From: Escherichia phage vB_Eco_SLUR75
Length of the DNA: 59,880 nucleotides
Sequence record: LR025197.1
Reading direction: 5' to 3' (one strand)
In this document: in pieces, positions 1 through 59,880 of the stretch
Layout: the number at the start of each line of letters is the position of its first letter
How positions within the stretch are numbered: the first letter of the stretch is position 1
The notes under the pieces: model-generated
Databases searched by the model: none
The model's input: only the letters and a program-made list of their open reading frames with translations
What the model was told of the DNA's origin: nothing
Translations under genes and position numbers: made by a program

Positions 1-127
1 CCCTTATCAGTCGCTACACGGGCGAGCCGTTAGCTGTGTTCCATGCAGCTTAAGCTATAACGCACACAGCGCCGCGCTAGCGAGCTAATGTACATAGGTA
101 ATGGTAATGCATTAGCTCGGGCGAAAC
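1..127. repeat. Terminal redundancy, identical to 59754..59880
   Basis: Exact 127-nt identity between window start and end. 127 is the maximal k-mer of common de Bruijn assemblers, so the simplest reading is a circular-contig overlap rather than a biological terminal repeat. Confidence 0.85.
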
Positions 128-489
128 AGGCGCACAGCGTTGCGCACAGCTCGCACAGCGCACACAGACCCACGCAGGCCCAGCCGCGCGACCCGACCCA
201 TCCTTTTCCAGGTACTTGGATCGCTGGGGCGTGCCTTATCCATCCTGATAGTAAGTCCTTGCCTAAATCTCACCTGTCACATTCCTATCCACCTACATCC
301 ATGACCCCCCACCTACCTTCTTTTTGAATATATTGCGCTCATCCTTTCTAAATATATGGATTTTGGTAGTAAATTCTGAGTCGTCAACGTATAATTCGTC
401 TTGTAGCTGCTCCATAGCTATCATCTTTAAGCGGATGCAACCAATTTCTATCAGTTCACACCTGTTTTTAGAGCATCGAGGAGGTATTT

Positions 490-741
490 ATGTGCGACTC
501 CAGTGCAAGCGCTGCACCCAGCACCTCCAGCAATGTGGTTACAGAGGTAAATGCAATGCGATTAGGCCCATATCGCGGGTATTATGGTCGGGCAGCATGG
601 AATGACGCTACTCAACGTTTTGAAGGCTGGATTATCTGTCCGGAACGTGTTAAATTTCATTCCGTAAAAGAGAAAAATATCGTTCTTAATTTTCAAAAAT
701 GTGTCACTAAATATGTAGAGGAGCAAGAAGAATGCGTGTAA
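490..741 (+). CDS. Hypothetical early protein (83 aa)
   Basis: ATG preceded by strong RBS GAGGAGG; first gene after the 5' noncoding region. Confidence 0.5.
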   Translation: MCDSSASAAPSTSSNVVTEVNAMRLGPYRGYYGRAAWNDATQRFEGWIICPERVKFHSVKEKNIVLNFQKCVTKYVEEQEECV

Positions 742-974
742 AAGACGAGCAAAAGACAGTTGACTACTTCGGAATGCAAATTGTTGTTCCGGAATGGGTT
801 AAATGGCTTGCTGTCGATGGTGACGGCAAATTATTCGGTTATGAATGTGAGCCCGACATTTTAGTTAATGAAGATTGGGATGAATGGTACAGTGAAGAAG
901 GTAAATGCCGCTGCATTACAGAAGTCATCCTTGAAGAAGAACATTGGTCACAAACCTTAGTGGAGCTTTTTTAA
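732..974 (+). CDS. Small protein, paralog family member A (80 aa)
   Basis: Shares WLAVDGDGKLFGYECEP and C-terminal HWSQTLVEL motifs with ORFs 1316..1618 and 40076..40330. Confidence 0.55.
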   Translation: MRVKDEQKTVDYFGMQIVVPEWVKWLAVDGDGKLFGYECEPDILVNEDWDEWYSEEGKCRCITEVILEEEHWSQTLVELF

Positions 975-1264
975 TGCACGTAGAAGATATTGTTGAAGGT
1001 AAAGAGTATCGTTTACTGACCGATATTGGTGGTGTCGGATATACTCCGGATGATGCAGCTTGTTTTAATGTCCTTCCGCAAGGTGCTATCGTGACAGTTA
1101 ACAAGGTTGTTACCGATTTATACAGCGTTCATGACGGCAGATGGCCACATGCAGTTATTGTTACCTTCGGTAAAGATGGTTATGTGGACCTTGATGGCGG
1201 AGACGACACTTACGAAGTCGCTTATACAGGTCTGGTGAGTCCCAATTTCCTGGAAGAAGTATAA
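974..1264 (+). CDS. Hypothetical early protein (96 aa)
   Basis: Internal ATG (M11 of track ORF 944..1264) overlapping the upstream stop as TAATG; start uncertain. Confidence 0.45.
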   Translation: MHVEDIVEGKEYRLLTDIGGVGYTPDDAACFNVLPQGAIVTVNKVVTDLYSVHDGRWPHAVIVTFGKDGYVDLDGGDDTYEVAYTGLVSPNFLEEV

Positions 1265-1315
1265 TTATCAATCTATAATGGGCTCTACGGAGCCCTTAAT
1301 TATCTGGAGGTTGTT

Positions 1316-1618
1316 ATGCTGTATTTAGGAATGGACGAAACTGGACACGCGATCCCTTCTGTTAACAAGGAGACGCGAGTATTTACAGACTATTACGGGT
1401 CTGCTGTCCCTGTTGAGCCCTGGGCTAACTTTATCGCTGTAGACGCAGACGGTAAAGTACATTGTTATGACGCCAAACCTTCTTGCTATGAATCTGGTAA
1501 GCAATGGATGCTTGGCGTATACGGTTTGCATGTTCGCTACTGCGGCGAAGTTGACATTGAAGGTGTGGACTGGCGCGATACGCTAAGGGAAATCAAAGAA
1601 TATAGGCTTAACCCATGA
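1316..1618 (+). CDS. Small protein, paralog family member B (100 aa)
   Basis: RBS GGAGG; motifs FIAVDADGKVHCYDAKP and GVDWRDTLREI shared with paralogs A and C. Confidence 0.55.
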   Translation: MLYLGMDETGHAIPSVNKETRVFTDYYGSAVPVEPWANFIAVDADGKVHCYDAKPSCYESGKQWMLGVYGLHVRYCGEVDIEGVDWRDTLREIKEYRLNP

Positions 1619-1839
1619 AAATATTCATGATACTAGGCGTTATAGTTGCCGCTTTCGTTGTATTTGCAATTGTAGACTCTAAAGAAATGGAGCGGCAAAA
1701 CTGCCAACGCACTGGTAACAGCCGTGAGGATATCATTTGGCAATATATTTACGATGCAAAAGGTAATGTTATGTCAATGTATCCTCAGGTTATTACTGAG
1801 TATGAATATAAATGCAATGACCGTAACAGGTGGAGATAA
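1615..1839 (+). CDS. Small membrane protein (74 aa)
   Basis: ATGA start/stop overlap with the upstream gene; N-terminal hydrophobic helix ILGVIVAAFVVFAIV. Confidence 0.5.
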   Translation: MKIFMILGVIVAAFVVFAIVDSKEMERQNCQRTGNSREDIIWQYIYDAKGNVMSMYPQVITEYEYKCNDRNRWR

Positions 1840-1841
1840 TA

Positions 1842-2321
1842 ATGGAAGTTACTGAAGCTGCTAAACGCATGGTAAAATTCTATGTCGGTTCTGATGCACC
1901 TTTAATTCGCGCTTTTGGTCAGGAACTTTATGTTTTCCAGGGCGATCGAGAGGAGGCTGAAGAAATTGCTCAGGCAATCCTCGATATGCAAGCAAAAGCG
2001 GATCGTGCGGAAGCCCTTGAAGCCGAATGGCGTGCTCAGGAAGAACGTGCCGAAAATGCTGAAACTAACCTTGTCGACATGCGTGCTGCTGAGCACGCTC
2101 TATCTGATTCTTATATTCGTTTGCGTCAAATTGTTGGTGCAATGAATCCGCCTGGTGTGAGCAGCGAAGAGGTGTGGGCGCATACCGAGAAGAAGGCTCA
2201 AGAGTTGCGTGATCGCTGCGAAGCTCTGGAAGCTATAGCAAAGGACTTCTTGCGTCGTAATAAATATGGTCCTTTGTTCTATCGTGATTTGTATAACCGT
2301 TTTAAGGAGATTGTGAAATGA
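1842..2321 (+). CDS. Hypothetical protein, acidic coiled-coil (159 aa)
   Basis: ATG at M5 of the track ORF (track start 1830 is GTG), preceded by GGTGGAG. Confidence 0.5.
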   Translation: MEVTEAAKRMVKFYVGSDAPLIRAFGQELYVFQGDREEAEEIAQAILDMQAKADRAEALEAEWRAQEERAENAETNLVDMRAAEHALSDSYIRLRQIVGAMNPPGVSSEEVWAHTEKKAQELRDRCEALEAIAKDFLRRNKYGPLFYRDLYNRFKEIVK

Positions 2322-2587
2322 TTACTGCTCAAGAAGCTCGTGAATTAAGCGATAAGCTGGATATTAGCGAAGATATTGAATTTATCAGTGACAGCATTCG
2401 CGTAGCTGCTACAAAGGGATACAATAAAGTATCACTGGTAACCAAATACGGCGCTGTTGGCAATCCTGACACTCAAGACCCGACCACTATGAAGATTGCT
2501 AAATGGTTAGCTGATTCTGGTTTTACGGTGTTATATTATCCTTCAATGGACCAACGTGATAACGAGCGTACTGAGGTAGCATGGTGA
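2318..2587 (+). CDS. Hypothetical protein (89 aa)
   Basis: ATGA overlap with the upstream stop (translational coupling). Confidence 0.5.
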   Translation: MITAQEARELSDKLDISEDIEFISDSIRVAATKGYNKVSLVTKYGAVGNPDTQDPTTMKIAKWLADSGFTVLYYPSMDQRDNERTEVAW

Positions 2588-2654
2588 TTGAAGAAAATAT
2601 CAAATATTGGAAAGGCTTTATTGACGAAATGTTGAAACCATTGGAGAAGAAATA

Positions 2655-3047
2655 ATGCTATTAGTCGTCACCGGAGGTCGAGATTTTAAGCATGTGGAGT
2701 ATATTTATGCTCAATTGGATAAGCTGCATATGCAAAGAAGGATAACCACACTTCGCCACGGTGACGCTGACGGTGTTGACCGCATTTGCGCACAGTGGGC
2801 AGAGCGCAACGGTATTAAGACAGAAGCGTTCCCTGCCCCGTGGGACAATCTTTCCTTACCAAATACCAAGATACGGTATAACGCCAAGGGTGCTTATAAT
2901 GCACAAGCTGGCGCATACCGTAACCAATTAATGCTGAATACTGATCCTAAACCAGATCACGCTATTGTGTTTCCTGGCGGAGCTGGTACTATGGATATGT
3001 ACAGACGGATTAAAGCATCCGGTATTCCTTATACTTTAGCGGAGTAA
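2655..3047 (+). CDS. SLOG/LOG-like Rossmann-fold protein (130 aa)
   Basis: VVTGGRD near N-terminus, HGDADGVD, and VFPGGAGTMD resembling the LOG-family PGGxGT motif. Confidence 0.4.
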   Translation: MLLVVTGGRDFKHVEYIYAQLDKLHMQRRITTLRHGDADGVDRICAQWAERNGIKTEAFPAPWDNLSLPNTKIRYNAKGAYNAQAGAYRNQLMLNTDPKPDHAIVFPGGAGTMDMYRRIKASGIPYTLAE

Positions 3048-3050
3048 ATA

Positions 3051-3521
3051 ATGGCTGACGTTAAAACTATTGTTGATGCAATGGACGAGTCCAAAGACTG
3101 CCAACTGAAGAAGTCGTTTGAAGTAAAACAGGTTACAGAGACTCAGTTGGTCTGTAATTTTGCGCGTTATTGTGGACTGGGGCGCGGGAAAGACTGGAAC
3201 GGGCTTATTGTTATGCCCACATCGCAGATTCTCGTTTACGTCCGCAATATTGTAGAAGATCTTTTGCGTCTTCAAATAGATATTGGTGACGTAGAAATTA
3301 ACATGACTGCGAGCTCTACCATTGTGGTTAAATGGCAGTCGGGCGAGACACTGCGTTTGGAAGCGTGCCATTGTGCTAAGAGCCTACACCACCTGCGCGG
3401 TTGTCATTACCAGTTCGTTGGGTTTGTACATCCGCAAGGGTTAAGCGAGCGTACGGCGCTTGTAGCGCGTTTGCTGCTGCGTCCTTATAATAACGAGCCG
3501 GAAGTTATATACGAGGCATAA
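3051..3521 (+). CDS. Hypothetical protein (156 aa)
   Basis: ORF packed directly after the upstream gene; no recognisable motif. Confidence 0.5.
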   Translation: MADVKTIVDAMDESKDCQLKKSFEVKQVTETQLVCNFARYCGLGRGKDWNGLIVMPTSQILVYVRNIVEDLLRLQIDIGDVEINMTASSTIVVKWQSGETLRLEACHCAKSLHHLRGCHYQFVGFVHPQGLSERTALVARLLLRPYNNEPEVIYEA

Positions 3522-3522
3522 A

Positions 3523-3948
3523 ATGTCAGTAAATTTTGTCAAACAGCCAACTTTAAATACATGCGTTTCTGCGTGTTTGGCAATGATCCTTAATAAACCT
3601 GTCGAAAAGGTCATTGAGGAATTTCATAGTCGTTATTATAACAACTGGGAAATCACTATCAGCGAATATTTGACTAAAAACGGCGTCCCGCATCATTGTT
3701 CAGAAGGTGGTGGGCGTGAAACTTTGCATATGGGAGGTTTGTTCCTGTGCACGGTGCCAAGTCTTAATATTCCTGGCGCATTGCACCAGATTGTGATTGA
3801 TATGACAGATCACAAGTTTATTGTGCATGATCCAATTAAAGGATGGGAAGGTAAAAAGTTCTATGTTGGTCCGGATCAAGATCCTGAAGAGCCTGGAGCT
3901 TTTATCATTCATACTTGGGTCAAAGACGTTGAAATCCTGCCTTATTAA
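3523..3948 (+). CDS. Putative papain-fold cysteine peptidase, C39-like (141 aa)
   Basis: N-terminal QPTLNTCVSACLAMIL resembles the C39 catalytic Cys signature; candidate His in HKFIVHDP. Confidence 0.4.
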   Translation: MSVNFVKQPTLNTCVSACLAMILNKPVEKVIEEFHSRYYNNWEITISEYLTKNGVPHHCSEGGGRETLHMGGLFLCTVPSLNIPGALHQIVIDMTDHKFIVHDPIKGWEGKKFYVGPDQDPEEPGAFIIHTWVKDVEILPY

Positions 3949-4010
3949 TTTTCTTGCTATCACATAACCCTTCATTGTATTGTGTACCCATCGAATAAGA
4001 GGGGTACACA

Positions 4011-4196
4011 ATGACCAAACTATACGCCGGATTGTTTTTATTTGCGACGTTAATGTTCGCTGGGCTTTATACCTATACAGTAGTCGAACAAACTTCCACG
4101 GTTATCCGAATCTTTGCAAGTACAGGGCTTTGCATCTGTCTTATTCTATTTGTTTTATGCATTGTTATTATCCAAGACCAAAGGAAAGTTAAATGA
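4011..4196 (+). CDS. Small membrane protein (61 aa)
   Basis: RBS AAGAGGGG; two predicted TM helices. Confidence 0.5.
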   Translation: MTKLYAGLFLFATLMFAGLYTYTVVEQTSTVIRIFASTGLCICLILFVLCIVIIQDQRKVK

Positions 4197-4657
4197 CCAC
4201 AATTGCGTTCGATGGAAAAGTATTAGCTGCGGACCGTGGAGTTATGCGCGGGGAAGCTGTGACTGCTTATAAGAAAGTTCATAGCGTGAATGGACATCGT
4301 GGACGGTTTTTACTTGGCTTGTGCGGTTTGACGGCATTTACCGATCAGGTGTTGCGTTATTTTAATAGCGCGGAACCTGTTAAGTTCCCTGATATTAAAC
4401 TTTACAGTAAAGATGATGATTACGGGCAAACTTGCGGTCTTGCTGTCACTCCGGAAGGTACTTGCCATTTTATTTATAATGATGGTACTTTGAGCGAGCC
4501 CATGCTGGATGGATGGGGATCTGAGGGTAGCGGTTGTGTGTTTGCCGCTGGTGCATTAGCCGCTGGTGCAAGCGCAAGCGAAGCTATTGAGCTGGCAATT
4601 AAACACACCACATGCGCATTCCTGGGAGTTGATACAATATCATTTGAGGGTTTTTAA
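4193..4657 (+). CDS. HslV/proteasome-beta-like Ntn-hydrolase (154 aa)
   Basis: Begins MTTIAFDGKVLAAD (Thr directly after Met, as in HslV TTIVSV...); Gly/Ala-rich GSEGSGCVFAAGALAAG...EAIELAI resembles the HslV C-terminal region. Confidence 0.45.
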   Translation: MTTIAFDGKVLAADRGVMRGEAVTAYKKVHSVNGHRGRFLLGLCGLTAFTDQVLRYFNSAEPVKFPDIKLYSKDDDYGQTCGLAVTPEGTCHFIYNDGTLSEPMLDGWGSEGSGCVFAAGALAAGASASEAIELAIKHTTCAFLGVDTISFEGF

Positions 4658-4918
4658 ATGACTACATTCAGTCACCTGATCCCACCTGCTTATCATAGTA
4701 AGGTAGTTGACCACGGGACGCATGTTGTAATTGGTGGCGAAATCTTTATCACAGATAACGAGGAAATCGCCATTGCAATTATTGACAGCACTCAGCATGA
4801 CTTTATGGTTATCCTGCAACACGAACCAGATAACTTCACTTTTTACTCCAGCTACGGGGTCGATAAAGGTGGAAAAAGCCTTGTTGCTTTCTACATTAAC
4901 GACTGGTTTGACGGGTAA
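4658..4918 (+). CDS. Hypothetical protein (86 aa)
   Basis: ATG immediately after the upstream stop. Confidence 0.45.
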   Translation: MTTFSHLIPPAYHSKVVDHGTHVVIGGEIFITDNEEIAIAIIDSTQHDFMVILQHEPDNFTFYSSYGVDKGGKSLVAFYINDWFDG

Positions 4919-5000
4919 TCTCCTTAGATCAATTCTTCTTGCGCCGTATCAAGTTTCTCTGTTACCCTTGAGTGGTTCATGTCAAGCGGAGGAACTCGAT

Positions 5001-5438
5001 ATGGCACTTCAACCTCGTGGTATTCGTAATAACAATCCAGGCAATATTCGCTGGGGTGACAATTGGCAGGGCTTAGTTCCTGCTGATAAGCGAACCGATA
5101 AATCTTTTGCGCAATTCACGCAACCGATTTACGGCATTCGTGCGCTAGCGAAAATCCTGACAAACTACACCAAACGTGAAGGCTTGCCCAATGTGGGTAA
5201 GAAAAACATCGACACTGTACGTGAAATTATCGCTCGCTGGGCACCGCCTAACGAAAACGATACGGAAGCGTATATTCGCTCTGTTGCCAAAGCAATTGGT
5301 GTTCAACCTAACGATCCAATTAATGTCTTCGACAAGGCAATTATGTCAGGATTGGTGAAAGCAATCATTCGTCATGAAAATGGCATGATGCCCTATACCG
5401 ATGACGTAATTAACCGCGCTATTGCAATGGTACTTTAA
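5001..5438 (+). CDS. Putative endolysin (145 aa)
   Basis: ATG at M91 of track ORF 4731..5438 with RBS GGAGGAA; sits directly upstream of holin/spanin genes; conserved GIRNNNPGNIRWG motif; followed by a terminator hairpin. Function is by context only. Confidence 0.35.
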   Translation: MALQPRGIRNNNPGNIRWGDNWQGLVPADKRTDKSFAQFTQPIYGIRALAKILTNYTKREGLPNVGKKNIDTVREIIARWAPPNENDTEAYIRSVAKAIGVQPNDPINVFDKAIMSGLVKAIIRHENGMMPYTDDVINRAIAMVL

Positions 5439-5442
5439 CTGA

Positions 5443-5465
5443 CGGGGCGTTAGCCCCTTTTATTT
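5443..5465 (+). terminator. Rho-independent terminator
   Basis: GGGGC-gtta-GCCCC hairpin followed by TTTTATTT. Confidence 0.6.
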
Positions 5466-5474
5466 GGAGGGAAC

Positions 5475-5819
5475 ATGTTCAATTCACCCAACGAACATTG
5501 GGCAGTTCTAGCGGGGTTTGCGTTTATCTCCCTCATTGGGGGAGCTCTCGGTTATGTCATGCGTACAATAGACGCTGGTAAGAAAGTACGGGCAAGCATT
5601 GCATTTCTTGAAGGCTTATCCGCCGCTTTCTTTGGCGTTATAATGTATGCGATCTACAGGGAGTTTAACATCAGCCTTTGGTTCGCTTTTGGCCTTGCTG
5701 GCCTATTTGCTTGGGCAGGTTCACGTGCTACGCTAAAAGCCCTAACGTCGCTTATAGCTTCACGGACAGGGATCAAACTCGATTCAGGGGACTGCAAACA
5801 TGAAAACGATTCTAAATAA
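5475..5819 (+). CDS. Putative holin (114 aa)
   Basis: Three predicted TM segments with a charged C-terminal tail; position in lysis cassette. Confidence 0.5.
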   Translation: MFNSPNEHWAVLAGFAFISLIGGALGYVMRTIDAGKKVRASIAFLEGLSAAFFGVIMYAIYREFNISLWFAFGLAGLFAWAGSRATLKALTSLIASRTGIKLDSGDCKHENDSK

Positions 5820-6276
5820 CTTCTTCAGTTTTATAAAAACTAAACCGCGTCTGTTTATCGAGTATTTGATGATCGGCGCGGTTGTGTTTTTATGCGGGGT
5901 GGCTGCATACTTGTGGTCACAGAACGAGCTCAGCAAAACTAATTTAAATCATGCTGAGCAAAGACTAACCGTTGTAGAACGGGACAATGCAAAGCTGGGC
6001 GAAGCTGTTGTATTTCTTGCATCCCAACGGGAGAAGGATACTGAATCCTATCGAAAATTGGCTTCAGCGATTGAAAGTGAGCAACATAACCACAGGTTGC
6101 TTCAGGACAAATTAAAAGCACTGGAGAAAAGCAATGCCGACGTCAAAGCTTATCTTAATGAGCGTGTTCCTGATGATTTGCGCAGGCTGCTCGACGGAGA
6201 TACAACCTCCACCACAGCCACAGATAGTCAAGATAAAACTTCCGGCTCATCTGTTGGTAGAATGTCGGGAAGTTGA
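5800..6276 (+). CDS. Putative i-spanin, Rz-like (158 aa)
   Basis: N-terminal TM helix LMIGAVVFLCGVAAYLW followed by a coiled-coil periplasmic domain; overlaps the o-spanin gene. Confidence 0.5.
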   Translation: MKTILNNFFSFIKTKPRLFIEYLMIGAVVFLCGVAAYLWSQNELSKTNLNHAEQRLTVVERDNAKLGEAVVFLASQREKDTESYRKLASAIESEQHNHRLLQDKLKALEKSNADVKAYLNERVPDDLRRLLDGDTTSTTATDSQDKTSGSSVGRMSGS

Positions 6277-6439
6277 TAAATATCCTTTGGTTTATACAAG
6301 GGACATTATCCAACGTTTGCAGGATACAGAAACAGCTCTGACTGAATGTAAACTGAGGGTTAAGGAAATCATACGCTATGAAGCTGAAAATGTTTCGCTT
6401 GATTTTGTAGGATCAAGCAATTATATTCAGCCTAAATAG
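6134..6439 (+). CDS. Putative o-spanin lipoprotein, Rz1-like (101 aa)
   Basis: Signal peptide with lipobox-like MICAGCS, proline-rich QPPPQPQ; starts inside the i-spanin gene in another frame. Confidence 0.5.
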   Translation: MPTSKLILMSVFLMICAGCSTEIQPPPQPQIVKIKLPAHLLVECREVDKYPLVYTRDIIQRLQDTETALTECKLRVKEIIRYEAENVSLDFVGSSNYIQPK

Positions 6440-6459
6440 CAATAAGAAAGGGGGCTTCC

Positions 6460-7017
6460 ATGAACGGGGCAAGTCAAGAGCAATATGATCGTGACTGGAC
6501 GAATTACATCCAGTATGCAAATAGCTTGTCCGCTGAAGAGATGGCAATACGTGACAAAGTTGTTGCTGAGTACATGTTCGACTACAATTGGACTAACGCT
6601 TGCATGAGATGCGGGTTCAATGCTATGTTTGCACAGGAGCTTGGCCAACGCTTTGCCACGGACTGTTATGTTCGATGGAAGCTCAAGGAGATTGAAAGAT
6701 CCCGTGTTCAACGTACTTCTGAGCAAGCTAACATTGAAGCAGACCTTGAGCGTCAGCATATCATTGAAGCATTAAAACGTGAAGCTCATTATACAGGACC
6801 GGGATCTTCTCAAGCTGCTAGAGTCGCCGCATTGGGCAAGCTTGCACAAATTTATGATTTGGATGCTCCCAAGAAGGCTAAGATTGATGTTACTAACAGA
6901 GGCGGCGTAATGATAGTCCCTGCTGTAGCAAATATTGACGAATGGGAAAAAACTGCATCCGAGTCTCAACAACGACTAGTTAAAGAGACTGAAGATGGAG
7001 CTAAACCGACAACCTGA
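6460..7017 (+). CDS. Putative terminase small subunit (185 aa)
   Basis: Size and position immediately upstream of, and overlapping, the large terminase gene. Confidence 0.45.
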   Translation: MNGASQEQYDRDWTNYIQYANSLSAEEMAIRDKVVAEYMFDYNWTNACMRCGFNAMFAQELGQRFATDCYVRWKLKEIERSRVQRTSEQANIEADLERQHIIEALKREAHYTGPGSSQAARVAALGKLAQIYDLDAPKKAKIDVTNRGGVMIVPAVANIDEWEKTASESQQRLVKETEDGAKPTT

Positions 7018-8554
7018 TAACATGCCGCGAGTCGTCTGGAAACCACATCCAGGTTCACAGACACTCGCTCTATCCTGCCCCGCTGATATTATCCTATACC
7101 ACGGAACTCGCGGTCCTGGAAAAACGGACTGCCAGCTTATGCGTTTCCGTAAGAATGTTGGTGTAGGGTACGGTAAATTTTGGAAGGGTATTATATTCGA
7201 CCGTGAATATAAAAATCTTGATGACCTTGTAACTAAATCCCAGCGTTGGTTTCCTGAATTTAAAGACGGGGCTAAATTCCTTAGCTCTAAGTCTGATTAT
7301 AAATGGGTTTGGCCTACAGGTGAAGAGCTACTGTTCCGCGTTGCTTGTAAAGAAAAGGATTACTGGTCTTATCACGGTCACGAATACCCATTTATCGGAT
7401 GGAACGAATTAACAAAATATCCGGACGGGCGTTTGTTTGAAGCTATGATGTCCTGTAACCGTTCATCTTTCTTACCAGAAGATAACCCAATTATTAATCC
7501 AGATGGTACGGTCACATATTTACCGGATATCCCTCTTGAAGTGTTTGCTACCAGTAACCCGTTTGGTGCGGGGCATAACTGGGTTAAGAAACGCTTCATT
7601 GACGCTGCACCGATGGGTAAAATACTCAGGAAGACTACGCGAGTGTTTAACCCGAGGACGCAGAAAGACGAAGATGTGGTTACGACGCAATGCCATATCT
7701 TTGGTTCGTACCGTGAAAACAAAAACCTAAGTCCAAAATATATTGCAGAACTTATGTCTATCACAGACCCGAACAAGCGTGCTGCATGGTTGGGCGGGAG
7801 CTGGGATATTACATCCGGTGGTATGTTCGATGATCTGTGGCGTAGCACTGTTCACAAAGTACGACCATTCCCGATTCCAGCGAGTTGGAAGATTACACGT
7901 TCTTTCGACTGGGGTTCTTCAAAACCGTTCTCTGTCGGTTGGTGGGCTATTAGTGATGGTTCGGATGTTGTGCGTGAAGATGGCACTACATTCTCCACGG
8001 TCCGCGGTGACCTGTTTAGGATTAACGAATGGTATGGGACCAACGGTAAAACAAACGAAGGTCTACATTTGCTGGACTCAGAAATTGCAAGCGGTATACT
8101 GGAGCGGGAATTGGCCTGGGGTATACACGATCGTGTAGTTCCTGGTCCTGCGGATAACTCCATTTGGGATCTGGAGAACAATAACTCCACCGCTGCAACA
8201 ATGGCGAAGAAAATTCGTCTTAACGGGAAGTTATACGACGGTATACATTGGAAGCGCAGTGATAAGTCTGCTGGGTCACGTAAACGGGGCTGGCAGAAAA
8301 TGCGTGAGTTCCTTAAAGCTGCACTGCGGGAAGATGCGAACGGTAAACCTTTGCCCGGTCCGCGCGAGAATCCAGCAATGTACATTTTTGATAACTGCAA
8401 CTATTTCTTTGAGCTGGTTCCAAGTCTACCTCGCGATGAAGTAGATCAGGACGACGTTGATACGGAATGTGAAGACCATATGGGTGATGAAGTTCGTTAT
8501 ATGGTTCTGGATCAAGCTGTTTATACAGGTGTTGGCAAAACTATCGGTATTTAA
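6995..8554 (+). CDS. Terminase large subunit (519 aa)
   Basis: N-terminal P-loop-like HGTRGPGKTD, size typical of TerL, directly upstream of portal. Alternative start at M10 (7022). Confidence 0.8.
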   Translation: MELNRQPDNMPRVVWKPHPGSQTLALSCPADIILYHGTRGPGKTDCQLMRFRKNVGVGYGKFWKGIIFDREYKNLDDLVTKSQRWFPEFKDGAKFLSSKSDYKWVWPTGEELLFRVACKEKDYWSYHGHEYPFIGWNELTKYPDGRLFEAMMSCNRSSFLPEDNPIINPDGTVTYLPDIPLEVFATSNPFGAGHNWVKKRFIDAAPMGKILRKTTRVFNPRTQKDEDVVTTQCHIFGSYRENKNLSPKYIAELMSITDPNKRAAWLGGSWDITSGGMFDDLWRSTVHKVRPFPIPASWKITRSFDWGSSKPFSVGWWAISDGSDVVREDGTTFSTVRGDLFRINEWYGTNGKTNEGLHLLDSEIASGILERELAWGIHDRVVPGPADNSIWDLENNNSTAATMAKKIRLNGKLYDGIHWKRSDKSAGSRKRGWQKMREFLKAALREDANGKPLPGPRENPAMYIFDNCNYFFELVPSLPRDEVDQDDVDTECEDHMGDEVRYMVLDQAVYTGVGKTIGI

Positions 8555-8565
8555 CTGGAGGGTAT

Positions 8566-10062
8566 ATGGGTATTGATGCAACTCACCCGCTATATGACAA
8601 GTGGAAGGACGCATGGGTTAAGTGCAACGACTGCTATGAGGGTGAAGATAAAATTAAGGAAGAAGGTGTTAAATATCTACCACCTTTAGCTTCCATGATT
8701 ATTGATGGGATGAATAATCCTAATGATTTGGGCTTTCAACGTTGGCTCGCTTATCGTCTGCGTGCTAACTTCCCTGACGATTATTCAAGTGCGGTTACAA
8801 ACAATTTAGGTCTGCTACACCAGAAGCCTCCTACAATCCAGCTCCCACCTGAAATGGAATACATGCGGGAGCTGTGTACTGCGGACGGTGAAGACATTAT
8901 TGCTCTGCTACGTCGCATCAATGAAATGCAGTTAAAAAATGGACGTTTGGGCCTGCTGCTGGACTTGCCGAAAGGTGAGGATGTAAATAACAGACCTTAT
9001 ATTAGCGTTTATGATGCTTTATCCATTATCAACTGGGATGATGGTAAAGATGAATTGGGCAATATCAACTTGAACATGGTTGTTCTGGATGAAAGCGGTC
9101 CTGTACGTGTCAATCAGTTTGACTGGAAAGAAGAGAAGCGTTATCGCGTTCTACAATTAGGTCCAATGGACACAGATGAAGTAGCAGGTGGAGCGGTCTA
9201 CTCCCAACATCTGTTTATTAACAATACCAATTATGATGAAGGGCAAATGATTGCTCCTTATTATAAAGGTAATACGCTGGATGAAATTCCTTTCCAGTTT
9301 GTCAATACAACAGATATTACCCCAGCACCGGAAGCGCCGCCATTGTTGGGTCTTGCTAACATTTGTCTAAGCATGTACCGAAGTGACGCGGATTACCGCC
9401 AATGCTTGCATATGCAGGGTCAGGATACTTTAGTTGTTGTTGGTGGTTCCATGGAAAATGGAGATAAAGCCCCTCAGCGTATTGGTCCTGGTGCAGTCAT
9501 TAACGTTTCTCAGGGAGGTGACGCTAAATATGTAGGTGTTAGCGGTGACGGTTTGTCCGAGCAACGTCTCGCACTGGTAGCGGATAAGCAGGAAGCCCAA
9601 ATTAAAGCCGGGCAAATGGTAAACAATACCAAGAGTACGCAGGAATCAGGCGAAGCTATGAAAACGCGTATTGCTGCGCGTACAGCTAGTTTGATTCGGA
9701 TTGCGTATACTGGTGCGGCTGGTCTGGAAAACTTGCTGAAGGTTTGCGCTAAGTGGATGGGCGCTGATCCCGAGAAAGTTGTGGTTAAGCCTAATCTTGA
9801 ATTTACCAAGAGCATGTTTAACGGTCAGGACTTTGTTCAAATTATTACTGCACGCAACCTTAAGGCTCCGATCAGCTTGCAGTCTATTCATGGCTGGCTT
9901 GTTGATCAGGGCTTAACCACACTAAGCTTTGAAGAAGAAATGGCAATTCTTGAAGAAGAGCTTAAGAAGTGGCCTCTGCCCGATGATGCTAAAGCTGATT
10001 TAAACGCAGAGCAGCAAGTAAGCAAAGATCCTAAGGAAGACGACGCTTCCGATAAAGAATAG
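8566..10062 (+). CDS. Portal protein (498 aa)
   Basis: About 500 aa, between terminase and scaffold/capsid genes; acidic C-terminus. Confidence 0.75.
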   Translation: MGIDATHPLYDKWKDAWVKCNDCYEGEDKIKEEGVKYLPPLASMIIDGMNNPNDLGFQRWLAYRLRANFPDDYSSAVTNNLGLLHQKPPTIQLPPEMEYMRELCTADGEDIIALLRRINEMQLKNGRLGLLLDLPKGEDVNNRPYISVYDALSIINWDDGKDELGNINLNMVVLDESGPVRVNQFDWKEEKRYRVLQLGPMDTDEVAGGAVYSQHLFINNTNYDEGQMIAPYYKGNTLDEIPFQFVNTTDITPAPEAPPLLGLANICLSMYRSDADYRQCLHMQGQDTLVVVGGSMENGDKAPQRIGPGAVINVSQGGDAKYVGVSGDGLSEQRLALVADKQEAQIKAGQMVNNTKSTQESGEAMKTRIAARTASLIRIAYTGAAGLENLLKVCAKWMGADPEKVVVKPNLEFTKSMFNGQDFVQIITARNLKAPISLQSIHGWLVDQGLTTLSFEEEMAILEEELKKWPLPDDAKADLNAEQQVSKDPKEDDASDKE

Positions 10063-10157
10063 TTGCAACTTCCAAGTTGATTGGTTTATATTAACGAACA
10101 CGGGGCTGGGACGGCTCAGCTCCAAAAACGTCACACGGGTGACAACGGAGATAAGAA

Positions 10158-11030
10158 ATGAAAAAGAGTTCTGTAGCTATTAGTGTTGGTATGGCTTTAA
10201 TTAATCCACGCGCTCGCGGTGAAGGTGATGTGGAACTGGAATACGAATATGCATCTGAGGAAGAGATCCCGGCAGAGTTTGCAACTCTTTACGCAGAGCA
10301 GGGCGGTAAATACGTTCTTGCAAAAGTTAAAGGTGTAGCCCCTGCTGATAGCGTTCGTCGTCTGGAAAGTGCGTTAGCTAAAGAACGTAACGACCATCGT
10401 CAGGTGAAGCAACAGATTAGCGCACTTGGGCGTCCGGTTGAAGAAGTCCTTGCGGACCTTGATCGTATCCCTCAACTGGAAGCTGCCGCTAACGGTAAAG
10501 GTACTCCGGAAGACATCGAAAAGATGGTTAAAGCCCGTCTTGCTCCGCTCGAGCGTCAATTGCAAACTGTGGCAGCTGAACGCGATTCCGTTAAGCAGGA
10601 AATTGAAGGCTACCGCACTCGCGAAACTAAAGCGAAAATTAAAGACGCAGTTATTGCCGCTGCATCCGGTGCTAAGCTGCGTCCGTCTGCTATCGAAGAT
10701 GCGGTGACTTATGCACAGTTGCAAATGACAGTCGACGAAAACGGCAATGTGGTTACGAAAGATGGGGCGGGTGTAACTCCATACCTAACCCCGGCGGATT
10801 GGCTTAACGAGATCCTCCCGAAACGTCCTCACTGGGTTGAGGGTTCTGCTGGTGGCGGTGCATCTGGTCCGGGTGCTGGCGGTCATCACGGTGAAGACCC
10901 ATACAGTCACGACGGTTGGAACATCTCTAAGCAGATGAATCTCTGGAAAACTAATCAATCTTTAGCTAAACGCTTAGCTGAAAAGAATGGCGTAGATCCG
11001 CTGAAGCCTGTACGTCCTGCTAAGAAATAA
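10158..11030 (+). CDS. Putative scaffolding protein (290 aa)
   Basis: Charged coiled-coil protein between portal and major capsid genes. Confidence 0.55.
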   Translation: MKKSSVAISVGMALINPRARGEGDVELEYEYASEEEIPAEFATLYAEQGGKYVLAKVKGVAPADSVRRLESALAKERNDHRQVKQQISALGRPVEEVLADLDRIPQLEAAANGKGTPEDIEKMVKARLAPLERQLQTVAAERDSVKQEIEGYRTRETKAKIKDAVIAAASGAKLRPSAIEDAVTYAQLQMTVDENGNVVTKDGAGVTPYLTPADWLNEILPKRPHWVEGSAGGGASGPGAGGHHGEDPYSHDGWNISKQMNLWKTNQSLAKRLAEKNGVDPLKPVRPAKK

Positions 11031-11152
11031 GTTGACATCCCGACGTCCCTGATGTTAAGTTTCAACACATCAGGGACACGGGTTCCTAAACAGCCTTCCA
11101 CGGGGAAAGGCTACCAACAGTAAACAAATCAATCCTTTTCCTGGAGACAAGT

Positions 11153-12214
11153 ATGTCTAAATCTAAAATTATTCTGCCATTTGGTCGTGGTGAAACTGAC
11201 CTAACTCGTTTGACGGATGTCATTGTCCCTGAGATCTTCACTGGTTATGTGCAGACGCAGACCGCTGAACTTTCTGCCCTGATTCAATCCGGTGCGGTTG
11301 TGATGGACGAGCGTTTATCAGCTAACCTTGCTGGTGCAGGTCTGACTTTTAACGAGCCGTTCTATAACGACCTGAAAGATGAAGACGAAGATATCGCGGT
11401 TGATAAAGGTAATCCGTCAAAACCGTCTAATATCACTACCGGATCTGAAGTTCAGGTTCGTATGAGTCGTTCAAAATCCTGGGGTTCTGCGGATCTGGTA
11501 TCAGCTTTGATCGGTAACGACCCAATGACCGCTATCGGTAATCGCGTGTCTGCGTGGTGGGTTCGCCGTCTGCAAGCTGCATACATCGCAACCTGGAAAG
11601 GTGTATTTGCTAATGCGAAGAAATCTCATAACGACGATTTGACTTTCGACATTTCTGGCGAGTCCTTTACGAATAACCAGACCAACTTTACCGCGTCTAA
11701 CTTCATCAACGCAACTGCAACGATGGGCGATGCTGCTCGCGGTCTGACCATGATTATGGTACACTCTACCGTTCGTAACCGTATGCGTCAGTTGAACCTG
11801 ATCGACTTCATTCCAGATGCTCGCGGTGAAACTCAGTTTGAGTATTATCAGGGTCTGCGTATTATTGAAGACGACTCCATGCCGCACGATCCGTCTACTG
11901 GTGTGTTTGAAAGCTGGCTGTTCGGCCCGGGCGCGACTGCAATGGGTGCTGGATCACCGAAAGTTCCGACCGCTGTGGTGCGTGACGAAGCCGCTAACCA
12001 AGGCGCTGGTGAAGAAGTTCTTCACAACCGTGTTGAATGGATTCTGCATCCAGTTGGTCATGCTTGGGCTGCTGCTCAAACTGCTAAAGGTGGTCCGTCT
12101 AACGCTGCTACCACTAACAACCTGGCCCATGAAGATTCCTGGCGTCGTGCGTTCCCTGAGCGCAAGCAGCTTAAAGTTGCACGCCTGATCACTCGTGAGT
12201 ATCAGGGTTCCTAA
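11153..12214 (+). CDS. Major capsid protein (353 aa)
   Basis: Position after scaffold; flanked by a TTGACA-plus-hairpin element upstream and a terminator downstream. Confidence 0.7.
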   Translation: MSKSKIILPFGRGETDLTRLTDVIVPEIFTGYVQTQTAELSALIQSGAVVMDERLSANLAGAGLTFNEPFYNDLKDEDEDIAVDKGNPSKPSNITTGSEVQVRMSRSKSWGSADLVSALIGNDPMTAIGNRVSAWWVRRLQAAYIATWKGVFANAKKSHNDDLTFDISGESFTNNQTNFTASNFINATATMGDAARGLTMIMVHSTVRNRMRQLNLIDFIPDARGETQFEYYQGLRIIEDDSMPHDPSTGVFESWLFGPGATAMGAGSPKVPTAVVRDEAANQGAGEEVLHNRVEWILHPVGHAWAAAQTAKGGPSNAATTNNLAHEDSWRRAFPERKQLKVARLITREYQGS

Positions 12215-12245
12215 GGCTTCACTCAACGCCGCGCTGTAGTATTTT

Positions 12246-12272
12246 GGGGACATCTTATGTCCCCTCTTTTTT
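12246..12272 (+). terminator. Rho-independent terminator after capsid gene
   Basis: GGGGACA-tctta-TGTCCCC hairpin followed by TCTTTTTT. Confidence 0.6.
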
Positions 12273-12284
12273 AGGAGAACAACC

Positions 12285-12608
12285 ATGCGTTATCAACGTT
12301 ATGAACGACATGACTTGATGGAAAAATCGTTGCAGGTGGAGCCAATTTCAATTACTCTCGATCCTGCTACGATTGACACCACAACTTCAGAAGTAAAAAC
12401 GGTTACTGTTAAAATAAACTTTGTCCCAGGCGGAACTACAAACAAAGCGTATAGCGCGTCAGTTGACGGTTCCTCTGCTACAATTAAAGACAACGGGGAC
12501 GGTACAATTACTGTGACCACAACCGAAAGCAGTGGTACTTCAAACTTGACAGTAACGTCCAAGGCAAAGGATAGTGTTACTGGTACATGTGTTATTAATG
12601 TGACCTAA
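12285..12608 (+). CDS. Ig-like (Big_2-type) domain protein, likely capsid decoration (107 aa)
   Basis: Thr/Ser-rich beta-strand pattern VTVKINF...GDGTITVTTTESSGTSNLTVTSKA typical of bacterial Ig-like domains. Confidence 0.55.
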   Translation: MRYQRYERHDLMEKSLQVEPISITLDPATIDTTTSEVKTVTVKINFVPGGTTNKAYSASVDGSSATIKDNGDGTITVTTTESSGTSNLTVTSKAKDSVTGTCVINVT

Positions 12609-12624
12609 AAATAAGGATTAAACA

Positions 12625-13278
12625 ATGAAGACATTAATTGAAGCATTGTTAGAACTTGATCCGGATAACCCGAATCATTGGACTAGCGACGGTCTACCTA
12701 AAGTTGACGCTCTGCGTTTCGCTACCGCTAACCCGTCTTTAACCCGCGACGATATTACAACTGCTGCTCCGCTGTTTACCCGCGATAACCGCGTGCTGGA
12801 AGAGCCCGAGGCAGTGGAACCTGTTAAATCTGCTGATCCAGTTTTACATGAAGCTGTCAAACAGGAGAAAGCTCATGAAGAACAAAAGAAAGTCGCGGTT
12901 GCAACGATGCAAATCGAAGTTAAGATTAGCGAAGCACTGCGTGCTCTTCTGGAGCCGGAAAAAATCGGTGACGCTTCCAGCTTAACCGATGAAGAACTCA
13001 AAGCGAAGCGCGAAAAGCTTAGCAATGTGGTTAAAGAGATTGCCCACACTAAGCACGCGTTGGAGCTCGCTATCGCAGACGTTCAAGCGGATCTGGATAA
13101 GATTATCGTTGAGCAGGAGCGTCGTCGTCCTAAGTCCGGTCTTACTGCAACTCAGATGTATCTTGAAGCGCAGAAAAAACGTAAACCGGAAGACATGCTT
13201 TCTGACCATCGCTTCCAGAACCCTATTGACGATCCGGTCGCCCGTATGGTTGCACGTAATATGATGCGTCGAGGTTAA
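12625..13278 (+). CDS. Hypothetical head-associated protein (217 aa)
   Basis: In structural module; charged coiled-coil. Confidence 0.45.
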   Translation: MKTLIEALLELDPDNPNHWTSDGLPKVDALRFATANPSLTRDDITTAAPLFTRDNRVLEEPEAVEPVKSADPVLHEAVKQEKAHEEQKKVAVATMQIEVKISEALRALLEPEKIGDASSLTDEELKAKREKLSNVVKEIAHTKHALELAIADVQADLDKIIVEQERRRPKSGLTATQMYLEAQKKRKPEDMLSDHRFQNPIDDPVARMVARNMMRRG

Positions 13279-13416
13279 CCATGGAAATGAGCCATAGACA
13301 ATATGTGTTGTGGCTCCTCCGACGTAATAGAAAACGGCGTCAAGAAGACGCCGTTTCTGTTCCTGAAGAAGAGCTCCCGCCACTTATCCCTACAACCATC
13401 GCAATGAGGAAGAAAG

Positions 13417-13923
13417 ATGGAGATTCCACTGATAGTTGAAGATGGTACTGGTGTACCGGACGCCAACAGTTATGTCACCATTGAACAAGTCCGCATGTAT
13501 GCAGCAATGCGAGGTATTGTACTTCCAAGTGAAGACGAAGATCTAAAGACAAAGATCTTTGATGCTATGGATTTTGTGGAAGGGTACAGCCAACGCTTTA
13601 AAGGTTATAAAATTAACCCACAGCAACCGCTAAATTGGCCACGCTACGGGGTGTTTGTGGACGGGTTCGAGCTACCCCAAAGCCCCTTACCAAAGGCGCT
13701 TATAAACGCTGTTTGCCAGCTTACAGCGGACTCAGCTACTGGCGGTCCTCTTAATGGGAAAACTACTGCATATGCAGTCAAAAGAACTAAAGTAGAAGGT
13801 CTTGAGATTGAATACGCAACTGGTAGCACAGCACAGTCAGGTCCAGCAAAAACATATGATAAAGCTATGACGTTTTTATCACCTTTGCTGGGTTATCAGA
13901 TGGGTAATAGATTGATACGGTGA
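13417..13923 (+). CDS. Putative head-tail adaptor/connector (168 aa)
   Basis: Position between capsid and tail genes; call by synteny only. Confidence 0.4.
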   Translation: MEIPLIVEDGTGVPDANSYVTIEQVRMYAAMRGIVLPSEDEDLKTKIFDAMDFVEGYSQRFKGYKINPQQPLNWPRYGVFVDGFELPQSPLPKALINAVCQLTADSATGGPLNGKTTAYAVKRTKVEGLEIEYATGSTAQSGPAKTYDKAMTFLSPLLGYQMGNRLIR

Positions 13924-13926
13924 TTT

Positions 13927-14307
13927 ATGAGCTTTCCTTACGAACAGCTAGTTGAAGCTGCAAAGCAAATGATCAACGATGCTGGTGTTAACTGTACCCT
14001 TGTTGTTATGGAGCAAGGGGAAGGTCAAGACGAATGGGACGATCCAAGCGTTGAAAAACGCTACCCATTCATTGGAGCTTTCCTTTCACCGAAGGAAAAG
14101 ATGATTGGTGGCAGTCTTGTTTCTGCTGGTGAACTGAAAGTGTTGACTTACCCAATGACACCTCCATTGACTCGCGATAAAGCAATGACTGCACGCATTG
14201 AGCGTGTGTCACCGGATGGGGAACTGGAAGTGTGGACAATAAATGAGTTTGTTGATACACGACCAGCTAACGTTTCTGTTCTTTACACTTTTAAGGTGAC
14301 GCGATAA
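13927..14307 (+). CDS. Putative head closure / neck protein (126 aa)
   Basis: Synteny; tightly packed. Confidence 0.4.
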   Translation: MSFPYEQLVEAAKQMINDAGVNCTLVVMEQGEGQDEWDDPSVEKRYPFIGAFLSPKEKMIGGSLVSAGELKVLTYPMTPPLTRDKAMTARIERVSPDGELEVWTINEFVDTRPANVSVLYTFKVTR

Positions 14308-14714
14308 TGGGATTCGGGGCGGATATTCGACGTGCAAGTCAGAAGGTACTTGTTCAGACAAGCGAGCAGGCCAAAAAAGTCGTTGTCAAGTTCACAGAGA
14401 ACGTGATACAGGATACTCCTGTTAAGACCGGACGCACAAAAGGTGGTTGGCGGTCATCCATTGGTGCGCCGTATGCAACGGAAACTATCCGCCTCGATCC
14501 TACTGGAGAGATGGCTAAAGCTGAAGCCCGAGTTGTTGCACGCCAACTACCTAATGATAAAGACTGGACTTTCTATTTTAGCAACCTGACACCATATGCT
14601 GGCAAACTGGAGTTCTTAGGTTGGTCACAGCAAGCCCCGAACGGTATGGTTCGTATTAACGTAGCGAAGCTTCCAATGTTGATACGTCAAGCTATAGCAG
14701 AAGGAAAACTATAA
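14307..14714 (+). CDS. Putative tail completion / neck protein (135 aa)
   Basis: Synteny; start overlaps upstream stop. Confidence 0.4.
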   Translation: MGFGADIRRASQKVLVQTSEQAKKVVVKFTENVIQDTPVKTGRTKGGWRSSIGAPYATETIRLDPTGEMAKAEARVVARQLPNDKDWTFYFSNLTPYAGKLEFLGWSQQAPNGMVRINVAKLPMLIRQAIAEGKL

Positions 14715-15163
14715 TGCTTGGATACGATTTCATTAATGATGCATTTAATAAGATGCTACGCGAAGCAGTTGGACTGGATATTGGTATAGCGTGGAAGAAT
14801 AAGAAGTTCACACCTAAAGCCAACCAGATGTGGTTAAAGGCAATCAATGCTCCCGCTTCCACTTACGCTGCAACGCTAGGTGATAACGGTCTGAATGAAA
14901 TTCCAGGCTTCTACCAAATCACAGTATATAGCCCTTTAAACACTGGAACGTCTAAGCAGAATCAAATCTTGGATTCTATTCGGAAAAAGTTTAAACTGGG
15001 CTTGCGTATCCCGTGCCCGGATGACCACACGTTACGGATTGTCAGTTTAGACTTTTCGCAAGGTGGACAAACTTCGCTGAACGATTTTACCAAAGGCGGG
15101 GTTGAAGATAACTGGGACGTTAACTTTATCACAATCTATTGGTCGGCTCGTGAGCCGAGGTAA
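14714..15163 (+). CDS. Putative tail terminator / neck protein (149 aa)
   Basis: Synteny, immediately upstream of the major tail protein gene. Confidence 0.4.
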   Translation: MLGYDFINDAFNKMLREAVGLDIGIAWKNKKFTPKANQMWLKAINAPASTYAATLGDNGLNEIPGFYQITVYSPLNTGTSKQNQILDSIRKKFKLGLRIPCPDDHTLRIVSLDFSQGGQTSLNDFTKGGVEDNWDVNFITIYWSAREPR

Positions 15164-15177
15164 GAGAGGATCTAAAT

Positions 15178-16101
15178 ATGGCTACAGGTTCACGTTATTC
15201 GTGTTACTACGTCAAAGAAGATGTAAGCAACACTACGCCAGCGAGTGCGAAGTTTACTCCGTTCCGTGTGACCAGCTCCGGTCTGGACATTAATATTGCA
15301 ACGCTGGAATCTGAAGAACTGCGCGATGACGCTGAAACTGCGGACTTCCGCCTCGGTGCTCGCAGTGTTGAAGGTACAGTAACGGGCGAAATGTCCTTCG
15401 GCACCTTCGATGATCTTATTGCTGCTGCACTTCGTGGGGAGTGGCAAGACAACGTCCTTAAAGGCGGTATTATCCGTCAGTCATTTACTTTCGTAGACTA
15501 TAACGCAGATCTACCGTCAGGTAAATATACAATTTATCGCGGTTGCGAAGTTAATAGCATGACTTTCTCATTGTCTGCGGAAAACATGACCACAGTGGAA
15601 TTCGGTATTGTTGGTCGCTCAATGGAAATTGCGGAATCGCTTCCATCTGGTGCAACTATTAAAGAGCGTACGACTACTTCACCGATGGATGGTTTCTCCG
15701 GCCGCTTGCTGGAAAACAACGAAGAAATCAGCGTTATTACGGAAATCGGTCTTACCGTTGAAAACGATATTGCGCCACGCTTTGTTGTTGGTTCTAAGTT
15801 CTCCATTGAACCGTCCGCTGGTCGTCGTGCGGTAACTGGTACAGCTAACGTGTACTTCCTGGATAACAAGCTGCGTATGAAGTATCTGGATGAAGTGGAA
15901 ACTTCAATCAAGTTTGATCTGATTGACCCAAGCAATCCGGAACAAAAATACACTGTGGAAATTCCTCGCGTGAAATTCACTGAAGCTCCGCGTCCTATTG
16001 ACGGTGAAGGGGATATCATGCTTAATATGGGCTACCGCGGATTGCTGGACCCAGCAACCGCAAGTTCCATCAAAATTACCCGCGTTGTAGCGGGAGCCTA
16101 A
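15178..16101 (+). CDS. Major tail (tube) protein (307 aa)
   Basis: Position upstream of the chaperone pair and tape measure gene. Confidence 0.6.
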   Translation: MATGSRYSCYYVKEDVSNTTPASAKFTPFRVTSSGLDINIATLESEELRDDAETADFRLGARSVEGTVTGEMSFGTFDDLIAAALRGEWQDNVLKGGIIRQSFTFVDYNADLPSGKYTIYRGCEVNSMTFSLSAENMTTVEFGIVGRSMEIAESLPSGATIKERTTTSPMDGFSGRLLENNEEISVITEIGLTVENDIAPRFVVGSKFSIEPSAGRRAVTGTANVYFLDNKLRMKYLDEVETSIKFDLIDPSNPEQKYTVEIPRVKFTEAPRPIDGEGDIMLNMGYRGLLDPATASSIKITRVVAGA

Positions 16102-16110
16102 GGATAAGAA

Positions 16111-16518
16111 ATGACCGACACCAAAAAAGCCAAAGTTGCAGTAGCTAAAAGCTTCCGTGATTTTAAAACTGTGAGCCGGGCCAACGACCCGGCAAACACT
16201 AAGCCTATGAATGTGGTTATTCCTGGTGTAGGCGACACTGGCGAAAAACTCTACATTCGTAGCCGCTACTGCACAGAGTATCGTGACGCAGAATTGAAAG
16301 CACAACGTCAACTGTTAGCACTTATGCAGGGTAAAGACGGTGAAGTAACGGATGCTATGAAGGAAGATATCCTTACCCGTTCACTGTGTAACCTTGTAGC
16401 AGGTTGGACTTTTGACGAGCCGCCGACTGTTGACAACGTGTTTGAGTTCTTAACGGAGAACCCAACTGTCCGAGAAGATCTTAACGTATTTGCCGCCAAA
16501 GATAGTAATTTTTTCTAA
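16111..16518 (+). CDS. Tail assembly chaperone, G-like (135 aa)
   Basis: Immediately upstream of the tape measure gene; 3' end carries slippery heptamer T_TTT_TTC. Confidence 0.7.
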   Translation: MTDTKKAKVAVAKSFRDFKTVSRANDPANTKPMNVVIPGVGDTGEKLYIRSRYCTEYRDAELKAQRQLLALMQGKDGEVTDAMKEDILTRSLCNLVAGWTFDEPPTVDNVFEFLTENPTVREDLNVFAAKDSNFF

Positions 16519-16916
16519 AAGCGCGCAGACAGTTAATTGATAAGAAGATCCTCCAATGGGAACTAAATAGCAAAGTCCCCGGCGGGGGATCTTCTTTATT
16601 ATCGCAACTGCAAAAGGTTGAGGAACAGTCTGGTAAGACGCCACCTAAGCTTAAAGAATATCGGGAAAAGGAAATACCGGTTTGCTTTGAATACCTGTCT
16701 ACTTTATTTGATGACATTTACACTGGAGGGGATTTTAGTTATACAGAATTGCACAGCTATCAGGTAACAATGGGCTTACATCTTCAACCGTACGAATGCG
16801 AAATACTGCGACAGCTATGGCTTGAAAAGCGCGTGTCTGAAGCTGAACAAAATGCTAAACTCATGGAAAGTCAAATGCAAAATCAGAATAAAGGTAGAAG
16901 GAAAAGGAGAAGGTAA
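16111..16916 (+). CDS. Tail assembly chaperone frameshift product, GT-like (about 268 aa)
   Basis: Fusion of the G-like ORF with the -1 frame extension (LKARRQLIDKK...NKGRRKRRR); requires ribosomal slippage at 16509..16515. Confidence 0.6.
16509..16515 (+). other. Programmed -1 ribosomal frameshift slippery site (T TTT TTC)
   Basis: X_XXY_YYZ heptamer in the zero frame two codons before the chaperone stop; the -1 frame is open for 133 codons, ending at the TAA that overlaps the tape measure ATG. Confidence 0.65.
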
Positions 16917-19900
16917 TGGCCGAAACTGCTTCGCTAGTAATCAGAGTTGACGCGAAAGGGATTAGCACAGCGGACTCCATGCTGCGCAACCTTGCGCGTA
17001 CAGGTGACACAGCGGAGCGTTCCGCTCAACGTGTCACATCAAGCTATAAAACATTGTCTAACACATCTAACGAACTTGCAACTGTCACAAGTCGTTTAGA
17101 TGCTGCAATCGTAGGAATGATCAGCGTTGACACCATTAGTCGTGTTATATCGCTGTCTGACTCCTGGACCATCCTTACCAACAAACTTGAACTAGCTCGT
17201 ATGGGTAATGAAACCGTTGCGGATTCCCAGCAACGTGTATTTGATATTGCTCAGCGGTCACGTACAAGCTTGGAAGCAACTGCAACTCTATATTCCCGTC
17301 TCCAGCGTGCAATGAAGAATACTGGTATGACGGGTATGGAGCTTGGACGTATCACTGAAACAATCAACAAAGCGATGATTGTTTCCGGTGCAACGTCACA
17401 TGAAGCAAGCGCTGCATTGATTCAGTTTTCGCAAGCAATGGCATCCGGTGTTCTGCGTGGGGATGAATTCCGCTCTGTTGCAGAACAAGCTCCGCGCTTA
17501 ACTCAAATCATGTCCGATGCATTAGGTGTTACCATTGGACAATTGCGCGAAATGGCCTACAGCGGCAAGTTAACCGCCGATGTGGTTATCAAATCGTTGT
17601 CTGGTGCTGCGGATACAATTGATAAAGAATTTAGCCGCACTATGCCAACGTTTAACCAGCAATGGACGGTTGCAACAAACAACTTGACTAAGTTCATGGG
17701 CGAATCCCAAAAGACTCAAGGTGCGGTTGCTGCATTGGGACAGACGTTTGTTGCATTATCCGAAAACTTAGGAACGGTTGTAACGGTTGGTTCAGCTTTA
17801 GCCACAGTAATTACCGCCCGTATCATTACGGCGATGCTTGCTAAGACTAAAGCGTCTATAGCTGCTGCAAAAGCATCTCAGATGGAAGCTGCACAGACTG
17901 CGGCAACTACTGCTGTGATGCAAAGCTCTATTGGCGTTACTGCACAGAAAGCGGCGGCCGATCGTGCTGCTTCGCTTGCAGCGTTACAGGTTGCTCGCGG
18001 GTCATTAGCGGTTGCTAAGGGTACGGCAGCGGAAGCAGGTGCACGTCTTGCGCTTATTAACGCTACCCGTGCGCATTCGGCAGCAATTATGGCGGACGTA
18101 CAAGCGCGGCAAGCGCTCAATGCTGCGCTTAATGCAACTGTACCAGCCGCAAGCCGTGCAGCTACAGCAATGAGCGTGCTGCGCGGTGCTATGGGGTTAA
18201 TTGGCGGTCCTGTTGGTGTAGCAATGCTGGCAGCGGGTGCAATTTACTCCTATAAAGCATCGCTGGAAGCTGGTCGTGCGGAAAACAATCAGTTTGCGGA
18301 TAGTGTTGATACTGTACGCGATAAACTGATGCAGATGACAGAAGCTCAGTTGGCAGCTAACGCAGTTAAAGCTCGCGCAATTCTCCCCGAACTTGAAGAG
18401 CAAATGAAGCGGGAGCAAACTGCTCTTAAATCTGCAACGGAAACGCAGAAGTTCTATGAAGCACAATTAAAACGTCGCGCTGCGTCCGGTCGTAATACAG
18501 CTAGTGCCGAGAAGAATTTACAGATTGCTACGGATAACGTCAAGCTTGCTGCTGAACGTGCTGAAGAAGCTCAACGCCGTTACAACAATGTCTTAGAAAT
18601 GACAAGCCCTGCTATCGAGAAGATAATTCCGTTAGCTCGTCAGCTTGCAGCGGATATGAAAGCAGTGCTTAATATCAAATCCGGTCCGCTTATTGACGAG
18701 AAAGTGCTTGATCGTTTTAAAGGCCAGTTAGGTGATGTCAACCGTGAGATTGATGTTAATACGGTTAAGGGTGCTGGCAATGCTCGCCAAGCTGCAATCC
18801 TTAGTGGACTGTATCAGACGCTGGGCAAGGATGCGGATACATACGGAAGTCTTATTCGCAAAGTAGCTATGGGCCAGGACGTTAGCTCAGAGGCAACAAG
18901 CGAATCCGCTAAAGAGCTTGTTAAATATGCTCAAGATTTAGCGCAAGCTCTTGGCAAAAACTACGATCTTGAAGAAGCAGAGAGAAACCGGACTAAAGCT
19001 ACAAAAGACGGTATTAAAGCAGAACAACAGAACGCCAAAGTTATTGACGATTTACGCAACAAGCTTAACGAAGTAACCACAGGAGTTAAGGAAAACGCCA
19101 AAGCAAAAGCTCAAGCTGTGGCTTTAAACAAGCTCAATACGTCTGCAACTGCCGCGGAAAAAGCAGAAGTTATGAGTCTTGCTGCTGCGATTTATGAAGC
19201 GGAAGAAGCTCAAAAGAAACTGGACGAGCGTAAAAAGAATCGTAAAGTTGCTCAAGGTCTGTTAGATGAAGGTATGACGGACTATGAAAAAATCGCGTAT
19301 GAGCAAAATACTAAGATTGCGGATCTTAATGCAAAACAACGGGCGGATGATCTAGCTCACTATCAGCTTTACGAAGACGCTAAGACGCAAGTCCTGAAGA
19401 AAGCGAGCATGGAAAGGGAAAATCTGGATAAAGTCCTTATGAACCGAATGATATCCTTTTCTCAGGAATCCTTAGGCATCATAATGGATGGCCTGTCGCA
19501 GGCTGTAAGCCAGCAGAACTTCTTTTATAAATCTATGTTTGCAGCACAGAAAGCAATGCAAATCCCATCAATCCTTGCTAACACGGAAACGGCAGCATCT
19601 GCGGCGCTTGCATGGGGTACACAGCAAGGAGGTGCTACGATGGGTGCAACAATGGCAGCTATAGTGAAAACTATGGGTTATGCGTCCGCTGCTACTGTGG
19701 GTGGCTTAGCGATTGCTGGTATGGCTCACGACGGTATTGATAACGTTCCGCGTGAAGGTACATGGTTGCTGGATAAGGGTGAACGTGTACTTAATGCTCC
19801 GTCTAATGACAAGTTAAATCGCTTCCTGGATAGCCAAGCTTCACAACAAGGTGGCGTGAATATGTCCGGTGGTGTTAGCATTGTTCAGTATATCACGGTG

Positions 19901-20032
19901 CAAGGAAATGGCGATGCAGCACTCACACAAGCCATGCAAAAAGCGGCCCGTGATGGCGCTGAGCAGGGATATAATAAAGTTCTTAATGACTTTGCATCCC
20001 GAGGAACAATTCGTAGAACTGCAATGGGGTAA
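16916..20032 (+). CDS. Tape measure protein (1038 aa)
   Basis: Very long Ala/Gln-rich alpha-helical protein downstream of the frameshifted chaperone pair. Confidence 0.85.
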   Translation: MAETASLVIRVDAKGISTADSMLRNLARTGDTAERSAQRVTSSYKTLSNTSNELATVTSRLDAAIVGMISVDTISRVISLSDSWTILTNKLELARMGNETVADSQQRVFDIAQRSRTSLEATATLYSRLQRAMKNTGMTGMELGRITETINKAMIVSGATSHEASAALIQFSQAMASGVLRGDEFRSVAEQAPRLTQIMSDALGVTIGQLREMAYSGKLTADVVIKSLSGAADTIDKEFSRTMPTFNQQWTVATNNLTKFMGESQKTQGAVAALGQTFVALSENLGTVVTVGSALATVITARIITAMLAKTKASIAAAKASQMEAAQTAATTAVMQSSIGVTAQKAAADRAASLAALQVARGSLAVAKGTAAEAGARLALINATRAHSAAIMADVQARQALNAALNATVPAASRAATAMSVLRGAMGLIGGPVGVAMLAAGAIYSYKASLEAGRAENNQFADSVDTVRDKLMQMTEAQLAANAVKARAILPELEEQMKREQTALKSATETQKFYEAQLKRRAASGRNTASAEKNLQIATDNVKLAAERAEEAQRRYNNVLEMTSPAIEKIIPLARQLAADMKAVLNIKSGPLIDEKVLDRFKGQLGDVNREIDVNTVKGAGNARQAAILSGLYQTLGKDADTYGSLIRKVAMGQDVSSEATSESAKELVKYAQDLAQALGKNYDLEEAERNRTKATKDGIKAEQQNAKVIDDLRNKLNEVTTGVKENAKAKAQAVALNKLNTSATAAEKAEVMSLAAAIYEAEEAQKKLDERKKNRKVAQGLLDEGMTDYEKIAYEQNTKIADLNAKQRADDLAHYQLYEDAKTQVLKKASMERENLDKVLMNRMISFSQESLGIIMDGLSQAVSQQNFFYKSMFAAQKAMQIPSILANTETAASAALAWGTQQGGATMGATMAAIVKTMGYASAATVGGLAIAGMAHDGIDNVPREGTWLLDKGERVLNAPSNDKLNRFLDSQASQQGGVNMSGGVSIVQYITVQGNGDAALTQAMQKAARDGAEQGYNKVLNDFASRGTIRRTAMG

Positions 20033-20035
20033 TAT

Positions 20036-20620
20036 ATGCTCACTTGGCCCGAAGAAATTAGACCGTCTGAGATGGAATGGTATCTAGTTTCAAACTCTGT
20101 AGAATTTACAAGCCCCTTCAATGGGGCTTCCCAAACTGTGTCCTATCCTGGATCACGATGGGAAGCAACGTTGACATTTAGTAATTTAAATGACTGGCAA
20201 TCCAGAAAGCTCGAATCAACATTAGCTAAGCTTGATGGTAAAGCTGGTCGAATCATGCTCCAGGATTTTGGTCGTTGGGGACGTGCACCGATTGGATCAC
20301 CTGTGGTTAACGGTGCAAACAATACAGGGACAACTTTATCAACTAAAGGTTGGACGCCTAATAGAAAGGTTTTATGGGAAGGGGATTACATCGCAGTAAA
20401 CGATGAATTAAAATTAATAACCGAGGATGCTTGGAGCGATTCTTCTGGTAACGTGATATTAAATATCGCCCCGATGCTAAGGACTATTCCACCGAATGGG
20501 GCTAAAATCGAAACTCAAAAGCCACAAGGGGCTTTCCGGTTAGCGGAAAATACTAACGGGGTTAAGCGTCAGCCAGCTTTTAATAATTCATTCACTCTAA
20601 AATTCTCGGAGGCGTTCTAA
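20036..20620 (+). CDS. Minor tail protein (194 aa)
   Basis: Synteny after tape measure. Confidence 0.5.
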   Translation: MLTWPEEIRPSEMEWYLVSNSVEFTSPFNGASQTVSYPGSRWEATLTFSNLNDWQSRKLESTLAKLDGKAGRIMLQDFGRWGRAPIGSPVVNGANNTGTTLSTKGWTPNRKVLWEGDYIAVNDELKLITEDAWSDSSGNVILNIAPMLRTIPPNGAKIETQKPQGAFRLAENTNGVKRQPAFNNSFTLKFSEAF

Positions 20621-21204
20621 TGCTATTCAGTCCTTTCAGCGATACGCTTCTCAACGCAATGGAGCAGCCGAACGTTAGTCTGGTGCTTGCTGCGGAAATT
20701 GACTTTCCTTCTGGTGTAACGCGTGTGCATACTGGGACAGGGGTTGTTGTTATTAATGGTCAAACTTTCCTTGGCGTTGGTACTCTTGGGGACGTTGGGT
20801 CAGTGACTGAGGAAAACAGCACTAGCTCCAGCACAATGTCCATGGCGCTTAGCGGTCTGGACATGAGTCTTGTTGGGGAGACATTAAACGAAGAAGTTAT
20901 CGGGCGTAATGTTGTTTGCTATATTGCAGTGATGAACGATCAAGGTAATGTCATTGCTGCTAATATTTTATTTGAAGGTTTTATTACAGACACCGCATTA
21001 CAAGCAGGTCAACAGAATGCCTTGAGTTATGTTATTTCCAACGTGTTTGAGCGTTGGTCACAAGGTTTACCGGATCGCTATACAGATGAAAGTCAACAGC
21101 GTTTATATCCAGGCGACCGTTTCTTTAGATACATTGCACAAATGGCTGAACGTTCAATCTTTTGGGGGAGTAAGAAAGATGCGCCAGGGTTCTCCTATGA
21201 GTAA
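20620..21204 (+). CDS. Minor tail protein (194 aa)
   Basis: Synteny; start overlaps upstream stop. Confidence 0.5.
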   Translation: MLFSPFSDTLLNAMEQPNVSLVLAAEIDFPSGVTRVHTGTGVVVINGQTFLGVGTLGDVGSVTEENSTSSSTMSMALSGLDMSLVGETLNEEVIGRNVVCYIAVMNDQGNVIAANILFEGFITDTALQAGQQNALSYVISNVFERWSQGLPDRYTDESQQRLYPGDRFFRYIAQMAERSIFWGSKKDAPGFSYE

Positions 21205-21613
21205 GTTGCCGGGCTGGCAGACACGTTTATTAACCACAGTAAAGGAGTTGTCATCGACTCCTTTTTCTTGGGGTGAAAATGATTGCTGCACCTTCGCGGC
21301 TAAATGTGTTGATGCGCAATACGGCACAAATATCTACGAACAAGTTGCTGGAAAATATAGTACCGAGCTTGGAAGTAAAAAGTTCACTATTGAAAGAGTT
21401 GGAACCGCTTACCTTCCATTGTTATTGGATACTTACCTCAGCGAACGAGTTGACAAGAACTATGCGCAAAGAGGCGATGTGGTTACATTTGAGGGAGCAT
21501 TGGGCTTAACTGCTGGCATATTATGGACTGGATATGTATGGGCTATGGGTCCGAACGGTGTGGAAACATTCCCGCTTAATAAGATCAAAATTACGGATAT
21601 TTGGAGGGTCTAA
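21179..21613 (+). CDS. Tail assembly protein with NlpC/P60-like domain, lambda gpK C-terminus-like (144 aa)
   Basis: ATG at M51 of track ORF with RBS GGGGGAG; ENDCCTFAAKC resembles the Cys motif of the lambda K NlpC/P60 domain. Confidence 0.5.
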   Translation: MRQGSPMSKLPGWQTRLLTTVKELSSTPFSWGENDCCTFAAKCVDAQYGTNIYEQVAGKYSTELGSKKFTIERVGTAYLPLLLDTYLSERVDKNYAQRGDVVTFEGALGLTAGILWTGYVWAMGPNGVETFPLNKIKITDIWRV

Positions 21614-24600
21614 TGCCACCAGCAATAATTGGAGCAGCGATAGCTTTAGGTGCGTCAGCTGCTGCTGCGGCTAGTATTATTTCGGCTACTACCGCTCTCG
21701 TTATCGGTATTGCTGCAACCGCGGCAGGTGCTCTTTTGACTAAGACACCAAATATGAACTTTGATGCTTACAAGGGTCAGCAAGAGCGTAAACAGGTTCT
21801 GCGTGCAGCTACAGCGTCACGTTCTGTTGTATATGGCACGACCGTAGCGTCCGGACTATTAGCATTTGCGGAGGAAGAAGCTGGAGATCAAGATGAAGGT
21901 GAATGGATGCATCTTGTTGTCGTTCTTGCCAGTCATAAATTGGAAGGTATTGAAACGATTTGGTTGGGCGATGACGGAATTGATTGGTTTGGTGAAAACG
22001 CTACTTGGGAGTTCCATAACGACCGTCAGACTGTTGACCCATTCATGTTAAAACATTGTCCTTCCTGGAAGGAGGATATGATTGGCAAGGGTATTGCATG
22101 GCTACGTTTAAGCTTAAAGTTTGATGCTGAAAAATTCCCATCCGGTTTGCCAAACGTCAAGGTGTTGAAAAAGGGACGTAGAATTTATGACCCACGTTCC
22201 GGTCAAACTGTCTTTAGCGATAACGCTGCTCTTGTTATTCTTGATTATTTCCGCACGTATTTAAAGCGCAAGGACGAGAATATTAACTGGGACCAATTCA
22301 AGGAAGCTGCTAACATCTGCGATGAGTTTGTTACTAACGCAGATAACACTACGGAAAGACGCTATCGCATTAACGGGGAGTTTGAAGTGGACGAAGCACC
22401 TGCCAAAATCCTTGATGCTATGCTTGAAGCTTGCGGTGGGGAACTAACCTATATTGGCGGTAAGCATGGTCTGTTAGTTGGTGCTTATTACGGCCCAGCC
22501 ACCATGACTTTGGATGAAAGCTGCATTGCTGGGGATATTAAAATAATCCCTGAGACATCTTATAAAGAGCGTACCAATACCATTACAGGTACATTCGTCG
22601 ACCCGAAGCAAACATACGCTGAAGCAGATTTTCCTCCAGTTGTGGTTAAGGAATGGGTGGAAAAAGATGGCGGTGAAATAACGCAAGACATGGATTTCCG
22701 CTTTGTTACAAGTGAATATCAAGCTCAACGTCTTGCTAATATTATTTTACGTCGTAAGCGTGTTGGTCGAACAATTGAAGTTCCGTGTAACATGAAGGGG
22801 TATAAATTCCGCCCAGGCATGTATGTCAACGTAACCATTTCAAACATCGGAATGAAAAACGTTGAGATGCGCGTTACTAAATGGTCATTCGATCCTAAAG
22901 GTGGGATTAATCTTGTCCTTCGTCAAGACTTCCTGGAAATGTGGGACGACGCTATTGGTAAACCAATGGAGCGCCCGGATCTGGTAGACCTTCCGTCTGG
23001 TGCTATTGCTCAACCGCAAAACCTTCAGTATCAGGTATTGCAGATTAGCGATGTTGTGCAGGGTGTTTTAACGTGGAGCAATATTGGGCAGGTAGCATAT
23101 AACCGCGTAGCCGTGCGACAGGGAGGTACAACGGTTTGGACCGCACAAGTCCCTGGCCAAAACGTTCGCGTTACTGGGTTGCTGCGGGGCGCGTATACAG
23201 CGCATGTTCAAGCGGTAGCTTATAGCGGGGCAGTATCGCCGGAAGCATATCTGGAATTCAATATTCAAGCACCACCTCCGCCAACTTCTGTTGAAGTGCA
23301 ACAGGGTTACTTTGCTATAAGTTTGATCCCAAAATCTGCGGATATTGCAAACGTTAGCACGCAGTATGATTTCTGGACTTCCGGTGAAACAAGATTGTCT
23401 TCCGTGTCTACAGACATTGTAGAACGCGAAGCAACTCGTAAAGGTATGGGTACAACTTGGACGTCGGAAGGGTTGAAGAATGACCACACTTATTACTGGT
23501 ATGTCCGCACCATTAACGCTTTCGGATCATCTGCATTTGTAGAAGTAGCTGCATTGTGCTTTACAACAGCTACAGATTTGATGCCACAAATTGATTCTGA
23601 ATTCAAGAAGACGGAGACTTATAAAGAGCTCACTACTGAAATCACAGGTGTTAAAGATGGAGTTACTCAGCTTAGCCAAACTGTAGTGCAAACTGAAAAG
23701 CGTTTAAGTCAAAGCGTTAGCAATGTTCAACAAAGCGTTATCACTTTGGATGGTGTTGTTCAGGATCATGGCGTTACCATTAATAAACAAGGACAGCTCA
23801 TCGATGCACAGGGTAAGTTGATTGACACTCAAGGTAAGACTATTGAAACGGTTAGCGCGACCGTGCAGGAGACAAGTAAAGCAGTTGTAGATCTGGAAGG
23901 TAATGTTAACGCTCAATGGGGTGCTAAAGTACAGGTAGATAGTAAAGGGCAAAAATACGTTGCTGGTATGCAGTTAGGTATGGAAGGGTCCGGTGGAGCT
24001 GTTCAGTCTTACTTCATGGTAAGTGCTAACAACTTTGCTATCTATAACCCGACAAATAGCGTAGCAGAACTAGCATTTGCTGTTAAGAACGGTCAAGTGT
24101 TCATGAAGGCTGCGTTTATTGAAAATGGTACTATTGACAGCGCTAAAATTTCAAATCAAATTCAGTCAACAAACTACGCAAACAATAGCGCGGGTTGGAT
24201 GATTAACAAGAATGGTAGCGCTCAGTTTAACAACGTAACGATAAGAGGTACTGTATACGCTAGCAACGGATCTTTCACAGGCACAGTGAACGCAACAAGC
24301 GGTAAATTCAAGGGTACTGTGGAAGCTACCAGTTTTGTGGGTGATGTTGCGAATATGTGTGTCATTGCTGAGTCTGCAATACCAAACACACAAACTACAA
24401 GTTCAAGAACCTGGACAAAAACTTTCAAAGACTCATCTGGTTCAACATTATCTAAAGACTTTGTGTTGCTATTAAGTTATAGTTTAACCGCATATACATC
24501 AAATCAGGCGAGTCGTATAATTGTGACTGCTAACATAGGGGGGACATCAATTACAAGGAGGATTGAGCGAGCTGCCAATGGACCTGCGATGGATGTAACC

Positions 24601-24735
24601 ATACCTTTAGCAGTGAAAGGAAAGACAGCGTCGAGCGTAACAATAAGCGTTAAGGAGGAGTATACGAACGTCTATGGGAGCTACTTGCGCCCATCTGTAA
24701 TATTAATGACTCGCGGAACTGGTAGTTGGTCGTAA
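21613..24735 (+). CDS. Tail tip / central fiber protein, lambda gpJ-like (1040 aa)
   Basis: C-terminal segments align by eye with lambda J ([22 protein letters not shown] vs [41 protein letters not shown] vs YYFYIRSVNTVGKSAFVEA). ATG at M5 of track ORF (track start is TTG). Confidence 0.8.
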   Translation: [1040 protein letters not shown]

Positions 24736-24742
24736 TAAATAA

Positions 24743-24770
24743 TTAACCCCTCAAACGAGGGGTTAATTTT
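24743..24770. terminator. Bidirectional terminator hairpin
   Basis: AACCCCTC-aaac-GAGGGGTT with A-run upstream and T-run downstream; between convergent J-like and lipoprotein genes. Confidence 0.6.
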
Positions 24771-25003
24771 CAATAATCAATCACACAGTTTGAAGGTGAG
24801 CCAATTCGTCGGTATTCGTGATCAATTTCATGACACCATTGCCCAGTCATTGGAAGCTTTTCGGTATCATAAATTAAAGAACCGTTACCATCGCGATCCA
24901 AAGGTTTTGGAACGACGCCGGAATTAGGTTTACCAGTATTTAAACCATTACCACATGCGGTAAGGGACAAACATAATGCCAGCATAATTAGAGCGTGTTT
25001 CAT
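24770..25003 (-). CDS. Small lipoprotein, candidate superinfection-exclusion protein (77 aa)
   Basis: Signal peptide with lipobox LSLTAC|G; sole opposite-strand gene in the tail module, between the J-like and tail fiber genes. Confidence 0.55.
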   Translation of the reverse strand: MKHALIMLALCLSLTACGNGLNTGKPNSGVVPKPLDRDGNGSLIYDTEKLPMTGQWCHEIDHEYRRIGSPSNCVIDY

Positions 25004-25085
25004 CGGGACTCCTTTGTGTTGTTGTCAAGGTTCAATTTTAATATACTTGTTGTGTTGAGTAAGTCAAATAAATGTGGGAGATATT

Positions 25086-28000
25086 ATGGCAACTCGTTTA
25101 CGTGGTACTTTAGTTGATGGTTTGAATAAGCCTATTATCAACGCTACAGTTGCGCTTTTAGCTAAAGGAAACAGTCTTACCGTATTATCCGGCAGCGAAG
25201 CTATCTTTAAAACAAGTGCAACCGGAACTTATGATATTACAGTCCAGACAGGTTATTACAAGGTTATTATCGGTCCACAGGGCGTAGAGCCATATAAAGC
25301 TGGTGAAATTGCTATTTACGCGGATAGTAAAGAAGGTACGCTGAATAACTATTTAACTACATGGGCACCGGAAGAGCTAACTCCGGAAGTTATTACTCAG
25401 GTAAAAGATTTGGTTGCACAAGCTGAGACAGCTAAGAACGCTTCATCCACGTCTGCTACTAAATCCGAACAGGAGCGAGTTAAAGCAGAAGCTGCTGCTA
25501 AAAAAGCGGAAGACACTGCTAATGGTATGAAAGCCTCTATTGGCTTAACTACTGCCCCAAGACATGTTGCAAATATTACAGTAGAACCTACAGCATTCTT
25601 AGGCTTCATACGAATTGTACGATCTACCACAGTCGGTTATCCAGATATAGCTTCATCAGAAAACGTATTGGCTGGTTTTATTTCTGCTATGGACGGAACC
25701 CCTGGATATGTCGGGGTATTTGTTGGTGACTTCACCGGAACTGTATACACTTATCGTTGGACTAAGAATGTTGGCGCGGTATGGTGGAAACAAGTTAACT
25801 ACTCTACTGTCAACAGATATACCCAGCTTAACGCAGAAACTAATTTTACAAACCAATTGGGTAACGCCAAACTTCTTATTGACAATAATAAAGTTTGGGG
25901 TGCTTATGATAACGACAATAAACGCTATATACCCCTTGCAATAGCTCAGGGTGGTACTGGCGCGGTAAATGTTAATGATGCTTTGGAAAACTTTGGGTTA
26001 GGTCGTAACTCCGCGCCACGTTTCAAACATCTTGATCTGGACAATGCATCAAATTCTACACAAGCAGCTTCTGGAATTCTAAACGGCTACCTCCGTGATT
26101 CTAGCGGTGTGCAAAGAACTAAGCATAGATTATATTCAGAAATTAAAAGCGATGGGAAAGCGTGGTTAACCATGCAGATCTATTCTGATGAATCTACGCA
26201 GAAGACTTTAGGTTATAACATTGACGGCGATTTCCAAATTGTACGTAATTTTATCGGGCAGTCCTTACAATTATCGGATTTAACCACAACTCATAAAAAT
26301 CTACAGATTGATAGATTTAAGCAGTTGTCCGCTGGAACAAGGGTCTACGGAGGTCCAGCCGATGAGCGATATTTTGAAGTTCATACCGGGGCCTGGGGTG
26401 TTTATAACGTAACAGAAAAGAAATGGATACCTTTAGCCATATCACAAGGTGGGACGGGAGCTGTTACAGTTGCGGACGCCAAGAAGAACCTTTTAATCCC
26501 GGACGGAGGTCTTGATTCGGCTACCCGTGTGGATAAACCCGCTGGAGCGGAAGATGCTAAGTATTATCCAATCATTATTAGCCAACCTAGCGGGTATGAT
26601 GGCACGTACCTAACAGAAATTGAAATGAGCACTCCCAGCAGAAGTGCTGCACAAAGTCCTAACTCTAACATCTTAAGAGCTTGGATTCGAAGCGCTGGAT
26701 GGAGCGATAAAGGTACTGTTGGCTTTGGGAATTTCTTTGCTTATGATAGTAAAGAGGTTGCAATTTTATGTATACGTGGCACATCTAGAGGTCAATATCC
26801 TCATAATGCTGTTTACGTAAAGGGCGATGCTTTCCCTGTTTATATTAGGAAGACTGTTGGATCCACAATTACAGTTCCCACTTCTGACTGGTCTGCAGAT
26901 CCAAATGCGTCAGATAAGTGTGTTTATAAATGGGGCATCACAGGCGATTTAGATGGTATTGGTGATGAATATGGGTGTCGAAATATACTAAACTTTGTCA
27001 AAGGTTTGAACGGATTTTATTGTAACGACTATTTCCGTGATGCTGGAGGGAATGCTTATCTTAAGGATGGGATGAATTATGGAGGTGATATAAAATTACA
27101 ACTCCGTAAATTGGAAATAAACGGTAATCTTACCGCAGGGAACGCTATAACTGCTTTCGGTCCTACTGTAGCAAATAATACATTTGTATCACAGTTAACA
27201 AATGCGGATTCTAGTCAAGCATTGCATCAAAGCGAGTTTAGAGCTGGGGAAAGCGGTGGGCAAATTGTTGTTCGGGATATGTCAGCAGTAGCCAATCATA
27301 AATTCTTTAACTTTAATCTAGACGGAAGCTTCAGTCCGCCAAACGGATTATTGTCTTCTACTGGTGTGGATTGGAACAGTCAAATTAATACCGTCAATAA
27401 GTTCTATGGAATTGCCGGACAAGTTAACTCAGCAGAAAACAATGTTGTTTACGGGGGCATTCACGTAGGTTTTAGCGGTAATTATGCATTTCAACTAGCT
27501 GGTAGAAATAACAAAGCAAGTTTTCGTACATTTGAAGCAGGCACACCTGGACCTTGGATGCGTCTTATTACTGATCAGTATGCAGACTTCAAAGTACCAA
27601 TTTTTGCTAACAAGAATGGTGAAGCTATAACCATTAAATCGACAGTAGATGACAACTCTGAATCTGGATATATCGCTGGGAGGAATAACGCTAATACCCG
27701 TTTGTGGTATATAGGGAAGTCCGGACCTCAAGAAACTGTGGTTATCCGTAATGATATGAATGGAAACCAAATACTCTTAAGGGACGGTGCAGGCGATATA
27801 AGCTTGGATACAAAAGACGGGAACAAAGTTGTATTTGCAAAAGCTTCCAACTTTAGACTTGTTAATAGTAATGGAAAATATACAAGGTTAGTAACATCAG
27901 GAAGTTCAACTCATGCAATTAGCATGGACAACTGGGGTACAAGCGCAAGACCTACTGTGTTCGAATGTAAGTATGAAGACTATAGCACTTCTGCTAACGT

Positions 28001-28472
28001 TGGTTGGATATACTACGGTCAGGTAAATACAGATGGAAGCCGAACATTTCAGGTAAACGGAACTGTCGGTTGTACTAGTGTTGTTCAAAGCTCAGACCGA
28101 GATCTTAAAGACAACATTAAGACTATTGCAGATGCAACTAAAGCATTGCGTAAAATGAATGGCTACACATATACTCTCAAGGAAGATGGTTTACCCTATG
28201 CTGGTGTAATCGCTCAAGAAGTTATGGAAGCTCTACCTGAAGCGGTTAGCAGTTTCACAAAGCATGAGTATATGGAAGGCCAAGATGGAGAAGGTAATGA
28301 TACAAGATATGATCTTGGAAAACGTTATCTTAATGTAGACTACTCCGCGGTAACTGGTCTTCTGGTTCAGGTTTGTCGTGAAGCAGATGACCGCATTACA
28401 AAACTTGAAACTGAAGTTGAGGAACTCAAAAAATTAGTTGCAACACTTGTTAATAAAGAACCACTACCATAA
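25086..28472 (+). CDS. Tail fiber with C-terminal intramolecular chaperone, peptidase S74-like (1128 aa)
   Basis: C-terminal SDRDLKDNIKTI...GYTYTLKEDG...YAGVIAQEV matches the self-cleaving chaperone motif; internal duplicated IPLAI(A/S)QGGTGAV motif. ATG at M5 of track ORF (track start 25074 is GTG). Confidence 0.8.
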   Translation: MATRLRGTLVDGLNKPIINATVALLAKGNSLTVLSGSEAIFKTSATGTYDITVQTGYYKVIIGPQGVEPYKAGEIAIYADSKEGTLNNYLTTWAPEELTPEVITQVKDLVAQAETAKNASSTSATKSEQERVKAEAAAKKAEDTANGMKASIGLTTAPRHVANITVEPTAFLGFIRIVRSTTVGYPDIASSENVLAGFISAMDGTPGYVGVFVGDFTGTVYTYRWTKNVGAVWWKQVNYSTVNRYTQLNAETNFTNQLGNAKLLIDNNKVWGAYDNDNKRYIPLAIAQGGTGAVNVNDALENFGLGRNSAPRFKHLDLDNASNSTQAASGILNGYLRDSSGVQRTKHRLYSEIKSDGKAWLTMQIYSDESTQKTLGYNIDGDFQIVRNFIGQSLQLSDLTTTHKNLQIDRFKQLSAGTRVYGGPADERYFEVHTGAWGVYNVTEKKWIPLAISQGGTGAVTVADAKKNLLIPDGGLDSATRVDKPAGAEDAKYYPIIISQPSGYDGTYLTEIEMSTPSRSAAQSPNSNILRAWIRSAGWSDKGTVGFGNFFAYDSKEVAILCIRGTSRGQYPHNAVYVKGDAFPVYIRKTVGSTITVPTSDWSADPNASDKCVYKWGITGDLDGIGDEYGCRNILNFVKGLNGFYCNDYFRDAGGNAYLKDGMNYGGDIKLQLRKLEINGNLTAGNAITAFGPTVANNTFVSQLTNADSSQALHQSEFRAGESGGQIVVRDMSAVANHKFFNFNLDGSFSPPNGLLSSTGVDWNSQINTVNKFYGIAGQVNSAENNVVYGGIHVGFSGNYAFQLAGRNNKASFRTFEAGTPGPWMRLITDQYADFKVPIFANKNGEAITIKSTVDDNSESGYIAGRNNANTRLWYIGKSGPQETVVIRNDMNGNQILLRDGAGDISLDTKDGNKVVFAKASNFRLVNSNGKYTRLVTSGSSTHAISMDNWGTSARPTVFECKYEDYSTSANVGWIYYGQVNTDGSRTFQVNGTVGCTSVVQSSDRDLKDNIKTIADATKALRKMNGYTYTLKEDGLPYAGVIAQEVMEALPEAVSSFTKHEYMEGQDGEGNDTRYDLGKRYLNVDYSAVTGLLVQVCREADDRITKLETEVEELKKLVATLVNKEPLP

Positions 28473-28488
28473 CCACATCTAACTTCCA

Positions 28489-28514
28489 CAGCGCGTCTTC
28501 GGGCGCGCTTTTTA
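28489..28514 (+). terminator. Rho-independent terminator after tail fiber gene
   Basis: AGCGCG-tcttcggg-CGCGCT hairpin followed by TTTTT. Confidence 0.6.
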
Positions 28515-28643
28515 TTGGCTGTCAATCCCAATTTACAAAATCTTTACATTTGGATCATTGTAAAAAGCATGTTAAGGGCTATGCTTTACTTCGTAACCAG
28601 TTGGTTACATCCGCTTAACAAATCCATATATGGAGATTTTCCT

Positions 28644-29351
28644 ATGTCTGACATGACTCTTTTACCTACTAATCTCGGTGGCGACGGTTTCGGTGGTGAA
28701 GCTGGTGCGGCTGGTATCGGTGGCGCGATCGGTGGCTTAATTGGTTCCTGGATCGGTAATGGTTGGGGCGGCAATGGTGGTTGGGGTGGTCGCGGTAACT
28801 TCGCTGGTCCGGTGGAAGTGCAAGCTTCTGTTGACACCAACGCAATTCTGCAAGCTATCAACAACGGTACTCTTCAGACCATTCAGGGGCAGAACGGTAC
28901 TAACCTGACTGTTGAGCGCTCCGCTGCTTCTACCTATAACGGTATTACTCAGCAGAACACTCAAAACCTGCTGGCTTCCGTTCAGGGCTTTGCTGGTCTG
29001 AACACGCAGATCCAGGGCGGCACCAGCCAAGTGCTCGCGGCTCTGTGTAACAACGAAGCAGCTAACATTACCCGCTCCTTCCAGGCTCAGTTAGAAGCTC
29101 AGAAGTGTTGCTGCGAAACCAACCTGAACATCGAGCGTCAAGCAGAAGCTACTCGTGCTCTCCTGCGCGATCAGCACGCACAAGCGCAAGCTGTTCTGAT
29201 CTGTGACCTGAAGTCCCAGTTGCAGGAAGCTCGCTTTGCAAACTCTCAGTTGGCGCAGACGGCTGGCCTTACCTGTAAAATCAATCAGGTTGAGCAGTTA
29301 GTTAACTTTAAACTGCCAACTCCTCCGACTCCTCCGACTGGCTGCTGCTAA
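28644..29351 (+). CDS. Glycine-rich protein with C-terminal Cys motifs (235 aa)
   Basis: ATG at M44 of track ORF with RBS TGGAG; N-terminal GGDGFGGEAGAAGIGGAIGGLIGSWIGNGWGGNGGWGG, Gln/Asn/Thr-rich middle, C-terminal CCCE...PTPPTPPTGCC. Confidence 0.5.
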   Translation: MSDMTLLPTNLGGDGFGGEAGAAGIGGAIGGLIGSWIGNGWGGNGGWGGRGNFAGPVEVQASVDTNAILQAINNGTLQTIQGQNGTNLTVERSAASTYNGITQQNTQNLLASVQGFAGLNTQIQGGTSQVLAALCNNEAANITRSFQAQLEAQKCCCETNLNIERQAEATRALLRDQHAQAQAVLICDLKSQLQEARFANSQLAQTAGLTCKINQVEQLVNFKLPTPPTPPTGCC

Positions 29352-29372
29352 TCGTTGAAGTGTGGTTAAACT

Positions 29373-29408
29373 AAAGCGCCTTTCGCTCCTCCGCTTGGGG
29401 CGCTTTTA
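29373..29408 (+). terminator. Putative terminator hairpin
   Basis: AAGCGCC ... GGCGCTT stem with a long loop, followed by TTTT. Confidence 0.4.
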
Positions 29409-29422
29409 ACAGAGGTAATATC

Positions 29423-29791
29423 ATGAGCCACATTAAAATCGCAACGATGGGAATACCACGGGTTAAATTGCCTAAGGTTGCTTTACCTCGCATTAGCGTA
29501 GGTGAGCACCACCATGAACACGAGAAAGAGGAATATAAACATGCTCACTCTTATGCTCGAGATCATGAACATATGGCAGCTATGTCAAATGTTCTTGACC
29601 GGATGGAAGAACCTCCGCATACGTGGGCGGCGTACCACGACAAGCCCGGCGGTATGATGTCCATTGTTGAAATGGAATACCGCGAATTAATGGAGTGTAA
29701 GAAAGAAGGCGACCGCGCAGGGATCATGAAAGAGTTGACTGATCTTGCCGCAGCTTGTACTTGCGCTCTTCAAAAAATGAAAGATATGTAA
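29423..29791 (+). CDS. His-rich protein, possible MazG-like NTP pyrophosphohydrolase (122 aa)
   Basis: GEHHHEHEKEEYKHAHSYARDHEH metal-binding-like stretch; EMEYRELME...MKELTDL resembles the ExxE...ExxD pattern of MazG/HisE proteins. Confidence 0.3.
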   Translation: MSHIKIATMGIPRVKLPKVALPRISVGEHHHEHEKEEYKHAHSYARDHEHMAAMSNVLDRMEEPPHTWAAYHDKPGGMMSIVEMEYRELMECKKEGDRAGIMKELTDLAAACTCALQKMKDM

Positions 29792-29806
29792 GAATAGGAA
29801 GCCGAC

Positions 29807-30337
29807 ATGCAAAACGTAAACGCAGGAATGGGCGTAACCCAGTTCAACGGGATGAAACCGAAAAACTCCATCAACATGGGCGGTGTTGATTGGACGTTAC
29901 GTCGGGACGCTACCGATTCAACTACCATGTTCCCACACCAGAAGGTGAGCTGGCTTAATGCTGGCTGTGAACCTATGGGTGATGGAAGGGTTCATTACTG
30001 TTGGATTATGGGAGTGATACCGCCTACGCCGGGCACTATCGAACGACCCGTGAATGTGATGTATGTCGGCTTCCACCAGTTCAAGATCACAATTGCTCCA
30101 AACTCCATTAGTCAGTCAGATCTTGATCGTATGCATGTTTACGTCAGCGATGGTACAGACTTCGCAGGGGATTTTATTAGTAAGTTTCTTGGTATGCAAC
30201 CAGAGCAGCCTGTAGAAGCACGCGAGCATATTAGCCCGTGGCCACCCATGATTGATCAGGAAGTGCTGCAACCAAAGACCGCTCAAACGGTCCCTCAGAA
30301 ACCGGAGCAGAAGGTGAAACCAAATGACGAAGAATGA
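29807..30337 (+). CDS. Hypothetical protein (176 aa)
   Basis: RBS-like GGAAG upstream; no recognisable motif. Confidence 0.5.
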   Translation: MQNVNAGMGVTQFNGMKPKNSINMGGVDWTLRRDATDSTTMFPHQKVSWLNAGCEPMGDGRVHYCWIMGVIPPTPGTIERPVNVMYVGFHQFKITIAPNSISQSDLDRMHVYVSDGTDFAGDFISKFLGMQPEQPVEAREHISPWPPMIDQEVLQPKTAQTVPQKPEQKVKPNDEE

Positions 30338-30608
30338 AGGTATTGATAAAGTCGTTGAAGGGCTTTCTATTCGTGCTCATGTTATAGCAGACGAAGGTCA
30401 TGATCAACTCACAATTATGAAATCTGCATTCAGCGATTTTAAGTCTCTTGGAAACTTAAGCGGGTTAATGACTGTGGTGTCGACCGGAAAATTAACCCAG
30501 CAGCAAATCAGTCTGGCTCAGCGTATTGCTGTTAAAGTTATTGCGGTACTTGGGATGATTGAAGCTGAAAAGCCCAGTTCCAAGCAGGATAACGAAAGCG
30601 ACCTTTAA
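30324..30608 (+). CDS. Hypothetical protein (94 aa)
   Basis: Overlaps upstream gene end. Confidence 0.45.
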   Translation: MTKNEGIDKVVEGLSIRAHVIADEGHDQLTIMKSAFSDFKSLGNLSGLMTVVSTGKLTQQQISLAQRIAVKVIAVLGMIEAEKPSSKQDNESDL

Positions 30609-30619
30609 GGAGGTCTACT

Positions 30620-30823
30620 ATGTGTGGTAATACTAACCGTTGCTGTCTAGGCAGTCCTGCAACACAAGCAGGTATACTTCAGGGGCAATTAGCTCAAGCA
30701 GCGTGTAATTGCAAAACTTTTCAACCAGTAGCGCCAACTCCTGTGTTTGTGAATGCTTTTGCACCGCCTGTTTTCAATACTTTTGGCGTATACCCATACG
30801 GTGCTTTCTTTCGTATATTCTAA
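30620..30823 (+). CDS. Small Cys-rich protein (67 aa)
   Basis: RBS AAGGAGG; CCLGS...CNCK cysteines; last gene of the forward arm. Confidence 0.45.
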   Translation: MCGNTNRCCLGSPATQAGILQGQLAQAACNCKTFQPVAPTPVFVNAFAPPVFNTFGVYPYGAFFRIF

Positions 30824-30825
30824 GA

Positions 30826-30855
30826 AGAGAAAGGGGGCAAACGCCCCCTTTCTTT
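30826..30855. terminator. Bidirectional terminator at convergence of the two arms
   Basis: AGGGGGC-aaac-GCCCCCT hairpin flanked by A-run and T-run; stops of converging genes at 30823 (+) and 30854 (-). Confidence 0.7.
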
Positions 30856-31135
30856 AACGCTTATGAAAAGCTGACAGGATTGCAAGTGTTACAGCACCCA
30901 ATCCGACGACGGTAGCATAAGTGAGTTGGTGTTGAACTTTAACAAAGCCATAATAGGTGCTAGGGATGTCTACAATCCCAAACGCCATAGCAAAACTGGT
31001 CCCAAGCAGTGCTACAGCAAGGGCGCGTAATAACGCCCTGCTCATTGCTGTAAAGCCCTTCTCATTACTATCTCCGGTCATTATAACAACAATGATTAGA
31101 AATAGCGAAACGACAACTAATAGATATTCCATCAT
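30854..31135 (-). CDS. Small membrane protein (93 aa)
   Basis: Three predicted TM helices. Confidence 0.5.
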   Translation of the reverse strand: MMEYLLVVVSLFLIIVVIMTGDSNEKGFTAMSRALLRALAVALLGTSFAMAFGIVDIPSTYYGFVKVQHQLTYATVVGLGAVTLAILSAFHKR

Positions 31136-31338
31136 TTGCGTCTCCTGTACATGTATTGATCATACGCAGTCGCAATAATAGTGACTGGCCAGCAAGCGAG
31201 TATACATAGAAGACTTACAATCTTCTCCCAACGTTTCTTATGGGCTAGCGCATAATCATAGTTATTCCAACAAAAGAAATAAGTCATTGTTGCAATAACT
31301 GCACCAATTACAAAATACATAACCACATATTCATGCAT
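31132..31338 (-). CDS. Small membrane protein (68 aa)
   Basis: Two predicted TM helices; ATGA coupling to neighbour. Confidence 0.5.
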   Translation of the reverse strand: MHEYVVMYFVIGAVIATMTYFFCWNNYDYALAHKKRWEKIVSLLCILACWPVTIIATAYDQYMYRRRK

Positions 31339-31525
31339 CGGTAAACTCCCAAATCAGAGTATAATTATTTCCCGCTTGTACATAGCGGCCTGGACGTGGA
31401 TCGAAGCTTTTCACTGAAAACTCCAGCGTTCCAGCGCTATATAGTTGCACCTTTTGTCCGTCCCACGGTCCGCCTATCAATTTAAAAGTCTGTCGATAAC
31501 CTTTTGCAGCTTTAGCCATGCTCAC
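31331..31525 (-). CDS. Hypothetical protein (64 aa)
   Basis: Overlaps neighbouring ORF ends. Confidence 0.4.
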   Translation of the reverse strand: MSMAKAAKGYRQTFKLIGGPWDGQKVQLYSAGTLEFSVKSFDPRPGRYVQAGNNYTLIWEFTDA

Positions 31526-31561
31526 TCCTTAAATACCCGCGCGAACGCGGGTATTATTTTA

Positions 31562-31759
31562 TTACGCTTCCGGTGATGGTTCATCAGGAACAACAATAAC
31601 GTCGGCTAAAACTTTTAACGCTTCTTGTTGCTCCGCGGTCATATTATTCCAGTAATAGACGTGAATGTAAACTACTGGTTTGTCACCATGTTGCCACGGT
31701 TCGCGACTTACTACATCCGCAGCTAAATCGCTTGCTACGCTCTTTTCTTTACCAGCCAT
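31562..31759 (-). CDS. Hypothetical acidic protein (65 aa)
   Basis: ORF with upstream RBS-like sequence. Confidence 0.4.
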   Translation of the reverse strand: MAGKEKSVASDLAADVVSREPWQHGDKPVVYIHVYYWNNMTAEQQEALKVLADVIVVPDEPSPEA

Positions 31760-31791
31760 GCTAATGTACCCCTTTAAGGTTTTACACGCGG

Positions 31792-32085
31792 CTAGCCCCC
31801 AAAAGTACCCATATGATCAAGGGTTCTAATGCGCTGCTCCAGCCAACGTGCGTTCTTTTCAAAATGTTTATTGGTACGCGCTGCTTTGCACGCATCAATA
31901 ATACCTAACTCACATCCAAGCTGCGTTTGTCCCATCACGTAAGAATGGGTTAACATGCTGGATACAAGCTCTTCACATTGTAACTTAATAGGATGGTCTT
32001 GGCATAGTTTCTTTGCTGCATCTTTTAAATCCACAGCTTGGACACCAGGCGCTATCAACAAAGTTACGAGTAATAAACGTTTCAT
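31792..32085 (-). CDS. Secreted Cys-containing protein (97 aa)
   Basis: N-terminal signal peptide MKRLLLVTLLIAPGVQA; four Cys in the mature part. Confidence 0.5.
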   Translation of the reverse strand: MKRLLLVTLLIAPGVQAVDLKDAAKKLCQDHPIKLQCEELVSSMLTHSYVMGQTQLGCELGIIDACKAARTNKHFEKNARWLEQRIRTLDHMGTFGG

Positions 32086-32369
32086 TATGCTTTCCCTTTA
32101 CGACATAAGGCTTGAAGTTCCAGAAGCGCATCAATGTCTTCCTGTGGAGTTACACCAACGTGAATTGGATATTTAGCGCGACATTCGTTGCCGACTTCAA
32201 CAGTGTGGTTAATGTAGCCGTAAACACATCCACCAATAAGAGTGAAGATAAGCGCAACAATCATTGTAAGGTACTTACCTTGTTTGCGTTCTTCATTTTG
32301 TTTATTAAGCTGACGGTTAAGTTCTACCGCGTCGATTTTACCTTTATTGTAATCGTCTACTAAGCTCAT
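32085..32369 (-). CDS. Membrane-anchored protein (94 aa)
   Basis: ATG at M20 of track ORF with RBS GAGGAG; single TM helix. Confidence 0.45.
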   Translation of the reverse strand: MSLVDDYNKGKIDAVELNRQLNKQNEERKQGKYLTMIVALIFTLIGGCVYGYINHTVEVGNECRAKYPIHVGVTPQEDIDALLELQALCRKGKA

Positions 32370-32433
32370 TTTGTATCTCCTCTTGTTGTATGCATATATT
32401 AAAACAGACCCGCGAAGGGTCTGCAAGTAGAAT

Positions 32434-34419
32434 TTAGGCGTATCCCATGTCTTCGAGATACTTCTCTGCTTTAGCTATATAAGCATCATAATCTATGTCG
32501 TCCGGCACTTTATCCGGTAGCGTCATGATCGGAACACCTCCCGCGCTACCAGCTACACGGTTGCCCGTGTTAGCATAGATTATTTCAGGTGTTTCTTCAT
32601 TAGTGCTTAAGTACCAGCGTACAACCTTACCCAAAAATTCGCCATTCCATACCGCGCCACCTTTTACCGCACGTAAGATAATGAATTTTCTAATATCGTT
32701 GCAATTGCGTATAGTACGAGAAACAGGCGTACCGTGGGCCAAACATTCACATACAGCTTCCATAATAATCTCACCAGTACAGTTCTTTTGAAGACCTGTC
32801 TTTGCGAACCACCCTTTACGCTTAATTTCAACATTTCCTTCCTCGTCAGGTTCTTTTACTGCAACATAGTTATTGACGTTAGCACTGTACAGCTTGTCAT
32901 AGTAGTTGGATTCCATTTCAAAACCTGTTACGGATTCCCACCACTTGATCATATTATCAACGAAGTCCTGCATGTGGTCCGGATACTTAACCACAATACC
33001 GTCCGTGTTGGCTGAAATTACTTTAACACCATTTAACTCAAATGCTTCAATAAGCATCAACAGTGAAAGCTGTCCGGTTAATGTAACTTGTATCAATAAT
33101 TGCGGCGCGTACAGTACGGACCACATAGACCCCAGCTTACCAAACGATCCGTTGATAACGATCTTCAGCGTGTTGGCTGTGTTTTTGTCCCCTGAGTGCT
33201 TAGCTGCAATACGACGATCTACAATACTCTTATAAACACGAAGGAACGCTGGTCCCAACTGTTCTGGATATAAGCCCTGATTAAGAATGATTGTAGGATA
33301 ATAAGACGTTACGTCAATGTCCCGCTTTTTGATACCAGGCTCTTTACCGTGGCCAGCACACTCTTCGGAGCTATGCAAACCACCAATACCCATACGGTAG
33401 ACACCGTCCGCAATCTTGATTTCAAGACCTGTCAATGCAGGAGGTAAGCTGACACCACCGTTATCGCTAACAATAAAGCGACAGTCCCGAACAATATCCA
33501 AAACACTATTCATCAAAGGTGTTTGAAAACGAATAAAGTCCGGTATGTTGTATACATACTTTGTTCCAGGATAAACTTGCGGACGCTGTGGGCGCACGCC
33601 CGTCAACGCTTGGATTTCGTGCTTAATTACGTCTTCTGCAATTTGTGCATCGGAGCGTGAACGCAGGTCCACACCGTACTCTTGCGACATAATTTCACGA
33701 AGGTGTAAAGGTTCTTGTAATGCAATAAAACATTCTTCCGTCTGTACAAGGTCGTTAATACAGTACCAGCGCACAATAAGCATCTGGTCTTGCGTCAACA
33801 TTGTATTAGGCTTGAACGGTAAATCCTGCATACGACGAGTATGTACACGTCCGCCGTATTGTTTCAAACCGCCGGACCCAGGCAGCACTTCCATGATATC
33901 GATGTGGTTAACGTTCTGCATACGCTTGAGACGGTAACTCTTCAATACATCCGAAGGACGCCAGTCTTCAACGATTATTTTATCAGTTGCGTCTTTAAGC
34001 TGAGCATTAGAGCAGCCGTTAAGCGCAAGCGTAGCAATGGGCATATCGTACCCGTTACCGTTAAAGCTCACGATAAGGAAGTTTGTCATTACCCAGTTAA
34101 GTAGCAAGCAATTCAAACTACAACCGTGATACATCTCGAAGTAGACAACTTTCTTAGTTCGCACTCCGCGAAATGCAATTAAGAAATAATTTGGATAACA
34201 TTCTATATCATATACAAGCGGTTCGCGGTTAATCCATGCTTGAATAAGTTCGTCCTGTGTGTACAGGTTGTATTGGAAGTTCCGCGCTTCCTCAAGGTTA
34301 GGCAAATAATCCGGGCGCTCCCAAGTGCGCTCCGGCGGTAAACGTTTAACTTTTTCTTTCTTTGCTTTTGGCTCAGGCGGTAAGTCCTGCCAAAAGAAAC
34401 CAATAGCATCTGTCCGCAT
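32434..34419 (-). CDS. DNA polymerase, family B, with 3'-5' exonuclease domain (661 aa)
   Basis: Exo I LVYDIECY, Exo II NGNGYDMPI, pol motif A-like DIDVTSYYPT, motif B KIVINGSFGKLG, motif C-like ISANTDGI. Start at M19 of track ORF, overlapping upstream stop as TAATG. Confidence 0.8.
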   Translation of the reverse strand: MRTDAIGFFWQDLPPEPKAKKEKVKRLPPERTWERPDYLPNLEEARNFQYNLYTQDELIQAWINREPLVYDIECYPNYFLIAFRGVRTKKVVYFEMYHGCSLNCLLLNWVMTNFLIVSFNGNGYDMPIATLALNGCSNAQLKDATDKIIVEDWRPSDVLKSYRLKRMQNVNHIDIMEVLPGSGGLKQYGGRVHTRRMQDLPFKPNTMLTQDQMLIVRWYCINDLVQTEECFIALQEPLHLREIMSQEYGVDLRSRSDAQIAEDVIKHEIQALTGVRPQRPQVYPGTKYVYNIPDFIRFQTPLMNSVLDIVRDCRFIVSDNGGVSLPPALTGLEIKIADGVYRMGIGGLHSSEECAGHGKEPGIKKRDIDVTSYYPTIILNQGLYPEQLGPAFLRVYKSIVDRRIAAKHSGDKNTANTLKIVINGSFGKLGSMWSVLYAPQLLIQVTLTGQLSLLMLIEAFELNGVKVISANTDGIVVKYPDHMQDFVDNMIKWWESVTGFEMESNYYDKLYSANVNNYVAVKEPDEEGNVEIKRKGWFAKTGLQKNCTGEIIMEAVCECLAHGTPVSRTIRNCNDIRKFIILRAVKGGAVWNGEFLGKVVRWYLSTNEETPEIIYANTGNRVAGSAGGVPIMTLPDKVPDDIDYDAYIAKAEKYLEDMGYA

Positions 34420-35372
34420 TAGACACGTTCTCCAATTAACACACCGCGAAGATTTTCCCCAAAGAATGCGCAAGGTTGCGGATATAAACTAAAGTCCGCA
34501 GTCTTAACCACATTTTCGAGTAATAACAGGATGTCAATATTGTAAACTCCCGTTATTGATCTGTCCTGCAATACGAAGCTTGCACCTTCCGCATCATCGT
34601 AATGAGTACGCGCTAGACCGTTTTCAATATATACGCGAGGACGATCTTCCGCAAAAGGTTTAATTTTATGCAAGCCCTCAAAAAGACCTGGATCAACAGG
34701 ATGTGCATTGCATTGAACATTTAAAATACGACGAATATCAGGCCACTCCGCATCAATAAGCTGTGTTCGCAACCAGCGACCTTCCGGATAATGAAATGTT
34801 ACATTGTTCTTGCTAACCTGAATATGTGTCGGGTTAGCTTTAATGCGCAGTATTTCTTTAATAGCAACAGACGGTATTATGCAGTCAATAGGGAATTGAT
34901 TACCAAACCAATATTCCGCAATGGTGACGTTATTTGTAGCAAACAGGCTACCGTTATTAATCAGGATACCGCAAGCCCACGGGCGGGACGCATCCGAGCC
35001 TACGAACGGAGCAACGGATTTCACACCGTGTACGAAGCGAGCACCGTCTATTTCGTATAAATCGCCTTCAGGGAATACGTGAGGCGTTTCTTTGTCAATG
35101 CAGCGTATAGCAACACGAAACGGTCCGGACTTGATATTAAGTTTACCGTTAGCCATCATTGTTAACTGTACGGTTTCGTCACAGTTTGAAATAGCTTTAA
35201 TCATAGGTCCAGCTTCGGGCTTGCAATCAATATCCAGCTCAATAGGGCTACCCAGTGCAATAACACCGTTAAAGCCCTGTACCTGTCCATCACGGATAAG
35301 AAAGCTGGTAAGCCCTTCTACCAGTTCCTTTTTAGCGACGGAGCCTTGAACAAATTTAAGAGCGTCTAACAT
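34419..35372 (-). CDS. Hypothetical protein coupled to DNA polymerase (317 aa)
   Basis: Stop overlaps the polymerase start by 1 nt; no recognisable catalytic motif. Confidence 0.5.
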   Translation of the reverse strand: MLDALKFVQGSVAKKELVEGLTSFLIRDGQVQGFNGVIALGSPIELDIDCKPEAGPMIKAISNCDETVQLTMMANGKLNIKSGPFRVAIRCIDKETPHVFPEGDLYEIDGARFVHGVKSVAPFVGSDASRPWACGILINNGSLFATNNVTIAEYWFGNQFPIDCIIPSVAIKEILRIKANPTHIQVSKNNVTFHYPEGRWLRTQLIDAEWPDIRRILNVQCNAHPVDPGLFEGLHKIKPFAEDRPRVYIENGLARTHYDDAEGASFVLQDRSITGVYNIDILLLLENVVKTADFSLYPQPCAFFGENLRGVLIGERV

Positions 35373-35599
35373 TAGCGATCCTCGATTGCTCTAATTGTGG
35401 TTAAATCTAATTCACAGGTTGGAGGGTATCCATAAAGTCCCATTTGTTTTCCTTGTGCATTAAACCATGTACCTGACGGATCCTGCCACTGCTTAGGTGT
35501 CTTGTGGAGAAATACTACTCTGTTTTCACCGTAATAATTAATTCTTACGCCTGTGTGAGTATATTTACGTTTACCTTTTGGTCTTCTTAAGTTAGCCAT
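35372..35599 (-). CDS. Hypothetical basic protein (75 aa)
   Basis: Start/stop overlaps with both neighbours. Confidence 0.45.
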   Translation of the reverse strand: MANLRRPKGKRKYTHTGVRINYYGENRVVFLHKTPKQWQDPSGTWFNAQGKQMGLYGYPPTCELDLTTIRAIEDR

Positions 35600-36519
35600 C
35601 AGAACAACTCCATTACACGATCACGGAATGTGCCGTCATGGGTAGCGTTAATGTTTGCAGCAATTACACCATAAGCCCATAAATTGAAGGCAGCACGTGA
35701 TTCATAGATTGTTGATAAACGTTCGTAAGTGAAACCGTTTTGCTCAAGGTATTTAAGGACAGCGTCTTGTTCAATCTCAGTTAATGTTGAAACATGCTTA
35801 CCAAAATGATGGCGGTCCGGTGACTTATCGGATACGCGCATTGGACCCCACGGAGGAGTAACCACACTTCCAAACGCTGCCGCTTGAATCCAGGAGGATG
35901 AGTCACAGCTATACCACGGGTAACGCTCCATAATGGTTGTGGACGTAATACCAAACGCATGAAGTTTAATCTTAGCACGTCCGCTACCGTCGCAAATATA
36001 TTTGTCCCACATGCGGTCAAGCCAAGTCTTAAGCGTGTCCGTGGAACGTCCTACCATACCCCCGATAGTGATATATTCGTAGTTCTTCATGTAGTATTCA
36101 AGATAGCGGAAGTCCTCCCCAAAGTGAAAGCAAGGTAACGGTTTAGCACCGCGTGCTTCCATTTCAAGTTGGTTACGGTAGGTTTGCAACGGATCACCGA
36201 TACCATCGAGCACCGACGCCATTACTGCGCCATCTTCTACGCGAAGGATGTCTTTGTTGCGCTTGATGTATTCGCAGTATTCAACAATATCAATGTGAGC
36301 ACCTAACGAGTGCGCGGAGAATGCACCGGAGTCGAGAAACACTTTAGCCCCGTCCGCACGCATTTGATCAACATACTTCTGACGCCCAACGTAGTGGTAG
36401 GATTCCAAAATATGAGGCAGATTGCGCGTGATATTTTTCTCATGCTCTGACAGCTTTTCATAACGCTGCTGGCCAGGCATATATCCGTTCGTGTAAACTG
36501 CTGCCATAAAAACGTTCAT
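35599..36519 (-). CDS. dpdA: DpdA-like 7-deazaguanine DNA transglycosylase, TGT superfamily (306 aa)
   Basis: KVFLDSGAFS motif as I recall for phage DpdA; co-located with the preQ0 synthesis genes. Confidence 0.65.
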   Translation of the reverse strand: MNVFMAAVYTNGYMPGQQRYEKLSEHEKNITRNLPHILESYHYVGRQKYVDQMRADGAKVFLDSGAFSAHSLGAHIDIVEYCEYIKRNKDILRVEDGAVMASVLDGIGDPLQTYRNQLEMEARGAKPLPCFHFGEDFRYLEYYMKNYEYITIGGMVGRSTDTLKTWLDRMWDKYICDGSGRAKIKLHAFGITSTTIMERYPWYSCDSSSWIQAAAFGSVVTPPWGPMRVSDKSPDRHHFGKHVSTLTEIEQDAVLKYLEQNGFTYERLSTIYESRAAFNLWAYGVIAANINATHDGTFRDRVMELF

Positions 36520-36749
36520 TTTTGGAACGGTCCTCCAAACTGATCAATTAGTTCTAAAGTACGCCACGCTTCATTAAATGCTTCGTCCGCTCGATGTTTA
36601 GCGTCAATAAGCTGCTGCTTTAAAACATCTGTAGGCGCGTCATTCTGTATTGCAGAGCAAGCATCCGCAGTACCTGCTTTAAGCTGGTAGAATGCTGTCT
36701 CTAAGATTAGTTGTCTTGACATATTTCCTCCAATGACTAAAAAGCCCAT
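36516..36749 (-). CDS. Hypothetical protein (77 aa)
   Basis: ATGA-type overlap with dpdA start. Confidence 0.45.
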   Translation of the reverse strand: MGFLVIGGNMSRQLILETAFYQLKAGTADACSAIQNDAPTDVLKQQLIDAKHRADEAFNEAWRTLELIDQFGGPFQK

Positions 36750-36793
36750 ATCAGTATTATGACCGATATGGGCTTGATCTGTAAAGCTATCTA

Positions 36794-37435
36794 TTATTTA
36801 CAAGCTTCGAGAAACTCCCGGCGCCATTCTTTGCCAATATCGCTACCATGCCACAGTTCTGTAGCGCCCCGGAACGCTTTGGTAATAGTAGAGCTGCCGC
36901 ATACCTGCTTAACACCGCGCGACTCCATGCACATATGCTTGGCGTCAATATAAACACATACAGCTTTCGGGTTTAAATGCTCCTGAATAGCGTCTGCAAT
37001 CTGGTTAGTAAGACGTTCCTGAACTTGCAGTCGACGACTAAAAGCATCCACAACGCGAGACAGCTTACTAAGCCCAACAATCTTCCCATTGGGGACATAA
37101 CCAACAACAGCATGACCGATGATAGGAGCCATGTGATGCTCACAATGACTGTATACAGGAATATCACGGACAATGACCATTTCATTGGTGTTTTCCGCCC
37201 CATCCTCAAAGGTTTTAAACAGACCAGCGATATCTACATCGTAACCGCTAAACCATGTAGCATAAGCTTTAGCGACACGGTCTGGAGTCTCTGCTAATCC
37301 TGGACGTAATTCAATGCAATCTTCAATCTGAGTTAGTAAAGTATGCACCGCGCGAGCAATACGGAATTGAGTACCTTCGTTATCAATAGTAAATTTTGGC
37401 ATGGTTTGCAGTTTCCTTGTTGTTAATGTGGTCAT
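36794..37435 (-). CDS. folE: GTP cyclohydrolase I (213 aa)
   Basis: [20 protein letters not shown] and RLQVQERLT motifs match E. coli FolE. Confidence 0.9.
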
Positions 37436-37436
37436 A

Positions 37437-37973
37437 TTACAGGCTATAGTTTACGTGACATTTCGAAGTTTCTTCGATGGTGCATTCTACAAGTTGAACA
37501 CCATGTTCGTCAAGCAGTTGCGGACCAATCACGTCAACCATATATGCAGCTAAGTTTTCCGCAGTTGGGTTGAATGGTAAAGCTACCAATGAGCTTAAGA
37601 AATGCTCATGGTCTTCATGTTCCAGAGGACAACTCGGGCGACTTGCTGCAATTTTCAAAGCGTCAATCAAATTATCACGATTCCAATGCAGGAACTTATG
37701 ATCCCAATTATCTTCCAGCCACTGGCAGAGCGTAGTTTTAACCACACTAAAGTCGATAACTCGGCCCACATGGTCCAGCTTAGCTCGCTCTTTTACTTCG
37801 ACGTTGACAAGACCTCCGCCCATTTCAATTGGTACTTCTTTAACTGTTTCTTTCGGCGCAACCTTAAAGTGAAACTTATAGTTGTGACCGTGAAGGTGAC
37901 GACACTTGCTTTCATGCCCTACAACACGATGTCCAGCGCAAATTTCATGTGAACGAATTACTGTATAACTCAT
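37437..37973 (-). CDS. queD: 6-carboxy-5,6,7,8-tetrahydropterin synthase (178 aa)
   Basis: [22 protein letters not shown] (CxxH...C..HGH zinc/catalytic motif). Confidence 0.85.
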
Positions 37974-38560
37974 TTTAATACCTCTTTAGACTGTTCAATT
38001 TCTAACGCACGCTGCGCCGACGCAATAATGTCTTTCAAATCTTCTACCACATGCTTATGACCGCGTTCGCCAGGCTGCAACGCCTTTTTAATCAAATGTT
38101 GTAAAGCTGGGTTAGTTGTCTTCCAAGCTTCCAAGACATCATACACGTCCACGATGCATTTTACAACATTCCCATTTTGATCTTTACCATAAATAACTTT
38201 CTGATATTTATTCATGGGAATTTTAGACGGTTCGTATTTCGTAAAAACCGCACCATTAAATGTATTACTTATGCTTATTCCAGAAGAAGGTTGATTGTAC
38301 AATCCGGAGCGAGTGTTTTCGCTAGCCTGTTTGACGTAATCATCCGCAACGATATAGCGCCAGGCTATAATATCTTGAACTTTATAAGGGCTATTTTCAT
38401 CCATAGCTGAACGCCCTTCCATAGCCCAATCCCATCCATGTAATAGATTCTTAACGTGTGTGCCGTTGCGCAAACGAACTTCAAACTTCTCATTACGAAG
38501 AAAAATAGGCATTCCTTTACCGTCGTGTTGGTGCCAAATTTTATTCAAATTATCTTTCAT
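37970..38560 (-). CDS. Hypothetical protein inside the 7-deazaguanine cluster (196 aa)
   Basis: First ATG (M16) of track ORF, which begins with TTG; 2 nt after upstream stop. No QueF motif or other signature. Confidence 0.5.
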   Translation of the reverse strand: MKDNLNKIWHQHDGKGMPIFLRNEKFEVRLRNGTHVKNLLHGWDWAMEGRSAMDENSPYKVQDIIAWRYIVADDYVKQASENTRSGLYNQPSSGISISNTFNGAVFTKYEPSKIPMNKYQKVIYGKDQNGNVVKCIVDVYDVLEAWKTTNPALQHLIKKALQPGERGHKHVVEDLKDIIASAQRALEIEQSKEVLK

Positions 38561-38562
38561 TT

Positions 38563-39042
38563 TTACGCTCTCGCTGTACGTGAATGAACTTCGTAAACAA
38601 CCCAAAGGATAGCAGACGCTGTGAACTTACTTAAGCTCATTGCTACCATCGATCCCGGATTAACAATACCTATAATACTTAAGAACACAATGGAGTCAAT
38701 TGGTACAGCTACCAAAGAGCTGATAAATACTCGTTGATGGAAAGGCTTCTTGGTGACCGTGTATACTACATAGTCCGCAAACTCACTAAGCGCAAAAGAC
38801 GCAACGGATGCAACTACAACCGCAGGATTACCGAACACCCAGCTAAGGATGCAACCAACAATCATTGCAGGGATGACGCCTTTGCCAGCGTTACGCTGTG
38901 CGTAATCACGCAGAACAAAGATAATGCCTACAAAGAAAGCCATCATGGGGACTACGCCAAGTGGCGTATTAAGCATCGGAAGGTAGGAAAAGCCCAGGTT
39001 TACGAATGTAATTGCAGCCAGATAAGCAACGATAAATTTCAT
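38563..39042 (-). CDS. Integral membrane protein, possible queuosine-precursor transporter (159 aa)
   Basis: Four to five predicted TM helices; located between queC and queD. Transporter assignment is inference from context only. Confidence 0.3.
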   Translation of the reverse strand: MKFIVAYLAAITFVNLGFSYLPMLNTPLGVVPMMAFFVGIIFVLRDYAQRNAGKGVIPAMIVGCILSWVFGNPAVVVASVASFALSEFADYVVYTVTKKPFHQRVFISSLVAVPIDSIVFLSIIGIVNPGSMVAMSLSKFTASAILWVVYEVHSRTARA

Positions 39043-39162
39043 ACTTTTGTTCTCCAGTTTTAACAGCGTTATTCGCTGGTTGTTGGGTTTAAAAGCTTTA
39101 GTAGTATAGTTGGGTTACCGCACCCTAAACAATGCGCTAGCGGTGCGGTTTTCGCGGTAAGA

Positions 39163-39870
39163 TCAAGCTTTGCTAATAAATTCGCTGTACCCTTTAGCAC
39201 GAAGTTTACACGCTGGACATTCCCCGCAACCGTATCCCCAGTCATGCAGAGTACGACGGACGCCATTATAGCACGTATGGGACTGCTCAATTACTGTGGT
39301 TAAGAAACCAACCTTATCCGCCAGCTCAAACGTTTCCGCTTTGTTTAAACGCATAAGCGGAGTAACAAAATGGATATCTGTTTCATATCCAACGTTTAAG
39401 GTAGCTTCAAGTAGATCTACAAACTGCTGACGGCAATCCGGATAACCGCTATAGTCCGTTTCACAAACGCCTGTAACCACATATCGAGCTCCAACCTTCT
39501 GCGCGTAGGCGTGCGCGGTAGTCAGGAAAAGAGCATTACGGTTTGGCACAAAGCTTGCCGGAAGGTTGTTGTGCTGTTCGTGATGTTCGTTAACATCACC
39601 TTCATTCCCGATTAAAGCACTATTGCCGATCTGTTTCAAAGCAGGTAATTCAAAGACAACAAACGGGACATTGTGCTCTTTACAAATTTGATTAGCACAA
39701 GCCAGCTCAATGTTATGACGTTGACCGTATGCAAAACCGATAGCGTAGACTTTGTCATAGTTATTAAGTGCAAGACCTAGACAAGTCACGCTGTCCTGGC
39801 CGCCAGACAGGACGACAACGGCGGAGTTATGATTTTTTACAGGGAATACCAGTTTATCTAATTTATTCAT
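39163..39870 (-). CDS. queC: 7-cyano-7-deazaguanine (preQ0) synthase (235 aa)
   Basis: PP-loop VVLSGGQDS, GVCETDYSGYPDCR, C-terminal Cys cluster CYNG...GCGECPACKLR; aligns with E. coli QueC. Confidence 0.9.
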   Translation of the reverse strand: MNKLDKLVFPVKNHNSAVVVLSGGQDSVTCLGLALNNYDKVYAIGFAYGQRHNIELACANQICKEHNVPFVVFELPALKQIGNSALIGNEGDVNEHHEQHNNLPASFVPNRNALFLTTAHAYAQKVGARYVVTGVCETDYSGYPDCRQQFVDLLEATLNVGYETDIHFVTPLMRLNKAETFELADKVGFLTTVIEQSHTCYNGVRRTLHDWGYGCGECPACKLRAKGYSEFISKA

Positions 39871-40075
39871 TTACTTCACCTTTAATATCACAAGGGTTAA
39901 TTGTTACGTTAGACATTACAATTGGGTGATTACGCGCTCCAATTGTGCTAACGTAATTAATATCTAATTCTACATGCACGCCCTGCATAGTAGCATGGGC
40001 AATTGAAGAATTAAGTTTTTCTACCAGCTCAGTGATCATTTCCTGATGCTGTTTCGCTTCTTCCAAAGTGATCAT
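39863..40075 (-). CDS. Hypothetical protein (70 aa)
   Basis: Overlaps queC start by 8 nt. Confidence 0.45.
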   Translation of the reverse strand: MITLEEAKQHQEMITELVEKLNSSIAHATMQGVHVELDINYVSTIGARNHPIVMSNVTINPCDIKGEVNE

Positions 40076-40330
40076 TTAAACCTCCGTTAATGTTTGAGTC
40101 CAGTCTAAGCCTTCAAGATCTACATCAGCTATTTCATCGTACTCGTAAGCTTCCGGATCTGCTGGCAACCATCTATCAAAGCGATGGCTAAGTTCTGGAG
40201 GAATTGCTTCATATCCCCAAACCTTCCCATCCTTGTCGGCTGCCAGATAATCAACTCGACTTGGAACGGTTAAAGTGACACCACAAAAATTAACATCTTT
40301 AGTATGCACAACCTGGCTTAACACACGCAT
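40076..40330 (-). CDS. Small protein, paralog family member C (84 aa)
   Basis: YLAADKDGKVWGYEAIP and GLDWTQTLTEV motifs shared with paralogs A and B. Confidence 0.55.
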   Translation of the reverse strand: MRVLSQVVHTKDVNFCGVTLTVPSRVDYLAADKDGKVWGYEAIPPELSHRFDRWLPADPEAYEYDEIADVDLEGLDWTQTLTEV

Positions 40331-41037
40331 TATTCCACTCCGATATATTTGTGAACCTGAAGCTGCAACGTGTAACCGTGTTTCATACAGCTTTGGACAA
40401 CGGCTTGGATATTACTGTGGTTAAGGTCTTCATCCTGCTCGTCCATTGGCTGTAAATATATCTTACCCTTGAAACCCTTCGGAGGTCTAGCGATAAATGG
40501 CGTAGCTTGATGATCTAATGCTTGAAGAGGTAAACCATCTTCCACGTTTACACAGCACGCTTTAAGTACATATTTAAATGCATTAGCGCGGCGCAGCACA
40601 GAAGGATGAATCTTTGAGGTCTTGGGACTACATACAATTACAGGTAACTGGGAAAAGTTCTTAGGTAAAGGCATAGACCCATTAGTTTCAATTTGCACCA
40701 AATAGCCGCGCGATAACAGTTGTTCAATAAACGGGTTAATTTGCTGACGGAACGGTTCACCCCCAGTGATAACCACAAGTGAGGTGCTATTACCTGATTC
40801 CAGCTTACGGCTTTCGATTAAACGCATAATATCGACAATATGATAAAGACTACGACCAACAGTATAATCGGTATCACAGCCAGGGCATTGCAGATTACAC
40901 CCAGCAAGACGCACAAATACAGCAGGTTGGCCGCAGAATGGACCTTCACCCTGAATGGTAGAGAATACCGAATGCACGTCTAAATACATATCGTTTTCTT
41001 TAGAACGGGACTCGGGAGCTTGTTGATTAATATTCAT
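40330..41037 (-). CDS. queE: 7-carboxy-7-deazaguanine synthase, radical SAM (235 aa)
   Basis: FSTIQGEGPFCGQPAVFVRLAGCNLQCPGCDTDY aligns with E. coli QueE; strong RBS GAGGA before the ATG. Confidence 0.85.
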   Translation of the reverse strand: MNINQQAPESRSKENDMYLDVHSVFSTIQGEGPFCGQPAVFVRLAGCNLQCPGCDTDYTVGRSLYHIVDIMRLIESRKLESGNSTSLVVITGGEPFRQQINPFIEQLLSRGYLVQIETNGSMPLPKNFSQLPVIVCSPKTSKIHPSVLRRANAFKYVLKACCVNVEDGLPLQALDHQATPFIARPPKGFKGKIYLQPMDEQDEDLNHSNIQAVVQSCMKHGYTLQLQVHKYIGVE

Positions 41038-41059
41038 CTTAAATCCTCTAGTGAAAAAG

Positions 41060-41081
41060 AAAGCGCCTCATTGGGCGCTTT
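41060..41081 (-). terminator. Terminator hairpin downstream of KA-rich gene
   Basis: AGCGCC-tcattg-GGCGCT stem; on the reverse strand it is followed by a T-rich run. Confidence 0.5.
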
Positions 41082-41106
41082 CATTATAACGTGATATGTT
41101 TTGATA

Positions 41107-41919
41107 TTACAAGCCGTTCAGGGCTTCCGGTACTGGCATAGGTACGCGACCAGTTACACCATTAAACTTCTTCCAACGTGCATACTGAGTTTTAACAGTA
41201 TCTTCGTTCAGACCGTGACGACCTGCCAGATTCAGAACATAAGAGATTGGAGCAGGCTGACCCAGCGTAGCGCTAATCTGATCCATCAGGGCCCAGGCAC
41301 GACCGCAGGAAGTTTCAGGTTGCGGACGACGAACACCATTCTGTTCAGGCATACGGTTCGCTTCTTTCGCTTTTTCACGTTCAGCTTTTTCGCGGGCTTT
41401 TTCAGCAGCCTTTTCAGCCTGTTTAGCAGCGCGGATCTTGTCTTTGAAGCCTTTGATAGACGAATCCAGTTCGTCAACCATGCTCTGAGCAGCAGTTACT
41501 GCACCGGACAGATCTTCACCTTTGGATTTTTTAACAACTGCTTTCAGATCTTTCAGAGCATTCTTTAAATGCTTCAGCTGTTCGGAACCCTTAGATTCTG
41601 CTTCCGTAATCTGTTCAACAGTGCTTTCATCGGTAATACCGGATAAAGCAAACTTCACGGTTTCAACTGCCTGGGAAAGAGCGGTAAATTTATTTTCCGC
41701 TTCAATACGAATTTCAGCTTGTTTCTTTTCAGCGGCAGCTTTTTTCTCTGCTTCTTTTTTCTCTTTTGCTACGCGTGCAGCTTCAGCAGCAGCGGCTTTT
41801 TTAGCCTCTGCGTCGTTAGCAGTAGCTTCTTTCTTTGCAGGCTTAGCAGATTTTGCAGCGGCAGCAGCGGCTGCGGCAGCAGCGGCTTTCTTATCTTCAA
41901 TATTACTCATTTTCTTCAC
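41107..41919 (-). CDS. Lys/Ala-rich histone H1-like protein with conserved C-terminal domain (270 aa)
   Basis: N-terminal KKAAAAAAAAAAAKSAKPAKKEA and KEKKEAEKKAAAEKK repeats; C-terminal domain shares a motif with ORF 57541..58122. Confidence 0.6.
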   Translation of the reverse strand: MKKMSNIEDKKAAAAAAAAAAAKSAKPAKKEATANDAEAKKAAAAEAARVAKEKKEAEKKAAAEKKQAEIRIEAENKFTALSQAVETVKFALSGITDESTVEQITEAESKGSEQLKHLKNALKDLKAVVKKSKGEDLSGAVTAAQSMVDELDSSIKGFKDKIRAAKQAEKAAEKAREKAEREKAKEANRMPEQNGVRRPQPETSCGRAWALMDQISATLGQPAPISYVLNLAGRHGLNEDTVKTQYARWKKFNGVTGRVPMPVPEALNGL

Positions 41920-42037
41920 TCCGAATTATTATGGGTTCGTTTGTTACCAACGGGGTTAAATGTACCAAAGGATTTTGTGACACGCAACCCCTTACATAAA
42001 CATTTTTAAAAATATTTTTGATCAGGGTTAGAACTTA

Positions 42038-42532
42038 TTAGCTCTTCGCACCTCTGCCCGGTGTCCATGCTGCTTGCAATGCGGGTTGCTCACAAATGAC
42101 CCTGGCACCGGAAATAATACCACCCTCCCGTTCAGCATCGTATTTGACACGGGCAGGTTTCCAAAGTCCTTCATCCATTGACGGTACGTATTGCCCAAGT
42201 TGAGGCGAGCAAAAGCCCTGGATATCATATTCCACACAGAATTCGGCTTGTGCGCTAATTTGGGCGTGATCCAGGATTGTTTCTGGAAGTTGCGTAAAGT
42301 AATCAGACAAAATGCGCTCAACGATTTCCCGTTCATATGGTGCAGCTCCTAAGTTTTCTGTCAGGTTAATATAAAGCATTTGAAGATCAACATCTTCAAG
42401 ATCTTTTAAATCGTTTACTGGTGTTACCAGTGTTGACTCCGGACAACAGATAATTCCAAGTTGGTGTAGTGTCAACCAATTGGGATGTTTTGCCAAGAGT
42501 TCAAATTTATCTGTATCAATTAGGACGTACAT
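42038..42532 (-). CDS. Hypothetical protein (164 aa)
   Basis: ORF with RBS-like GGGGATTG upstream; no recognisable motif. Confidence 0.5.
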   Translation of the reverse strand: MYVLIDTDKFELLAKHPNWLTLHQLGIICCPESTLVTPVNDLKDLEDVDLQMLYINLTENLGAAPYEREIVERILSDYFTQLPETILDHAQISAQAEFCVEYDIQGFCSPQLGQYVPSMDEGLWKPARVKYDAEREGGIISGARVICEQPALQAAWTPGRGAKS

Positions 42533-42591
42533 TGCAATCCCCTATAAATAAGTAATGCCCCAATAGTAGGGGCATTAGATGTTGAAGTCAA

Positions 42592-44568
42592 TTAGAACGG
42601 GACGTAATCCGGATCATCTACTTGTACAGGGTTAACCACATTGTTCACCGTTATGCCTTGCGTATTCTGCGAAACAATATCGTCCCAGCTTACATCATCG
42701 TTATAGCTCGGACCTTCTGTTGTTCCATCCTGCCCGTATACTTTAACCTGAATTGCTTCGTCGTCCTGTGGGGCTTCAAACTTACCGAAGCACGTACCGT
42801 CATAATCATAGTTCAATATCTCAGGCCACTTCTTATTGGTATGAACTTTGATGTATTTTGGTGTTTTAAGCATTGCAGCAACATCAAGAGCTTCTTCTAT
42901 AGTTTGTGGTAAAGGTAAATGTGTCCTTTTCTTCCACCATGCGACAGCTTTACGACCTGCCCAGTCCCCATGAAGCAGAGCTACCCATTCGCTGAATATT
43001 TTACTACCGCAATAATAAGTCACCTTCATTGTTGGAGGTTTAGAGCTGTCATTGCGTTTAGTATGCTTTGCATAAGTAACATGCGTAACTTTGAAGTCTT
43101 CAACTACTGGAATATCCTGCTTGATCAGGGCTTCCGTACTTGCAGCTTTCTTGAGTTTGGTCTGGAACTTAAACTCATGACCGCAAAAGCCTTCTTTAAC
43201 GTAATCCGTCCCGCGTAGCCTAAATCCTTTCAGATATAATTGTTGAACTTGTTCCTGTGTGACGCTGTCCATTGGGATTGGTGCGAAGCCACCGCAATAG
43301 CGAGCGGATGCATGATTATACGACCCACATACATCGCATTCTTTAACCGGAGCAGTACCAGCACCTTTTTCGCCAGGGCGCTTGGGTTTAACAGGGTCGT
43401 TAATAGGGCCCAAACGGCGCGTATTACCGCTGAAATCCAGTACAAGGCAGTTCTGCTTGGGGCTTGCCGCAATAGCTTGTAAGCGCCCCTCCTGCGTGGA
43501 AAGATCAAAGCCCTCCGCGTACACCGGACGCGTACCGCGACCCAGCATCTGGACCCATAGCACCGCCGACGCAGTGGGGCGGAGCATGATAATTAAGTCC
43601 AGCATTGGATGATCAAAACCTGTGGTTAAGACGTTATTGTTAGTTAATGCTCGAAATTCACCGCGCTTAAACTTTTCAATAATCTCGTCACGTTCTTTTG
43701 CATCAAGCTTAGAGTGAATACATCCACAGCTAATACCCATATCGTTCAGCATATCACACGCGTCTTTAGCGTGTTCAATACCAGAACAAAATATAAGCCA
43801 GCTTTGACGGTCTTCACCACATTCAATTGCTTCCTCAAGTGCGCGGAGTGTTGCGTCATCGCGGTTTACCGCACTTTGCAGCTCACTCTGGATAAACTCA
43901 CCGCCGCGTTTACCTACCCCGTTGAGGTCCAGCTCCATCTTAGTACGCTTTGGCACAACCGGAAGAAGATAACCTTGTTCCAGGAACCAGTTGAAGGCTT
44001 CCGGAGTAGTTGCATCAAACGTTACCTTATCAAATAACGCATCATCGTCTTCGTTTTCCTTAACAATTGAACCATACCCCAGTCGATAAGGTGTAGCAGT
44101 AAGACCGATAATTTTTAAGTAAGGGTTAACTTCACGCAACGCTGCAAAGAACTTCTTATACATTGTTGCATCACGCGGACTAATAAGATGCGCTTCGTCC
44201 ACAAAAATAAGATCAACTTTGCCGAACTTTTTCGGATGCTTAGCAACGGACGCAATCCCTGCAAAGGTAATAAGATTATAGACTTCTTTACGCTTCAAAC
44301 CCGCGCTGTAAATACCTGCTGGCGCTTCGGGCCAGACTTTCATTAATTTATCATAGTTTTGTGCAATTAACTCTTTGACGTGAGTTAACATCATTACGCG
44401 CTGGTTTGGATACCATTTGTAAAGCAGATCGAGGAACCCCGCGATAACGAGCGATTTTCCTGTCCCTGTTGGTAACAGGATCAAAGGGTTCCCCGCGTTA
44501 CCCTTTTCAGCATCAAAATAGCGGAATACGCTATAAACTGCTTCCTGTTGATAATCGCGGAGTTGCAT
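42592..44568 (-). CDS. SF2 DEAH-box DNA helicase (658 aa)
   Basis: Walker A LLPTGTGKS, motif II FVDEAHLIS, Q-motif-like DYQQEAV; C-terminal Cys pairs. Confidence 0.7.
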   Translation of the reverse strand: MQLRDYQQEAVYSVFRYFDAEKGNAGNPLILLPTGTGKSLVIAGFLDLLYKWYPNQRVMMLTHVKELIAQNYDKLMKVWPEAPAGIYSAGLKRKEVYNLITFAGIASVAKHPKKFGKVDLIFVDEAHLISPRDATMYKKFFAALREVNPYLKIIGLTATPYRLGYGSIVKENEDDDALFDKVTFDATTPEAFNWFLEQGYLLPVVPKRTKMELDLNGVGKRGGEFIQSELQSAVNRDDATLRALEEAIECGEDRQSWLIFCSGIEHAKDACDMLNDMGISCGCIHSKLDAKERDEIIEKFKRGEFRALTNNNVLTTGFDHPMLDLIIMLRPTASAVLWVQMLGRGTRPVYAEGFDLSTQEGRLQAIAASPKQNCLVLDFSGNTRRLGPINDPVKPKRPGEKGAGTAPVKECDVCGSYNHASARYCGGFAPIPMDSVTQEQVQQLYLKGFRLRGTDYVKEGFCGHEFKFQTKLKKAASTEALIKQDIPVVEDFKVTHVTYAKHTKRNDSSKPPTMKVTYYCGSKIFSEWVALLHGDWAGRKAVAWWKKRTHLPLPQTIEEALDVAAMLKTPKYIKVHTNKKWPEILNYDYDGTCFGKFEAPQDDEAIQVKVYGQDGTTEGPSYNDDVSWDDIVSQNTQGITVNNVVNPVQVDDPDYVPF

Positions 44569-44569
44569 A

Positions 44570-45478
44570 TCAATCTTTCCCGTAATAATTAGCTACTTGA
44601 TAGTTTCGACAACCAACTTTCTGCCCTTGCGTATCCACTGCGGCGGAATGGAAATTGCAATACCATGTTCCATCTTCTTTTGGTTCAAGGAATTGGCATG
44701 TGCGGCAGTTTACTTCCGGCATAGTTTTACGCCAGCATAGTGAGGAGTGATCGCACCATTTACATTCGAAGAAAGTGGAATCTTTAAATGCGCGGTCCGG
44801 AATATCTGTAGCAATAGCAATCTGCACACCACGATCAATATACATGTCCGCGGTAACAGGATCAAACGGAATAATTTCTGCGTAAACTTCATCGTCATTC
44901 TTGTTTACAGCAAGATATAACGCTGCGCCAAGACCTAGTTTTCGCATGTACACGTTCATCTGTACATAGTGCTCAGGTTTGGCTTCTTTAACACCTTTAG
45001 CTTTCAGCTTTTTAAAAGACTTATCGTTATGCGTCTTCATTTCGGTGAGCACAGGCATCCCAGGCTGCACGTCCGGACAACCTATAACCACACCATCGCA
45101 GGAACCGCCAAAGTGTCCGCCAGCTTCGCTGATACGGAACTGGTGTCCATTTTCGTCCTGCTGATAGACCTGCATACCTGCCGCAAGAAGCATAGCAATG
45201 AAACGCGCTTCTTCAAGATGTCCGCGGTTAAACAGTCGAAGCTGGCGTCCGTCAAACTCTTTGCGTGTAGCCCAGCGATATCCATAGAAAAGCTTGCGTG
45301 CGCATTGCTGCCCAATAAGGGAAGCGCCTAAGTGGCTGCGGTTACCGCTTTCAGGGCGATAAGCGTCTTCAATTGTGGGAATGACTACGCCAAGATACTT
45401 ACGGTAAGTCCCACCCTGATCTTTTTGCACACCGTCATTGATCGCTTGAAGTGTTTTTTCTGCAATATAAATAGCCAT
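44570..45478 (-). CDS. PD-(D/E)xK exonuclease, Cas4/RecB-like (302 aa)
   Basis: SCDGVV...LTEMKTH (D...ExK) and C-terminal CKWCDHSSLC (CxxCxxxxxC) with additional Cys. Confidence 0.5.
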   Translation of the reverse strand: MAIYIAEKTLQAINDGVQKDQGGTYRKYLGVVIPTIEDAYRPESGNRSHLGASLIGQQCARKLFYGYRWATRKEFDGRQLRLFNRGHLEEARFIAMLLAAGMQVYQQDENGHQFRISEAGGHFGGSCDGVVIGCPDVQPGMPVLTEMKTHNDKSFKKLKAKGVKEAKPEHYVQMNVYMRKLGLGAALYLAVNKNDDEVYAEIIPFDPVTADMYIDRGVQIAIATDIPDRAFKDSTFFECKWCDHSSLCWRKTMPEVNCRTCQFLEPKEDGTWYCNFHSAAVDTQGQKVGCRNYQVANYYGKD

Positions 45479-45543
45479 TGGAATACCTTAGAAAAATAAG
45501 CCGTCTTTCGACGGCTTATGGACACTACAGAGGGAGGGTTATC

Positions 45544-46431
45544 TTACTGCTGCCACGGCGGGACTGCTGCTTGTGCCGGATGCGGTTCAGCTTGCTGCTG
45601 CGGCTGAGCTTGCTGCTGAGGTGCTGCTGCCTGGCCCGGCTGTGCTACCTGCTGCGCCCACGGCTGCTGAGCTGCTTCCGGTGCTACTGGCTGTTGTACC
45701 GGAGCTTGCTGCACTGGCTGCTGAGGTGCTGCGTTTTGAGCAGGATTATCCCACGGCTGCGGTGCGGCATTCTGCCACGGTTGTGCTGCTGCGCCCTGCT
45801 GTGGTGCTTGTTGCTGCTGCACAGGCTGCTGAACTGGCTGCTGTTGCTGCACCGGAGCTTGCTGCTGTACAGGCGCTTGCTGTTGCTGAGCAAACGGGTT
45901 AGCTGCTGGTTGCTGTGGTGCTGCGCCCGGGAAAGCTGGCTGCTGAGCTGGCGCACCTGCACCGAACGGGTTAGCTACTGCCGCTTGAGCACCCATTGCT
46001 GGAGCACCTGCTTCTTTTTCCGCATACTTAACCGGATCGTTGATGTTAGCATAACCGTTAGGCTCGTTGCTGTCTTCATAACCTTCCTGAGAACGAACTT
46101 TCAGACGCAGGTTCAGCGGAATGTTATGCAGTTGAGCAGGAGTATCCCAGCGAATTACGCCAACCGCATGGGAAAGCGCGCCCAGTTGCTCGTAAGCGAT
46201 ACGCACGGTATCTTCGTTATCGTTGATAACGTTATAACGAGCGAAGATTTTACGACCTTTAGCAAAACCATCAATGATGCTAAACGTTACCTGGATCGCC
46301 ATACCGCCATTTTTGGTCGCTTTGAACTCAGACGCTTCAATTACCGCTTTATACCAACCTTTTGGCAATGCGCCATAAGAAGGTGCTTGATAGCTGCTCG
46401 CGTCAAAAGAGAATTTAGTTGGCATAGTCAT
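45544..46431 (-). CDS. Putative ssDNA-binding protein (DUF669-like) with Gln/Pro/Ala-rich tail (295 aa)
   Basis: Adjacent to and coupled with the Sak4-like ATPase gene; C-terminal low-complexity QQAPVQQQ tail. Confidence 0.4.
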   Translation of the reverse strand: MTMPTKFSFDASSYQAPSYGALPKGWYKAVIEASEFKATKNGGMAIQVTFSIIDGFAKGRKIFARYNVINDNEDTVRIAYEQLGALSHAVGVIRWDTPAQLHNIPLNLRLKVRSQEGYEDSNEPNGYANINDPVKYAEKEAGAPAMGAQAAVANPFGAGAPAQQPAFPGAAPQQPAANPFAQQQQAPVQQQAPVQQQQPVQQPVQQQQAPQQGAAAQPWQNAAPQPWDNPAQNAAPQQPVQQAPVQQPVAPEAAQQPWAQQVAQPGQAAAPQQQAQPQQQAEPHPAQAAVPPWQQ

Positions 46432-47159
46432 TAGTTAATACCTTTCATTTTGTTGATAACAGAACCTAAGTGTGGGACTTCAACCGCATCTAAACGTCCC
46501 GAACGATCCTTAGCGATTGTATTAAAGTCCGGTTGAGTTTGCAAGTAACGATACGAGTTACCTTGCTGATCCTTATTTACATTCAGACGAAACACTTCGT
46601 CGAAGAAGTAAGGGAGCATTTGCCCCAATTTGGATCCAGGCATAGATGGAGCATACGCGGTAACACCGGAGACTTCATCTTTGTCTTTGCCCATTTTAGC
46701 AGACATATAAACATGTTTGCCAGGAATATCGCGAAATTTACGGATCAGATCTTGCATCTTTTCAAGCAAAGTACCATAAGCTTGACGAGGATCTTTCGTT
46801 CCCTTTTTCGCGTTGTTTAAACATTGTTCAGCAATTTCGCTCAAGCTGTCAAGCGCAATAGAATCGAAATACTGCTGGTTAGCTGGAGTTACGCACCACT
46901 GATAAGCCGCTTCAACGTCTTCCAGACATTTCACTTCAATTACCGGAATATCGTAAACGATGGGCAAACCCATGTTACCATAAACACGGTTAAGGTTTTC
47001 CGCTGCAATAGACAACAGACCGGATTCTGCGCTGATTAAAATTGGTTTAGGTAATGTGGCTACAAGGCTGGTTTTACCCATACCTGCTTCACCGTAAACC
47101 AGAATTTTGACACCTGTGTCCTGCACAACTTGTGAAGACATTTTAATTTCAATGGCCAT
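46431..47159 (-). CDS. Sak4-like RecA-fold recombination ATPase (242 aa)
   Basis: Walker A ILVYGEAGMGKTSL near N-terminus; size typical of Sak4. Confidence 0.6.
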   Translation of the reverse strand: MAIEIKMSSQVVQDTGVKILVYGEAGMGKTSLVATLPKPILISAESGLLSIAAENLNRVYGNMGLPIVYDIPVIEVKCLEDVEAAYQWCVTPANQQYFDSIALDSLSEIAEQCLNNAKKGTKDPRQAYGTLLEKMQDLIRKFRDIPGKHVYMSAKMGKDKDEVSGVTAYAPSMPGSKLGQMLPYFFDEVFRLNVNKDQQGNSYRYLQTQPDFNTIAKDRSGRLDAVEVPHLGSVINKMKGIN

Positions 47160-47224
47160 TTAACGCCTCTCTTTTAAGTTCGCGCTCATTGTAACGTAAT
47201 ATACTTTGAACCCTCAATTACTTT

Positions 47225-48139
47225 TTAATCTAAAACCTGATCACTTTCATCGCGGAAATGCATAAAGTTTGCAAAACGCGGTTTATCTTTCACGCCATGA
47301 GGGAAGTGTTTATATGAAATAGTCCGACCTTTAATTTTGTCAGGGTTATTCCAATAATAAATCTTATCCTCTTGCGTTAGTTTACCAGGACTAACGTTGA
47401 TTGTATTGCCCGTCTTAACGTCTTTACAAACCAACGTCCCGATCATACCGTTAGGAACTTTATTTTCCTGATGTGAAGATCGTGTAGTCCTTCCCAGCTC
47501 GTTAACAGTAGCTTCATTAAGATTAGTTTCACCCTCAATAATATCAAGGACAATAGCATCTTCCTGAATAAAGCGTTTAATACGAAGATATCCACCTTCA
47601 CGAACTGTGCCGCGCCCATGTTTATAAGGCTTGTCAGGATCACGGATAATAATACCTTCATAACCCATATCAAGCCAGATGTTTTCCCAGTAGAGCAACT
47701 CTTCTAAAGACTTAACCACATACATTGGCACAACTTGCAGGTCGAGCAATTCACCTTTCGCGTGCTGTGTGGTTATAAAATCTTTCATCATGTTGTAGCG
47801 GGCTTCATAGCCCAGCTCTGCAACACTCTCAGCGCACAGATCAAAGATGTGCCATTTCAGGAACGGTTCACCTTCAATTGTGTTTACCGCACTGGTTGTT
47901 TTACGACACAGGTCTGGATCTGTTTCCACCCCTGCTGCAAGCTCACCGTCATAGCCCATGTATTGAGAACCGCTGAAAATTGCGCTGGTATGGCGGTTTT
48001 TAAACAGCTTTAAGCTTCGCCCTACTATCTGCCCGTCCGGATTTAAACCGCGCACACCGTCGATTTTAGGCAGTATACAGCACGGAAACTTAATCTTTTC
48101 TTCAACCGCGTCAGTCGCTAAATGTGGCTTGAATGCCAT
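47225..48139 (-). CDS. ATP-dependent DNA ligase (304 aa)
   Basis: Motif I KIDGVRG (KxDGxR adenylation lysine), motif IV-like EGIIIRDP. Confidence 0.8.
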   Translation of the reverse strand: MAFKPHLATDAVEEKIKFPCCILPKIDGVRGLNPDGQIVGRSLKLFKNRHTSAIFSGSQYMGYDGELAAGVETDPDLCRKTTSAVNTIEGEPFLKWHIFDLCAESVAELGYEARYNMMKDFITTQHAKGELLDLQVVPMYVVKSLEELLYWENIWLDMGYEGIIIRDPDKPYKHGRGTVREGGYLRIKRFIQEDAIVLDIIEGETNLNEATVNELGRTTRSSHQENKVPNGMIGTLVCKDVKTGNTINVSPGKLTQEDKIYYWNNPDKIKGRTISYKHFPHGVKDKPRFANFMHFRDESDQVLD

Positions 48140-48148
48140 ATGTCCTCC

Positions 48149-48802
48149 TTACATTTCATAGTCAAAGTCTGACCAGTCTGAGCGAGTTGTAATTGAATTT
48201 ACGCCCATACCTTTACCCATAGAACGCCGCCAAACGGTTGCAGCTTTTTGAGCTTTCTCTTTCATACGAGTATTGCGACGTAAATGTCCGCTGCCCTTTT
48301 TAGGTCTATTTTCCTTTTTCTTTGCTTCGGAAATAAGCTCTTTGCATTCCTGCAAACGGATCTTGCTTCTTTCCAATCGCATAGCAGAACGCGCACGTTC
48401 ATCGCAAAATCTTTGGGCTTTACTACGCTGGTCCTGATTACTTGTATGACCTTTAACGTGGCGAAACTCAATAGTAAGATTATATTTACGAAGTTGATCG
48501 TTCAACCATTTGAAAGCTACACCTTCCTGTTCACTCTTCCAGCTTGCCTCTTTATACACTTTAATAGCTGTTGAACAATCTGTTTGCACAATTAAATGAT
48601 CGCCCGGATGGATTAATTTAGCCTTCATTCCCTCCCAAATAACATTACAGATTGCCATTGTTTCAGCTGCATTATTATCAGGAGCTCCGCGTAACGGTCC
48701 ACCGTTAGCGTTATTTCCACGGTTGCACACTACCCAGCCACCGTATCCCGCGGCTTTTGTATTTGGACAAAAACTTGCATCAGATATAATTGTTACTCTC
48801 AT
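48149..48802 (-). CDS. RNase H-like nuclease with basic C-terminal extension (217 aa)
   Basis: Catalytic-residue pattern ISDASF...AETMA...VQTDCS...VKGHTSNQ...DERA. Confidence 0.6.
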   Translation of the reverse strand: MRVTIISDASFCPNTKAAGYGGWVVCNRGNNANGGPLRGAPDNNAAETMAICNVIWEGMKAKLIHPGDHLIVQTDCSTAIKVYKEASWKSEQEGVAFKWLNDQLRKYNLTIEFRHVKGHTSNQDQRSKAQRFCDERARSAMRLERSKIRLQECKELISEAKKKENRPKKGSGHLRRNTRMKEKAQKAATVWRRSMGKGMGVNSITTRSDWSDFDYEM

Positions 48803-48843
48803 TATTTATCCTTAATAAAAAGGGGTCTGTTGACCCCTTATAG

Positions 48844-49074
48844 TTATGCAGGAATGGATTCTTCCGGTGCTTCCGGAATAACAATCTCGATCTCTTCCTC
48901 ATTCTGGAAGGTTAGTTGAAACCCGTCTCCTGGACGCCCGAAAGCAAAGGTAAGGGCTATCGTATTATCCTGCTCGTAATGACAGATACTTTCTACTTTC
49001 ATTTCGTTACCGTAAAAGTCACGGTAAATCATTCCAGGTAGCGCATCGGTCGCTTTGATCTTTCTTACAGCCAT
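48844..49074 (-). CDS. Hypothetical protein (76 aa)
   Basis: ORF with RBS-like sequence upstream. Confidence 0.45.
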   Translation of the reverse strand: MAVRKIKATDALPGMIYRDFYGNEMKVESICHYEQDNTIALTFAFGRPGDGFQLTFQNEEEIEIVIPEAPEESIPA

Positions 49075-49085
49075 TATTCCCCCGT

Positions 49086-49877
49086 TTACAGTTTGTCTTT
49101 GAACTCTTCGATATATTGCTCGATCGGATACTGCTTACGCTTGAAACGATCAAACAAGATTTTAGCAGATTCTACGTCTTCGTCGCTCTCTTTACTTGCG
49201 CCCGGTGCCATAAAATCACGCCATGTAAAACCGTTCAGATTATGCATCTTAGCGATGTGCTTGTTGTAACGGCTTTCCCAGTCCACACGCGGACCTTCCA
49301 TCTTGCGTAAACCGCGCCCAAGCACCTGTACATACAAATCTTTCTGACGTTGTACAGCTTCACCATTATAAGGTCCGGTTTTAAACTCAACAACACTACC
49401 GTTAAGATCTGCACCATCCGCAAAGTTGTGTAGCATAGTTTCAATAACGTCATTCAATGTTGGAACCGTCACTTTGCCCTGGGCAATGCCTGCCAAATAA
49501 CCGACGTTTTCTTCACCGTACAACTCGATCAGTTCTTTCTTGGTTGCTTCTGCTTCTTTGTTTGCGGACAAAGCCAACATCTGTTGTTCGAACATGTGTT
49601 CCTGTTCCAGGAAGTGAGCATAGCGCTCTTCGTCTACTTTGCACACAATCCATTTATATTCAACATCCTTGCTGAAGTCCGGATACTGATCTACTTCTAC
49701 TACTTCCGTAGTAAAGAACTTGCCGTTATATTGAATAACAACTGTATCGCCCGGCTGCAATTCGTCACTTTCCAGAGCACGGTAGGTATAAAGGCGACCA
49801 CCTGCTTCAAACTTAACTTTGACAGTTACAACGCCTTTTAACAGAGCATGATAAGCTTTCTGAAATTCTTTACGCAT
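49086..49877 (-). CDS. Hypothetical protein (263 aa)
   Basis: ORF in replication arm; no recognisable motif. Confidence 0.5.
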   Translation of the reverse strand: MRKEFQKAYHALLKGVVTVKVKFEAGGRLYTYRALESDELQPGDTVVIQYNGKFFTTEVVEVDQYPDFSKDVEYKWIVCKVDEERYAHFLEQEHMFEQQMLALSANKEAEATKKELIELYGEENVGYLAGIAQGKVTVPTLNDVIETMLHNFADGADLNGSVVEFKTGPYNGEAVQRQKDLYVQVLGRGLRKMEGPRVDWESRYNKHIAKMHNLNGFTWRDFMAPGASKESDEDVESAKILFDRFKRKQYPIEQYIEEFKDKL

Positions 49878-49918
49878 TTTAGTTTCCTCTTGGGCGGATT
49901 GACCGCCCGTTAATGTGG

Positions 49919-50329
49919 TTAGGCTTTATTCGGCACAATTTCCAGAGACGCGGAACCAACTTTCGATTCAACGCACTGGTTAAAGACTGCGGCTTGCTCC
50001 GCTGTAAGTTTACGCCAAGCCGCAACTTTCAACACAGGTTTATTTTCCACAAGCTGATCAACGTTAACACCAACTTTAATCAGATCGCCCAGGATTCCGT
50101 TAAGGCTTGGAAGATCAATCTTGCGATCAATCTTGTGTGTCATTTTCATAACCCCGCCAGTAATTTCAACTTTATTAGTCCCTTCTGATGGAGCAGGGAA
50201 ATAGGACTTAATAATCTTTTCGCGTAGTGCTCGCTCGCGAGCTTGAAGCTTTTGTAATTCTGCTTTGGTTTTATACCACTCAATTACATCTGCTTCTGTT
50301 GCTTGTACTGCTTTATCTGCGTCGAACAT
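49919..50329 (-). CDS. Hypothetical protein (136 aa)
   Basis: ATG at M21 of track ORF, preceded by AGAGGA RBS. Confidence 0.5.
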   Translation of the reverse strand: MFDADKAVQATEADVIEWYKTKAELQKLQARERALREKIIKSYFPAPSEGTNKVEITGGVMKMTHKIDRKIDLPSLNGILGDLIKVGVNVDQLVENKPVLKVAAWRKLTAEQAAVFNQCVESKVGSASLEIVPNKA

Positions 50330-50570
50330 TTTTCTATCCTCTGTTGTGTTTCGATGTATGTATAATAGCACATCCATGTGACAGGGCAAGACTCAATTCG
50401 TATCAATTAATCTTTTTAAACGGATTTGTAATCTAGCAACCTTCCTCCATTCAGCATCCTCCATTAATGGTGCAGGCTTATAGGCTTCAGGTATCGGACA
50501 AGGTATATAGGGTTCCATGTCAGATATTACTTGCTTTGATAACTTTTTCTTCCGTTTACCCATAAATAGC

Positions 50571-51227
50571 CTATTTCAAATAGCGGGAAGTCATAATTGG
50601 ATGCAAAGACACTTCTTCCTCAGATGTAACCACATTGGTGGCAGGTACAAAGTTGTTGGACTTCTTGTCTCCAACTTTCCACCCTTTACCGTTACCCTTT
50701 TTAAGTTCACCCGTGCCAGTGGACCCGAAGCCGTTGGCACCGCGCTCAGTGCTCTTAAGCTCGTCCACTTCTACCAGTTGCACGCTGGGTAGCTTAATAA
50801 GCATAGCTTGCGCAATGCGATCACCATGATTGACAGTAAAACTACCATCGTTATCAATAGTAATCTTAACCTTAAGTTCCCCAGTGTAGTCGCTATCAAT
50901 GACGCCCACGCAGTTTGCCAGACGCACGTCGTTTTTGAATCCGTGTCCGCTACGGGAATAGAGCATAAGCGCGTAACCTTCAGGAATATCAAACGCTAAC
51001 CCTGTGCGGAATATGTGTTCATAAGAGAAAATGATTTGTTCACAACCTTCTTCACTCTTAAGGTCCGCGTGCAGGTCAAAGCAAGCTGCCCCAGCACTGG
51101 CAAACGATGGCAGGATTGCGGTGTCTGTTAAGCGTTTTACCCCGAGAAGAGTTGGCGCAAAGGATGTAGCAGTTATGCTAGAATTAGTCATAGAAATAGT
51201 GTGCATGTTATTTAATACGTCAGTCAT
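50571..51227 (-). CDS. dut: dUTP diphosphatase with N-terminal extension (218 aa)
   Basis: dUTPase motifs AGAACFDLHA and CVGVIDSDYTGELKV. Confidence 0.75.
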   Translation of the reverse strand: MTDVLNNMHTISMTNSSITATSFAPTLLGVKRLTDTAILPSFASAGAACFDLHADLKSEEGCEQIIFSYEHIFRTGLAFDIPEGYALMLYSRSGHGFKNDVRLANCVGVIDSDYTGELKVKITIDNDGSFTVNHGDRIAQAMLIKLPSVQLVEVDELKSTERGANGFGSTGTGELKKGNGKGWKVGDKKSNNFVPATNVVTSEEEVSLHPIMTSRYLK

Positions 51228-51236
51228 AATTTCACC

Positions 51237-51704
51237 TTATTGGATTGATCCGCGATCAATTAACCATTGTTTCGCGTGCGCTTTAAAGATAATGCGGTAG
51301 TCATCGAGACTAATTTCCGCGCGGATGGAATCTTTAACTTCATACCACTGCCATTCACCATTACTGAAGACAACCGGATTAAGCGGTAGAACGACCTTCC
51401 ATCCTTTACGTTCTATTTTATACATCAGAACTGGATATCTGCCAAGCTCTTTAGCAGATTGGACAGTCTGCTTCCACCATGTGTTTACTTGTGGCGTAGC
51501 ATGGTTTTTTACTTCAACCGCATGGTGGCATGTATTGCTGATATCACAACCACCGACAGCACTTTGATTCTGGTTTCGCTGAGCAATAGGTTTTTCCGGT
51601 AACTGCATCCCCAGCTCTGCGTAGATTTCGGCATAAATTGCATTAAAGAAATCACATACTTCCCGCTCACCGCGTTGACCTTTAGCGCGAATATTTACTG
51701 CCAT
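51237..51704 (-). CDS. Hjc-type Holliday junction resolvase (155 aa)
   Basis: N-terminal AKGQRGEREV matches the KGxxxERE motif of archaeal-type Hjc; ATG at M11 of track ORF with GGAG RBS. Confidence 0.55.
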   Translation of the reverse strand: MAVNIRAKGQRGEREVCDFFNAIYAEIYAELGMQLPEKPIAQRNQNQSAVGGCDISNTCHHAVEVKNHATPQVNTWWKQTVQSAKELGRYPVLMYKIERKGWKVVLPLNPVVFSNGEWQWYEVKDSIRAEISLDDYRIIFKAHAKQWLIDRGSIQ

Positions 51705-51776
51705 GTTTGTCTCCATAACTTTAATGTAAAACACTTCATAAAGAATTTTATATTGAAGTTATGTTGATCGCAAGGA

Positions 51777-51809
51777 ACAAAAAAGCCCAGGCATAAGGAT
51801 TCCTGGGCT
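51777..51809 (-). terminator. Rho-independent terminator (reverse strand)
   Basis: AGCCCAGG-cataaggatt-CCTGGGCT hairpin followed on the reverse strand by TTTTTTG. Confidence 0.65.
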
Positions 51810-51921
51810 CTCTTGATTGTCGGATAGCTTACTTTGACTGCCGTCTTCGTCTACCCTGGCCTACTTGTACAGCCTCGCCAAAGGCTGGTGACGGTTTGGT
51901 ACATCTGGCGCCGTCTCGTTA

Positions 51922-52085
51922 AACATCGTTTACATCGTTCAGTAAGTTGCGGGTTTACCCTGTCCGCTCCAGGAAGCCCAGCGAAAGTAGTTGCTGTAAG
52001 GAGGTACAGCTACCGCTTTCAAGGGCTTGAGTTAAGCATCGTTCACTAAGTTAATGTTGTTAAATTGTTAAACCTCGTTAACTGT
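51922..52085. repeat. Direct repeats CATCGTTCA(G/C)TAAGTT and clustered GTTAA motifs in noncoding region
   Basis: Two 16-bp near-identical copies about 104 bp apart plus a partial copy; five GTTAA within about 55 bp. Confidence 0.5.
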
Positions 52086-52121
52086 GGTTATCTTAAAGGA
52101 TGCAGTCTTGAATGGCAAGCT

Positions 52122-52436
52122 TCAATTTTGCGCGGTTCCCTTTGCCGCTTTTGGTGCTAAAGTACCATCATTTAACATCAACTCAAAACCTGTTACTTGA
52201 TCGGTTGGAACAATAGGGTAATTCATAATAGCCATGTGGATACGATGCCCTCCGTCACATTCATCGATGTATTCATTACCCCAATAGTATAAATGCCCAT
52301 CTCTTCGAATATCCATTGCTGTTGGGAAATCTACAAGAATTCTTTTGATTTCTTTTCGTCCTTCTTTATGCAGATTAGTTTCAATACGGATAAGCTCCGC
52401 ATAAATTGCTTCACAGATAGTGTTTACAATTCCCAT
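52122..52436 (-). CDS. Hypothetical protein (104 aa)
   Basis: ORF with HxxxH/Cys content (ECDGGHRIHMAI). Confidence 0.5.
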   Translation of the reverse strand: MGIVNTICEAIYAELIRIETNLHKEGRKEIKRILVDFPTAMDIRRDGHLYYWGNEYIDECDGGHRIHMAIMNYPIVPTDQVTGFELMLNDGTLAPKAAKGTAQN

Positions 52437-52439
52437 TTT

Positions 52440-52655
52440 TCATTCCTCACAGTCTTTGATATTTTTAGGGATGAGAATATAACGATTGTGTTTTGGAAAA
52501 TTATCACTGCAACAATTACAAAGACCTCCCATTACATTTTGATTACCTACAGCATGTAAAGAACCGTCTAATCCGATAATAATTACATCATTATTAATGT
52601 AACCAAATTGATCAACCGGAGCCTGGCCTTCAATAACTTCTAATTCAATTTTCAT
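52440..52655 (-). CDS. Hypothetical protein (71 aa)
   Basis: ATG at M59 of track ORF with RBS GAGGTG; the longer GTG-initiated version lacks an RBS. Confidence 0.45.
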   Translation of the reverse strand: MKIELEVIEGQAPVDQFGYINNDVIIIGLDGSLHAVGNQNVMGGLCNCCSDNFPKHNRYILIPKNIKDCEE

Positions 52656-52663
52656 CTTACACC

Positions 52664-52738
52664 TCACAGAATATACATAAACCAGAAATAACCAGCTACG
52701 AAAATAGCACCCGCAAATAATTTTAAAAGCTCGAACAT
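52664..52738 (-). CDS. Candidate 24-aa hydrophobic peptide (MFELLKLFAGAIFVAGYFWFMYIL)
   Basis: ATG with strong RBS GGAGGG; stop overlaps the RBS of the downstream gene; below the ORF-track size cutoff. Confidence 0.3.
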   Translation of the reverse strand: MFELLKLFAGAIFVAGYFWFMYIL

Positions 52739-52837
52739 TGTTCCCTCCGTTAACGTTATGCTGTAAGTATAGCAGGACTTGCGATGTGTGCAACAACTTT
52801 AGACTTGAAACGCATCTATAAAATAGCACGATTTGCC

Positions 52838-52866
52838 TTTACCTCTGATCCGTCTAGCTGTACTAT
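52838..52866 (+). promoter_or_regulatory. Sigma70-like promoter candidate for ORF 52897..53121
   Basis: TTTACC, 17-nt spacer, TACTAT. Confidence 0.3.
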
Positions 52867-52896
52867 TAACCCATAAACAGAGCGGAGGATTACAAA

Positions 52897-53121
52897 ATGG
52901 TCATGCTGAATAAAGTATATAGCACAATGGGCGCGGATTATAAAGTTGTACGTCACCCGCGTACTGGTAAATTTGAAGCATACATCCGTCCAATGGGTGA
53001 AGGTTGGATGTATTACGGTACTTATGATGACGCTGAGCAAGCTTATAAAGAAGCGGAAAGTGTAGCGGAAGCATCCGAAATTATGGCAAGGTACGACGTC
53101 GATGATTACTACCTTAACTAA
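52897..53121 (+). CDS. Isolated forward-strand gene within the reverse arm (74 aa)
   Basis: Strong RBS GGAGG 8 nt before ATG; followed by a bidirectional terminator shared with the primase gene. Confidence 0.55.
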   Translation: MVMLNKVYSTMGADYKVVRHPRTGKFEAYIRPMGEGWMYYGTYDDAEQAYKEAESVAEASEIMARYDVDDYYLN

Positions 53122-53125
53122 CAAT

Positions 53126-53149
53126 AAAGGGCCTTTCGGCCCTTTATTT
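53126..53149. terminator. Bidirectional terminator
   Basis: AAAGGGCC-tttc-GGCCCTTT hairpin with flanking A- and T-runs. Confidence 0.65.
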
Positions 53150-55490
53150 ATTCCTCTTCTCCTAAGTTTGCCATAATACCTTCAACATCTTGCGTAATGC
53201 GCCAAGCTGCGCCAGTGAATCCCAGTTTGATAGTCTCCTCCCGTGTTACCGGAACAAGAGCACCCATAGCAACCATCTCCTTGATCGTAGACTCAATTGC
53301 TGCGGACAATCCGTGGTGATAGTTTTTAAACGCGGACTTACTTGCAAGACGAGTAGTAATATCACCCCGCGTGATTATGCCTTCCTTACGCAGATCTACA
53401 CGTTTAACTTTCACCCAATCTTTAGTTAGATAATTCACACAAACCTGGCACATAGTACGGATACGAGCTTCGTCATTAGTACCGATACCCCCACTATGCC
53501 ATTCCTTCATAATGATATCCTGTCCATGACGCACAAAGTCCAAGGCCCATTGAACATGATAGGTCTGCACAACCGGATTGATCCAGTTTTCTCCCACAGC
53601 TAACAGGGCGGATAGACGTAACACCTTCAGGTGCGCACGGTTCCACGGCTGACGGATTGCTTCGTCTTTGGTTGCGTTAATATTACGGTCACATTCGTCG
53701 TTAAACTGATCACATAATGCTTCCGCATCCGGGCTAAACTGCACTTCAATACTTTGATGCTTTGCCATTGCGACTAAGGTGTGGTTAACAAGATGGCACA
53801 CCATATCCCGCAAATGCTGATCCATTGTAGTCTGCTGGTTCTTGTTTAAAGGTGGTCGATCCCCTTCATAGCGGACAACATGGAAACGGGATAAGAAACC
53901 ATCCTCCATCATTTCACGCGTCAACGCTTCAAAAAACGTGTCCGGTGTCGTTTCGCCCATGATGCTATAGGCCACACCTTGTTGAGCTTCCGTATTATTA
54001 GCCTTATCAGAATAAGACATACCACCGACAATAGACATCTGACCAGACTTTTGATAAACATCGGTGAGGTCGTTCTTGAAGCTTTGCATCGGTGAACCTG
54101 CTGGCGCTGTTGCCATTGCTTTAATAATCTTACCAAACTCACCGTTCAAGTTGATAAAAGATTGTTTGTCCGCAAAAGATTTACGCAACGCAGAGCCGGA
54201 AGCGCATCGGTCAAAAGATACAAAGCTATGAATCTGCGGAAACGGTTCCTGAAGCTGGCTAACTATATTAGATAGACCACTGTTCAACGTTTCTTTACCA
54301 ACACCAGAACGAGCAATAAGGACAAAATATCCATTAAGACCGGATTGAGGAATCTGCCAAACCTTCCCGCATACGCCAGCCATAAATCCTAGTGCTGTCA
54401 CAATAGAAATTTCTTTCACTGGTCGGACGGATGCTTTGTAGATGTACTTCGCAAGCTCCCCAGCAAGTCCCGGCGGCCAGTCAATAGCGGTTGCATCAAT
54501 AGATGTACTTTCTGCAACTACTGTCTGCCCCTGTGTTGTTTCAACAGTTACGGGCATTTCCGCTACCTGCTGCATTGCACTGTGTGCCGCTTGCATACGG
54601 GCAGCATAATCCCGCGCCAGCGCCGCTACGTTTTCCTGGGCAATGCGCTCACGCTCCATGCGACCGCGACACATACGCAAGCAACGGTCAATATGAACAT
54701 TGTTCTTATTAGCCTTCTCACGTTTGCCCAGTGCGCTATAACGGAACAGACGACGACATTGCTCATTACTTTCCGTGTAAAATGCATACATAGAAATAAG
54801 GGCAAGGTCTGCTTCAGACTGGGAAGGGAATCCCATTTCAACCCATTCACCATTAAATAACCGCGCATACTTATCACCGTTATCTGCTTCAAGTGCGCGC
54901 TGATGAATAGTTGCATCATCTTCTACCGGATCTTTTTCTACCAGTTCAATTTCATATGTCTTGCGCTGAAGATCAATTTCATTCACAAGCATCGTAAGGT
55001 AATGATCACGTTCTGCAACTGGTTTGTTGTAGACGGGATTGCCCGTGCAGATAATAAAACGCTCCTGACTATAAACCTCGACACCATCACGTCGACGACC
55101 TTTACCGATGTTACCTCTTAACCACAGGTGAACACCCAAGCCTGAGCGGCTCACTTCGGTGTAAGTATCGAACGCAGTCATGATCTGTTCGAAGCGGCGC
55201 AACTGCTCCGGCGTCGTGTGCTTCTTGGGATCAGGTTCATTGGTTGCATTCTTCACATCCAGGTCGATGCAGGTGAACGGGTCTTGTGCAGTAAGCACGA
55301 ATCCAATATAAGGTTTATTGAAATGAGCGGCGCAACCTTTGGCAGCTTCAAACGTCATAAGCATATCCGGATCGGTAACGTCCGCCGCCATCAAACGTCC
55401 AATATCGCTATCCCATACCAACGGCTTTTTATCCGCATCGGCGACCGCCCATTGTGGGAAAGCTTTAATTTCAGCGGGAAACAGTTCCAT
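53148..55490 (-). CDS. Primase-polymerase / helicase fusion (780 aa)
   Basis: N-terminal archaeo-eukaryotic-primase-like motifs CIDLDVKN and GLGVHLWLRGN; central P-loop LIARSGVGKETL. Confidence 0.6.
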   Translation of the reverse strand: MELFPAEIKAFPQWAVADADKKPLVWDSDIGRLMAADVTDPDMLMTFEAAKGCAAHFNKPYIGFVLTAQDPFTCIDLDVKNATNEPDPKKHTTPEQLRRFEQIMTAFDTYTEVSRSGLGVHLWLRGNIGKGRRRDGVEVYSQERFIICTGNPVYNKPVAERDHYLTMLVNEIDLQRKTYEIELVEKDPVEDDATIHQRALEADNGDKYARLFNGEWVEMGFPSQSEADLALISMYAFYTESNEQCRRLFRYSALGKREKANKNNVHIDRCLRMCRGRMERERIAQENVAALARDYAARMQAAHSAMQQVAEMPVTVETTQGQTVVAESTSIDATAIDWPPGLAGELAKYIYKASVRPVKEISIVTALGFMAGVCGKVWQIPQSGLNGYFVLIARSGVGKETLNSGLSNIVSQLQEPFPQIHSFVSFDRCASGSALRKSFADKQSFINLNGEFGKIIKAMATAPAGSPMQSFKNDLTDVYQKSGQMSIVGGMSYSDKANNTEAQQGVAYSIMGETTPDTFFEALTREMMEDGFLSRFHVVRYEGDRPPLNKNQQTTMDQHLRDMVCHLVNHTLVAMAKHQSIEVQFSPDAEALCDQFNDECDRNINATKDEAIRQPWNRAHLKVLRLSALLAVGENWINPVVQTYHVQWALDFVRHGQDIIMKEWHSGGIGTNDEARIRTMCQVCVNYLTKDWVKVKRVDLRKEGIITRGDITTRLASKSAFKNYHHGLSAAIESTIKEMVAMGALVPVTREETIKLGFTGAAWRITQDVEGIMANLGEEE

Positions 55491-55496
55491 ATTAAA

Positions 55497-55700
55497 TTAA
55501 GACCTCCGACGCTTATCGCCTTGCATCTTTTCCAGGGCGGGTACTGCTAAGGAACGTTTGTAGATGTACTGGTTAGCAATTCTGATGGCGCCCGGGATGC
55601 TGTCACGTATGCGCGACATCTTAAACTTAGATATGCCATAACGGTCTTCAATTTCCGCCGCCGTTATGTAGTTCAAATCAAATTCTGATTCGTGATCCAT
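55497..55700 (-). CDS. Small HTH DNA-binding protein (67 aa)
   Basis: ATG at M19 of track ORF with RBS GGAGGG; helix-turn-helix-like ITAAEIEDRYGISKFKMSRI. Confidence 0.5.
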   Translation of the reverse strand: MDHESEFDLNYITAAEIEDRYGISKFKMSRIRDSIPGAIRIANQYIYKRSLAVPALEKMQGDKRRRS

Positions 55701-55765
55701 AATACCCTCCGTTACAACCGTCCACACAATACACAGTAAAGTCTTATTTTGCAACTATTTTTGCA

Positions 55766-56494
55766 TTATTGCGGAGTTGTGATAATATGGTTACCAACTT
55801 CTAACATAACGTCTTGAGGCTCCCGTCCCTGTCTTAAGCTAATGAGCCAATTATCAATATTAGGAAGAATATTTTTAGCCTGCTCAGAATCCCTGTATAG
55901 TGCAAGATCTACCCATTGAGCCCCAAGCTTCACACGGATAGCGGTAGCGGTTTCGTAATGGTGGAGGGAACACGTAGGCCAGCGACCTCGATTGTCCCAG
56001 TCCTGGATATCGCCGCTCCGGCGCATTCTGTACCAGCGATGGGTTAGTTTATCCATTTCCTTATCCGTCAAAGCATCCCCTTTGAGCAAAGCTTGGCGCT
56101 GTATCCAGGCCTTGAGCTCGGCGTTTTCCTTGCGCCCGGTTTTACCCTTAACTACTTTTACCTTCAGTGCTTCCTCATAGGGATCGTTACCCTTGCCCAT
56201 GTGGTAATTGAATTTGCCCGTATAGCTGCGAAGCTCTTTGGCGTCCAGTTCATGTCCCAGCTTATCGCTAACCCATGCAAGGAAAGCCGTACGCTCTGCA
56301 TCCAGTTTACCCGCTTTTTGTCTTACCGCTTTTTTAACTGGTTGCTCCACATCTTCGTTGAAGTAATCCTCCACCATAGCAAGCGCCTGAGCCTTAGTGG
56401 GTACGCCCCGTAACCGCGAGCACGCTTGCACGACCCAGGCAGCAAAGCACAAATCCTTGACCACAGTTTTAGATGTAATAGTTTCTTCGCTCAT
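55766..56494 (-). CDS. Hypothetical protein, possibly replication-associated (242 aa)
   Basis: Strong RBS AGGAGG; directly downstream of the iteron/AT-rich region. Confidence 0.5.
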   Translation of the reverse strand: MSEETITSKTVVKDLCFAAWVVQACSRLRGVPTKAQALAMVEDYFNEDVEQPVKKAVRQKAGKLDAERTAFLAWVSDKLGHELDAKELRSYTGKFNYHMGKGNDPYEEALKVKVVKGKTGRKENAELKAWIQRQALLKGDALTDKEMDKLTHRWYRMRRSGDIQDWDNRGRWPTCSLHHYETATAIRVKLGAQWVDLALYRDSEQAKNILPNIDNWLISLRQGREPQDVMLEVGNHIITTPQ

Positions 56495-57163
56495 AAATCC
56501 TCCTAGTGAACTGGTAATGCCACTATAAAACAGCTATTAGCTATTTGCAAGAATTGTTTTAATATAGTGCTTAGTGGCGTACATAGTGGGCAAAAACGTG
56601 TATAGTACGCCGTTACTGGCTTTGTAAAAGTTTGCCACTATAAACCACTATCCCACTATTCACTAATTTTTTATTTTTACACAGAGCAAAGTTTATAAGT
56701 TTACGGTTTCCCCCTTATTACCCCGTTTTCAAACAAAGAATTAGTAGTAGTAGTGAAAACGTGTAAATGCCACTATCACTACTATACTATTAATTATCTG
56801 AAAAAAGTTGGGAGTATACCCCTATAAACTTATAAACTTTCAGTCAACTAACTAAAATAAAACTAATTAAACTAATATTAATAATAACTATAAATATATA
56901 TAAAATAAGGATTTATTATTATTGTATATAGTACCTATTGGTATTATGTGATGAGTTTATAGTCACTAAATAAACTCTATAAATTTTAATAAACCTGAAC
57001 GGATGCAGATCAAAAATGAGAAGTCAAGTGCTTTTGAGGGAAATTTATTGAACTATTGTGATCGGGAGGTATATCAAGCTATAATGCGCTTAATCGCGGG
57101 ATATTGGAGGAGGACTTTATTGCGCGGTTAACCGGACCAGTAGGAGGGCTGGCCCGGAGTAGT
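56495..57163. promoter_or_regulatory. Candidate replication origin / control region: CCACTAT iterons plus AT-rich tract
   Basis: At least five direct and two inverted copies of CCACTAT within about 56520..56776, two copies of AAACGTGTA, then about 200 bp of extreme AT-richness (about 56800..57000). Confidence 0.45.
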
Positions 57164-57490
57164 TTAGAGCTGTACAGGTATGAAGTGGGCTAATGTGTCG
57201 TCGGACATGATACCCGACAATTTTTCGCTTACCCATTCGGACCAAATGCTATCCGGTTCCTGGCGGTGTACAAACCAGATTTCGGATGTGCCTTCTTTGC
57301 GCATCGGCTGCACTTCTACAAGGAACTTGTCCTGCATGAGGCGGGTGAAGCATACGCTAGTCATTGGAACTGGCTTTTCGTGTTTATTGTAATAAGGAGT
57401 CAGTAATTTATTTCCGAAGTTGGCAACTTCATAAACTGTTCCTTTGCGAAGACCTCTGATGTCTGTGTAAGAGCGGATAAATGTTTTCAT
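57164..57490 (-). CDS. Hypothetical protein (108 aa)
   Basis: ORF with AGGAG-like RBS upstream. Confidence 0.5.
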   Translation of the reverse strand: MKTFIRSYTDIRGLRKGTVYEVANFGNKLLTPYYNKHEKPVPMTSVCFTRLMQDKFLVEVQPMRKEGTSEIWFVHRQEPDSIWSEWVSEKLSGIMSDDTLAHFIPVQL

Positions 57491-57540
57491 GTTTACTCCT
57501 AGGGCTCCCGCAGAAGCCCGTTGGTTGATGTGGTTATAGA

Positions 57541-58122
57541 TTATGCGTCCAGTCCGTTATATTTGCGCCAGGCGTAGAACTGAATGGCAACCGTTGTCCC
57601 GTTGTAAGAAGGCATTGCAGCTTTCATTTCTTTCAGCTCCGGCGTGCGGCCCAGTTCGGCTAAAAGTTTATCGCCCATTGCCCACACTTCGGCGGTTTTT
57701 CCTTTCAGGGGCTTGCGAGCGCCATTTTTGAAATCACAGCGAGCAGCTTTTGCATCCTGTTTTGGCGCGGCAGCTTTTGGCTCTTCAATTTTGATTTCAG
57801 AAACCTGCGTGGCAGCTTTTGCGTGTTTCATATCTTTCTCTTCCTCCTGCTCCAGAGCTTCGAGGCAGCTTTTGACGATTTCCGGATTTACCATCGGGCG
57901 CAGTACCGAGACGCTGGCAGCTGGCGCGGCGGTCGGTGCCGGGACTTTCTGCTCCGGCTGTTGCGCTTTTTTATGGTCGCGCAGCACCTGAAGCACTTCT
58001 TTCTCGACGATGTAAAAACCAATCTCGTCCTGATGGATAAGCTGTTCGTGTGCGTCGCGTGCAACCTGGCCCCAGCGGGTCTTAAGGGCGCGGCGTGCAT
58101 TCGTTTTCATGGTGTAGCGCAT
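57541..58122 (-). CDS. Hypothetical protein sharing C-terminal domain with the KA-rich protein (193 aa)
   Basis: ATG at M27 of track ORF (track start is GTG); C-terminal AEVWAMGDKLLAELG...YAWRKYNG parallels RAWALMDQISATLG...YARWKKFNG of ORF 41107..41919. Confidence 0.5.
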   Translation of the reverse strand: MRYTMKTNARRALKTRWGQVARDAHEQLIHQDEIGFYIVEKEVLQVLRDHKKAQQPEQKVPAPTAAPAASVSVLRPMVNPEIVKSCLEALEQEEEKDMKHAKAATQVSEIKIEEPKAAAPKQDAKAARCDFKNGARKPLKGKTAEVWAMGDKLLAELGRTPELKEMKAAMPSYNGTTVAIQFYAWRKYNGLDA

Positions 58123-58228
58123 TTTGTCCTGTTCGCGGTGGGTTACTTTAGACACGGTATAGCTCCTTTCGTTAATATTAGTTTGCTTATTACTGCCCAC
58201 CGTAATGATGAGCAGTGTATAAGAAAAC

Positions 58229-58477
58229 TTACTGCACGATTGCTACGAAATCGGCGGTTGCGATATCCATGCTTGCGAAAGCAACGATGCTATAGTCGGT
58301 GTCGTTGTCCGCGTTAAACGCTTTGAGGAACTGCTGTACTGCTGCTTTATGGTTAAGAGTTACGTCGACAGCGTAGTCCCAGCTATAGACTTTGCGCTTG
58401 CCAAAACCTTTAACAGCAATGCGTGCGCTTTTAGTGTTGGTTGGTGCCAAAAATTTGGTGACGATAGAAGTAGCCAT
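58229..58477 (-). CDS. Hypothetical protein (82 aa)
   Basis: ORF with GAGGA RBS upstream. Confidence 0.5.
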   Translation of the reverse strand: MATSIVTKFLAPTNTKSARIAVKGFGKRKVYSWDYAVDVTLNHKAAVQQFLKAFNADNDTDYSIVAFASMDIATADFVAIVQ

Positions 58478-58545
58478 GATGTAATCCTCGTTTTGTTTAA
58501 GTTGACTTATTATTGCCCAGTCAGATCAACTAGGCAAGATATAAA

Positions 58546-58758
58546 TCACTTAATTTGTACTAAATCGTATTCCTTGTAGATGTCGCTAATGTACATATCG
58601 AACTGGCCCATTAAGAAGATTTCGGCCTCCTCCCAGCTTGGGGCAGATACATAACCAGCTATTTTACCGGACGCGAGTTCCACTAATTTGAATTCCATGA
58701 TGTAACCCTTAATGTGGTTAAGCAGTATTGCTTTGTTGAAGTAATAATAGCCTTGCAT
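58546..58758 (-). CDS. Hypothetical protein (70 aa)
   Basis: First gene of the reverse arm. Confidence 0.45.
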   Translation of the reverse strand: MQGYYYFNKAILLNHIKGYIMEFKLVELASGKIAGYVSAPSWEEAEIFLMGQFDMYISDIYKEYDLVQIK

Positions 58759-59376
58759 CGTGATATTGAATAGGCCAAAAGTGCTATTTTAGAATTGTTT
58801 TGTATCTATAGTAGTACACATGCAGCTACGTAAAAAGTTGGCGCCAACAATACTGCAAACGATATAGATTTTGTGTGCGTCTTCCATAGTGCGGATAACG
58901 TCTATTATGTTAAATAGCTAAGTTGTTGATTTATGGTATGCCCTGCAATGCATTGGATAGTTAAGTGGTCTAAGCTATTGTTTTAAAAGGAGTTAAAATT
59001 TTGCTGTCTGCCAGCTGTAAAACGTTATGTCATTTACTGACATAAAATGTTGTCACCGAAATAGCACGTTTGGCCTAGACACAGATCAGGTCATGCGGTA
59101 CTATATAGTCAAAGGAAAGGGAAGCAGAAGTTGCAAAGTACCAATCCCGAGTAGTAAAGGTTAGGGAAAGCTGAATAGCTAAAGTACCTAACAGGTAGTC
59201 GGAAGGTGAATCGTCCGGATGAAAAAGGCCGGCAAGTGTTGAGACAAGGGCACGTTGAGTAACTCCCGAACAGGGGGCCTCCAAGACACCTTCTCCGGTC
59301 CCGCGGGATCCGGGACCTTCCGGGACTACCAACCAAAGAAGCAACAAAATAGTAGACAAAGCGAGAGGTAGGTATC
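58759..59376. promoter_or_regulatory. Divergent control region between the two arms
   Basis: About 620 bp without convincing ORFs: AT-rich proximal part, then purine-rich GC-rich segment with hairpin GGTCCCGCGGGATCCGGGACC. Confidence 0.45.
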
Positions 59377-59520
59377 ATGGTCCGCAAATACACGCTTACA
59401 CGCGCACAGCACGCGTTATTATTGCAGGTCATGCGCATGGAGTACGAAGAGACTACATGGGCGCAAGCTATGCAGACAGGGCGCGAGTTCTACGCGCAAC
59501 TAATAGCACAAAATGCCTAG
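59377..59520 (+). CDS. Candidate small ORF (47 aa)
   Basis: ATG preceded by GAGAGGTAGG; below the ORF-track size cutoff. Confidence 0.3.
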   Translation: MVRKYTLTRAQHALLLQVMRMEYEETTWAQAMQTGREFYAQLIAQNA

Positions 59521-59578
59521 ACAACATGATCGGTCTGGTGGATACTACACACATCAACCAAACAACGGGGTAAACAAA

Positions 59579-59806
59579 ATGCGTAGTTTCAAATGTGTAA
59601 GCGTAAATGCTACTGGTAACGGTCTGTTCACGGCAGGTAATGTATATGACTTCAACATGGAAAGTTATAAAGACACAACGCTTACAGGTGTAATGTTCGG
59701 TGGCGCTCGTGTCGTTCGCTGCCATTTAAACAAGAACACGGAAAATGAATATACCCTTATCAGTCGCTACACGGGCGAGCCGTTAGCTGTGTTCCATGCA
59801 GCTTAA
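59579..59806 (+). CDS. Hypothetical protein spanning the terminal-repeat junction (75 aa)
   Basis: ATG at M23 of track ORF 59513..59806; its last 53 nt lie inside the 127-nt repeat, so a partial copy occupies window positions 1..53. Confidence 0.4.
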   Translation: MRSFKCVSVNATGNGLFTAGNVYDFNMESYKDTTLTGVMFGGARVVRCHLNKNTENEYTLISRYTGEPLAVFHAA

Positions 59807-59880
59807 GCTATAACGCACACAGCGCCGCGCTAGCGAGCTAATGTACATAGGTAATGGTAATGCATTAGCTCGGGCGAAAC
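59754..59880. repeat. Terminal redundancy, identical to 1..127
   Basis: Same 127-nt sequence as the window start. Confidence 0.85.

What the first reader, a model, noticed from the sequence alone, without database searches (positions are those of the whole stretch)
24743..25003. Opposite-strand lipoprotein between the J-like tail tip and tail fiber genes
The only reverse-strand gene in the structural module encodes a 77-aa lipoprotein (lipobox LSLTAC) bounded by terminator hairpins. This position and orientation mirror receptor-blocking superinfection-exclusion lipoproteins of other siphophages, such as T5 Llp next to its receptor-binding protein gene.
Basis: partly seen in the sequence, partly recalled or inferred. 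Interest (0 to 1): 0.65.

Follow-up and report, generated by a model that had tools for sequence, protein, structure and literature searches.

The report
LamB-linked superinfection-exclusion lipoprotein gene
A small gene sitting backwards next to the phage's receptor-binding tail-tip gene encodes an outer-membrane lipoprotein of a family already shown, in a related phage, to make E. coli immune to phages that enter through the maltose porin LamB; it is a correct but largely already-explained observation.

Summary
The ORF is real: window 24770..25003 (-), 77 aa, signal peptide plus lipobox L-T-A-C (Cys17). It has its own sigma-70-like promoter and Shine-Dalgarno site, and shares one strong bidirectional hairpin (24741-24768) with the converging J gene. 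Only that hairpin exists; the 5' side holds a promoter, not a terminator.

The window is a Seuratvirus (Queuovirinae) coliphage. Near-identical relatives (WildeMaa, SeppeHuegi, GottfriedDienst) need LamB.

The protein belongs to a tiny enterobacterial-phage family (PHROG 12984). In at least five phage lineages and in E. coli prophages the gene lies immediately 3' of gpJ and convergent with it. It is 54% identical to Lpp010 (mEp010 gp116), which on plasmid expression excluded LamB-dependent phages, including lambda (PMC11893012).

dN/dS of the mature part is 0.02-0.07. The lipoprotein stays 83-90% identical while the J receptor-binding end drops to about 19%, so it tracks the receptor rather than the RBD. 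The LptD-using Seuratvirus VogelGryff lacks it.

It is not a sequence relative of T5 Llp or Cor, only an analogue. How it acts on LamB is unknown. Verdict: new member of a known kind, moderate-low interest.

The parts
21613..24735 (+). J-like tail tip / central tail fibre gene (1040 aa). Its last ~125 aa (24358-24732) are the fused receptor-binding domain ('type 1').
   Evidence: ORF and ATG. 92-97% DNA identity to the J genes of WildeMaa, Seurat and CAjan. The C-terminal 130 aa are 97-100% identical in the LamB-dependent BASEL phages WildeMaa, SeppeHuegi and GottfriedDienst. The J of LptD-using VogelGryff ends before this domain.
24741..24768 (.). Bidirectional intrinsic-terminator hairpin shared by J (+) and the lipoprotein gene (-): AATTAACCCCTC-aaac-GAGGGGTTAATT, with T-rich tails on both strands.
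   Evidence: Folding: -17.6 and -19.8 kcal/mol, z -6.6 and -5.0, 0 of 200 shuffles as stable. The Seurat record annotates the same element as 'bidirectional terminator between end of gene and end of apparent moron'.
24770..25003 (-). Lipoprotein gene, 77-aa precursor. Signal peptide: residues 1-16. Lipobox LTAC: 24953-24964. Mature lipoprotein: 61 aa from Cys17 (24773-24955), 6.7 kDa, pI 5.5, with conserved Cys57 and Cys73.
   Evidence: PHROG 12984 'lipoprotein', E 1e-56. Alignment A1: invariant C17, P26-N-S-G-V30, T47-E48 and G54; near-invariant C57 and C73. dN/dS 0.02-0.18 in the mature part across seven homologues. 54% identical to the experimentally tested Lpp010.
25009..25015 (-). Shine-Dalgarno AAAGGAG, 5 nt upstream of the ATG.
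   Evidence: Sequence. Conserved in Seurat, KurtStettler, 9g and Dru_SM1. Annotated as an RBS in Seurat.
25040..25067 (-). Sigma-70-like promoter TTGACT-16 nt-TATATT driving the lipoprotein gene independently of the + strand late operon.
   Evidence: 10 of 12 consensus matches. Both hexamers are identical in Seurat, KurtStettler and Dru_SM1; the -35 differs in 9g. Function is inferred, not shown.
25086..28472 (+). Lateral tail fibre gene (1128 aa), which resumes the + strand structural operon.
   Evidence: Same length as WildeMaa bas23_0022, 'lateral tail fiber protein'.

Best explanation
The ORF is an autonomous 'moron-like' cassette (own promoter, SD site and terminator) encoding a 6.7-kDa lipoprotein.

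Proposed pathway:
1. After Sec export, the protein is lipidated at Cys17 and its signal peptide is cleaved by signal peptidase II.
2. Because residue +2 is Gly and not Asp, Lol sorts it to the inner leaflet of the outer membrane. It faces the periplasm on a short Gly/Asn-rich tether, with a Cys57-Cys73 disulfide.
3. There it acts on the phage's own terminal receptor, the maltoporin LamB. Cells expressing it can then no longer be productively infected by phages that enter through LamB.

Biological role: for this virulent Seuratvirus the gain is lytic conversion. Progeny are not wasted on already-infected cells or on LamB-bearing debris, and competing LamB phages are shut out. The same cassette in temperate phages and prophages gives lysogens immunity to LamB phages.

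Status of each step:
- Shown here: gene anatomy, strong purifying selection, family membership, invariant synteny with gpJ, and association with LamB-using phages.
- Shown in the literature for a 54%-identical homologue: exclusion of LamB-dependent phages, including lambda.
- Inferred: lipidation and outer-membrane sorting, the disulfide, direct binding to LamB, the step blocked, and expression timing.
For: 1. Homology to a tested protein. BLASTP against mEp010_116 (Lpp010) gives 54% identity over residues 5-77, E 2e-31; tblastn gives E 2e-21. The locus tag confirms the hit is gp116. Lpp010 expression excluded LamB-dependent mEp010, mEp044, mEp554 and lambda. Those phages fail on a lamB knockout (PMC11893012).

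2. Receptor of close relatives. The window's J 3' end plus lipoprotein is 92-95% identical in DNA to WildeMaa, SeppeHuegi and GottfriedDienst. Their terminal receptor is LamB (S5 Table of PMC8594841). KurtStettler (LamB) also carries the lipoprotein, at 83% identity. VogelGryff (LptD) has a shorter J, a different reverse-strand 321-aa gene and no homologue.

3. Synteny. In all 13 related loci inspected, the gene is immediately 3' of gpJ and convergent with it. Of these, 11 are phages: Seurat, KurtStettler, WildeMaa, Dru_SM1 and STP-SP5 (Seuratvirus); 9g (Nonagvirus); HH3 (Dhillonvirus); AS5 (Drexlerviridae); mEp010 and mEp013 (mEpimmI); and MagusPhagus. The other 2 are E. coli prophages.

4. 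Co-occurrence. All 31 phage records with the window-type J C-terminus carry the lipoprotein. So do 10 of the 12 records with at least 58% identity to the KurtStettler-type C-terminus.

5. It tracks the receptor, not the RBD. Lipoprotein identity to the window is 83-90% in KurtStettler, Dru_SM1 and 9g, while the last 125 aa of their J are only 18-19% identical. Lpp010 also excludes lambda, whose J terminus is not detectably similar. Both facts point to a host target.

6. Constraint. dN/dS is 0.02-0.07 in the mature part (0.18 against Seurat, which differs at only 5 sites), and the signal peptide is freer.

7. Precedents. Llp-FhuA (PMC9586334) and Rtp45-LptD (bioRxiv 10.1101/2025.07.07.663478) are periplasmic lipoproteins of about 6 kDa with one disulfide. 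They are encoded at the RBP locus and disable the receptor from the periplasmic side.
Against: - No experiment exists for this protein or for any Seuratvirus copy.
- No family member has been shown to bind LamB or to block adsorption. The published evidence is spot and EOP exclusion only.
- Lpp010 did not exclude LamB-dependent mEp013, so exclusion is not simply 'LamB is closed'.
- HK97 uses LamB (PMC6832061) and has a J terminus 92% identical to KurtStettler's, yet lacks the gene. The cassette is therefore dispensable.
- LamB has no plug and no TonB coupling, so the Llp mechanism cannot be transferred directly.
- Both AlphaFold2 models are poor (pLDDT 61-62). No fold evidence is available.
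- LamB dependence of the window phage itself is inferred from relatives.
Confidence: 0.72

Rival explanations
1. Same family and same target pathway, but the block comes after adsorption. Phages still bind LamB. The lipoprotein prevents the next step, such as triggering of the tail tip, outer-membrane penetration or DNA ejection. It would be an ejection blocker rather than a receptor masker.
For: E. coli Nissle 1917 carries an intact 77-aa homologue, with about 89% DNA identity over the locus, next to the J gene of a defective lambdoid prophage. Nissle is fully lambda-resistant although lambda binds its LamB. [quoted passage not shown] Lpp010 excludes some LamB phages but not mEp013. That is easier to explain by a step specific to the phage's tip than by simple closure of LamB.
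Against: It is unknown whether the Nissle copy is expressed or contributes to resistance. Binding in that study was scored by PCR on pellets, and reversible binding may persist. Both structurally solved analogues (Llp, Rtp45) abolish RBP binding. For a virulent phage, protecting progeny from debris requires a block of irreversible adsorption.
Confidence: 0.2
2. A host-fitness moron unrelated to phage exclusion. Examples would be a lipoprotein that changes envelope properties or maltodextrin uptake, or an analogue of lambda Bor/Lom, kept next to J merely because that is a permissive insertion site.
For: The Seurat record calls it an 'apparent moron'. It has its own promoter and terminator. It also occurs in prophages of commensal E. 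coli. There is no Pfam or PDB match to suggest a biochemical function.
Against: A homologue has a direct exclusion phenotype that follows LamB dependence. The gene is kept in strictly virulent phages, where host-fitness morons bring little benefit. It co-occurs with LamB-type J termini and is replaced by other genes in LptD-type or unknown-receptor relatives.
Confidence: 0.05
3. It is the outer-membrane spanin (Rz1-like o-spanin) or another lysis lipoprotein.
For: It is a small outer-membrane lipoprotein. There is a weak PHROG hit to an 'Rz-like spanin' (E 0.12), restricted to the signal peptide.
Against: The phage has a complete lysis cassette 18 kb away:
- endolysin-like gene, 4731-5438;
- holin, 5475-5819;
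- i-spanin, 5800-6276;
- an overlapping 101-aa o-spanin, 6134-6439, with lipobox ICAGC and a Pro-rich mature N-terminus.

The target has no partner i-spanin, is not Pro-rich and is on the opposite strand.
Confidence: 0.02

Closest known systems
Lpp010 (gp116, 'type-C lipoprotein') of temperate coliphage mEp010 and its mEpimmI relatives (Negrete-Mendez et al. 2025, PMC11893012); PHROG 12984
   Same: True homologue: 54% identity over the whole mature protein. It shares the conserved PNSGV, DTEKLP-TGQWC and RRIGSPSNC motifs and the two Cys residues. It occupies the same position, convergent with and immediately 3' of gpJ, with a terminator in between. The host phages need LamB.
   Different: The mEp copies have a different N-terminal tether (AVDKEAALHNL versus GNGLNTGK) and a 5-residue longer precursor. 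A co-oriented 39-42-aa ORF lies upstream that the window lacks. They sit in temperate phages with a different J terminus ('type 2'). The window copy is in a virulent dpreQ0-modifying Seuratvirus and is untested.
T5 Llp (lytic conversion lipoprotein; PDB 8A60, 7QJF)
   Same: Works alike in outline. Both are 77-aa precursors with the lipidated Cys at position 17 and a ~61-aa mature periplasmic outer-membrane lipoprotein with two further Cys. Both are encoded next to the receptor-binding function and are present in a virulent siphovirus.
   Different: No sequence similarity outside the signal peptide. phmmer and profile searches of the PDB miss Llp, and hhalign aligns residues 1-20 only. Llp targets the TonB-dependent transporter FhuA by jamming its plug. 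LamB has no plug. In T5 the RBP is a separate protein (pb5); here the RBD is fused to J.
Cor (HK022, phi80, T1, N15) FhuA-directed exclusion lipoproteins
   Same: HK022 Cor is also a 77-aa precursor with Cys17 and two further Cys. It is a moron in the tail region of siphoviruses and is annotated as phage exclusion.
   Different: hhalign aligns only residues 1-27, which are the signal peptide and tether. The mature domains are unrelated. The target is FhuA. In HK022, cor lies ~1 kb downstream of J and is co-oriented with it.
Rtp45 / SE_Oeko, the LptD-directed exclusion lipoproteins of small siphophages (bioRxiv 10.1101/2025.07.07.663478)
   Same: They occupy the same genomic slot, the 'bona fide RBP locus' downstream of gpJ in small coliphage siphoviruses. 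They are periplasmic lipoproteins of ~6 kDa with one disulfide. Their target is a beta-barrel that is not a TonB-dependent transporter, so action is by direct steric displacement of loops rather than plug allostery. This is the best mechanistic model for a LamB-directed protein.
   Different: No sequence match: the PDB profile search found nothing, although I did not verify that Rtp45 is in that PDB copy. The target is LptDE. It is accompanied by a separate RBP gene.

Membership tests
Lpp010 / PHROG 12984 LamB-associated exclusion lipoproteins | Significant sequence homology across the mature domain | tested here: met
   PHROG 12984: E 1.3e-56, residues 1-77 of 77. BLASTP to mEp010_116: 54% identity, E 2e-31, residues 5-77. 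Conserved motifs in alignment A1.
Lpp010 / PHROG 12984 LamB-associated exclusion lipoproteins | Lipoprotein signal peptide with lipobox and invariant Cys | tested here: met
   L14-T15-A16-C17. Cys17 is invariant in 29 sequences. It passes a strict lipobox filter. Actual lipidation cannot be tested here.
Lpp010 / PHROG 12984 LamB-associated exclusion lipoproteins | Gene immediately 3' of gpJ and convergent with it, within the structural cluster | tested here: met
   Window and 13 related loci.
Lpp010 / PHROG 12984 LamB-associated exclusion lipoproteins | The carrying phage uses LamB as terminal receptor | tested here: inconclusive
   Not measurable for the window phage. Relatives with 97-100% identical J C-terminal 130 aa (WildeMaa, SeppeHuegi, GottfriedDienst) are LamB-dependent. 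All members with a known receptor use LamB.
Lpp010 / PHROG 12984 LamB-associated exclusion lipoproteins | Expression excludes LamB-dependent phages | not testable with these tools
   Shown only for Lpp010 (PMC11893012).
T5 Llp family | Sequence or profile similarity to Llp | tested here: not met
   Llp is present in the PDB copy (8a60_B, 7qjf_A). It is not hit by phmmer or by the A1 profile at E <= 10. hhalign aligns the signal peptide only.
T5 Llp family | Structural similarity to Llp | tested here: inconclusive
   The AF2 models have pLDDT 61-62. Foldseek against the PDB gives nothing below E = 4. The models are too poor to decide.
T5 Llp family | Targets FhuA | not testable with these tools
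   Indirect evidence points to LamB instead.
Cor family | Sequence or profile similarity to Cor | tested here: not met
   hhalign of A1 against HK022 Cor aligns residues 1-27 only, i.e. the signal peptide and tether. No Cor-annotated PHROG appears among the hits at E <= 1.
Spanin (o-spanin, Rz1-like) | Embedded in, overlapping or adjacent to an i-spanin gene in the lysis cassette, with a Pro-rich mature part | tested here: not met
   The i-spanin (5800-6276) and an overlapping o-spanin (6134-6439) lie 18 kb away. The target is not Pro-rich and has no i-spanin neighbour.

The most novel reading that the evidence does not exclude
This family could be the first example of a phage lipoprotein that disables a plain, plug-less diffusion porin (LamB) from the periplasm. 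It may do so by a mode different from Llp (plug jamming) and Rtp45 (loop displacement in LptD). One possibility is a post-adsorption block of tail-tip triggering or DNA ejection.

Its intact homologue in the defective lambdoid prophage of probiotic E. coli Nissle 1917 could be the still-unidentified factor that makes that strain refractory to lambda although lambda binds its LamB.
Probability: 0.3. Interest if true: 0.6.

Novelty: new member of a known kind. Interest (0 to 1): 0.3.

Why it matters
The gene itself is not a surprise. Relatives annotate it as 'lipoprotein' or 'apparent moron'. The gpJ-downstream slot is the published home of exclusion factors. A homologue has an exclusion phenotype.

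What remains of value:
1. The comparison links the mEpimmI 'type-C Lpp' to one compact family. That family spans virulent Seuratvirus, Nonagvirus, Dhillonvirus and Drexlerviridae phages and E. coli prophages. Its distribution follows LamB use rather than the sequence of the receptor-binding domain. This makes it a usable in-silico marker for LamB tropism and for cross-exclusion in phage cocktails.
2. The way a 6.7-kDa periplasmic lipoprotein shuts a plug-less porin to phages is structurally unsolved and now easy to test.
3. The Nissle 1917 copy offers a concrete candidate for an open observation about that probiotic's lambda resistance.

Tried and rejected
- Second hairpin on the 5' side: searched by inverted-repeat scan, terminator scan and folding of both strands. 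Nothing beyond chance. Rejected.
- Pfam: only a sub-threshold match of the signal peptide to LptM_cons (E 0.14). Uninformative.
- PDB by sequence and by profile: only chance hits.
- Exhaustive profile search of 1.84 billion representatives. Only three genuine clusters were found. Two further hits (P0030, P0031) are giant or repetitive adhesin-like and MORN-like proteins matched in repeats. I treat these as compositional or repeat artefacts, so no deeper relatives were found.
- AlphaFold2 on the full precursor and on the mature part, with 28-29 homologues: pLDDT 61-62. Foldseek against the PDB found nothing. No structural inference was drawn.
- Homology of the J terminal domain to the lambda J LamB-binding end. 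BLAST similarity stops ~90 aa before the end. hhalign of the terminal domains gives E 0.18. The LamB assignment therefore rests on experiments with relatives, not on similarity to lambda J.
- Strict co-inheritance of RBD and lipoprotein: rejected. At least four C-terminal RBD sequence types accompany the lipoprotein: window type, KurtStettler/HK97 type, AS5 type and STP-SP5 type. HK97 has the RBD without the lipoprotein.
- Spanin, Cor and Llp membership: tested and rejected.

Full report
**What is there.**
The window is a near-complete Seuratvirus (Queuovirinae) coliphage genome. The 2-kb stretch around the finding is 88-94% identical in DNA to WildeMaa, OddieOddie, KS_A8, slur01 and Seurat, and its first 1.4-1.55 kb is 94-97% identical to CAjan, SeppeHuegi and SHIN8.

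The ORF at 24770..25003 on the minus strand encodes 77 aa, MKHALIMLALCLSLTACGNGLNTGKPNSGVVPKPLDRDGNGSLIYDTEKLPMTGQWCHEIDHEYRRIGSPSNCVIDY. It has a lipoprotein signal: Lys2, a hydrophobic core, lipobox L14-T15-A16-C17, and Gly at +2. By the E. coli +2 rule (established knowledge), Gly at +2 predicts Lol-dependent sorting to the outer membrane. The mature protein is 61 aa, 6.7 kDa, pI 5.5.

The gene lies between J (ATG 21613..24735, +) and the lateral tail fibre gene (ATG 25086..28472, +).

**Regulatory anatomy.**
- Between the J stop and the lipoprotein stop lies a perfect 12-bp hairpin (24741-24768). It is highly stable on both strands: z = -6.6 and -5.0, with 0 of 200 shuffles as stable.
- The Seurat record annotates the same element as a 'bidirectional terminator between end of gene and end of apparent moron'.
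- The 82 nt on the gene's 5' side fold no better than shuffles. They carry a sigma-70-like promoter TTGACT-16-TATATT (25067..25040, minus strand; 10 of 12 matches) and the SD site AAAGGAG (25009-25015).
- Both signals are conserved in Seurat, KurtStettler and Dru_SM1, and largely in 9g.
- The claim 'bounded by terminator hairpins' is therefore half right. The unit is promoter, SD, ORF and a shared terminator, which is a classic autonomous moron layout.
- In WildeMaa every gene from the small terminase to the end of the tail-fibre block is on the + strand except the homologue bas23_0021. The window's own ORF map agrees.

**Is it a real gene?**
Nei-Gojobori comparison with seven homologues gives dN/dS of 0.06-0.11 overall and 0.02-0.07 in the mature part. 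Only the Seurat pair, which differs at just 5 sites, is higher (0.18). dS reaches about 1.2 in the mature part, and the signal peptide is much freer. Under a strict lipobox filter it is the only hit in all six frames of the window. It is a protein-coding gene under strong constraint.

**Family.**
- There is no Pfam domain.
- PHROG 12984, 'lipoprotein', matches end to end at E 1e-56.
- The 5.8-billion-protein search returned only 28 clusters of 61-104 aa, all from Escherichia or Salmonella phages, prophages or metagenomes.
- An exhaustive HMM search of 1.84 billion representatives added one more genuine cluster. It also returned two repeat-protein artefacts.
- The alignment shows invariant Cys17, P26-N-S-G-V30, T47-E48 and G54. 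Near-invariant positions include D46, L50-P51, T53, Q55-W56-C57, E59, R66, G68 and N72-C73.
- The two extra cysteines suggest a periplasmic disulfide. This is an inference.

**Distribution and synteny.**
tblastn finds the protein in 43 of 50,697 phage records:
- Seuratvirus;
- Nonagvirus 9g;
- Dhillonvirus (HH3, PNS1, Maverick, CS16, EP23);
- a Drexlerviridae phage of Enterobacter (AS5);
- Cronobacter phage CSP1 and Salmonella phage STP-SP5;
- the temperate mEpimmI phages mEp010, mEp013, mEp044 and mEp554, plus MagusPhagus.

It is also present in 34 of 5,426 complete E. coli genomes, inside prophages. In every locus inspected the gene is immediately 3' of gpJ and convergent with it.

**Link to the receptor.**
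- Maffei et al. list LamB as the terminal receptor of GottfriedDienst, KurtStettler, WildeMaa and SeppeHuegi, and LptD for VogelGryff (S5 Table of PMC8594841).
- The four LamB phages all carry the lipoprotein.
- VogelGryff has a J of 879 aa that stops before the terminal domain. A 321-aa reverse-strand gene occupies the slot, and there is no homologue.
- The window's J C-terminal 130 aa are 97-100% identical to those of WildeMaa, SeppeHuegi and GottfriedDienst. All 31 records carrying that domain also carry the lipoprotein.
- A second C-terminal type is found in KurtStettler, Dru_SM1, 9g, CSP1, the mEp phages and HK97 (92% identity). It accompanies the lipoprotein in 10 of 12 records. HK97, which adsorbs to LamB (PMC6832061), is the exception. 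Its 207-bp J-stf gap has no remnant of the gene.
- AS5 and STP-SP5 carry yet other terminal variants.
- All these J termini align as one domain family, from 'A.SF[IV]GD[IV]AN' to 'G[ST]GS[WF][ST]'. The last 125 aa of type-2 proteins are only 17-20% identical to the window's, while the lipoproteins remain 83-90% identical.
- The lipoprotein therefore follows the receptor and not the RBD sequence. This is what is expected if its target is a conserved host component.

**Functional evidence from the literature.**
The mEp010 homologue is locus tag mEp010_116, i.e. gp116 or 'Lpp010', the 'type-C lipoprotein' of Negrete-Mendez et al. 2025. It is 54% identical to the window protein (E 2e-31). In that paper:
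- mEp010, mEp013, mEp044 and mEp554 failed to plate on a lamB knockout.
- Plasmid expression of Lpp010 excluded mEp010, mEp044, mEp554 and, unexpectedly, lambda, but not mEp013.
- The type-A lipoprotein of the OmpA-dependent phages excluded only those phages.

**Mechanism.**
The best-supported reading is a LamB-directed exclusion lipoprotein, anchored in the inner leaflet of the outer membrane. It would work in outline like Llp on FhuA or Rtp45 on LptD.

Rtp45 is the better model. It acts on a barrel that is not TonB-dependent, by sterically displacing loops. The Llp plug-jamming mechanism cannot apply to plug-less LamB.

None of the following has been shown for any family member:
- that the protein binds LamB;
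- which step it blocks;
- when it is expressed.

The failure of Lpp010 to exclude mEp013 keeps a post-adsorption block open as a rival. So does the observation that E. coli Nissle 1917, which carries an intact homologue, binds lambda via LamB yet is not infected.

**What it is not.**
- Not Llp. Llp is in the PDB copy but is missed by sequence and profile searches. hhalign aligns only the signal peptide.
- Not Cor. hhalign against HK022 Cor covers residues 1-27 only.
- Not the o-spanin. The lysis cassette is at 4731-6439, with endolysin, holin, i-spanin (5800-6276) and an overlapping Pro-rich o-spanin (6134-6439).
- Structure prediction failed (pLDDT 61-62), and fold searches were empty.

Llp, HK022 Cor and this protein are all 77-aa precursors with the lipidated Cys at position 17 and two further cysteines. 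I read this as a convergent format.

**Verdict.**
The residual interest lies in the unsolved mechanism on LamB and in the Nissle 1917 lead.

Noticed in passing
L013 4035..4268 (-) = NZ_CP022686.1 430269..430502; prophage context in L018: E. coli Nissle 1917 carries an intact 77-aa homologue (WP_021567253.1), convergent with the J gene of a ~44-kb defective lambdoid prophage between yecD and yecN. The prophage has portal and gpT pseudogenes and a LexA-family repressor. Bury et al. 2018 (PMC5987069) found Nissle fully lambda-resistant although lambda binds its LamB. They postulated an unidentified prophage factor blocking DNA entry and never mention a lipoprotein. This gene is a candidate.
   Followed up: partly
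window 4731-6439 (+): Lysis cassette: endolysin-like gene 4731-5438, holin 5475-5819, i-spanin 5800-6276, and an overlapping 101-aa o-spanin 6134-6439. The o-spanin has lipobox ICAGC and a Pro-rich mature N-terminus. It is not annotated in the Seurat record, whose sequence ends inside this cassette.
   Followed up: partly
L015 (HK97, NC_002167.1) 2501-3085: The HK97 J C-terminal 125 aa are 92% identical to those of the virulent Seuratvirus KurtStettler, with 97% DNA identity running up to the J stop. Homology then ends abruptly. HK97 has a 207-bp gap and no lipoprotein. This indicates a sharp recombination boundary at the J stop/terminator, shared between temperate and virulent phages.
   Followed up: partly
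L016 (JenK1, NC_029021.1) 2945..3235 (-): In Nonagvirus JenK1 (terminal receptor unknown per PMC8594841), the same slot holds a 96-aa reverse-strand gene. It encodes a Gly-rich secreted protein with a signal peptidase I-type signal (AYA|T), no lipobox and two C-terminal Cys. It may be a non-lipoprotein exclusion factor for an unidentified receptor.
   Followed up: no
L006 (VogelGryff, MZ501110.1) 3828..4793 (-): In the LptD-using Seuratvirus VogelGryff, J is truncated before the terminal domain. A 321-aa reverse-strand gene occupies the slot and is presumably the separate LptD-binding RBP. No small lipoprotein gene is annotated next to it.
   Followed up: no
L010 2111..2239, L004 2725..2844, L009 2321..2437, L005 1522..1959: In mEp010, mEp013, MagusPhagus and AS5, one to three tiny co-oriented ORFs (29-59 aa) lie just upstream of the lipoprotein gene. 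The window and other Queuovirinae lack them. Their function is unknown.
   Followed up: no
L019 + L020 (Salmonella phage STP-SP5, OR498732.1; record ends): The STP-SP5 record is cut inside J, so J is unannotated. The reconstructed J has a further, distinct C-terminal ~110 aa (…KIEGDVCAIW…ANDRFFS) next to a lipoprotein that is 77% identical. The receptor is untested. If the lipoprotein marks LamB use, this would be another LamB-binding domain type.
   Followed up: partly
P0019 (74 aa; 29 contigs including a 5.1-Mb E. coli chromosome): A variant of the lipoprotein in E. coli genomes diverges after residue ~54 (…PMTGSGVTRLITNTDESVALLTVL). This looks like a frameshift that removes both conserved cysteines, so it is probably an inactivated prophage copy.
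   Followed up: no
P0030 (4467 aa), P0031 (704 aa): The family profile (positions ~27-64, DGxGxLxxDTEKL…) weakly matches repeated units in a giant CshA/SdrD-type adhesin and in a MORN-variant-like repeat protein (E 1e-10 and 2e-4). This is probably a repeat or compositional artefact. It could hint that the core is a beta-hairpin repeat-like motif.
   Followed up: partly

Follow-up and report, generated by a model that had tools for sequence, protein, structure and literature searches.

A mosaic lateral tail fibre with a predicted C-terminal S74 chaperone and two apparently ancient shaft repeats in Escherichia phage vB_Eco_SLUR75

The open reading frame that starts at position 25086 of the window (by which we mean the whole analysed stretch of 59,880 nucleotides of vB_Eco_SLUR75, record LR025197.1) is a genuine gene, and its product is the side tail fibre already deposited for this coliphage, a Seuratvirus. 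We consider it, with a probability of about 0.85, to be a trimeric lateral fibre with an S74 chaperone at its C-terminus and ancient repeat units in its shaft, the GGTGA core of these units acting as a junction and the gene as a whole being a mosaic cassette. From the N- to the C-terminus the trimer would consist of an anchor, a helical stretch, a two-unit shaft (aa 241–477), a distal part and the chaperone (Table 1). The architecture of this fibre gene is already known; the original prediction, which was made from the sequence, read it correctly and the feature is an ordinary one. Only the GGTGA junction repeat, which is uncatalogued, is mildly new.

Table 1. Features of the lateral tail fibre gene and its borders (positions in the window).
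Feature	Position	Strand	Evidence
Shine-Dalgarno-like GGGAGA	25076..25081	+	read from sequence; 4 nt 5' of ATG 25086
Lateral (side) tail fibre gene	25086..28472	+	ORF, Pfam and PHROG matches, exact match VAY27923.1
N-terminal virion-attachment domain, lambda Stf / prophage tail fibre type, aa 1-130	25086..25475	+	PF08400
Repeat unit 1, aa 241-307; core IPLAIAQGGTGAV aa 282-294 (nt 25929-25967)	25806..26006	+	HMM domain E 2e-28
Beta-rich domain of ~100 aa between the units, aa 308-406	26007..26303	+	AF2 strands, pLDDT 65-78
Repeat unit 2, aa 407-477; core IPLAISQGGTGAV aa 448-460 (nt 26427-26465)	26304..26516	+	HMM domain E 3e-29
Distal shaft and presumed receptor-binding region, aa 478-1002	26517..28091	+	PHROG tail-fibre and long-tail-fibre-distal families
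Peptidase S74 intramolecular chaperone (predicted), aa 1003-1128, 14.1 kDa	28092..28469	+	PF13884, invariant residues, profile matches
Catalytic Ser1003 (predicted)	28092-28094	+	S74 alignment
Catalytic Lys1008 (predicted)	28107-28109	+	S74 alignment
Terminator-like hairpin, 8 bp, 6 GC pairs, then TTTTATT	28490..28509	+	18 nt past stop codon

The reading frame begins with ATG and comprises 1128 codons plus stop. An in-frame GTG at 25074 is not likely to be the start and is not favoured over the ATG. The translated product is identical to VAY27923.1, which is deposited for Escherichia phage vB_Eco_SLUR75 as a side tail fiber protein, and the fibre annotated in the phage WildeMaa likewise has 1128 aa. 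Upstream lies a J-like central fibre gene (21601–24735) followed by a lipoprotein gene, the same order as in WildeMaa. On the 3' side the terminator-like hairpin is followed by genes of unknown function. We rejected a branched fibre of the DT57C kind, as in place of a second fibre gene the hairpin and these genes were found downstream.

The N-terminal domain matches PF08400 (phage_tail_N) with 82.4 bits against a threshold of 26.6 (E 3.8e-23). The first ~90 residues also align with a 94-aa chain named 'Tail fiber protein' of PDB 9e7m (E 6.5e-14), which we take to be lambda Stf. The domain is conserved among Seuratvirus fibres. Its score above the threshold and the position of the gene after a J-type central fibre gene assign it to the lambda Stf type, and it would anchor the fibre to the tail tip. 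A helical stretch is found at aa ~100–150. Tail-fibre families of PHROG match along the entire protein; a search of NCBIfam with the fibre protein returned no family. Together, the PF08400 match, the PHROG families over the full length and the identical deposited protein bear out the prediction that the gene encodes a tail fibre.

The C-terminus had been predicted to be a self-cleaving S74 module, and the three strings on which this was based are all present, SDRDLKDNIKTI at aa 1003, GYTYTLKEDG at aa 1026 and AGVIAQEV at aa 1039. PF13884, whose gathering score is 22, matches aa 1003–1054 on positions 1–57 of its 58 model positions with 51.4 bits (E 1.3e-13). In an alignment of 14 diverse C-termini, S1003, D1004 and K1008 are invariant, homologues carrying SDR(D/R)LK or an S-x4-K variant. 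The alignment with S74 chaperone domains that had been proposed as a check gave matches of a C-terminal profile to DT57C LtfA (E 7.5e-16), MYRF (1e-13), S16 gp37 (PDB 6F45; 1.5e-11, and 6e-5 with the single sequence) and GA-1 gp12 (4e-5). T5 pb1 (4UW8) and K1F endosialidase (3GW6) were not matched by this profile at E<=1. Ser1003 aligns with the first residue of the GA-1 gp12 chaperone chain and with the cleavage-site serine of S16 gp37. The bit score, the invariant Ser1003 and Lys1008 and the matches to solved S74 domains thus uphold the assignment of the module and support, at the level of sequence, the view that the C-terminal 126 aa are an intramolecular chaperone. These residues extend to the stop codon, a size that fits a C-terminal fragment of about 110–150 aa, and coiled-coil matches were obtained at profile positions ~120–160.

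An AF2 model of aa 828–1128 was calculated for a monomer of a trimeric protein and reached a mean pLDDT of 59, the chaperone residues lying between 29 and 48. In this model the last 126 aa run through short helices and a long beta hairpin to a terminal helix of 38 residues, an order of elements in line with the T5 pb1 chaperone as described (PMC4690869). A Foldseek search with this low-confidence model gave T4 gp34 as top hit (E 7e-4) and the endosialidase chaperone 3GW6 (E 0.012), with TM values of about 0.1. Hits of this strength agree weakly with the fold of 3GW6 and 4UW8, a helical core with a long beta-hairpin 'tentacle', but do not count as evidence for it.

The scissile bond is predicted to be Ser1002-Ser1003 (VVQS^SDRDLK). 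Cleavage occurs at T1263^S1264 in T5 pb1 (PMC4690869) and at DLNVS^SDRRIKK in S16 gp37 (PMC7917993). We propose that the chaperone trimerises via its terminal coiled coil, templates the folding of the distal fibre and then removes itself by a cut of this bond catalysed by Ser1003 and Lys1008. This would leave a mature chain of 108 kDa with its tip exposed. Alternatively, the S74 domain could stay uncleaved in this fibre and be retained on the mature tip, for instance as a docking or stabilising element. In T5 pb1 Arg1250 and Asp1239 act as folding sensor (PMC4690869), and these residues lack a confident counterpart here because the alignment contains no invariant Arg just upstream of the site. 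However, the serine and the lysine at +5 are intact and invariant, the characterised relatives nearest in sequence, S16 gp37 and the Ltf proteins of DT57C, have a known or predicted cleavage site at the aligned serine (PMC7917993, PMC4728585), and the uncleaved form of the T5 fibre does not compete for the receptor (PMC4690869). We therefore regard retention of the domain as improbable.

The original prediction further stated that a motif occurs twice about 175 residues apart and that this reflects an internal duplication. The motif IPLAI[AS]QGGTGAV does occur twice, at aa 282 and aa 448, but the measured spacing is 166 residues. Each motif belongs to a repeat unit of ~65–70 aa with the core consensus PLxIxQGGTGAxTxxDA(K/R)xNL near its end, and in the unit alignment the columns for W, G, L, GGTG, A and N do not vary. 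Self-BLASTP of the fibre protein reported the identity match only, so that detection of the repeat needed Smith-Waterman alignment and an HMM. The silence of BLASTP and the Gly-rich core could be taken to mean that the motif is a chance or low-complexity match, or else the repeat could be a recent duplication in vB_Eco_SLUR75. Aligning aa 241–312 with aa 407–481 gave a Smith-Waterman score of 123, which was reached by 0 of 500 shuffles (mean 33, sd 5.5, max 57), and the HMM recovers both copies at E about 1e-28. The copies share only 34% aa identity, no repeat was found between them at the DNA level, their synonymous sites differ, and the two-copy layout is common to many other phages. Both a recent duplication and a chance match are refuted by the shuffles, the HMM and the absent DNA repeat, and we give them a negligible probability. 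The claimed duplication therefore stands as far as two homologous copies are concerned; it is neither recent nor specific to vB_Eco_SLUR75.

In the AF2 model covering the repeat region, again a low-confidence monomer of a trimeric protein (mean pLDDT 61), unit 1 is built from a short helix, beta strands, the GGTGA loop and a helix (pLDDT 70–84). Neither Pfam nor NCBIfam has a model over this region, and a literature search for the motif strings returned nothing relevant, although the motif may still be described somewhere. The unit profile matches SU10 gp12 (7Z47) and DT57C LtfA (8HQZ); of the former, the structure was built for the N-terminal residues 1–90 only (PMC9509320), of the latter for the N-terminus only (PMC10713586). 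With the R1 pyocin fibre (6CL5) the profile gave E 0.15, a weak match and a lead only (PMC6116203).

Every one of 120 homologues examined contains one to three units. At E<=1e-3 the profile is found in at least 4,683 protein cluster representatives, with up to 21 stretches per protein, and the GGTGA core recurs with periods of 25, 40, 62–67 or 166 aa. From this distribution the unit belongs to the general building blocks of lateral tail fibres, and its two copies in vB_Eco_SLUR75 are, as judged from sequence, ancient. The beta-rich domain together with unit 2 forms a cassette of 166 aa which is missing from single-unit fibres; these homologues align only to aa 1–303 and aa 407–1128, and the segment between the units is covered by only about 38 of the 120 homologues.

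The fibre gene is a mosaic cassette within a conserved backbone. The sequences on either side share 97.5% and 99.3% identity with slur01/Greed, where the fibre gene itself is only 21–29% covered. The GGTGA core coincides with a recombination breakpoint: in a comparison with OddieOddie, 87.4% of nucleotides agree as far as aa 293 and 54.6% beyond this point. Pairwise breakpoints fall within 10 aa of a GGTG motif in 12.3% of cases versus 3.9% for random positions, an enrichment that is not a probability because the pairs are non-independent. A breakpoint beside an invariant motif can also arise from alignments that always recover there. Further breakpoints of the vB_Eco_SLUR75 fibre lie near aa 737 and aa 808 in the distal region and cluster at aa 1000–1002, the predicted S74 cleavage site.

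We considered two alternatives for the origin of the two units. First, a single tandem duplication within the gene of a distant ancestral fibre could have given rise to both, the copies diverging and the ~100-aa domain being inserted later, with the motif having no special role in recombination. The two copies are homologous, relatives with head-to-tail tandem units at 62–67 aa spacing exist, and the spacing of 166 aa is common to Seuratvirus homologues and to homologues on 105–115-kb contigs, which suggests that the arrangement is old. Second, the units could have been brought together by module shuffling. The part of unit 2 before the motif (48 aa before GGTG) is 90% identical to unit 1 of one homologue (P0023), whereas the half after the motif is only 21% identical. 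Similarly, unit 1 is 96% identical to the sole unit of another homologue (P0021) before the motif and 20% after it. These halves with discordant nearest relatives, as well as the sharp nucleotide breakpoint at the motif, argue against the ancestral duplication, which we regard as unlikely. The present two-copy arrangement looks shuffled from modules and not locally duplicated in vB_Eco_SLUR75.

We propose that the invariant GGTGA core serves as an in-frame junction where phages exchange fibre segments. Being invariant and situated between domains, the motif would allow proximal and distal segments to be swapped by recombination while the trimer is kept. Exchange partners could come from unrelated groups, namely Seuratvirus, T5-like, rV5-like, T1-like and kuravirus-like phages as well as prophages, and the two copies in the vB_Eco_SLUR75 fibre would represent two such junctions. 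The wider proposal that the ~25-aa core PLxIxxGGTGAxTxxDA(R/K)xNL is an uncatalogued shaft repeat and a universal in-frame splice junction is a tentative one, and we hold it with less than even confidence.

The distal region would form the end of the mature fibre. Its ligand is most likely a surface glycan (O-antigen or LPS), which would serve as reversible first receptor; the biology of such lateral fibres has been described (PMC8594841), as has that of T5 pb1 (PMC4690869). Over nt 2173–3158 of the gene, 78.6% identity is shared with the long tail fibre gene of ESCO30, a phage of 112 kb.

The closest known counterpart is the lateral fibre of WildeMaa (Bas23, QXV85762.1), with 94% aa and 88.8% nt identity, identical Pfam domains and the same position after the J-like and lipoprotein genes. 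The fibres do not differ in anything substantial; the sequence differences are spread out, and identity is lowest near aa 960–1000. Downstream of the fibre, the two phages carry different genes. The T5-family fibres (T5 pb1, 4UW7/4UW8; DT57C LtfA, 8HQZ chain d; ESCO30) are also single long polypeptides with a C-terminal S74 domain, removed at a Ser with Lys at +5 (PMC4690869, PMC4728585), the cleavage being a prediction in our case. They contain GGTGA units, some of them with the 166-aa cassette, and the ESCO30 long tail fibre has 53% aa identity over 72% of the protein. In contrast, homologues on 105–115-kb contigs lack PF08400 and can be aligned only from about aa 125, the N-terminus of vB_Eco_SLUR75 being of the lambda Stf and not of the pb1/LtfA type. 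In DT57C the fibre anchor threads into the LtfC collar (PMC10713586). PDB searches with the protein and with the C-terminal profile gave no match, at the level of sequence, to the bullet-shaped tip of pb1 (4UW7) or to the pb1 chaperone.

The S74 domain of S16 gp37 is among the closest characterised ones, VS^SDRRIKK aligning with QS^SDRDLKD (PMC7917993). S16, however, is a T4-like myovirus in which cleavage bares a docking site for the separate adhesin gp38; directly after the fibre gene of vB_Eco_SLUR75 a gp38-like gene was sought, and only the terminator-like hairpin was found. E. coli prophage proteins named 'prophage tail fiber N-terminal domain and S74 family endopeptidase-containing protein' (NCBI) combine PF08400 and PF13884, contain one or two GGTGA units and show about 40% identity over 63% of the protein. 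They differ in being mostly single-unit proteins without the 166-aa cassette, in a longer region before the unit and in a different terminal coiled coil. Lambda Stf resembles the fibre in its N-terminal ~90 aa and in the location of its gene downstream of J, but it uses the separate assembly chaperone Tfa and not a C-terminal S74 domain.

The combination of a PF08400-type N-terminus with S74 is common enough to have become an NCBI product name for the E. coli prophage homologues. For vB_Eco_SLUR75, the Ser1002-Ser1003 bond is a testable maturation site, at which a precursor of 122.5 kDa is predicted to be converted to a mature chain of 108.4 kDa (computed masses). The module boundaries near aa 105, 293, 407, 737, 808 and 1002 could be used for host-range engineering, and the GGTGA core would be a natural graft point for fibre segments between phages if its role as a breakpoint is general.

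The fibre protein encoded by the 25086-28472 ORF is already known and annotated; the sole point beyond annotation is its invariant GGTGA core, a repeat that is very common in fibres, is uncatalogued and lies where recombination breakpoints fall. The exact protein has the database entry VAY27923.1 ("side tail fiber protein [Escherichia phage vB_Eco_SLUR75]"), and its identification as a tail fibre is borne out by Pfam PF08400, by PHROG tail-fibre families spanning the full length and by a match of the N-terminus to the solved "Tail fiber protein" chain 9e7m (E 6.5e-14). The window is the genome of a Seuratvirus (Queuovirinae) coliphage. The phages slur01 and Greed share 97.5% identity with positions 1-25000 and 99.3% with 28473-30620, the DNA surrounding the 235-aa ORF downstream of the fibre gene. 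In WildeMaa (Bas23) the J-like, lipoprotein and fibre genes are laid out in the same way, and the orthologue, with 94% of its aa identical, bears the annotation lateral tail fibre protein. The BASEL paper describes the fibre locus as hypervariable and proposes O-antigen glycans as the first, dispensable receptor of these fibres (PMC8594841).

Coordinates of the fibre gene, its parts and its neighbours
Feature	Position	Strand	Remarks
J-like central fibre gene	21601-24735		precedes fibre gene
Terminator-like hairpin	24768-24741		of lipoprotein gene
Small lipoprotein gene	24770-25003	-	77 aa; between J-like and fibre genes; PHROG 12984, E 1e-56
Promoter-like site	25067 to 25040		of lipoprotein gene
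Fibre gene	25086-28472	+	1128 aa; GGGAGA 4 nt 5' of ATG
phage_tail_N (PF08400)	aa 1-130		Pfam, E 3.8e-23
Similarity between copies	aa 241-312, 407-481		about 70 residues
Segment similar to ESCO30	27258-28243		gene nt 2173-3158
Peptidase_S74 (PF13884)	aa 1003-1054		Pfam, 51.4 bits, cut-off 22
Coiled-coil tail	28383-28469		aa ~1100-1128
Terminator-like hairpin	28490-28509		3' of fibre stop codon
235-aa ORF	28644-29351	+	directly 3' of fibre terminator; PHROG 9288 (unknown function)
67-aa ORF	30620-30823	+	Cys-rich (MCGNTNRCCLGSPATQ...)

The lipoprotein gene, which has its own promoter-like and terminator-like sites, probably encodes a lipoprotein of the Llp/Cor kind that blocks a receptor or excludes superinfecting phages. 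Downstream, the product of the 235-aa ORF is rich in Gly at its N-terminus (GGDGFGGEAGAAGIGG...GWGGNGGWGG) and in Q/N in the middle, contains a CCC cluster and has PTPPTPPTGCC as its C-terminus. No Pfam family was found for this ORF or for the 67-aa ORF.

Like T5 pb1 and DT57C LtfA, the fibre is a single long chain; its tip probably binds glycans, as theirs do, and its S74 chaperone is likewise predicted to cleave itself off. Shaft and distal modules are shared with the fibres of T5-size phages, whereas the N-terminus is of the lambda Stf type and differs from that of the pb1 family. Sequence searches of the PDB with the fibre protein and the C-terminal profile found no match to the pb1 tip. 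E. coli prophage proteins about 40% identical to the fibre carry an NCBI product name describing the same architecture.

A self-cleaving S74-type C-terminus had been predicted, and the Pfam score agrees as regards the S74 domain; the strings quoted for it begin at aa 1003, 1026 and 1039. When 14 diverse C-termini were aligned, Ser1003, Asp1004 and Lys1008 proved invariant, as did the G-x-x-A-Q core and several positions further on. Run against solved structures, a profile built from this alignment matched the S74 domains of DT57C LtfA (E 7.5e-16), human MYRF (E 1e-13), phage S16 gp37 (E 1.5e-11) and GA-1 gp12 (E 4e-5). The first residue of the GA-1 chaperone chain is a Ser aligned with the fibre Ser; S16 is cleaved at DLNVS^SDRRIKK (PMC7917993) and T5 pb1 at Thr1263^Ser1264, where Lys1269 acts as base (PMC4690869). 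Alignment puts the predicted cleavage point of the fibre at VVQS(1002)^S(1003)DRDLK, and the cut would leave a mature chain of 108.4 kDa and a fragment of 14.1 kDa. In a low-confidence AF2 model, aa 828-1128 fold into short helices, a beta hairpin of some length and a long helix at the C-terminal end. The best Foldseek matches of this model, to T4 gp34 and to 3GW6, an endosialidase chaperone, are both weak, so that the assignment to S74 rests on sequence. The last ~30 chaperone residues form a lineage-specific coiled-coil tail, which in the alignment tracks phage lineage, not S74 subtype: whatever subtype precedes, homologues on ~60-kb contigs end in ...KLETEVEELKKLVATLVNK.. and those on 105-115-kb contigs in ...ALESEVSDLKKQIADLTLVVNSLLANKAQ. 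Such a conserved 3' end of the gene might provide a downstream recombination anchor for cassette exchange.

The motif IPLAI(A/S)QGGTGAV occurs twice, as originally noted, at aa 282 and aa 448, but the spacing is 166 residues and not about 175. The two copies align with a score of 123, compared with a mean of 33 (sd 5.5, maximum 57) for 500 shuffles. They share 34% protein identity, no repeat between them was found at the DNA level and their synonymous sites differ; the two copies are not a recent duplication. Within the repeat region AF2 reached moderate quality only in unit 1, modelled as a short helix followed by three or four strands, the GGTGA loop and another helix, and no known-fold match was found for the model.

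The two copies were used to build an HMM, which was scanned against the fibre and its 120 best homologues. All 121 proteins contain the unit, 79 of them once, 31 twice and 11 three times; copies in homologues are spaced by 62-67 aa where they stand head to tail and otherwise, as in this fibre, by 166 aa. Single-copy fibres align only with aa 1-303 and aa 407-1128, relative to which this fibre has an extra 166-aa cassette comprising a ~100-aa beta-rich domain and one unit. The homologues P0066 and P0041 carry a different ~100-aa insert between GGTGA units (…DLNTLTGNSLGVYFQ…NYPI…GALIVLK…), replacing the beta domain of aa 308-406, and the inter-unit domain is therefore exchangeable. A search of 1.84 billion proteins with the unit profile (E<=1e-3) matched 4,683 cluster representatives, many of which contain only a ~25-aa core (LPLxIxxGGTGAxTxxxARxNLG); this core is repeated up to about 20 times with periods of 25-30, 40/74 or 62-67 aa. 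Three matched proteins, P0124, P0135 (10 copies, 24-28 aa spacing) and P0234 (2114 aa, 23 GGTG sites), consist largely of the tandem 25-aa core, and no Pfam family was found in them. By tblastn the repeat region was located in 601 phage records, among them those of genomes of about 110 kb (T5-size), 135 kb (rV5-size), 50 kb (T1-size) and 76 kb (phiEco32-size). No Pfam or NCBIfam model was found over the repeat region, and in solved entries with the motif the fibre part bearing it was not built (PMC9509320, PMC10713586). The proposed internal duplication thus stands as regards the two copies; the repeat is, however, an ancient, widespread module and not a local duplication.

The fibre gene has conserved DNA on both sides and is itself a variable cassette, and identity profiles against individual homologues shift abruptly. 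The homologue P0002 shows 95% identity as far as aa ~280, 30-60% from there to aa ~760 and 100% thereafter, and OddieOddie falls from 87.4% nucleotide identity up to codon 293 to 54.6% beyond. ESCO30, a 112-kb phage, reaches about 90% at aa ~840-1040 only; over gene nt 2173-3158 the gene shares 78.6% nt identity with the long tail fibre gene of vB_EcoS_ESCO30, which indicates that the tip region has been exchanged between phages that differ widely in genome size and in family. In comparisons with this fibre, breakpoints cluster near aa 105, 140-154, 230, 292-299, 407, 724-739, 801-819, 1000-1002, 1044-1059 and 1080-1087; notable among these sites are the first GGTGA motif and the predicted S74 cleavage site. 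The nearest relatives of the 48 aa before each motif differ from those of the 40 aa after it: identity drops from 96% to 20% in the homologous fibre P0021 and from 90% to 21% in P0023. When 57 non-redundant fibres were compared in all pairs, 12.3% of breakpoints fell <=10 aa from a GGTG motif versus 3.9% of random positions, an indication only because the pairs are not independent. That the GGTGA core acts generally as a junction for module exchange is a tentative reading, to which we assign a probability of roughly one in three.

Follow-up and report, generated by a model that had tools for sequence, protein, structure and literature searches.

A glycine-zipper protein encoded at the head of a conserved gene cassette beside the tail-fibre gene of Escherichia phage vB_Eco_SLUR75, and its possible role at the membrane

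Gene A and the cassette that it heads

The stretch of DNA analysed here, 59,880 nucleotides of Escherichia phage vB_Eco_SLUR75 (LR025197.1; "the window" below), carries a lateral tail-fibre gene (25074..28472; this and all other features given here are on the + strand) that matches phrog_6578 and other tail-fibre PHROGs and whose product ends in an S74-type intramolecular chaperone domain. Its downstream neighbour, which we call gene A (28644..29351), encodes a 235 amino acid (AA) Q/N/T-rich protein with a glycine zipper and a CCC motif, and is the first gene of a cassette to which the fibre gene does not belong. The open reading frame is that of the original prediction; our translation is identical to the one quoted there, and the stretches to which it drew attention are found in A as GGDGFGGEAGAAGIGGAIGGLIGSWIGNGWGGNGGWGG, as KCCCE (AAs 154–158) and as PTPPTPPTGCC at the C-terminus. 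A Shine-Dalgarno sequence, GGAG (28632..28635), lies 8 nt 5' of the ATG. A longer TTG-initiated frame from 28515 is unsupported, and the DNA upstream of the ATG cannot be aligned as protein, while the MSDM start is kept in every lineage. In the acidic N-terminal motif MSDMTLLPT (28644..28670), M1, M4, L6 and P8 are invariant in 30 homologues, and the pattern MxxMxLxP is still present in distant members of the family.

Overall A contains 13.6% G, 10.6% Q, 8.9% N and 8.5% T, with eight cysteines, a modest excess (P = 0.018), and only 11% charged residues against a background of 23%. Glycine is concentrated at positions 12–52, where it occupies 21 of 41 residues (binomial P = 7e-14, the background being the 7.2% glycine of the window's own open reading frames). 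Comparison with six homologues gives dN/dS values of 0.05–0.23; A is a real gene under purifying selection. The conserved cysteines of the family are the CCC motif (Cys155–157, 29106..29114; present in 195 of the 199 members examined) and C187. A Pro/Thr-rich tail (PTPPTPPTGCC in A, 29316..29348) is general, and the terminal GCC is specific to some clades, so that the earlier description of the protein as cysteine-tailed holds for part of the family and fails elsewhere.

A matches the phrog_9288 profile over its full length (E = 1e-129, AAs 1–235 to profile positions 1–233 of 234), as do 28 of 28 diverse homologues, 12 of which also match phrog_16490. The families closest to it, phrog_9288 / phrog_16490 / phrog_8119, carry no functional annotation and so give it a name but no explanation. 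There are 169 close homologues and >800 at the profile level, and the family of phrog_9288 / phrog_16490 is large and present in hundreds of genomes; the suggestion that the composition is unusual for a phage protein was overstated. Remote-homology searches and structure prediction, proposed originally as a check, assign A to no mundane structural family. The best Pfam match is DUF6160 (E = 0.094, 13.4 bits against a cutoff of 27), NCBIfam and PADLOC give no matches, and the same three collections give nothing significant for any of the genes A through E. Among PDB sequences the close-family profile (A1) finds nothing below E = 0.9, and searches with three profiles of A yield only a weak and inconsistent match to influenza HA2 (below). 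An AF2 model from a 30-sequence alignment has a pLDDT of 55.6, with AAs 1–66 disordered and one implausibly long helix, and is too poor for a fold search. A canonical coiled coil can be rejected, as there is no consistent 3.5-residue hydrophobic periodicity in AAs 56–230, and the idea that A mimics a membrane segment of the phage's tape-measure protein fails because the two proteins have no similarity. A search of the literature for virion proteomes, transcriptomes, characterisation, localisation, timing or phenotype of A found nothing relevant.

In the window A is followed, in order and on the same strand, by genes B, C and D, and this order recurs at 34 of 37 loci with a gene clearly related to A. 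The cassette is present in Seuratvirus, Nonagvirus, 9NA-like, T1-like and PY100 phages and on one T4-like contig, and pairwise comparisons confirm that each of B, C and D has homologues in Seuratvirus, T1-like phage KarlJaspers, PY100, a 69-kb phage and the T4-like contig; it is thus a syntenic unit that moves between phage lineages. A more distant clade of A is found in Firmicutes prophages (hosts include Clostridiales, Oscillospiraceae and Ruminococcus), where B–D are not detectable beside it.

Gene B (29423..29791, 122 AAs) combines a tract rich in His with a helical domain that is weakly like the all-alpha MazG/PRA-PH NTP pyrophosphatases; the Pfam matches (PRA-PH E = 0.0066–0.016; MazG E = 3.7e-4 in 2 of 12 homologues) all appear to be below the gathering threshold, as is shown for the window's B only (16.0 against 21.3 bits). 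This B has an ExxE...ExxD-like motif, but in several homologues other residues stand in place of the ExxD acidic pair (AYTH, GLTH), and catalysis is therefore not a conserved property of B. Gene C (29807..30337, 176 AAs), the most conserved member of the cassette, has a β-rich core with no confident structural relative; searched alone against the PDB it has no match, and it bears a faint fold resemblance to the Eag/DUF1795 chaperones. Gene D (30324..30608, 94 AAs) has neither a predicted fold nor a family match. A fifth gene, E (30620..30823), is a 67-AA Cys/Pro/aromatic-rich open reading frame found only in the window and in Seuratvirus-type cassettes (loci L015 and L017–L019); the notion that it is a duplicated piece of A is unsupported (E = 1.1).

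Several phages have lost parts of the cassette. The A of KurtStettler is a fusion that lacks AAs 1–18, VogelGryff has a truncated A and no B–E, only fragments are left in WildeMaa and SHIN8, an A/C deletion fusion (P0121) is present on 11 contigs, and a T5-like phage has a broken A and no B–D. As these naturally occurring deletions, fusions and pseudogenes demonstrate, the phages can do without the cassette; its function is therefore accessory and not that of an essential structural protein or fibre chaperone.

Codon usage and regulatory signals

The fraction of E. coli-optimal codons (Fop) in A is 0.774, the highest of the 87 open reading frames of the window; the major capsid protein reaches 0.722, against a median of 0.534. 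In all eight lineages tested A is above B, C and D in codon adaptation, and it remains so when glycine codons are excluded. This Seuratvirus phage probably makes more of A than of any other protein.

The tail-fibre gene ends at an intrinsic terminator (28490..28509; an 8-bp GC-rich stem, then TTTTTATT). Downstream of it lies a motif, TTACAAAATCTTTACAT (28533..28549), that is shared with T1-like KarlJaspers and is possibly a promoter or other regulatory element. A scan 5' of A requiring at least 9 of 12 matches found no strong sigma-70 promoter; by inspection there is a candidate weak one with 8 of 12 matches (TTGTAA, 16-nt spacer, TATGCT; 28558..28585). The leader also contains a palindrome, GTAAC-N6-GTTAC (28593..28608), which forms a 6-bp hairpin, is conserved in KarlJaspers, and may act either in 5' stabilisation or as an operator. 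None of the conserved leader motifs recurs within the window, so no timing class can be obtained from them.

Between A and B is a further hairpin, AAAGCGCC...GGGCGCTTTT, followed by a T-run (about 29374..29409). Equivalent hairpins occupy the same place in KarlJaspers (folding z = -3.25), PY100 and at locus L011, and we propose that the hairpin of the window is an attenuator that makes A far more abundant than B, C and D. The original prediction placed A in its own terminator-bounded unit. Its boundaries are indeed there, the fibre gene's terminator upstream and a hairpin with U-run after the stop codon, but the gene is not isolated, as B starts 14 nt past the hairpin and B–D are co-oriented and conserved with A.

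The N-terminal segment and the membrane

The glycine-rich region of A (AAs 12–52, 28677..28799) contains a perfect GxxxG zipper, G26-G30-G34-G38, inside AGAAGIGGAIGGLIGSWIG, and a GSW(I/F)GNG(W/F)GG motif, and we propose that it is a membrane-inserting segment. The zipper conforms to the (G/A/S)xxxGxxxG pattern within a segment of bilayer length, and AAs 20–38 are the sole hydrophobic maximum of the protein; there is no C-terminal transmembrane (TM) anchor, the C-terminus being PTPPTPPTGCC. Its Kyte-Doolittle (KD) value over 19 residues is 1.27 (family median 1.16), where the classical threshold for membrane insertion is 1.6. Of 199 family members only 16 reach 1.6, but in these a canonical TM helix occupies that position. 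The Firmicutes clade, whose relationship to A is secure (hhalign probability 99.7%, E = 1e-26), has such a helix there, with KD values of 1.6–2.1 (for example FFVFFLFFLLAW and IIWLILILLILGG) and a GGFGG after it. A TM helix at the zipper position in a homologous clade argues that the N-terminus of A is membrane-inserting, and we consider this likely. For the enterobacterial proteins insertion is predicted from sequence, and their zipper is so weakly hydrophobic that stable insertion as a monomer is uncertain. The original description of A as membrane-active is thus supported for the N-terminus, by the zipper and the TM helix of the homologous clade; a match of one family profile to HA2, weak and not reproduced with the close-family profile, points the same way.

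Speaking against insertion, A has neither a signal peptide nor a positively charged N-flank; that the flank on the N-side of the segment is acidic (means of 2.3 for D+E and 0.44 for K+R over 199 members) we count in its favour. A slight charge bias would predict an N-out/C-in topology, with which the low charge (11%) and Q/N/T-rich make-up of A, resembling those of extracytoplasmic and fibrous proteins, are at odds.

A and HA2 are alike in that the Gly-rich segment at the N-terminal end of each is amphipathic and contains Trp and acidic residues, and in that an N/Q/I-rich helix comes after it. One family profile (A2) aligns weakly at positions 18–86 to HA2 residues 3–72 (E = 7.5e-4), the Firmicutes-clade profile (A4) gives a non-significant E = 0.6–1 and the close-family profile (A1) no match, and A, unlike HA2, has no C-terminal TM anchor, receptor-binding subunit or clear heptad repeat. 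The likeness is almost certainly compositional or convergent and not due to homology. Similar zippers in weakly hydrophobic Gly/Ala-rich segments with flanking aromatics are found in the VacA N-terminus, in class II microcins and in the TM domains of T6SS effectors such as Tse6, which is paired with an Eag chaperone; on the side of A, it is the cassette partner C that faintly resembles the Eag/DUF1795 fold.

Possible roles of the cassette

We favour a reading, to which we give a probability of about 0.35, in which A is an abundant, membrane-anchored, oligomerising modifier of the cell envelope, acting for example in superinfection exclusion or membrane stabilisation. A would be made in very large amounts and would anchor in or insert into the cytoplasmic membrane by its N-terminal zipper segment, self-associating through the zipper and the downstream helical, low-charge domain that carries CCC and C187. 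The attenuator hairpin 3' of A would limit soluble B, C and D to far smaller amounts, and we infer that these partners act on or with A, perhaps by chaperoning, metal loading or modification. The envelope of the infected cell might thereby be modified to the conditional benefit of the phage, with superinfecting genomes excluded or the membrane stabilised or insulated. A cassette that is mobile, costly to express and dispensable in the laboratory has the typical signature of a function in phage-host or phage-phage conflict (exclusion, counter-defence or membrane protection), and moron and exclusion genes (HK97 gp15, T5 llp, T1 cor) typically lie as A does, where the tail module ends, behind a regulatory leader of their own. 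The membrane-anchored exclusion or moron proteins HK97 gp15, T4 Imm, lactococcal Sie2009 and P22 SieA are, like A, products of dispensable accessory genes, each a separate transcription unit on the border of the tail module, and have an N-terminal membrane segment. They have no sequence similarity to A; known exclusion proteins are usually encoded by single genes that are not the most codon-optimised of their phage, whereas A is tied to three soluble partners, is the phage's most codon-optimised gene and is found across virulent phages of several families.

A most likely does not serve to build the virion, fold the fibre or bring about canonical lysis. That it is associated with the virion or fibre, whether by decorating the particle as a fibrous protein, as an accessory to the fibre, or as the "lateral tail fibre chaperone" or "sugar-binding protein" named in some GenBank records, and that its cysteines cross-link after release, seems unlikely to us. 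Such a role would fit the position of A directly 3' of lateral tail-fibre genes in the window, at 11 related viral loci where an S74-type C-terminus lies upstream, in KarlJaspers, in the T5-like phage and at locus L009 (where Peptidase_S74 is called on the fibre), as well as near a NAGPA/tail-collar gene in Firmicutes; the low-charge, Q/N/T/G-rich make-up is fibre-like, and the codon adaptation is at the level of the capsid. The linkage is not obligate, however, since the cassette is away from any fibre gene in PY100 and lies between gp32 and UvsW on the T4-like contig; A also occurs in phages of very different virion architecture, Firmicutes homologues have a strongly hydrophobic TM helix, and A is repeatedly deleted or truncated in viable phages. 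We reject the label of fibre chaperone on these grounds and because the window's fibre carries its own S74 intramolecular chaperone. In KurtStettler that label refers to a second S74-domain protein fused to A; in PJ16 it sits directly on the homologue of A.

We give little credence to the idea that A is a stockpiled membrane attacker, akin to a microcin, colicin or fusion peptide, that is kept harmless or soluble in the producing cell by B–D and after lysis enters the membranes of other cells from outside. Class II microcins do share with A a glycine zipper, low charge and C-terminal cysteines, there is the weak match to the HA2 fusion peptide, and in the operons of colicins, whose N-termini are also Gly-rich, the first gene is strongly expressed and a terminator behind it attenuates those that follow, a layout that massive expression of A followed by an attenuator would parallel. 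All structural and sequence similarities are below significance. With 235 AAs A is too long for a class II microcin (less than about 120 AAs), it has no double-glycine leader (MSDMTLLPTNLGG is, by inspection, off the leader spacing), and no exporter is annotated in close relatives. Nor is the original suggestion of a translocation domain, in the colicin sense, supported: the 235 AAs are fully accounted for by the Gly region, a conserved helical core and a short tail, A has no cytotoxic or receptor-binding domain and no Pfam (including colicin), NCBIfam or PDB match, and we identify no Tol/Ton box, receptor-binding hairpin, immunity gene or lysis gene, Pfam domains of these kinds being absent from B–E as well. 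The strongly hydrophobic Firmicutes TM helix is unlike soluble bacteriocins, and killing bystander hosts offers a virulent phage no obvious gain.

Equally improbable, in our judgement, is a cytoplasmic scaffold or metal-binding protein, not integral to the membrane, that uses its Gly/aromatic low-complexity region and Q/N-rich helices to assemble into filaments or condensates and coordinates metal by its CCC motif together with His-rich B. The absence of signal peptides from A and from soluble B, C and D, the His-rich tracts of B, the metal-ligand-like appearance of CCC and of the (GC)n tails, the likeness of the GWGG/GFGG spacers to sticker-spacer low-complexity domains, and the proximity of the cassette to replication genes in the PY100, T1-like and T4-like contexts are all consistent with it. 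It is opposed by the canonical TM helix at the homologous position in Firmicutes, by a charge content far under that of typical cytoplasmic helical proteins, and by Pfam and NCBIfam scans that found no metal-binding or filament family.

A more speculative combination of these elements, which we would not expect to prove correct, is that A-B-C-D is an unrecognised mobile phage system in which C, as an Eag-like holder of the zipper segment helped by B and D, would keep a massively produced, fusion-peptide-like A soluble until its deployment. A might then coat or perforate membranes, either those of its own cell, against superinfection or membrane-targeting abortive-infection effectors, or those of neighbours after lysis. 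If this is true, phages of Gram-negative and Gram-positive hosts would share envelope-manipulating machinery of a new class.

A part in lysis, as a class III-like holin/antiholin or a spanin-like membrane-fusion factor, is very unlikely: the N-terminal membrane segment with a large C-terminal domain and a size near that of T4 holin T, the Rz/Rz1-like cysteines and Pro-rich tail, and the usual lysis-gene place of A in Firmicutes prophages (between tail and distal genes) recommend it, but close relatives have a full lysis cassette of endolysin, holin, i-spanin and o-spanin elsewhere (about 37 kb away in SeppeHuegi), the A cassette has no lipoprotein partner as an Rz-like i-spanin would require, the family occurs in monoderm hosts (Clostridiales, Oscillospiraceae, Ruminococcus) as well as diderm ones, which excludes any outer-membrane-specific role, a holin expressed at capsid level would be lethal, and the loss of A is tolerated.

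With >800 proteins in Queuovirinae, Drexlerviridae, 9NA-like, PY100-like and T4-like phages and Firmicutes prophages, the A family, which like its three partner genes is without annotation, Pfam family or structural relative, could reveal a new mode of membrane manipulation by phages, and its function, once worked out, would annotate hundreds of genomes, including those of BASEL collection phages and phage-therapy candidates. The BASEL collection already contains natural knock-outs, VogelGryff and KurtStettler, to set against SeppeHuegi, so the question is directly testable.

Gene A and its family

The window, a Seuratvirus (Queuovirinae) genome, shares about 98% identity over this region with phages slur01, Greed and CAjan. 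The original prediction of a real glycine-rich gene downstream of the lateral tail-fibre gene holds as a whole: the ORF of gene A is present (28644-29351, + strand), its translation is the 235 amino acid sequence quoted in that prediction, and a Shine-Dalgarno sequence (GGAG) lies 8 nt 5' of its start. Glycine accounts for 21 of the 41 residues from 12 to 52 (P = 7e-14 against the protein background of the window), charged residues make up 11% of the protein (background 23%), and its eight cysteines are a modest excess (P = 0.018). The dN/dS values of 0.05-0.23 against six homologues mark A as a genuine gene on which purifying selection acts. A longer, TTG-initiated ORF from 28515 was rejected; the MSDM start is kept in all lineages, and the DNA upstream of it is non-coding and AT-rich. 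The tail-fibre terminator lies at 28490-28509, and a hairpin with a U-run follows the A stop codon at about 29374-29409. Farther upstream, the opposite strand (24770-25003, -) carries a gene for a 77 amino acid lipoprotein (MKHALIMLALCLSLTAC..., phrog_12984 'lipoprotein'), located between the genes of the J-like tip and the lateral fibre; its product is probably a receptor-masking exclusion lipoprotein of the Cor/Llp type.

PHROG 9288 (function unknown) matches A over its full length (E-value 1e-129), and Pfam, NCBIfam and PADLOC scans of A gave no match. There are 169 close relatives by homologue search and 813 by profile search, and 122 clusters matched when 50%-identity representatives were searched exhaustively with a profile. 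Members occur in Seuratvirus and Nonagvirus, the 9NA-like phages (Sasha, Solent), T1-like Drexlerviridae (aaroes, pSf-1, KarlJaspers), Yersinia phages PY100 and P400, Edwardsiella phage eiAU and the T5-like Epseptimavirus (a broken copy is confirmed in vaffelhjerte). They keep an acidic N-terminal motif MSDMxLxP, a glycine zipper (a GxxxG segment) ending in GSW(F/I)GNG(F/W)GG, one to four QGFxG(L/V)N repeats of about 22 residues each, a CCC motif (195 of 199 members), the further motifs TR, LCD(A)K and SQxAQT, and a tail rich in Thr, Pro and Ala. The predicted cysteine tail is present as a terminal GCC, but it is restricted to some clades. A is a member of a large, entirely uncharacterised phage family; our literature search found no publication characterising it or the cassette that it heads.

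The A-B-C-D cassette and its losses

Three co-oriented genes follow A: B (29423-29791, +), C (29807-30337, +) and D (30324-30608, +). This order is found in 34 of 37 loci encoding a clear A relative, the exceptions including one locus without C, one with a fragmented C and one that is rearranged. It is kept in T1-like KarlJaspers, in PY100 (ORF29-32), on a 69-kb phage contig, on a 32-kb contig, and on a 215-kb T4-like contig, where the cassette lies between gp59/gp32 and UvsW. Protein B has a His-rich tract (GEHHHEHEKEEYKHAH in the window, HHHHHYHH or HQHIHHHHHH in homologues) followed by a C-terminal helical domain that weakly matches MazG/PRA-PH. The acidic catalytic pair of such domains (ExxD motif) is not conserved among B homologues, which suggests that B binds metal and is not a catalyst. 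Gene E (30620-30823, +; phrog_25697) encodes a 67 amino acid protein rich in Cys, Pro and aromatic residues (MCGNTNRCC...YPYGAFFRIF), and extends the cassette solely in the window and in loci of the Seuratvirus type (L015, L017-L019). Its similarity to A is not significant (E-value 1.1), and no matches were found for D and E.

Several phages carry damaged versions. T5-like Salmonella phage vaffelhjerte has a broken A in two ORF fragments (6752-7342), its CCC degraded to YCC, directly 3' of an L-shaped fibre gene of the S74 type (S74 is a C-terminal intramolecular chaperone domain of fibres) and with no B-D; this looks like a decaying remnant brought in with the fibre module. VogelGryff lacks B-E, and its A is missing the C-terminus. 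A 223 amino acid fusion protein joins A (...CCCETNLNIER) to C (PVNVMYVGFH) at an IER microhomology with removal of B, and this deletion is present on 11 contigs, which reach 61 kb in length; evidently the cassette has been lost in some circulating Queuovirinae. In KurtStettler (MZ501091.1, 4127-5659) the end of an S74 chaperone-domain protein (...LLVQVCREA) is fused in frame to A from residue 19 onward (GAAGIGG...), and the resulting ORF bears the annotation 'putative lateral tail fiber chaperone'. A deletion at a GAAGC microhomology created the fusion and took out the terminator and the leader together with the conserved N-terminus of A. These natural losses, deletions and fusions show that the cassette is dispensable for plaque formation. 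Since, in addition, A tends to decay where B-D are missing, the findings are consistent with an accessory function of A that needs its partners.

The N-terminal segment and predicted structure

A distant clade in Clostridiales, Oscillospiraceae, Ruminococcus and other Firmicutes assemblies is clearly homologous to A over the core domain by profile comparison (hhalign probability 99.7%, E-value 1e-26). The zipper of A is weakly hydrophobic (Kyte-Doolittle hydropathy 1.27); at its position the Firmicutes proteins have a canonical transmembrane helix (1.6-2.1; for example IIWLILILLILGG and FFVFFLFFLLAW) followed by GGFGG repeats, and they terminate in (GC)n tails. This helix supports a membrane element as the probable nature of the segment throughout the family. 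The original interpretation is partly supported: membrane activity of the glycine-rich N-terminus is plausible, while the analysis gives no support for a translocation domain. The Firmicutes clade also shows that neither an outer membrane nor a periplasm can be required for the function of the family. The N-terminal-side flank of the segment is acidic (mean D+E 2.3, K+R 0.44) and its C-flank nearly neutral, so that the positive-inside rule would slightly favour N-out/C-in; an extracytoplasmic location would agree better with the very low charge of the large domain. B-D are undetectable beside the Firmicutes homologues on contigs L061-L066, which have different, conserved neighbours from phage families of unknown function. 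There, a NAGPA/tail-collar protein is encoded upstream, and the following gene encodes a 141 amino acid protein with a CC motif and a terminal Cys (phrog_20016).

The AF2 model of A (pLDDT 55.6) has residues 1-66 disordered and 87-221 as one helix, which is not called a coiled coil because hydrophobic periodicity analysis found no canonical heptad pattern. A profile of the diverse family matches the influenza HA2 fusion peptide plus helix A (E-value 7.5e-4). This match is absent with the close-family profile, and with the Firmicutes profile its E-value is only 0.6-1. We treat the likeness as compositional or convergent.

Expression and putative role

The fraction of E. coli-optimal codons (Fop) is 0.774 in A, the highest of all 87 window ORFs (major capsid protein 0.722, median 0.534), and ordinary in B-D (0.50-0.57). 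A exceeds B, C and D in all eight lineages tested, and the difference persists without Gly codons. A hairpin plus T-run between A and B (AGCGCC...GGCGCTTTT) is common to the window, KarlJaspers and PY100, and in locus L011 this position is occupied by a different hairpin. From the codon adaptation and this hairpin we infer that A is probably expressed very highly, with attenuated read-through into B-D. A scan upstream of A found no strong sigma-70 promoter. The A leader contains TTACAAAwTCTTTAyAT (28533-28549) and a palindrome, GTAAC-N6-GTTAC (28593-28608), both unique within the window and shared with KarlJaspers (upstream of 5815), while outside these motifs the intergenic sequences of the Seuratvirus and the T1-like phage have diverged; the two motifs may be a regulatory element that the cassette carries with it.

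Our tentative reading, to which we give roughly one chance in three, is that A is an abundant, membrane-inserting and self-associating accessory protein, that B, C and D would be three low-abundance soluble partners working with it, and that A would most plausibly modify the envelope of the infected cell, in exclusion or membrane protection; the envelope function is argued from context and analogy. The alternative that A is a fibre chaperone or virion component is weakened by the occurrence of the cassette in fibre-independent contexts, the fibre's own S74 domain, the hydrophobic helix in homologues and the repeated loss in viable phages. A canonical lysis role is excluded because the lysis cassette sits elsewhere in close relatives, and A does not belong with the colicins or microcins in domain content or size. 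At the head of a mobile four-gene cassette and with the top codon adaptation in its genome, A has a notable context, and it is a good experimental target since the BASEL collection includes natural knock-outs.

Several other ORFs, at 41107-41919 (-) and 57164-58758 (-), have Fop values of 0.66-0.76, comparable to that of the capsid gene; their products, of unknown function, are presumably early or middle proteins that are strongly expressed.

Follow-up and report, generated by a model that had tools for sequence, protein, structure and literature searches.

A His-tailed protein with a probable MazG/HisE-superfamily domain in a conserved four-gene cassette of Seuratvirus and other phages

Results

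Gene arrangement at the locus

The window analysed here is the whole stretch of 59,880 nucleotides of sequence record LR025197.1. It derives from a CAjan/Greed-like Seuratvirus (Queuovirinae), and the 2.2 kb surrounding the gene under study, here named gene B, share 99.3% identity with Escherichia phage Greed and 98.5% with CAjan. Gene B lies on the plus strand at 29423..29791, stop codon included, in a row of genes of the same strand that follows a lateral tail fibre gene (25074..28472, plus strand). The fibre gene was recognised by the Pfam domains phage_tail_N and Peptidase_S74, and its counterpart in the SeppeHuegi record is labelled 'lateral tail fiber protein'. A terminator-like site is located directly after it at 28490-28509.

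Gene A (28644..29351, plus strand; phrog_9288) encodes a protein of 235 aa, which is rich in Gly at its N-terminus (GFGG...GNGWGGNGGWGG), helical and rich in Gln/Asn in the middle, and contains clusters of Cys (CCC and a C-terminal GCC). Between genes A and B, RNA folding revealed a hairpin whose 10-bp stem precedes UUUU (29373..29406, plus strand), with a centroid energy of -16.3 kcal/mol and a z of only -1.0. The annotation of phage SA80RD lists this hairpin as a rho-independent terminator, and a function as partial terminator or attenuator is possible. Gene C (29807..30337, plus strand; phrog_8329) codes for a beta-rich protein of 176 aa. In nearly all loci, gene A is found directly 5' and gene C directly 3' of gene B. 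Gene D (94 aa; 30324..30608, plus strand; phrog_7239) starts within gene C, with an overlap of 14 nt. It is kept after gene C in enterobacterial phages, and ORFs similar in size and overlap occupy the place behind gene C in distant loci. Gene E (30620..30823, plus strand; phrog_25697) encodes a Cys-rich protein of 67 aa and was found in Seuratvirus and a small number of relatives only (loci L001, L002, L008, L009, L024 and L026). It is followed by a bidirectional terminator-like site and then by convergent replication genes.

Searches of the cassette proteins against PADLOC, NCBIfam and the PDB gave no matches, and this includes proteins A and D against the PDB. Protein C showed no recognisable fold (AF2 pLDDT 76; Foldseek probabilities against the PDB of at most 0.35), and the profile of its homologues had no match in the PDB either.

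Genes A, B, C and D form a conserved cassette with gene B in second position, usually located after a tail-fibre or tailspike gene. The order A-B-C-D recurs in Seuratvirus, Nonagvirus, Drexlerviridae (Hanrivervirus and Tlsvirus), Eiauvirus, Yersinia phage PY100 and the Nonanavirus PJ16. Synteny in distant loci was assessed by phmmer on the ORFs of loci that had been collected with two narrower alignments. Even on distant contigs from IMG/VR and ENA, where the identity of the B proteins is only 25-30%, gene A was present 5' and/or gene C 3' of gene B, and on most of these contigs the cassette was situated directly 3' of a tail-fibre or tailspike-like gene. Two further look-ups of the surroundings of distant homologues yielded contigs of just 1-3 kb. 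An obligatory coupling of the cassette to tail fibres does not hold as a rule: PY100 and PJ16 carry it away from fibre genes. In PY100 it is an isolated plus-strand island amid early genes, and in PJ16 it lies 3' of the large terminase. T5-like phages have just an A-like segment behind the fibre gene. One record names the product of gene A 'lateral tail fiber chaperone'. An interpretation as lysis cassette was rejected as well, since the genes for endolysin, holin and spanins are situated in another part of the genome.

Gene B and its homologues

Gene B is an ATG-to-TAA frame for a protein of 122 aa. On inspection of the sequence, a Shine-Dalgarno-like AGAGG (29411..29415, plus strand) was found 7 nt 5' of the ATG. 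The family phrog_9157 matched the protein over its full length (E=1.3e-60); the PHROGs entry for this family reads 'unknown function'. Alignments with 41 close homologues start at residue 1, tblastn detected matches in 113 phage records, and an exhaustive profile search yielded homologues in 146 representative clusters (50% identity). The end-to-end match to phrog_9157 together with the homologues across several phage families establishes gene B as a genuine, widely conserved gene.

The sequence-only reading of this window had proposed a MazG-like core for the protein, with an HMM search as the check. Used as a single query, gene B stayed below the Pfam cut-offs: PRA-PH reached 16.0 of the required 21.3 bits (E=0.016), no curated cut-off was reached, and MazG was not reported. 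NCBIfam gave no match, and phmmer against the PDB returned nothing meaningful, the cycloisomerase that appeared being a spurious match which in part concerned the His-tag of that protein. Two profiles were used: A1 comprised the close homologues, and A2 comprised 144 diverse members with a mean column identity of 11%. With A1, the PDB search gave just a weak match to the unrelated PA2G4 (E about 0.03). It was taken as chance because the E-value weakened to about 0.7 with the broader profile A2. The hhalign comparison of A1 with AF_0060 was weak (6% probability).

With E=9.5e-5 and coverage of the whole domain, profile A2 matched the PDB chain 2p06_A, which is the Archaeoglobus fulgidus protein AF_0060. 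In this alignment PPxTW pairs with NTPRPW, MEYxEL with EEMDEL, and KELxHLAAAC with DELLDVANFC. AF_0060 itself lies above the Pfam cut-offs for MazG (30.3 vs 22 bits) and PRA-PH (22.3 vs 21.3 bits). The hhalign comparison of A2 with the AF_0060 family alignment reached a probability of 95.4% (E=1.9e-8) and a score of 47.3 over 70 columns, against 10.4 for the reversed template and at most 22.3 for 30 column-shuffled templates. Scans of the individual members against Pfam reported PRA-PH for 15 and MazG for 7 of the 144 sequences, all below threshold and with a best E-value of 3.4e-4; every other Pfam family appeared in at most four members. The link to AF_0060 is visible just through the diverse 144-sequence profile.

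Predicted fold and conserved residues

AF2 predicts an all-alpha core for residues 48-121 (29564..29785, plus strand) with pLDDT values of 85-96 and helices at 48-62, 66-70, 77-95 and 98-121. Residues 1-47 are predicted to be disordered, with pLDDT mostly below 50. The model contains three long helices only and lacks the fourth, C-terminal helix that larger MazG proteins possess. In a Foldseek search against the PDB, the best 13 rows were all MazG, PRA-PH, AF_0060 or HISN2, with probabilities up to 0.95, and the top-ranked MazG, PRA-PH and AF_0060 matches had probabilities of 0.84-0.95; every E-value was at least 0.27 and none was significant, and the TM-scores ranged from 0.3 to 0.6. The leading entries were 2yxh (a MazG-related protein of Thermotoga), 2a7w and 1yvw (both PRA-PH), 7yh5 (M. 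tuberculosis MazG), 2p06 and HISN2. AF_0060 (2p06) had a target-normalised TM-score of 0.62, the best among the MazG-superfamily matches. In BFVD, the first match outside the own family was a MazG-like nucleotide pyrophosphohydrolase of Mycobacterium phage MalagasyRose (probability 1.00, E=0.12), and further NTP-pyrophosphohydrolase entries ranked next. Beyond the family of gene B, all Foldseek E-values in the PDB and BFVD exceeded 0.1.

The match of profile A2, the hhalign score with its controls, the ranking in Foldseek, the recurring sub-threshold Pfam matches and the register of an acidic tetrad described below together support homology, and it is highly probable that the C-terminal 75 residues of gene B constitute a divergent domain of the MazG/HisE superfamily. 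Within the superfamily, gene B is an outlying AF_0060-like three-helix member that the curated models miss. The proposal of a MazG-like core is supported, and similarity to the MazG superfamily, whose absence would have spoken against it, was found.

The ExxE...ExxD arrangement that the same reading had pointed out in EMEYRELME (residues 83-91) and MKELTDL (residues 102-108) corresponds to E85-x-x-E88, a spacer of 15 residues and E104-x-x-D107. The first half of this putative tetrad, E85-Y-R-E88 (29675..29686, plus strand), is aligned to E-E-M-D-E of AF_0060, and the second half, E104-L-T-D107 (29732..29743, plus strand), is in the register of E138/D141 of M. tuberculosis MazG. The Mg2+ site of the latter enzyme consists of Glu119, Glu122, Glu138 and Asp141 (PMC10014863). 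Gene B shares the 3/16/3 spacing of these ligands and has all four of them, and the arrangement aligns with known Mg ligands.

Of the 144 relatives, 142 have E85 and 137 have E88. Position 104 is occupied by Glu in 106 and by Asn in 25 members, and position 107 by His in 101, Asp in 39 and Glu in 4, and by nothing else; each of these three residues is a potential metal ligand. The most frequent tetrads are EEEH (64 members), EEED (35 members, including the gene B studied here) and EENH (24 members). Met84, itself nearly invariant (136/144), stands in place of the leading Glu of the canonical EExxE. Also nearly invariant are A92 and A111. Ahead of the tetrad, residues 64-71 (29612..29635, plus strand) form a loop P-P-x-T-W-x-x-Y, the segment aligned with NTPRPW of AF_0060, in which P65 (140/144), T67 (123/144), W68 (142/144) and Y71 (124/144) are strongly conserved. 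Helices 77-95 and 98-121 flank a turn at residues 96-97. From this predicted secondary structure we infer an antiparallel hairpin, in which E88 would face positions 104/105 and E85 positions 107/108.

In the dUTPase of C. jejuni, the triphosphate is held by basic residues such as Lys175, Arg182 and Lys194 (PMC10014863). The helix that bears the triphosphate-holding basic residues in larger members is missing from gene B, and no basic position is conserved family-wide among the 144 relatives, the candidates being Arg60 (27), Lys93 (48) and Lys103 (45).

Among the relatives, the N-terminal part (47 residues in gene B) differs both in length and in sequence. Residues 1-26 (MSHIKIATMGIPRVKLPKVALPRISV; 29423..29500, plus strand) are a hydrophobic and basic stretch that is semi-conserved in the alignment of close homologues and is modelled with pLDDT below 50; distant members likewise open with M-[KR] followed by hydrophobic residues. 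The adjoining residues 27-50 (GEHHHEHEKEEYKHAHSYARDHEH; 29501..29572, plus strand) make up a low-complexity tail rich in His, Asp and Glu, for which disorder is predicted. With 8 His among 24 residues, the His-rich stretch noticed in the sequence-only reading is the most His-dense segment of this length in all six frames of the whole 59,880-nt sequence. At a background His fraction of 2.24%, taken from the long ORFs of the whole sequence, the probability of at least 8 His in 24 residues is 3.4e-8 per 24-residue window.

Among the 39 relatives with Asp at position 107, the tails contain on average 17% His. At least 15% His was reached in 26 of these 39, and runs of HHH or longer, up to HHHHHYHHGHH, occur in 21. 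The tails of relatives with His at position 107 average 4% His. Within the D107 clade, the composition of the tail is maintained and its sequence is not. The association of His-rich tails with this clade may simply reflect phylogeny; the pattern is compatible with a plausible, putative role of the tail in metal capture.

Relation to dUTPase and deazaguanine genes

A role of gene B in shaping the dNTP pool alongside dUTPase and the deazaguanine pathway had been suggested from the sequence. The genome does encode DpdA, FolE, QueD, QueC and QueE (35602-41037) and a dUTPase (50577-51227), all on the minus strand. Gene B is located on the opposite strand, at least 5.8 kb away from the deazaguanine genes and the dUTPase gene, and belongs to a separate transcription unit. 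Drexlerviridae carry homologues of gene B in the same A-B-C-D cassette. The complete genome of Edwardsiella phage eiAU (Eiauvirus) contains the cassette including gene B, and tblastn (E<=1e-3) found no DpdA, FolE, QueD, QueC, QueE or dUTPase in it. As the cassette exists in eiAU without these six proteins, the suggested link is not supported, and gene B is independent of the deazaguanine genes. Moreover, preQ0 of CAjan is thought to enter the DNA via DpdA, most likely by base exchange (PMC6884629), a route that leaves no modified dNTP pool to be shaped.

Discussion

The reading we prefer, with the arguments for and against it evenly poised, is that gene B encodes a minimal MazG-fold, metal-dependent pyrophosphohydrolase that captures metal with its His tail and acts late in infection as part of the A-B-C-D cassette. 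Residues 48-121 would adopt the all-alpha NTP-pyrophosphohydrolase (MazG/HisE) fold in a minimal version with three helices, and AF_0060 is the closest relative. On the predicted antiparallel pair of helices 77-95 and 98-121, E85 and E88 would stand opposite E104 and D107, matching the register of the MazG Mg2+ site, and the nearly invariant P-x-T-W-x-x-Y loop would adjoin this acidic cluster. By analogy to small MazG proteins, the gene B protein may oligomerise. The putative tetrad could hold one or more divalent cations and permit cleavage of the alpha-beta phosphoanhydride bond of some nucleoside triphosphate. The His/Asp/Glu-rich stretch in the disordered residues 1-47 most likely captures or buffers divalent metal for the tetrad site. 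Since gene B is the second gene of A-B-C-D and usually stands directly behind a receptor-binding-protein gene, its activity probably serves the cassette late in infection and not a general dNTP housekeeping.

Catalysis itself is putative, and we hold it to be slightly more doubtful than the preferred reading as a whole. Position 107 is His instead of Asp in 101 of 144 relatives, and position 104 is Asn in 25; a standard Mg-dependent NTPase would account for this pattern of residues less well than an altered metal site or a protein without catalytic function. Met84, the missing fourth helix and the lack of a basic residue conserved throughout the family point in the same direction. In addition, the neighbours of gene B are tail genes and genes without assigned function, with no nucleotide-metabolism gene among them.

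These features agree with a different role, in which gene B would be a non-catalytic, MazG-fold metal-binding adaptor, assembly factor or scaffold inside A-B-C-D. For example, the His tail might capture a transition metal, which would be held at an E/E/E/(D or H) site and handed on either to protein A, with its many Cys, or to a tail appendage. We regard such a role as a tentative possibility. The strict synteny with genes A, C and D across very distant phages, usually behind tail-fibre or tailspike genes, is in line with it, as are the chaperone label of protein A in one record, the prevalence of ExxH over ExxD, the absence of conserved phosphate-binding basic residues, the abundance of Cys in protein A, and the conserved short hydrophobic stretch at the N-terminus, which could dock onto a partner. 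On the other hand, E85 and E88 are almost invariant and in exact MazG register, as expected of an enzyme active site. The adaptor role also presumes that the cassette proteins are present in the virion or bind protein B, which is hypothetical, and the upstream fibre possesses its own intramolecular chaperone, Peptidase_S74. The cassettes of PY100 and the Nonanavirus PJ16 do not adjoin a fibre gene, and the model of protein C offers no functional clue. A bolder version, which we consider unlikely, would make A-B-C-D an undescribed module attached to receptor-binding-protein genes and distributed over many unrelated tailed phages. In this version the MazG-fold protein B, diverted from the house-cleaning of nucleotides, would be an enzyme or chaperone loaded with metal at its ExxE/ExxH site by the His tail, and would be needed to build or arm a Gly/Cys-rich tail appendage formed by protein A. 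If true, this would be the first link of the MazG fold to the biology of the virion or the adsorption apparatus.

The membership of gene B in the MazG superfamily is equally compatible with the hydrolysis of other substrates. A MazG-type hydrolase of a signalling nucleotide, either (p)ppGpp or an immune second messenger, might act in host takeover or counter-defence. Phage MazG has been implicated in the hydrolysis of 'magic spot' nucleotides; the cyanophage MazG that was assayed, however, is reported not to hydrolyse them (PMC6850273). The self-contained island formed by the cassette in PY100 and PJ16 resembles many accessory modules, but the cassette proteins lack PADLOC or other defence-related matches, the place at the end of the late tail operon speaks against a function in early takeover, and the sequence of gene B says nothing on the substrate. 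Hydrolysis of signalling nucleotides is a quite improbable function. Still less probable is a house-cleaning role, in which gene B would act as a dNTP pyrophosphatase and shape the pool of dNTPs in concert with dUTPase and the 7-deazaguanine pathway. Apart from the superfamily membership, it is favoured by the presence of DpdA, FolE, QueD, QueC, QueE and dUTPase in the same genome. The location of these genes in a separate, minus-strand transcription unit, the cassettes in Drexlerviridae and eiAU, and the proposed insertion of preQ0 via DpdA and not as a modified dNTP (PMC6884629) stand against it. Finally, gene B might be a chance or non-functional frame with a coincidental motif. All database matches of the single sequence were below threshold, and the first profile gave only the weak PA2G4 match in the PDB, as such a frame would. 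Its conservation over the full length in several phage families, the confidently modelled core, the hhalign match that outlasted reversed and shuffled controls and the exceptional density of His speak against this view, which retains a negligible probability and is already refuted by the conservation data.

The designation of gene B as a pyrophosphatase is not new: three independent GenBank submissions (SeppeHuegi, KurtStettler and JLBYU09) name it 'putative pyrophosphatase', while most records and PHROGs assign no function. A literature search on gene B, on 'lateral tail fiber chaperone' and on His-rich MazG proteins retrieved nothing relevant. Within the literature searched, we found neither the profile link to AF_0060, nor the split into ExxD and ExxH members with its association to His tails, nor the four-gene cassette beside receptor-binding-protein genes. 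The family phrog_9157, so far listed as unknown, gains a predicted fold and a testable putative active site. Its members are present in well-used collections, among them the BASEL phages, CAjan, and the 9g-like and T1-like phages. The attractive connection to deazaguanine DNA modification is corrected, as it was unsupported.

The genomic context is the more interesting point, with four genes of no assigned role that move together from enterobacterial siphophages to distant metagenomic phages. If the cassette were associated with the fibre as an assembly or arming system, it would be relevant for the engineering of host range in therapeutic phages. If gene B is simply a late nucleotide hydrolase, it represents one more divergent branch of the MazG superfamily.

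Several known systems invite comparison. The metallochaperones HypB, UreE, SlyD and Hpn have His-rich tails. By analogy, the tail of gene B is comparable to theirs in its predicted disorder, in keeping the His composition over the sequence and in its attachment to a folded domain that would use metal. In contrast, there is no sequence relationship between these proteins and gene B, and in the gene B family such tails belong to the D107 clade only.

AF_0060 (2p06) and gene B share a domain of about 85-90 residues with helix 1, a P-x-(P/T)-W loop, ExxE on helix 2 and ExxD on helix 3, the helices of gene B being predicted, and both lack the fourth helix. AF_0060 differs in that its E-E-x-x-E is complete and its N-terminus carries no His-rich tail. 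This cellular, archaeal protein is above the Pfam MazG cut-off, whereas the phage protein is below. The PDB entry of AF_0060 is named 'hypothetical protein / predicted coding region', and without a functional name it provides no clue to the substrate of gene B. With the MazG/HisE proteins at large (PF03819 and PF01503, e.g. M. tuberculosis MazG), gene B has in common an all-alpha architecture, which is predicted in its case, and an identically spaced acidic tetrad. It departs from them in its sub-threshold Pfam score (16 bits), in Met for the first Glu of EExxE and in the lack of the C-terminal helix and the conserved basic residues, and most of its family has ExxH.

The MazG-like proteins of cyanophages and mycobacteriophages are known as products of auxiliary nucleotide-metabolism genes. 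They are small phage-encoded proteins of the MazG fold, which is also the predicted fold of gene B. Pyrophosphohydrolase activity has been demonstrated for a cyanophage MazG (PMC6850273). They are recognised by standard models, whereas the gene B family is invisible to the curated ones. What further distinguishes gene B from these phage proteins is its His tail and its place in a cassette into which it is locked beside tail genes.

Composition and distribution of the cassette

The four genes A-B-C-D lie together on the plus strand of the window (28644-30608), and their order is preserved in Queuovirinae, Drexlerviridae, Eiauvirus, PY100 and Nonanavirus as well as in metagenomic phages that are only very distantly related. 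The same cassette was found at the phage loci L005, L006, L007, L043, L044 and L032-L041. Gene A (28644-29351) encodes a Gly/Cys-rich protein of 235 amino acids, gene B (29423-29791) the MazG-fold protein and gene C (29807-30337) a beta-rich protein of about 175 amino acids. Gene D (30324-30608), with an overlapping start, encodes a small protein, 60-95 amino acids long across these phages. A tail-fibre or tailspike gene is usually located immediately 5' of the cassette. The gene following D in the window (30620-30823) codes for a Cys-rich protein of 67 amino acids (MCGNTNRCCLGS...CNC...) which, apart from Seuratvirus, was seen in just two related contigs (L024 and L026); this protein matches no family or structure.

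Two hairpins flank gene A. One is situated 3' of the tail-fibre gene (28490-28509), the other between genes A and B (29373-29406). The latter, in which a short U run follows a 10-bp stem, is annotated as a terminator in phage SA80RD and has an ordinary folding energy (z = -1.0). If it is functional, the level of A could exceed that of B-D.

Identity of protein A

The annotation of protein A is inconsistent between phage records. In JakobBernoulli, part of it is named 'putative sugar-binding protein', in the Nonanavirus PJ16 it is a 'lateral tail fiber chaperone', and in SeppeHuegi it is split into two CDSs, whereas the frame in the window is open throughout 28515-29351. The protein has a striking N-terminus (GGDGFGGEAGAAGIGGAIGGLIGSWIGNGWGGNGGWGG), kept even among distant phages; its middle is helical and rich in Gln and Asn, and its Cys residues include a CCC cluster as well as a GCC at the C-terminus. 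Segments resembling A are also present 3' of the fibre gene in T5-like Salmonella phages. The lateral tail fibre of the window (25074-28472) possesses its own intramolecular chaperone domain, a C-terminal Peptidase_S74 domain (residues 1007-1058), which weakens the chaperone label of protein A; a separate folding chaperone is probably not needed by this fibre.

Variation among gene B relatives

In the alignment of 144 diverse gene B relatives, 39 formed an ExxD clade whose N-terminal tails are His-rich, and 101 formed an ExxH clade whose tails are ordinary. Position 104, numbered as in the window protein, was Asn in 25 relatives. The ExxD/ExxH split may reflect a metal switch, a function switch or phylogeny alone.

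The profile of the gene B family also matched a long, fibre-like protein (P0056, 1468 amino acids) in 17 separate stretches. All of them aligned to profile positions 35-68, corresponding to the variable tail and helix 1, and these matches are probably a compositional or repeat artefact.

Comparison with SeppeHuegi

On the minus strand (36797-37973 and 50577-51227), protein identities between the window and SeppeHuegi were uneven. DpdA, QueC and QueE shared 98-99.7% identity, FolE only 86%, QueD 70% and the dUTPase 64%, a pattern of sequence divergence which suggests that individual genes within the deazaguanine cluster, as well as the dUTPase, were replaced mosaically.
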